NCBI GenBank assembly: GCA_048938895.1 | Contig: JBHLLU010000078.1 | Coordinates: 1-15,036, forward strand | Length of the DNA stretch: 15,036 nt | Reading direction: 5' to 3' | Source of the DNA: Promethearchaeota archaeon | Lineage (GTDB): Archaea > Asgardarchaeota > Lokiarchaeia > Sigyniarchaeales > SOKP01 | Translations under genes and position numbers: made by a program | Notes under the pieces: generated by a model | The model's database searches: none | Told to the model about the DNA's origin: nothing | Seen by the model: the letters and a program-made list of their open reading frames with translations, nothing else | Part shown: positions 1-15,036 of the stretch, piece after piece | How positions within the stretch are numbered: the first letter of the stretch is position 1 | Layout of the letters: each line of letters starts with the position of its first letter

Positions 1-560
1 CCAGCAGCTATAAATAAGGATACACCACTACCAAGCCCCCATCCTTTTTGGAGTAATTCGTCAAGAAGAATGATAACTATTCCCGCAAAAAGGAGTTGAG
101 CAAAGATAAAAAATCCGCCCTGAATCCCGATATCATCTACCTTACCAAAAGCACCTCCAAATAGATAAGCAATAGAGTTAAAAATTGTTAACATTACTGC
201 AAGAACTTTTTGAGCTCCACTAAATAAAGCCCTATCATATGGATCAGCCATATTCACATTAATAATTCGCGAACCTAGGAGAAGTTGCATTATAAGTCCT
301 GCGGTTACAATGGGACCAATTCCAAGTTCAGTGAGTGTTCCTCTTTGGCTTGCAAGAATCACCCGCAACCAATAAAAATAATCTGTTGAATCTTGAATTT
401 CAATCCCATAGAGTGGGATATTAGACATAATTAAATATACAATTAGGACGACAGCAGTCCAGATAAATTTTTCTTTAAATGAAACCTCGCGTTGAGGATT
501 TTTGATTTCTGGCATAGCTCTTACGAAAGGTGAAAAGAATTTAAGGAACTTACCGGCCAT
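1..560 (-). CDS. secY: Preprotein translocase SecY/Sec61alpha, 5' part (runs off the window start; not in ORF track)
   Basis: Manual translation from ATG at 560: [53 protein letters not shown]...[32 protein letters not shown]...[10 protein letters not shown]...[22 protein letters not shown]. These are hallmark SecY/Sec61alpha motifs, and the frame is open to the window edge. Confidence 0.97.
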   Translation of the reverse strand, partial: [186 protein letters not shown]

Positions 561-744
561 GTCTGATCAACAACGTGAGTGTTTTTGAACTAACTATTAG
601 ATTTTGTAAAATATTATTTTCAGTATCAAAAAATCAAACTGTAACTTAAAAAAAAATAGAATTTTAAAAAAAGTTTTTGATTTAAAAAGCAATTCATATA
701 GATATTTCTAAACAATAATCAGCAAATTAGATTTGGTAAAGATA

Positions 745-776
745 CTATTGAAATTAAAAAAATAAATAAAAAAAAT
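745..776 (-). terminator. Putative oligo-U archaeal terminator downstream of rpl12
   Basis: A-runs on the + strand (U-tracts in the mRNA) start a few nt after the rpl12 stop. A 222-nt AT-rich spacer separates rpl12 from secY. Confidence 0.4.
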
Positions 777-782
777 ATGGTT

Positions 783-1073
783 TTAGAAGAGAGACCCGAT
801 ACCCGTAGGTTCTTCCTCGATTTCCTCTTCTTCTTCTTTCTTTTCTTCTTTCTTTGCTTCTGTTTTTTCACCAGCTGGAACCGCCATCACTGGCATTGAG
901 CCAGCAGACTTAATGATATCTTCAATTTTGGTTTCTTTTAAACCAGCAATAAGTTTTGCAATCTCATCTTTATCTGCTTTAGCACCAGCAGCAGTTAAAA
1001 CTTTCTCTACATTTGCTTGGCTAATTTTTCCACCAGCTTTATGAAGCAACAGTGCAGCATAGATACTTTCCAT
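783..1073 (-). CDS. rpl12: 50S ribosomal stalk protein P1/L12 (archaeal)
   Basis: Starts MESIYAALLLHKAG, has an Ala-rich hinge and an acidic tail ending GIGSLF. SD-like GAGGT upstream. Last gene of the L11-L1-L10-L12 order. Confidence 0.97.
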   Translation of the reverse strand: MESIYAALLLHKAGGKISQANVEKVLTAAGAKADKDEIAKLIAGLKETKIEDIIKSAGSMPVMAVPAGEKTEAKKEEKKEEEEEIEEEPTGIGSLF

Positions 1074-1149
1074 TACATTTAACCTCTTTTATGTTTTTTT
1101 AATATTATATTTGAAATTTCTATTGAAATTTAAAAAAATTCTTAATTAT

Positions 1150-2040
1150 TTATCCAAATAACCCTCCAATACCAACTTCTTCTTCCTCTTCCTCTTCTTC
1201 ATCTTCTTTTTCTTCCACTTTAGTTTCAGGCTCAGTGGGTATTGGTATACCCTTTCCAAAGATCACAGTTTCTATAGTATTGGCTTCCGATACTGCCTTG
1301 CGAATGTAATCTTCAGTCATAGTTTCTTCAATGAAGGGCATTTCAAAGAGTATTGCCAGAGCTTCTCTATAACCTTTTACTACATCTTGTTTGAATTTAT
1401 TCATATCCATGTATAATACATCTTCAGGTATTATTTCTCCATCGCTCCATGCAAAATGAATTTTAATCAATGATTCTATAGGTGCTATACCAAGTTTTTT
1501 TAATACAGCAGCTTGTTTTACTGTCACTAAATCACCTGTTTTATGAGTTCTGGTATCTTCACGTACATGGATGGTATCATTCATAATTCTTGTGGGTAGT
1601 TTTAATGTCATATTAAGTTCGCTAATTACTTGACCCGTGGGCAAACCTGTATCTCCTGCAGGTACCCAAATATCTACAGGCGTGATTTCATTTGGTTTTG
1701 CAGGAACCATCCATTCATAATCATGGAAAATCTTTTTCAGTTCTATTAAATCAAGATTCGTGAATACCAGACTTGATTGACCGGGAATACTGGTTGCTAA
1801 TTCATCTAAGTTTGACTTTTTAGACTCTTTTTTAAATTGCTCTATCGCTCGGATTTGTAGAGATTTTTTCGACATGCGAAATACTGCTTTTCCTCTTAAA
1901 ATTTTACGCATCGTTTGGAATTGTAAATCTTGTAGATGGGCAACTTCTATAACAGCGACATTTTTATAGGTGTTAAATAATTCGACAAGATTATTTACTT
2001 CTTTAACCTTCCAATCTGGTATATGTTGTTGTTTAATCAA
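1150..2040 (-). CDS. rpl10: 50S ribosomal protein uL10/P0
   Basis: IPDWKVKEV, the archaeal/eukaryotic insertion domain (PAKP..DIWVPAGDTGLPTG) and an acidic tail ending GIGGLFG. TTG start preceded by GAGGTG. Confidence 0.96.
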   Translation of the reverse strand: MIKQQHIPDWKVKEVNNLVELFNTYKNVAVIEVAHLQDLQFQTMRKILRGKAVFRMSKKSLQIRAIEQFKKESKKSNLDELATSIPGQSSLVFTNLDLIELKKIFHDYEWMVPAKPNEITPVDIWVPAGDTGLPTGQVISELNMTLKLPTRIMNDTIHVREDTRTHKTGDLVTVKQAAVLKKLGIAPIESLIKIHFAWSDGEIIPEDVLYMDMNKFKQDVVKGYREALAILFEMPFIEETMTEDYIRKAVSEANTIETVIFGKGIPIPTEPETKVEEKEDEEEEEEEEVGIGGLFG

Positions 2041-2044
2041 ATTC

Positions 2045-2773
2045 TTACACCTCTACTTCCTTTAAAAATTGTTCGCTTACTTTAACTGGTTTTCCCATTG
2101 TCGATTTTAAATGCATTGATTTGAAGTTATTGAATCTATGAGGCATTTGATCTCCTACAAAATTTACAACTGTCTTCATGTTTTCAAATAATTTATCGAA
2201 TTCCATGGATTTCTTACCTATTTTTGTAAAAATGATAGGTTGTTTCTTCATTTGGACCCGAACCACCTTTTTATATCTATCAAAAGCAACCTTTAAATCA
2301 TCGAGACTGGAGATAATACCATATCCCGTAGGAAATGGTTTAGGCATTTTACCTAATGGTCCAAGAAATCGAGCTAAATATCGAGCGACATCACGCATCA
2401 TCTTATCTTCCACTACAAAGAAATCATAGTTTTTTGCAAACTTCTTTTTATACTTCTTTTCTTCATTATTAAGTTTAATTAATCCCTCTGAATCAAGAGT
2501 ATCAAGACCCATTTTTCTTGCTTCAAGTAAAATCTCATCGGAGGCAATTACACAAATATTTGGTTTATCTGTGGTAATAACATCATTAGAAAGGATGATT
2601 TCTTTATCAATCCTATTTTTTGGATCATTTAAGTTTACATCTTTGATATTAATAATAAGATCAATGGATTCATCAAACTTTCGCACTTTATCTTTAAATC
2701 CTTCTTTCTTAATTATTGAATACTCTAATGCTGCATCCAAGGATTTCCTTAATAACTTATCATCAACCTTCAA
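2045..2773 (-). CDS. rpl1: 50S ribosomal protein uL1
   Basis: RKFDESIDL, LGPLGKMPKP and KSTMGKPVKV motifs. TTG start preceded by GAGGTGA. Confidence 0.96.
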   Translation of the reverse strand: MKVDDKLLRKSLDAALEYSIIKKEGFKDKVRKFDESIDLIINIKDVNLNDPKNRIDKEIILSNDVITTDKPNICVIASDEILLEARKMGLDTLDSEGLIKLNNEEKKYKKKFAKNYDFFVVEDKMMRDVARYLARFLGPLGKMPKPFPTGYGIISSLDDLKVAFDRYKKVVRVQMKKQPIIFTKIGKKSMEFDKLFENMKTVVNFVGDQMPHRFNNFKSMHLKSTMGKPVKVSEQFLKEVEV

Positions 2774-2775
2774 TC

Positions 2776-3308
2776 TTAAATTTCACCTCGGATTTTATCG
2801 TCAAAATCTCCATTTTCTATTCTTTTTTGTAGTTCTCTTGGATCTAATCCCTCAACAGTTATTCCAACTGATAATGCTGTTCCAAGTACTGACTTTACCG
2901 CATATTTAAAATTTTTATCAAGAAATTTATCTCTCTTTGCCTCAACCACATTAATAATTTGATCAAGGGTTAAATTACCAACTTTGTCTTCTGCACATGA
3001 GGAACTTCCTTTCTCAACACCCACTTCTTTTAGTAATAATGATGCGGTAGACGGGGTTTCTATAAAAATTTCAAATTGTTTGGTTTCTGGATCACACTCT
3101 ATTCTGACAGGTACAGTCAATCCTTTGAAGATCATTGTCTTTTCATTGATTTCATCAACTACATCTTTGATATTTATGCCCGTGGGACCTACTGCTGGAC
3201 CTTTACCCAATTCAACAGAAGCGAAATACTTCATATAATAGGCGGTCCACCTGATGCACTTCCACCAGTAACAAGGGCATTCACAGTCACTTTTCCTTTA
3301 GTGCTCAC
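2776..3308 (-). CDS. rpl11: 50S ribosomal protein uL11, interrupted. Predicted spliced CDS = join(3308..3238, 3202..2776), 165 aa
   Basis: GTG at 3308 (in-frame TGA at 3317-3315 just upstream) gives MSTKGKVTVNALVTGGSASGGPP(I). A different frame continues GPAVGPTGINIKDVV...VPVRI...TPSTASLLLKE...SVLGTALSVG. The ORF-track start at 3234 lies inside the insert and adds 11 non-L11 residues (MKYFASVELGK). Confidence 0.95.
3203..3237 (-). other. Putative 35-nt bulge-helix-bulge (BHB) pre-mRNA intron in rpl11
   Basis: mRNA reads UGGACC GCCU AU^U AUAUGAAGUAUUUCGCUUCUGUUGAAUU GGGU AA^A GGUCCA. This gives an exon-exon helix UGGACC/GGUCCA, a 3-nt bulge AAA, a 4-bp helix GCCU/GGGU and a 3-nt bulge AUU. 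Cutting after the 2nd nt of each bulge joins CCU AUA GGU (Pro-Ile-Gly) in frame. Confidence 0.8.
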
Positions 3309-3342
3309 AAATTTTCACTTTTATCCAAATTAATTTCATCTA

Positions 3343-3455
3343 ATAATCTTCCTAAAAGTAGAGAACGCGTAATTAAAGTTGTAGTTCCTCATTTCAATAT
3401 CTTTATTATATCGAAACCGCTTTAACTTGCGTCCTAAGTCTTTTAGAAATATTAT
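3343..3455 (-). promoter_or_regulatory. Structured putative 5' leader RNA of the rpl11 operon
   Basis: Nested helices on the minus strand: AUAAU/AUUAU, UUUCUAAAAG/CUUUUAGGAA, AGGACGC/GCGUUCU, AGUUAAAG/CUUUAAUU, GUUUCGAUAU/AUAUUGAAAU. Several G-U pairs would be A-C mismatches on the + strand. Confidence 0.6.
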
Positions 3456-3485
3456 AGACTTAGTGAGTATGTAAATAAACTAAAA

Positions 3486-3497
3486 TTAAAAAGTTTT
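3486..3497 (-). promoter_or_regulatory. Candidate BRE/TATA promoter for the rpl11 operon
   Basis: Minus strand reads AAAACTTTTTAA, about 30 nt upstream of the leader hairpin. The AT-rich context makes this weak. Confidence 0.3.
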
Positions 3498-3514
3498 ATT
3501 AAAAAAAGGAAAAA

Positions 3515-3703
3515 TTAAAATCTGCAGCAGAGTCTTCTCCCAAAATCAAAATTATAAGTTAAGTATTCCTCTGTCAAGAAGTCAATGATAGTATCATAAT
3601 CGGCTTTTACCTTTTTTACAATATCCTCAATTTCAATTCCAGGAGTAGCAATTAAAGTAAGAATTTCCTGTTTCATTTCTTCAGTTAGTTCTGTTTCCAT
3701 CAT
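3515..3703 (-). CDS. Small hypothetical protein (62 aa), acidic and helical (possible HTH-like), ending RRLCCRF
   Basis: ORF fills the gap between cheB and the rpl11 leader, is co-oriented with both and has plausible composition. No family recognised. Confidence 0.65.
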   Translation of the reverse strand: MMETELTEEMKQEILTLIATPGIEIEDIVKKVKADYDTIIDFLTEEYLTYNFDFGRRLCCRF

Positions 3704-3731
3704 TTACTAGAATTGATTATAACTAAAAAAT

Positions 3732-4862
3732 TTAACTTACAAATTTAATCATTTCATCAACAATATTATAATTTGGTAAAATTAAATCAGCAGCACCAGT
3801 TTCAGCAGCAACTTTTGGCATTCCATATAGTATGCTCGTTTCTTTAGATTCGGCTACTGTTTTTCCTCCTTCCGCTTTTATTGCTTGAAGACCATTAACA
3901 CCATCTCTTCCCATACCCGTTAATAATATTCCCAGAGTCTTACTTTTATAAACTCTTGCAGTAGAATAAAATAATACATCCACAGAAGGTCTACAAAAAT
4001 TTACGGGCTCTCCCTCAAAAGTTCTTATGCAGGGTATATTGTTCTTAATAGTAACTTGCATATGTTTATCTCCTGGGGAGAAGTAAATTATACCAGGTTG
4101 AATGTCCTCATAGTTTAAGCCAATTTTTACTTTTAATTTGCAAATACTACGTAATGAAGTGACGAATTGTCTCATAAATAGATGATTTAAATGTTGGACA
4201 ACTAAAATAGGGGCAGGAAATCCATTTGGAATTTCACTAAAGATTGTTCTTAAAGTTCTAGGTCCTCCAACGCTTGCACCTATTACGATAATTTTGGTCT
4301 CAAGTTTTGTAAGTGTAACTGGTGATAATTCAAAAAAATATTCCTCTGATCTTGATTTATTTAAAGATTTAATTTTCTTATTTGAATTTTCTGCTAATTT
4401 CCTACTTTGTTCTAATAAAAAATTAGTGTTAAATTGCCTTGCTTTACTACCTAATTTCTGCTTTTTAGTTCTCTCATTAGATAATATTTTTGAAAGGATG
4501 ATCTCCTTAATTTTAGGAAGTTCATCCTTCCAAATCCCCTCAGGCTTAACAACATACTCATTTGATTCTATTAAATTTTGTAATTTTGGAGAATTCAAAT
4601 CATTAGGAGTTTTATCAAGTAAGATTATAGTTTTTGTTGATAAATTATTGATTACAGGATAAAATTGACTAAACCAGTCAACATTCTCAATTTCAATATC
4701 TAAAATTAAAATATCTAAATTTTCATTTCCGATATGTTCAATTGCTTCTTTTGCATTCCTTACAAAGCCAACTATTTGTAGATCCTTATGAGACCCGAGC
4801 ATTTCAGAAAGCATGTTCCTTCGAAATGCTGATTCAGAAGCAATTAATACTTTTTTTTCCAT
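3732..4862 (-). CDS. cheB: CheB-type protein-glutamate methylesterase (degenerate REC domain plus methylesterase domain)
   Basis: Catalytic motifs GASVGGP (Ser), VVQHL (His) and LTGMGRDG (Asp), plus RPSVDVLF and YGMPK. N-terminal receiver-like domain with ILDIE and VVKP. Confidence 0.93.
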   Translation of the reverse strand: MEKKVLIASESAFRRNMLSEMLGSHKDLQIVGFVRNAKEAIEHIGNENLDILILDIEIENVDWFSQFYPVINNLSTKTIILLDKTPNDLNSPKLQNLIESNEYVVKPEGIWKDELPKIKEIILSKILSNERTKKQKLGSKARQFNTNFLLEQSRKLAENSNKKIKSLNKSRSEEYFFELSPVTLTKLETKIIVIGASVGGPRTLRTIFSEIPNGFPAPILVVQHLNHLFMRQFVTSLRSICKLKVKIGLNYEDIQPGIIYFSPGDKHMQVTIKNNIPCIRTFEGEPVNFCRPSVDVLFYSTARVYKSKTLGILLTGMGRDGVNGLQAIKAEGGKTVAESKETSILYGMPKVAAETGAADLILPNYNIVDEMIKFVS

Positions 4863-4969
4863 TTTTGAGATTGCTTTTTTCCTACTGTAAATAAGAAAAT
4901 GCTAATTTAAATATATGAGTAAAAATTAAGGTTTGTTCTTTGATTATGTAAATAAACCTTCTTTAGGCT

Positions 4970-5644
4970 CTATTCTTCCAAAATAACTTCATGTGTAATG
5001 GTACCAATAATTTCGATGGAAGCTTTGATAACATCACCTGGCTGAATTGGACCAACTCCACTTGGTGTGCCAGTAGCAACAATATCTCCTTTTTCAAGCG
5101 TTAAAAAACTTGAAATATATTCTAATATCTTCGGAATTTTAAAAATCATATAACTCGTGTTAGAGGTCTGTGTTGTTTCTCCATTTAGTATTAACTCTAT
5201 ATTTAAATTATGAGGATCTTCAATCTCTTTTAAAGGAACTATACGTGGACCGATAGCTGAAAATGTATCAAAGTTTTTACTACGATACCATGGCAAATTT
5301 TTATTCCGGTCAAAAATCTGCATGTTTCTTGCGGTAATGTCAAGAAAAACTGAGTATCCTTGAACATAATCAAAAGCCACTTCAGAGGAGATTTTTTTAC
5401 ATCGCTTTGACAAGATAAAGGCTAATTCTACTTCATGATCGACTCTATTGAAATCCTCACTTTCAAAAAGAATTCTAGGATAAATAATAGGCTTATCGTC
5501 TGTAATGATAGAATTAATTGTCTTAACAAAAAACACAGGTTCAGTGGGCACTGGAGCATTAAATTCTTTGGCGTGCTCTCTGTAGTTTCTACCTAAGCAG
5601 ACTATTTTTGTTGTTTCTATTTCATTAGAGCCAATTCTTATCAT
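4970..5644 (-). CDS. Fumarylacetoacetate hydrolase family protein (copy 2)
   Basis: KIVCLGRNYREH, VDHEVELA, DITARN, RSKNFDTF and GDIVATGTPSGVG motifs. ATGA overlap with the upstream paralog. Confidence 0.93.
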   Translation of the reverse strand: MIRIGSNEIETTKIVCLGRNYREHAKEFNAPVPTEPVFFVKTINSIITDDKPIIYPRILFESEDFNRVDHEVELAFILSKRCKKISSEVAFDYVQGYSVFLDITARNMQIFDRNKNLPWYRSKNFDTFSAIGPRIVPLKEIEDPHNLNIELILNGETTQTSNTSYMIFKIPKILEYISSFLTLEKGDIVATGTPSGVGPIQPGDVIKASIEIIGTITHEVILEE

Positions 5645-6327
5645 ACATTATCCTCCCCTTCTAAAATTACTAGATTTGTAAGGCTACCAATCTTTTCTAT
5701 TGTTGCTTCAATTTTATCACCAGGAACAACAGGCCCTATCCCTGCAGGTGTTCCTGTGGCAACTATATCACCAGGTTCCATTGTAAAAAGTTGAGTTATA
5801 TACTCAAAAATTTCAGGAATCTTAAATAATAGATGTTTTGTATTAGAGGATTGCTTAACTTCACCATTTACTTTTAATTCTATATCAAGGTTGTGAGGAT
5901 CTTCGATTTCATCTGTTTTTCTAATGACAGGCCCTATTGGTCCGAATGTATCAAAGGATTTTGATCGAAACCATGGTTTCTGAGACACAATATCCTTTGT
6001 TTGCATTTTACGGGCAGTTACATCATTAAAAACTGTATATCCTAAGATATATTCATAAGCCTTATCAGGAGAAACATTCTTGCATTTATCTTTAACAATA
6101 AAAGCTAATTCTACTTCATAATCAACCCGATTATATTTCCTATTGTTATAAAGGTATTTAGGATAGATAATTGGTTGATTGTGAGGAATTAAGCAATTTA
6201 ATGTTTTTGGAAAGAGGAGCGGTTCTTTGGGAACTTCTAATCCCGTTTCTTCAATGTGATCCAGGTAGTTAGTACCTAGGCAAATAATTTTAGTTGGATT
6301 TATAGTAGTATCTCCAATTTTGATCAT
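5641..6327 (-). CDS. Fumarylacetoacetate hydrolase family protein (copy 1)
   Basis: KIICLGTNYLDH, VDYEVELA, NDVTAR, RSKSFDTF and GDIVATGTPAGIG motifs. SD-like GAGGT upstream. Confidence 0.93.
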   Translation of the reverse strand: MIKIGDTTINPTKIICLGTNYLDHIEETGLEVPKEPLLFPKTLNCLIPHNQPIIYPKYLYNNRKYNRVDYEVELAFIVKDKCKNVSPDKAYEYILGYTVFNDVTARKMQTKDIVSQKPWFRSKSFDTFGPIGPVIRKTDEIEDPHNLDIELKVNGEVKQSSNTKHLLFKIPEIFEYITQLFTMEPGDIVATGTPAGIGPVVPGDKIEATIEKIGSLTNLVILEGEDNV

Positions 6328-6395
6328 AGGAAGTACCTCAAACTAATATTGTAAGAATAATCGATAAATTAAATAAATTTATATTACTTATAGAT

Positions 6396-6995
6396 TTGAT
6401 GGAAAACAATAAGCTCACTAAAGCTTCATATTCTAAAGAAGAGCGAAATGTCATAGATCAGATTAGTGAAATCTATAATTTCATTAAGATAAAAAAATTC
6501 TGCAAATTCATCCCAGAAGTACGAACTAATATTGCTGGTGCGCTAAAAAATGCCAAAAAAAAAGGAGATGTTGCTGGAATTGATGGTAGAATTACAATAG
6601 TTAATGGTCTCCCGAAAGCTGCAGGAGATATCAAATTTGGGGTAGCTGAACATACAGCAAGATTGGTCCTCACAGCAAAAGAATTTGATACTTCTATTAA
6701 TTTTGTTATTAATCTGAAATACACACCTGAATTGATAAAAAGTATTCGAAAAAACACTGATTTACAGTTAGAAGAAATCGATCGAGAAAAGCAACCTAAA
6801 GAGATTAAAAATGAAGAATTTTCTACGATGCAATGGTTAATAAAAGAGAGTGTTGATAAGATTGGGAGGATTCCCGATATTATTTGGGATAAAGGTTCTA
6901 TTGGTAAAGAACCAATGATACGGTTATTTGGTAAGGATGCTACTGATTTAATTGAAAAATTAAGGAAAATTATTAATATTAATGTAGATGATTAA
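6396..6995 (+). CDS. thiN: ThiN-family thiamine-phosphate synthase (stand-alone domain)
   Basis: IPEVRTNI, DVAGIDGRI, FG..EHTAR, STMQW and PDIIWDKGSIGKEPMIRLFG motifs. Adjacent to thiW. Confidence 0.85.
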   Translation: MMENNKLTKASYSKEERNVIDQISEIYNFIKIKKFCKFIPEVRTNIAGALKNAKKKGDVAGIDGRITIVNGLPKAAGDIKFGVAEHTARLVLTAKEFDTSINFVINLKYTPELIKSIRKNTDLQLEEIDREKQPKEIKNEEFSTMQWLIKESVDKIGRIPDIIWDKGSIGKEPMIRLFGKDATDLIEKLRKIININVDD

Positions 6996-7052
6996 GATTT
7001 TAATTAGCAATTTTAAACATTACATCACCATTTTTTTTGAGCTGATATAAAA

Positions 7053-7613
7053 TTGAGTGAAACTCCCTCTCAAACAGCGGAAATATCAAGAAAGCAATTA
7101 ATTCTAAATAAAAAAATTGCAGCAGCTGGTATTTTTATAGCTGTGGGCGTTTTTTTAAGTGCTATAAATCCTTTTGGTTATTTTACCATATTTGGTACAA
7201 AAATCAATCCGTTTGCCCATCTTATTAATGCTATAACTGGTGTTTTAATAGGATTAATCTTCTCTTGCATCACTGCTCTTGGAATAGCAATGCTGCGATT
7301 TGCGACAAATATTGGTACAATCCATGCTTTCCATGGAGGCATTTCTGGAGCTGTGGTGGTAGGTTTAATAGCTTATTTACTCCGTAGAAAGTATCCTAGA
7401 TATGTAGAATTTGCCGCACTATTTGAACCATTAGGTACTATATTTATAGGAGGTACCATCGGTTATTTGATTACAGGAGATATTTTTGTGATTGAGAGTC
7501 TATTTACATTTTGGGTGCTGTTTGCATTAAGTTGTATCCCCGGCTCTATACTGGGCTTTATAATTTTGATGGCATTAAAACCCGCGAAAATATCATGGGA
7601 AGATTTTTTTTAA
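7053..7613 (+). CDS. thiW: ECF-type thiazole/thiamine-precursor transporter S component ThiW
   Basis: Multi-TM protein with NPFAHLINAITGVLIG, LRF..NIGTIHAFHGGISGA and EPLGTIFIGG, matching the ThiW pattern. Follows thiN. Confidence 0.85.
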   Translation: MSETPSQTAEISRKQLILNKKIAAAGIFIAVGVFLSAINPFGYFTIFGTKINPFAHLINAITGVLIGLIFSCITALGIAMLRFATNIGTIHAFHGGISGAVVVGLIAYLLRRKYPRYVEFAALFEPLGTIFIGGTIGYLITGDIFVIESLFTFWVLFALSCIPGSILGFIILMALKPAKISWEDFF

Positions 7614-7637
7614 ATTACATAATTTTCTGTTATATAT

Positions 7638-8225
7638 ATGAATCCTAATTTAAATTTAGAATTTGAGAATCAGATTGGTCATCATACTCTACTATATGGG
7701 GATACTAATACTAATAAGACTTTGCAAACATCTGAATTTGTTAAATTTCTTTTGGAATTAAAAAAAGTACCCCCTATGGAAATCAGCATATTAGATTTTG
7801 CCCCACCCATAATGACTATAAATAATTTAAAAGTCGGAGGAAAAATACTAGATTTTTATGAAAAGGCCAATGATTGCAAAAATATTATGTTTAAAGGAGA
7901 AATAATCCCTCCTCGCTTAAAATCAGACAATAAGAAAGAACTATACGAGAATGCATCTAAAAACTTTCAAAAAACATCGGAGATCCTTAACATATTTAAC
8001 CAAGATCCAACACCCATATTAATAATCAATGATATTTCAATCCATCTTCACATTGGAAGAATTAAATCATTATTAAACGCAATTAGTAAATCTGACACGT
8101 TTTTCGGCAATACTTATTATGGTTCTTCTATTAAACGAGGTTATGCAACTTTCTTCAGTTTGCGAGAACGAAGAAGAGTAAAATCGTTGATTAAAAAAGT
8201 AGAACTGTCTTATTTTATGGGTTAA
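7638..8225 (+). CDS. Uncharacterised P-loop NTPase-fold protein with a deviant Walker A
   Basis: TLLYGDTNTNKT (GxxxxGKT-like with G to N), ISILDFAP, IPPRL and a Walker-B-like ILIINDIS. Confidence 0.6.
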   Translation: MNPNLNLEFENQIGHHTLLYGDTNTNKTLQTSEFVKFLLELKKVPPMEISILDFAPPIMTINNLKVGGKILDFYEKANDCKNIMFKGEIIPPRLKSDNKKELYENASKNFQKTSEILNIFNQDPTPILIINDISIHLHIGRIKSLLNAISKSDTFFGNTYYGSSIKRGYATFFSLRERRRVKSLIKKVELSYFMG

Positions 8226-8291
8226 ATTTTTTTATAAAAATATGATCTTATATCATATAAGATTGTCAATGCTAGTGATATTGACTTAAAA

Positions 8292-9260
8292 ATGGCGAAA
8301 AAGAATATCATTCTAATTTTCATATTAATTATATCAGGCTTGAGTGTGGATATATATCTTCCTACTGTTTTCCTTTCCTCTGGACTGCAATCATATGATA
8401 TTATTGAAGAATCAGAAATTTGGTATTTTCCAGAAGATCTTTCTCCTCAGGTAGATTTAAGTATCATTACTGATGTGGGCAATATCAAAATAGAATATGT
8501 TGAACCCTCATTTAGTACTTATGGAAAGATTAATGTTATTTTTAACATAGCAGGTTCAGATTTAGCTGGAAAATCCTATACAGATTACTTTTCCCTCAAT
8601 TACCAAACTACTAATTCTAGAGCTAATTTCACTTTAGAGGTTCTTTCAGATGACTGGTTTGATACTTCCTTATGGTCACTGCGGAATATCAGTATCATTA
8701 TCTCTCTTAGATCAGATGTCATATTCAATATAAATGCTACCCTTGAATATGGAGATTTTGATTTGGTTGTTCCCTATGGTGTTTCGATTGGAAATATCCA
8801 TATAAAGATATCCTCAGGAAATATTCTCTATAATTTTAACCACTGTATAATTGATGGAAATATAACAGGGATAACAAATAAAGGTGATTTAAACTTACAA
8901 TCGTATAATGTGGAATATACTCAAAACCACAATTGGATGCTTAACAGTACAGATGGAGATATGACCATTGCAATCTCTCAATATAAAGAGATGGGTGCAA
9001 ACATAACCGGTACTGCTATGATAATAAATAGTGATTTAGATCTTTTTTATAATGACACTTCTTCCGATATTGGCGCTATATTTTATTTCCCTTGCGTATC
9101 CCAGGATCCAGCAATTGGTGGGGGCGGATTTGCTGGAGCTAGCAAAGGTGTAGGTGTTATATATACTTCTCTTGATTTTCCTACCAAAAATAATTATAAT
9201 TTGACATTCTATCTCCCAGATATTTCTCAAGATCACAATTTATACATTCACAGTGATTAG
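8292..9260 (+). CDS. Membrane-anchored or secreted beta-strand-rich hypothetical protein
   Basis: N-terminal MAKK plus a hydrophobic stretch. Recurrent G-D/N-hydrophobic strand motifs (TDVGNI, EYGDF, SSGNI, NKGDL, TDGDM). Many N-x-S/T sequons. Confidence 0.7.
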   Translation: MAKKNIILIFILIISGLSVDIYLPTVFLSSGLQSYDIIEESEIWYFPEDLSPQVDLSIITDVGNIKIEYVEPSFSTYGKINVIFNIAGSDLAGKSYTDYFSLNYQTTNSRANFTLEVLSDDWFDTSLWSLRNISIIISLRSDVIFNINATLEYGDFDLVVPYGVSIGNIHIKISSGNILYNFNHCIIDGNITGITNKGDLNLQSYNVEYTQNHNWMLNSTDGDMTIAISQYKEMGANITGTAMIINSDLDLFYNDTSSDIGAIFYFPCVSQDPAIGGGGFAGASKGVGVIYTSLDFPTKNNYNLTFYLPDISQDHNLYIHSD

Positions 9261-9311
9261 AAATTAGCTTGTTTATATTAAATTTACACTGAGTTATAAT
9301 TTGATTCCGCC

Positions 9312-10982
9312 TTAAACGAAAGATACGTTTTTAAATGAATCTTTTATTGGGTGAGGATGCCAACCTATTAATTTTGATATATAAATATCTATGCGTGTCC
9401 TAGAATTAAGCCAAACATGGGGAAAAACCACTTCAATGAGGCATTTTTGAATATCATAATATAGTTGTCTTCTAGCATTGGGATCTGTTTCAATTACAGC
9501 TTCTTCCATCCATTCTTGTACTTGTGTATCATTCACTTGTCCCATGTTATACCCAATCTTTTTATTTGTGTAGAATTCATTAATAAAGTTGCTGGGATCG
9601 TTATAATCCGCAAGCCAAAAATTATAATCAAGCTCAACCTCATCTCTATGATCACCATCAATGTCTTCGGATCTTCTCAACCATTCTGCAAAAGATATAA
9701 TAGTAGGCAGTACTTTTACTCCAATTTGTCTAAGGTCTTCAACAATTCGATCTGAATACCATATACTTCTTAGCCATTGATAACAAGCAGAATAAGTATA
9801 AGTTGCGAGAGGAGTTGGACTATCTGCTACCAGTTCCCATTCATTACCAGCACTGATATTATTGTTTACAGTCAATAACTCAGTTCCAGGCCAATTTCCA
9901 TCTTTTAAGGTTTGTCTTGCAATAGTAATATTATAATATGGCACATTAATGCCTGATATATTATAATATAAAATACCTTCTGGAATTGGACTTTTAGCTC
10001 TTACAAAAGTATGGTGATATTGATAGCTAGAATAATTAAAAGCATAAGAAATTGCTTTTCTCATGGTAATGTTAATTAATTTGTTATTCATCACGATAAA
10101 ATCTACCCATGGAACGGGTATTCCATCTGTTACCTTAAATGAAGGATTATTTCTGAAGGAATCTAGGATTGATTCATTAAACCCCGCAGACTTCTTTATG
10201 TGAATTTCACCCGATAATAGTGCATCTTCTACCAATTCGTCTGAAATTTGAAGAAAAATTAGTTTATCGACTTTTGGTTTGCCACCCCAGTAATATTGAT
10301 TGGCAGATAAGGTTAAGTTACCAAAATGATCAAAAATAAAAGGTCCTGTCCCCACAAGGGCTTTTGGAGGGACAATAAAATCATCTGCTGGTGTAGAAGT
10401 TGGGGATACTATATATGAATAAGTCGATGCAAGTAAACTCAAGAGAGGTGAATAGGGCGAGTTTAATATGAATTTAACAGTATATTGATCTATAACTTGA
10501 GTTTCATTAATGATAGACCTATTATCAGGGAGTTTCCATAGAAAAGAGAAATAGACATTGTCAATAAGTCTATATGCTCTGTCGATGTTCCATTTAACAG
10601 CAGTCGCATTAAATGGTGTTCCATCGTGGAATTTGACTCCCTGTCTAAGTGTACATGTAAGGTTTAAGTCATCAGTACTCCACTCATGATGAGTTGCAAG
10701 GCAATTAATTATTTCTGAATTCTCATCTATATCAAATAAACCTTCAGCAACCTGATTAATGACATCTGCGTCTACCGGATCCGAAACATCAATTGGATCA
10801 ATAGTGTAAGGAAGACCATAGCCACAAAAGTATAAAATCTTAGGTTGTGTAGTTTTAATATTTATTCCTACTATAATGCCTGCTACTGCAAAGGCAGCGA
10901 TTATACCACTAATCATTAAAGGTTTCTTTATACCTTCAATTTTTTTAACTTTCTTCTTTGTGGGGGCTCTTTCTGTTGTCAT
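9312..10982 (-). CDS. ABC transporter substrate-binding protein, family 5 (peptide/nickel)
   Basis: N-terminal TM anchor, then LRQGVKFHDGTPFNATAVKWN, GTGPF, MRKAISYAFN and WLADYNDPSNF motifs. Confidence 0.92.
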   Translation of the reverse strand: MTTERAPTKKKVKKIEGIKKPLMISGIIAAFAVAGIIVGINIKTTQPKILYFCGYGLPYTIDPIDVSDPVDADVINQVAEGLFDIDENSEIINCLATHHEWSTDDLNLTCTLRQGVKFHDGTPFNATAVKWNIDRAYRLIDNVYFSFLWKLPDNRSIINETQVIDQYTVKFILNSPYSPLLSLLASTYSYIVSPTSTPADDFIVPPKALVGTGPFIFDHFGNLTLSANQYYWGGKPKVDKLIFLQISDELVEDALLSGEIHIKKSAGFNESILDSFRNNPSFKVTDGIPVPWVDFIVMNNKLINITMRKAISYAFNYSSYQYHHTFVRAKSPIPEGILYYNISGINVPYYNITIARQTLKDGNWPGTELLTVNNNISAGNEWELVADSPTPLATYTYSACYQWLRSIWYSDRIVEDLRQIGVKVLPTIISFAEWLRRSEDIDGDHRDEVELDYNFWLADYNDPSNFINEFYTNKKIGYNMGQVNDTQVQEWMEEAVIETDPNARRQLYYDIQKCLIEVVFPHVWLNSRTRIDIYISKLIGWHPHPIKDSFKNVSFV

Positions 10983-11198
10983 TTTATCCTCAACTTAACG
11001 AATTTCTCAATTTAACCTAGTTAATTTACAATTTAATGAGATTTCGCATTTTATGTATTAAAATAATAAAATAATGTTATTCTTATTAAATCTTTCTACA
11101 ATTATACTCAAAGACAGCAGATCCTTTATGACAAAAGAATTTTAACCAATGGCCAATTTAATTATCTACATATTATAAATAAAATGGTGTGTTAAAAA

Positions 11199-11858
11199 AT
11201 GAAGAAGCTAGTGTTATTTGGTCCACCTGGAGCGGGGAAGGGTACATTTTCAGGGCAAATAAAAAAACTATTACCGGAAATAGCTCATATAAGCACGGGA
11301 GATATCTTTAGGGAAAATCTTAAAAATGAAACACCCTTAGGATTAAAAGCTAAATCTTATATGGATAAGGGAGAATTAGTTCCTGATGATGTCACTATTG
11401 ATATGGTTCGGGATAGGCTAAGTAGGGAAGACGTAAAAAAATATGGTTTTATCCTTGATGGATTCCCACGAAACATGACTCAAGCAAAAGCATTAAGTGA
11501 AATGACTCAGGTTGACTTTCTCCTCTTATTAGAAGTTAGTCGAGATATAATTGCAAAACGGATATTAGGCAGATTTGGCTGTAGCAGTTGCAATGAAATT
11601 TATAATAAATATACTTTACCACCAAAAGAAAAAATAGAAGAGAACAAATGGATCTGTGATAAATGTGGTGCTGAAATAGAATTCAAACAAAGAAGCGATG
11701 ATACAGAAGAAACTTTGAAGAATCGATTAGACACGTATGAGAAAAATGCAAAACCTATTATTAAATATTACAAAAAAATGGGAAAATTGAAAAAAGTTGA
11801 TGCTACAGATACATTGAGTTATACTGAAGATGATATAAAGAAAATTATAAGAATTTAA
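11199..11858 (+). CDS. adk: Adenylate kinase, bacterial/eukaryotic-type with a Zn-binding LID
   Basis: GPPGAGKGT, HISTGDIFR, GELVPD, GFILDGFPR, LID cysteines CSSC...CDKC and QRSDDTEE. Confidence 0.95.
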   Translation: MKKLVLFGPPGAGKGTFSGQIKKLLPEIAHISTGDIFRENLKNETPLGLKAKSYMDKGELVPDDVTIDMVRDRLSREDVKKYGFILDGFPRNMTQAKALSEMTQVDFLLLLEVSRDIIAKRILGRFGCSSCNEIYNKYTLPPKEKIEENKWICDKCGAEIEFKQRSDDTEETLKNRLDTYEKNAKPIIKYYKKMGKLKKVDATDTLSYTEDDIKKIIRI

Positions 11859-11885
11859 TTTTTTTTACTAATTTATTATTATATT

Positions 11886-12638
11886 ATGAAATTTAATATC
11901 TGTGTGCCGATACCTATTAAATCTGCGAATATTATTGAATTAAAATCATTAATAGAAAAATCACTAAGGTCTTATCCTAACCTAATTGAATTTAGATATG
12001 ACTATATCGACAATGTTAAGCATATTACTCAAGATTTAACAAATGAGTTGTTATCTGATGTTCAAGCTGAAATCCCTGTTATTTTTACGTTTAGAACTCA
12101 TCATGAAGGTGGACAAATGCAAATTGATGAAAAAATGCGTTTAAAAACAATAAGAACGCTAATTTTATCGAAGCCTAATTATTTAGATATAGAAATGAAT
12201 ACAGAGAAAAGAATGTTAAATGAAATTATTAATTTAGCAAATCAAAATAACGTACACTTGATTTTCTCATATCATGATTTTGATAAAACACCATCATATG
12301 AGACGGTATCCAATCAAATCCATAATTTTTTAGATAAATTAGGAGAAGAATATGGATTTGGATCTCAAAATATTGAAAATATCATAATAAAAATGATTTT
12401 TACCGCTCAGAAATTTGAAGATAATATTGTGCCATTAAAATTATGTAAGGAAATCTCAAAACAAAATACTAGAATTATTTCCTTTTGTATGGGAGATCTA
12501 GGAATATTATCAAGAATTTTGTGTGTTTTAAATGGCTCTTTCTTAACTTATGGCTCATTCGTAGGAGAAACAGCACCAGGACAAATCAATATCAAAAAAT
12601 TAAGGGATATGATTGATGTTCTTCGAGAAGATGAGTAA
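11886..12638 (+). CDS. aroD: Type I 3-dehydroquinate dehydratase
   Basis: IEFRYD, IFTFRT..EGG, SYHDF (catalytic His), IIKM (Schiff-base Lys), FCMG..G..SR and TAPGQ. Confidence 0.93.
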   Translation: MKFNICVPIPIKSANIIELKSLIEKSLRSYPNLIEFRYDYIDNVKHITQDLTNELLSDVQAEIPVIFTFRTHHEGGQMQIDEKMRLKTIRTLILSKPNYLDIEMNTEKRMLNEIINLANQNNVHLIFSYHDFDKTPSYETVSNQIHNFLDKLGEEYGFGSQNIENIIIKMIFTAQKFEDNIVPLKLCKEISKQNTRIISFCMGDLGILSRILCVLNGSFLTYGSFVGETAPGQINIKKLRDMIDVLREDE

Positions 12639-12695
12639 ATAGTGTTTTAATGGTAATAAAATTTAAAAAAATAAGGGAAGAAAATAATTGAAATA

Positions 12696-12869
12696 TTAGT
12701 TTTTCTTAAATAAGTTCCCACAGTCTCCACATTTCATATTAGTAGAATAGACCGGAGTACCCTGCATACTGTAATATAGTACATTATTCCGATCAGCTTC
12801 TTCATGGAGTTTCCGTGGATTCTCATTGCCACATTGAGGACATTTAACTCTTTTCCAATTTTCAGTCAT
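12696..12869 (-). CDS. Small C4 zinc-ribbon protein (57 aa; missed by ORF track)
   Basis: Manual translation: MTENWKRVKCPQCGNENPRKLHEEADRNNVLYYSMQGTPVYSTNMKCGDCGNLFKKN*. Two CxxCG knuckles. TTATATAA TATA-like box at 12903-12910. Confidence 0.85.
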   Translation of the reverse strand: MTENWKRVKCPQCGNENPRKLHEEADRNNVLYYSMQGTPVYSTNMKCGDCGNLFKKN

Positions 12870-12934
12870 TTTAAAATAACCCTAACCCTTTAGTAAAATG
12901 AGTTATATAATTAGTAGGGTTCATAAATTTAAAT

Positions 12935-13465
12935 TTAGGTTTTTATTCCGGTTTTTATAACTACTTCCTCAACAATCTCTTCCACTTCCTTCCCAGTTGT
13001 TTCAATTATGTATTCTGCGGCTGCTTTATAATACGGTCTTCGAAATTTTAGTACCTTTTCTATTTCTTTTTTTGGATCCTCCTTATCTATTACAGGTCTT
13101 GTTTCTTTCCCATCTTTAATAGCTCTTTTAAAAATTTCCTCGATAGACGCTTCCAATAAAACTATATGGCAGTTTTTTTTTAAATTATCAATATTTATTT
13201 TATTTAAAACGACACCTCCACCACAAGATACTACTATTTTGGAAAGATTCGAAACTTCTTCACAGGCTCTAATTTCATATTCTCTAAATTTGTCTTCACC
13301 ATCTTCAGAAAAAATCTCTGGAATTGTTTTACCTGCCATTTTAATTATTATCTGATCAGTTTCAATGAATTTATATGTACTTCCTAAATACTCTGTTAAT
13401 GATTCTCCTACGGTGGTTTTTCCAGTAGCCATGAAACCGATGAGCGCAATGCTATTTTTATTCAT
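12935..13465 (-). CDS. aroK: Shikimate kinase, NMP-kinase (bacterial AroK) type
   Basis: IALIGFMATGKTTVG, EIF..DGE.KFR..E, SCGGGVV, TRPVI and RRPYY. Lies near aroD and aroE. Confidence 0.93.
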   Translation of the reverse strand: MNKNSIALIGFMATGKTTVGESLTEYLGSTYKFIETDQIIIKMAGKTIPEIFSEDGEDKFREYEIRACEEVSNLSKIVVSCGGGVVLNKINIDNLKKNCHIVLLEASIEEIFKRAIKDGKETRPVIDKEDPKKEIEKVLKFRRPYYKAAAEYIIETTGKEVEEIVEEVVIKTGIKT

Positions 13466-13507
13466 TTTTATTCTTAATTTAACTTTGAATTACTTTCAAT
13501 CTGTACA

Positions 13508-14068
13508 TCACTGTAGAGAAAATCCATGCCTTCCTATAGCCCCTTTTTTTAAAGCAATATAATTCCCCGAGATATAGGCGAAAGTGTTTATTTTATCTGG
13601 ATCTAAATTGTTATTCTTCACATAATTACTATCAGAATGTACAGCTACTACTTCACCAAAATAACAGACGTGAGAACCTAATTCTGTCCTCTGAATTACT
13701 TTACATTCCATATTCCATGGGAATTCTTTTACTAAGGGTACTTCAATTATTGATGCTTTTTCCTTTGTTAGGTTCAACTCTTTCCATTTGTTTACATTTC
13801 TCCCTGATCTTGTTCCACAATAATCCATATCTCTCAACTGGTCAATGGTGGGATAATTTATCCCAAATTCCCCATGTTTCTCAATTAATTTATAAGAATG
13901 GCGTCTGGGTTGCATAGATATCGCAATAAGCGGAGGTTGCATACAAACCTTTCCTACGTATGCAAGTGTAATTAAATTTGCTTCATCTCCAGTTCCCACT
14001 GATATAACAGCAGCGGGCATTGGAAAGGTAGTCATTCCTGTACTCAATTTAACTTTTTCCATCTCCAA
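13508..14068 (-). CDS. Flavin reductase-like / flavoredoxin-family FMN-binding protein
   Basis: FPMPAAVIS, PPLIAIS, RHSY..I...GEFGIN, DYCGTRSGR, MECKV and LGSH..YFGEVV. TTG start with GAGGT upstream. Confidence 0.9.
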   Translation of the reverse strand: MEMEKVKLSTGMTTFPMPAAVISVGTGDEANLITLAYVGKVCMQPPLIAISMQPRRHSYKLIEKHGEFGINYPTIDQLRDMDYCGTRSGRNVNKWKELNLTKEKASIIEVPLVKEFPWNMECKVIQRTELGSHVCYFGEVVAVHSDSNYVKNNNLDPDKINTFAYISGNYIALKKGAIGRHGFSLQ

Positions 14069-14154
14069 TATTTACCTCTTTTTAGCTAAATAATTATATA
14101 TTACAATTTTTCTTTAACATATTATTAATAAAATTTAAAACTTCTGCTTACATC

Positions 14155-15024
14155 ATGCTGTCTGGAAAAGCTATTACCTCACGCACTAATCTTTTGGGCG
14201 TTATGGGACATCCCATTGAACATAGTATGTCTCCTATAATGTGGAATCCTGCCCTACAAGAGTTAGGACTTGATTACATTTATGTAGCTTTTGATGTTCA
14301 ACCCGAAAATCTTGAAAAAGCCATCAATGGGATAAGAACATTAGGAATCAAAGGAGTAAATGTCACACACCCCCACAAAAGCACAATAATTAAACATCTT
14401 GATGAGGTTGATGCTTTCGCATTGAAGTTAGGGGCAATTAATACTATTAAAAATGAAGATGGAGTTTTAAAAGCAAGAAACACAGACGCAGGTGGGGCAA
14501 AGAAATCTCTACTGGATAAAGGATGCAAAATCGAGGGAAAAATTATACTCATTTTAGGTTCTGGGGGTGTTTCAAGAGCTATAGCTTATGTCTTAGCAGA
14601 AGAAGCTAAAAAAATAGTTGTGACTGATGTAATTGAAGAAAGGGCGTTAATTGTTGCTAGGGAAATCAAAAATAATATGAATATGGATATTGAAGGAGTT
14701 ATAAATAGTAATAAAAATCTTGAGGCATCTATAAAGAAAACAGATATTCTTATCAATGCAACTCCCATTGGGATGTATCCCAAAGTTGATGAATCCCCAA
14801 TACCGAAAAAATTAATTCGAGAAAACCTTTTCGTATTCGATGTTATTTATAATCCTCTTAAAACAAGATTAATTAAGGAAGCTGCAGAGATTGGATGTGA
14901 AACATTAGGCGGATTAGATATGCTCATTAACCAAGGAATATTAGCATTTGAATGGTGGTTAAATAAAACACCTAATAAAGAGCTGATGAAGGATAAAATT
15001 ATCGAATATCTTGGGTTAACATAA
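14155..15024 (+). CDS. aroE: Shikimate dehydrogenase
   Basis: GHPIEHSMSP, GVNVTHPHK, GAINT, NTDAGG, GSGGVSRA, NATPIGM, DVIYNP and GLDMLINQG. Confidence 0.95.
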   Translation: MLSGKAITSRTNLLGVMGHPIEHSMSPIMWNPALQELGLDYIYVAFDVQPENLEKAINGIRTLGIKGVNVTHPHKSTIIKHLDEVDAFALKLGAINTIKNEDGVLKARNTDAGGAKKSLLDKGCKIEGKIILILGSGGVSRAIAYVLAEEAKKIVVTDVIEERALIVAREIKNNMNMDIEGVINSNKNLEASIKKTDILINATPIGMYPKVDESPIPKKLIRENLFVFDVIYNPLKTRLIKEAAEIGCETLGGLDMLINQGILAFEWWLNKTPNKELMKDKIIEYLGLT

Positions 15025-15036
15025 TGAAAAGCGAAA

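Follow-up and report, generated by a model that had tools for sequence, protein, structure and literature searches.

A BHB motif has two 3-nt bulges on opposite strands, set apart by a 4-bp helix and with further helices on either side. Archaeal EndA cuts each bulge between its second and third base, and Watanabe is said to have reported in 2002 an intron in the cbf5 pre-mRNA of Crenarchaeota. In eukaryotes the splicing of HAC1/XBP1, a regulated stress switch, relies on the recognition of stem-loops by the endonuclease IRE1. The uL11 gene (rpl11) considered here would resemble HAC1/XBP1 in that a protein endonuclease removes a small mRNA intron, a tRNA ligase (which is RtcB in animals) joins the exons and the frame changes, but has a BHB where that system has IRE1 and stem-loops, and the regulated stress switch is a feature of HAC1/XBP1. 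As described in the available part of a study of the cbf5 intron of Crenarchaeota (Yokobori 2009, PMC2738675), this too is a short BHB-type intron within a protein coding sequence, with a motif that is often relaxed, a host with hetero-oligomeric EndA and presence or absence among related species. The state of the field in 2020, as given in the accessible portion of PMC7714728, was that BHB introns in protein-coding genes came from one archaeal gene (cbf5), together with one case in a 5'-UTR. The latter, HVO_1309 of Haloferax volcanii, is an mRNA on which the archaeal splicing endonuclease acts besides tRNA and rRNA, as the uL11 message would be, but according to the same portion of that paper (PMC7714728) the intron lies in the UTR and interrupts no frame, whereas rpl11 would need excision for its protein to be made. 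The multiple and non-canonical introns found in Asgard tRNA genes (bioRxiv 10.64898/2026.10.13.758758) belong to the same lineage, presumably depend on the same enzymes and, in the part of that preprint available, likewise show repeated gains at BHB-capable sites by a route of arrival that is not known; how BHB introns arrive and leave is there called an open question. The hosts in that preprint are tRNA genes, the term 'mRNA' being absent from the available text, whereas here they are protein genes. A search of the accessible literature returned the cbf5 and Haloferax 5'-UTR cases as the only precedents for BHB mRNA introns and nothing newer on mRNA, nor any account of the present case, in line with the initial annotation, which knew of no description of splicing of an Asgard uL11 pre-mRNA.

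The window analysed is a stretch of 15,036 nucleotides from a metagenome bin whose relatives are Promethearchaeota, as expected from the earlier, tentative assignment of the host to the Asgard archaea. We consider it highly probable that positions 3237-3203 are a BHB mini-intron in the coding sequence of the single-copy and essential rpl11 of this archaeon. Unlike cbf5, the genes concerned are a core ribosomal-protein gene and a gene of the AIR-synthase (AIRS) family in an Asgard lineage; in rpl11, four sites lie in a stretch of about 55 nt and a single gene may have as many as three introns; whether these are present bears almost no relation to the gene tree; and a hairpin motif links the sites. 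Splicing has been demonstrated experimentally for cbf5, whereas for rpl11 we infer it from sequence. Among the archaea nearest to eukaryotes, up to three tiny introns would have to be removed for the protein of a core ribosomal-protein gene to be made, and one for that of a metabolic (AIRS-family) gene in the same genome. There are also practical consequences, as gene callers will label such genes truncated or frameshifted and marker-gene pipelines that rely on uL11 will obtain short or broken proteins from such genomes.

Anatomy of the split gene and the fold at its break

The coding sequence of rpl11 lies on the minus strand, starts with GTG at 3308 and is interrupted by 35 nt at 3237-3203. 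The frame from this GTG reads VSTKGKVTVNALVTGGSASGGPPII and ends at the TGA at 3233-3231, and a second, different uL11 frame, beginning GPAVGPTGINIK..., extends from 3201 to the stop at 2778-2776; the break, its coordinates and both frames were found in the sequence as originally annotated. When 3237-3203 is taken out, AU|A becomes an Ile codon and uL11 has 23 + 1 + 141 = 165 residues, the product that had been proposed through a P-I-G junction. Exon 2 matches Ribosomal_L11 and, from its residue 1, positions 17-58 of the 58 in the Pfam profile Ribosomal_L11_N, so that the latter domain is interrupted mid-way. The source genome (98.7 % complete, with an estimated contamination of 7.5 %) carries rpl11 as a single copy, and a check for a second intact copy in it found none. 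The elements of the gene and of the predicted fold are as follows.

3238-3308, minus strand: rpl11 exon 1, from translation; GTG start at 3308, 23 codons and the AU of the split Ile codon
3203-3237, minus strand: probable BHB-type mini-intron at site A, 35 nt, in which the exon-1 frame meets the stop TGA 3233-3231
2776-3202, minus strand: rpl11 exon 2; A3202 completes the split Ile codon, followed by 141 codons and the stop at 2778-2776
3244-3249, minus strand: outer (exon) helix, 5' strand UGGACC, partner 3196-3201
3196-3201, minus strand: outer (exon) helix, 3' strand GGUCCA, partner 3244-3249
3240-3243, minus strand: central 4-bp helix, 5' strand GCCU, within exon 1, partner GGGU 3205-3208
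3205-3208, minus strand: central helix, 3' strand GGGU, within the intron, partner GCCU 3240-3243
3237-3239, minus strand: 5' bulge AUU, with a cut predicted at 3238/3237 from the sequence and the EndA cut rule
3202-3204, minus strand: 3' bulge AAA, with a cut predicted at 3203/3202
3215-3236, minus strand: intron hairpin AUA(U)GAAGU / GCUUCUGU, with the pentaloop AUUUC at 3227-3223 and the closing pair U3228-G3222

The proposed pathway is that, in the pre-mRNA, the Gly-Pro codons on either side of the break would pair as the exon helix, and the last bases of exon 1 would form a 4-bp helix with the 3' end of the intron, leaving a 3-nt bulge on each strand. A two-subunit EndA would cleave both bulges after the second base and RtcB would ligate the exons, generating the Ile codon AU|A and the 165-residue uL11. 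The motif in the source genome is a relaxed BHB with an outer helix of 6 bp, a central helix of 4 bp (all four pairs formed, two of them G-U) and the 3' bulge AAA. The 5' bulge AUU is opposed by the six unpaired bases 3214-3209 and is therefore one side of a 3x6 internal loop, which is a relaxed form. Each of the structural elements that had been described (outer helix, central helix with two G-U pairs, AUU and AAA bulges and GAAG/CUUC hairpin) is present. The accompanying judgement that the BHB is relaxed was also borne out, but the supposed weakness of the intron-side helix was not, since this inner helix is longer than had been thought and has undergone compensatory changes in relatives; it begins directly after AUU and pairs AUA(U)GAAG with CUUCUGU, 3236-3229 with 3221-3215, with U3233 bulged. 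The minimum-free-energy fold of 3259-3186 recovers both the outer and the central helix as well as the AAA bulge and, taken alone, is modestly unusual (z = -1.77; 11 of 200 shuffles as good).

Conservation differs between the parts of the fold. In relatives with an insert at site A the intron hairpin is paired in 100 % of cells and shows two compensatory pairs. Three pairs of the central helix are kept in 8/8 site-A homologues and the fourth (U3240-G3208) in 2/8; a strain variant in run X2 has G3208 replaced by A on the RNA strand, converting this U-G to U-A. Part of the outer helix is a consequence of the Gly-Pro codons, whose sequences are self-complementary anyway. Its one variable inner pair, formed by the third positions of two Gly codons, is paired in 9/9 insert-bearing and 19/41 insert-free alleles.

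Inserts and junctions in related genomes

Among Promethearchaeota relatives there are 60 inserts of 28-38 nt in 46 rpl11 loci, with up to three per gene, and they occupy four exact sites (A, B, C and D) in about 55 nt, inside the first 100 nt or so of the gene. Within the genus, 25 of the 50 loci reaching across the 5' end of rpl11 carry one insert or more (9 at site B, 9 at A and 14 at C), and the six loci from other families have none in rpl11. Of 42 further distinct loci 21 have inserts, among them those at the fourth site, D. Fourteen other loci carry homologous inserts of 30-36 nt in the same codon at site A, and the expectation that relatives would preserve the exact site and the pairing holds, 93 % of the proposed-pair cells being kept. 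The presence of an insert is almost uncorrelated with the rpl11 gene tree, and close sisters of insert-bearing relatives are without inserts. The neighbouring genes for uL1, P0 and P1 are unsplit in the loci of the relatives. This exact-site presence and absence over about 90 genomes amounts to a natural experiment on the arrival and departure of introns.

No insert of the 60 is open to read-through, and 44 are not multiples of three. The junction falls at phase 2 of the codon at sites A, B and D and at phase 1 at site C. In-frame restart codons occur within 12 of the 60 inserts, ATG being found in six. The 5' exons are under equal purifying selection with and without inserts, the pairwise differences at positions 1/2/3 of codons 1-38 being 0.097/0.064/0.529 for 44 insert-bearing alleles and 0.105/0.074/0.561 for 40 insert-free alleles. 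The presence of the insert in DNA, which might have been questioned, is supported by contigs from other samples: those of X2 (0 differences) and X4 (1 difference) span it gap-free, and a contig of run X5 spans it with 12 substitutions and no indel, the three representing two studies. The sequencing runs matching the locus comprised 12 of DNA and none of RNA. A blastn-short search of the source genome with 32 inserts found only the insert itself, other matches being at chance level, so the rpl11 insert is not a multi-copy repeat.

Excision by the cut rule restores GGSASGGPPIGP[A/T]VGPTGINIKDVVDE in all 13 loci first examined, one of which has three inserts. The best BHB register of 17 offsets was peptide-valid for 46 of the 60 inserts, against 16.9 expected, and four that failed the regular expression were also correct, giving 50/60; in the remaining 10, six at site B and four at site C, the geometry score favoured another register. 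This test left out 21 spurious insert calls that arose from arbitrary gap placement by the aligner in nine distant or truncated loci (L026, L027, L028, L029, L031, L133, L153, L160 and L174). At site A, where two or three offsets per insert are valid, the BHB register coincides with the peptide-restoring junction in 15/15 inserts, as had been claimed for the source locus. Of the cells in the proposed pairs, 93.1 % at site A, 91.7 % at C and 93.8 % at B keep the pairing, against 24-59 % for slid partners. Compensatory pairs number three at site A, one at site C and none at site B. The sequences are related, and conservation of structure and compensatory change in the homologous introns lend modest support. 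The form of the motif varies between sites. Canonical hBHBh' motifs are found at site D (5/5) and in L051 at site A, with outer helices of 5-7 bp, central helices of 4 bp and inner helices of 3-9 bp, but at sites B and C the outer helix is almost absent (0-2 bp), and immediately next to the central helix most inserts at site A are nearly devoid of an inner one. A hairpin with an A-N-N-U-C loop is present in 32 of the 60 inserts, compared with 0.115 % of random windows, and the loop motif is common to inserts at all four sites. Taken as a whole, the interpretation of the uL11 insert as a BHB intron is strongly supported by these comparisons, and the predicted junctions make mRNA splicing in Asgard archaea directly testable.

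A second probable intron and the splicing enzymes of the host

The source genome encodes two separate EndA paralogues (on contigs C83 and C123), 30 % identical to each other and above cut-off for PF01974/TIGR00324, and one RtcB (PF01139, 566 bits). One paralogue has kept the His and aligns with two-repeat models over their catalytic half; the other is without the His and matches a beta-subunit model weakly (24 bits, cut-off 157). Relaxed motifs call for an EndA of a broad-specificity type, either (alpha-beta)2 with the L1 loop or epsilon2. Asgard archaea are described, in the available part of PMC5829648, as having (alpha-beta)2 EndA with a broad-specificity loop. ARAGORN called only 24 tRNA genes in the source genome, 13 of which have introns, in agreement with the heavy interruption of Asgard tRNA genes described in the part of bioRxiv 10.64898/2026.10.13.758758 that could be consulted.

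It had been suggested that the genome be scanned for other genes split by BHB junctions, and one clear additional case emerged, a 30-nt intron at 4435-4464 of contig C101 that splits an AIRS-family gene at about position 42 of the profile. This second BHB intron is canonical, with an outer helix of 11 bp, a central helix of 4 bp and an inner helix of 6 bp. It is polymorphic, being present in 8/30 loci, with 98.8 % of cells paired, and its covariation is not significant (45-56 of 500 shuffles). When candidates were ranked by helix strength it was the single outlier, 11 others having a score of 16 or more. At this locus the insert-bearing alleles share flanking codons.

In bulk, the scans showed no excess over controls. 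A strict hBHBh' scan of the source genome gave 10,473 structural matches, of which 110 fused frames, against 92-113 with wrong cuts, and in two half-strict scans the counts were 1967 (wrong cuts: 1841-2004) and 726 (wrong cuts: 744-796). The power of these scans is low, because their filter, which considered the upstream openness of the exon-2 frame, removed the rpl11 intron itself; mRNA introns are therefore either rare in this genome or beyond the power of the scans. V-type ATPase A was considered as a split gene as it seemed truncated at the edge of its locus, but it has an intact frame of 613 residues.

Alternative explanations and the shared hairpin

An improbable explanation, though a better one than the others that compete with EndA splicing, is that the inserts are removed from RNA by some other nuclease, ligase or activity and that, for the relaxed sites A, B and C at least, the BHB-like geometry is a coincidence or matters only in part. 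The scanty outer helices at B and C and the lack of an adjoining inner helix in most site-A inserts would fit this, and the A-N-N-U-C hairpin, which has no role in the BHB rule, hints at another recognition element. However, the BHB rule predicts the peptide-restoring junction far above chance, the motifs at site D, in L051 and in the AIRS-family intron are canonical, and the region matches no Rfam family (none at E <= 1 for positions 2600-3600). Relaxed motifs are, moreover, usual in cbf5 introns, where they are cut by hetero-oligomeric EndA, as set out in the part of PMC2738675 available. The inserts do not represent group I or group II introns, being 28-38 nt long, and no Rfam family matches at positions 2600-3600. 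Such introns have conserved catalytic RNA domains and measure hundreds of bases. Inteins or in-frame insertions were rejected on the finding that 0/60 inserts are readable through.

Translational bypass, in which the ribosome hops over a gap, is known from phage T4 gene 60 and from the mitochondrial 'byp' elements. The insert sizes lie within the range of known bypass gaps, and the stop at 3233-3231 just past the break, with a hairpin after it, recalls such systems, but hopping is very improbable here, as at site A the take-off triplet is AUU or AUA and the landing triplet AAA, the two also mismatch at site B and in several site-C alleles, the junctions lie inside codons, which hopping does not produce, and their position is predicted by BHB geometry. 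Equally improbable, and largely refuted, is that the gene is broken or expressed in pieces, be it as a pseudogene, through a frameshift of recent date, through a fault of assembly or binning, or as an N-terminally truncated uL11 restarted at the ATG at 3234, a codon that does open a 152-residue frame containing most of uL11. The assembly is a metagenome bin with some estimated contamination, but rpl11 is single-copy and independent contigs carry the insert; inserts sit at exact codon positions in 46 loci from many assemblies; purifying selection acts on exon 1 just as it does in intact genes; restart codons are confined to a minority of inserts; and exon 2 alone would leave positions 1-16 of the Ribosomal_L11_N profile unmatched.

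If the BHB mini-intron reading is adopted, the uL11 insert would belong to a set of related introns of 28-38 nt, most of which share the A-N-N-U-C hairpin, and the turnover of the rpl11 introns, by gain, loss or exchange, would outpace the divergence of the gene sequence. It is possible, and we put it forward tentatively, that a mobile family of BHB mini-introns is invading and leaving Asgard protein genes at look-alike sites, with the hairpin as its functional handle. The exon context GGACC-GNCU-NU^A-GGUCC, a product of the repeated Gly-Pro motif, is common to sites A and D. The hairpin may serve, for example, in a mechanism of spreading or in feedback control of uL11 synthesis, and movement between species may also have occurred by recombination. 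Were such a family to exist, splicing of mRNA by protein enzymes, with gain and loss of introns, would be under way in the archaea most closely related to eukaryotes. The idea was also considered that the intron hairpin mimics the uL11 site on 23S rRNA and so permits autoregulation. A search for 23S rRNA with RF02540 found none in the source genome or in genome G023 and only a 25.5-bit fragment in genome G006, and a cmscan of the surrounding 6.8 kb gave no match. The tRNA introns called by ARAGORN are generally without the A-N-N-U-C hairpin, and one tRNA-Ala intron has a similar one.

The interrupted rpl11 gene and its integrity

On the minus strand of the window (3400-2700) the frame from GTG 3308 translates as VSTKGKVTVNALVTGGSASGGPPII and ends at TGA 3233-3231, and a downstream piece of 141 residues, GPAVGPTGINIK..., starts at 3201 in a different frame. 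The initial annotation had claimed that these are the two halves of the ribosomal protein uL11, separated by a 35-nt insert in a bulge-helix-bulge (BHB) setting; translation bears out the frames, the insert and the stop, and every helix and bulge named around 3249-3196 is present in the sequence. Taking out 3237-3203 (35 nt), according to the rule that the tRNA-splicing endonuclease EndA cuts after the second base of each 3-nt bulge, joins AU to A as an Ile codon and yields the predicted protein of 165 residues. The break falls inside a domain, because residue 1 of the second piece aligns with profile position 17 of 58 in Ribosomal_L11_N (Pfam). MFE folding of 3259-3186 recovers the exon helix, the AAA bulge and the central helix, and as a single sequence this fold is only modestly unusual (z = -1.77, equalled by 11 of 200 shuffles). 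No Rfam family matches the insert region.

Features on the minus strand of the window (gene names from reading the translations)
3229-3221, minus: hairpin with A-N-N-U-C pentaloop, loop 3227-3223
2773-2045, minus: uL1, unsplit
2040-1150, minus: P0/uL10, unsplit
1073-783, minus: P1, unsplit
560-3, minus: SecY, start

All four of these genes follow rpl11 on the minus strand (3-2773), and uL1, P0 and P1 are also unsplit in those relatives' loci that contain them. Elsewhere in the window (4970-6327, minus) there are two tandem paralogous ORFs of 224 and 228 residues with a four-base overlap which, from their translations, look like fumarylacetoacetate-hydrolase-family proteins.

The window corresponds to contig C165 in a genome bin (G000) of 4.65 Mb in 174 contigs, 98.7% complete with 7.5% contamination, and a PF00298 profile search of the whole bin found one rpl11, so that the second copy that the initial annotation had wished to see excluded is absent from it. 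The locus occurs in twelve public sequencing runs, all of DNA and none of RNA, four of which (X2, X4, X5 and X7) were compared with 2700-3420. As the same annotation had hoped of DNA reads, the insert is spanned by gap-free contigs. In X2 the contig covers 3178-3312 with 0 differences, and a variant has 6 substitutions; that of X4 (3085-3418) shows 1 difference, and that of X5, a run of a second study, covers 3157-3420 with 12 substitutions. X7 has no contig over 2700-3420, and no indels or joints are listed among the contigs of the other three over this interval. One X2 variant converts the wobble pair U3240-G3208 to U-A. Three of the runs also have loose ends at 3237, which represent the intron-free rpl11 of a related organism.

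Inserts in related genes and their fit to the BHB rule

When the C-terminal piece was compared with 41 related genomes, one group gave matches beginning at residue 9-11, and the 5' ends of that group carry short inserts at three exact positions (B, A and C), to which a collection of genome contigs added a fourth (D).

Insert sites in the 5' part of rpl11
Site B: within GGS/ASGG, 36-37 nt
Site A (the window's site): at PPI/GPA, 35-36 nt
Site D: at GPAV/GPTG, 28-30 nt
Site C: at GPTGI/NIK, 28 nt

The genus comprises 54 genomes, of which 52 gave an rpl11 match; contig ends truncate three loci, and 50 loci span the region. At least one insert is present in 25 of these 50 (B 9, A 9, C 14), with B, A and C together in two genomes and B plus A in three, but the closest relative (protein 92% identical) is without one, as are the six loci that come from other families within the order. 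The contig collection gave 80 loci, mostly titled 'Promethearchaeota archaeon', of which 38 were duplicates and 42 new, and 21 of the new loci bear inserts. Overall, 46 loci carry 60 inserts with lengths of 28-38 nt (A 15, B 17, C 23, D 5), a count that excludes 21 spurious aligner calls in nine distant or truncated loci; examples for sites B, C and D are L017 1333-1522, L136, L140, L142, L143 and L148. The suspected Asgard origin holds, the phylum Promethearchaeota falling in the kingdom Promethearchaeati. Record titles within this one GTDB genus use differing phylum names (Thor-, Hod-, Hermod- and Odinarchaeota), and a locus titled 'Candidatus Nanopelagicaceae bacterium' (L132, DATKTW010000004.1) encodes an archaeal uL11 75% identical to the window's, its contig probably being mis-binned or mislabelled.

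Rule-based excision gave the same conserved peptide in 13 of the 13 loci first examined. In a register test the excision was slid over 17 offsets, and the peptide-restoring offsets and the offset of best BHB geometry were marked independently; they coincided in 46 of 60 inserts as against 16.9 expected by chance, and four further inserts, misjudged by the peptide pattern, are correct at the best-geometry offset, giving 50 of 60. The ten that disagree (six B, four C) do so because the run-length score favoured a competing register. At site A, where just 2-3 offsets per insert are valid, agreement was 15 of 15. The canonical motif, flanked by a helix on each side, occurs in all five site D inserts, the site A allele L051 and a second candidate intron of G000, on contig C101, whereas at sites B and C only the 5' side is strict and in most site A inserts, including that of G000, only the 3' side. 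Relatives have inserts at the window's exact site, as the initial annotation had proposed to check, and in hand-written structures 93.1% of cells are paired at site A (three compensatory pairs), 91.7% at site C (one) and 93.8% at site B (none), compared with 24-59% over these sites when the partners were slid as a control. The site A exon helix sits in Gly-Pro codons, which are by nature partly self-complementary; its single free pair, between two synonymous third positions, is formed in 9/9 insert-bearing and 19/41 insert-free alleles, a suggestive bias among related alleles that allow no clean statistic.

Proposed removal of the insert and its putative machinery

The sequence comparisons support the interpretation of the uL11 insert as an intron, and it is very probably a BHB intron removed at the RNA level, which would be cut by EndA and joined by the ligase RtcB. 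Read-through translation is possible in none of the 60 inserts: 45 contain a stop, 14 are followed by one within 60 nt, and the remaining insert is out of frame. Translational bypass, in which the ribosome would skip the insert, fails on reading the sequence, as the take-off and landing triplets differ and the junctions fall within codons. A pseudogene, an artefact or a translational restart likewise fails, given the single copy, the contigs across the insert, the scarcity of in-frame restart codons (offered by only 12 of 60 inserts) and the state of the first exon. Over codons 1-38, short 5' exons included, pairwise differences at positions 1/2/3 are 0.097/0.064/0.529 among 44 insert-bearing alleles and 0.105/0.074/0.561 among 40 insert-free ones; these values are alike, and therefore exon 1 is still selected as coding in frame with the rest, so that the insert must go before or during decoding. 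An activity other than EndA may excise the inserts at relaxed sites, a reading less economical than EndA itself, since canonical members exist and relaxed cbf5 intron motifs have been published (available text of PMC2738675).

G000 encodes one RtcB and two EndA-domain ORFs of 202 and 200 residues (30% identical), one retaining the catalytic His and aligning to the catalytic half of two-repeat EndA models, the other lacking that His and aligning to the structural half. This putative pair may match the (alpha-beta)2 EndA with broad-specificity loop described for Asgard archaea in the available text of PMC5829648. ARAGORN called only 24 tRNA genes in this 98.7%-complete bin, 13 with introns, and many others probably escape calling because of their interruptions; this agrees with the available text of a 2026 preprint (bioRxiv 10.64898/2026.10.13.758758), in which heavy interruption causes Asgard tRNA genes to be overlooked by callers. 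An archaeal LSU rRNA model found no 23S rRNA in G000 and one 25.5-bit fragment only in two single-contig chromosomes of the genus (G006:C1, G023:C1); these genes may be unassembled or heavily interrupted.

Known EndA-type pre-mRNA introns share the kind of mechanism proposed for the rpl11 insert. By 2020 the sole mRNA BHB introns reported, according to the available text of PMC7714728, were those of cbf5 in Crenarchaeota and of the Haloferax HVO_1309 5' UTR. The impression in the initial annotation that splicing of an Asgard uL11 pre-mRNA was undescribed agrees with the full-text literature (most subscription journals and supplements lying outside it), which yielded no paper on such introns either in protein genes of Asgard archaea or in a ribosomal-protein gene of any organism, and 'mRNA' occurs zero times in the available text of the tRNA-intron preprint. 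New, as far as that literature goes, are the host genes and the lineage, the crowding of four sites into a single gene, where about 80 nt of coding sequence can contain up to three introns (L017, L056, L161), the near-random spread of the introns among close relatives and a hairpin common to them.

Turnover of the probable introns and a second interrupted gene

A maximum-likelihood tree was built by a quick method from 84 spliced coding sequences of this short gene, leaving out other-family loci (the six L026-L031), truncated or poorly aligned ones (L132, L133, L143, L153, L160, L174), frames too short (L062, L170) and contig-end fragments (L060, L061, L063).

Insert changes on the rpl11 tree
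Site A: 15 carriers, 13 changes needed, shuffled mean 13.8, shuffles at or below observed 66/200
Site B: 17 carriers, 13 changes needed, shuffled mean 15.7, shuffles at or below observed 13/200
Site C: 22 carriers, 19 changes needed, shuffled mean 19.5, shuffles at or below observed 91/200
Site D: 4 carriers, 2 changes needed, shuffled mean 3.9, shuffles at or below observed 2/200

On this tree, whether a locus has an intron bears almost no relation to how far its gene has diverged; well-supported sister pairs differ, as in L001 (A) and L035 (none), L006 (none) and L020 (C), and L019 (C) and L038 (B+A). These data are compatible both with fast gain and loss and with species having exchanged the 5' segment. 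Introns of all four sites have in common a hairpin whose A-N-N-U-C loop is closed by C-G or U-G, found in 39 of 60 inserts by MFE folding and in 32 by a fixed rule (A 11/15, B 8/17, C 10/23, D 3/5) that matches 230 of 200,000 random genomic windows (0.115%). Sites A and D have the same exon context, GGACC-GNCU-NU^A-GGUCC, because the Gly-Pro motif is repeated. We read the shared hairpin and context as probable signs of common descent or shared functional constraint. One idea is that the hairpin could imitate the rRNA site of uL11.

The genome scan for other split genes that the initial annotation had suggested did yield one. A strict BHB scan of G000 for excisions fusing two long frames gave 110 candidates, no excess over 92-113 in wrong-cut controls, and two relaxed scans likewise gave none, but ranking by helix strength left a single clear outlier (score 26, next best 18).

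Second candidate intron of G000, outside the window
G000:C101:4435-4464 (locus L064 736-765): 30 nt, canonical BHB; exon helix 11 bp, central 4 bp, inner 6 bp

It interrupts an AIR-synthase-family (PurM-like) gene whose downstream piece enters the 112-position AIRS profile at position 43; across the genus, open frames of this family fall into two length classes, of about 305 and about 468 residues. Of 30 loci in the genus, 8 have the insert and 22, that of the closest relative among them, do not. In the insert's structure 98.8% of cells are paired, with two compensatory pairs and variation too low for significance. It lacks the A-N-N-U-C hairpin. mRNA BHB introns thus extend beyond rpl11, and are rare in G000 as far as these low-power scans tell. 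Carriers of the C101 type (L073, L074, L079, L087, L092-L094) share exon codons some 35 nt upstream, Ser AGT and Leu TTG, where insert-free alleles (L066-L072 and others) have Ser TCN and Ile ATA, whilst overall identity follows another order; this could mean that the flanks were co-converted together with the intron, or that the carriers form an allele lineage of their own.
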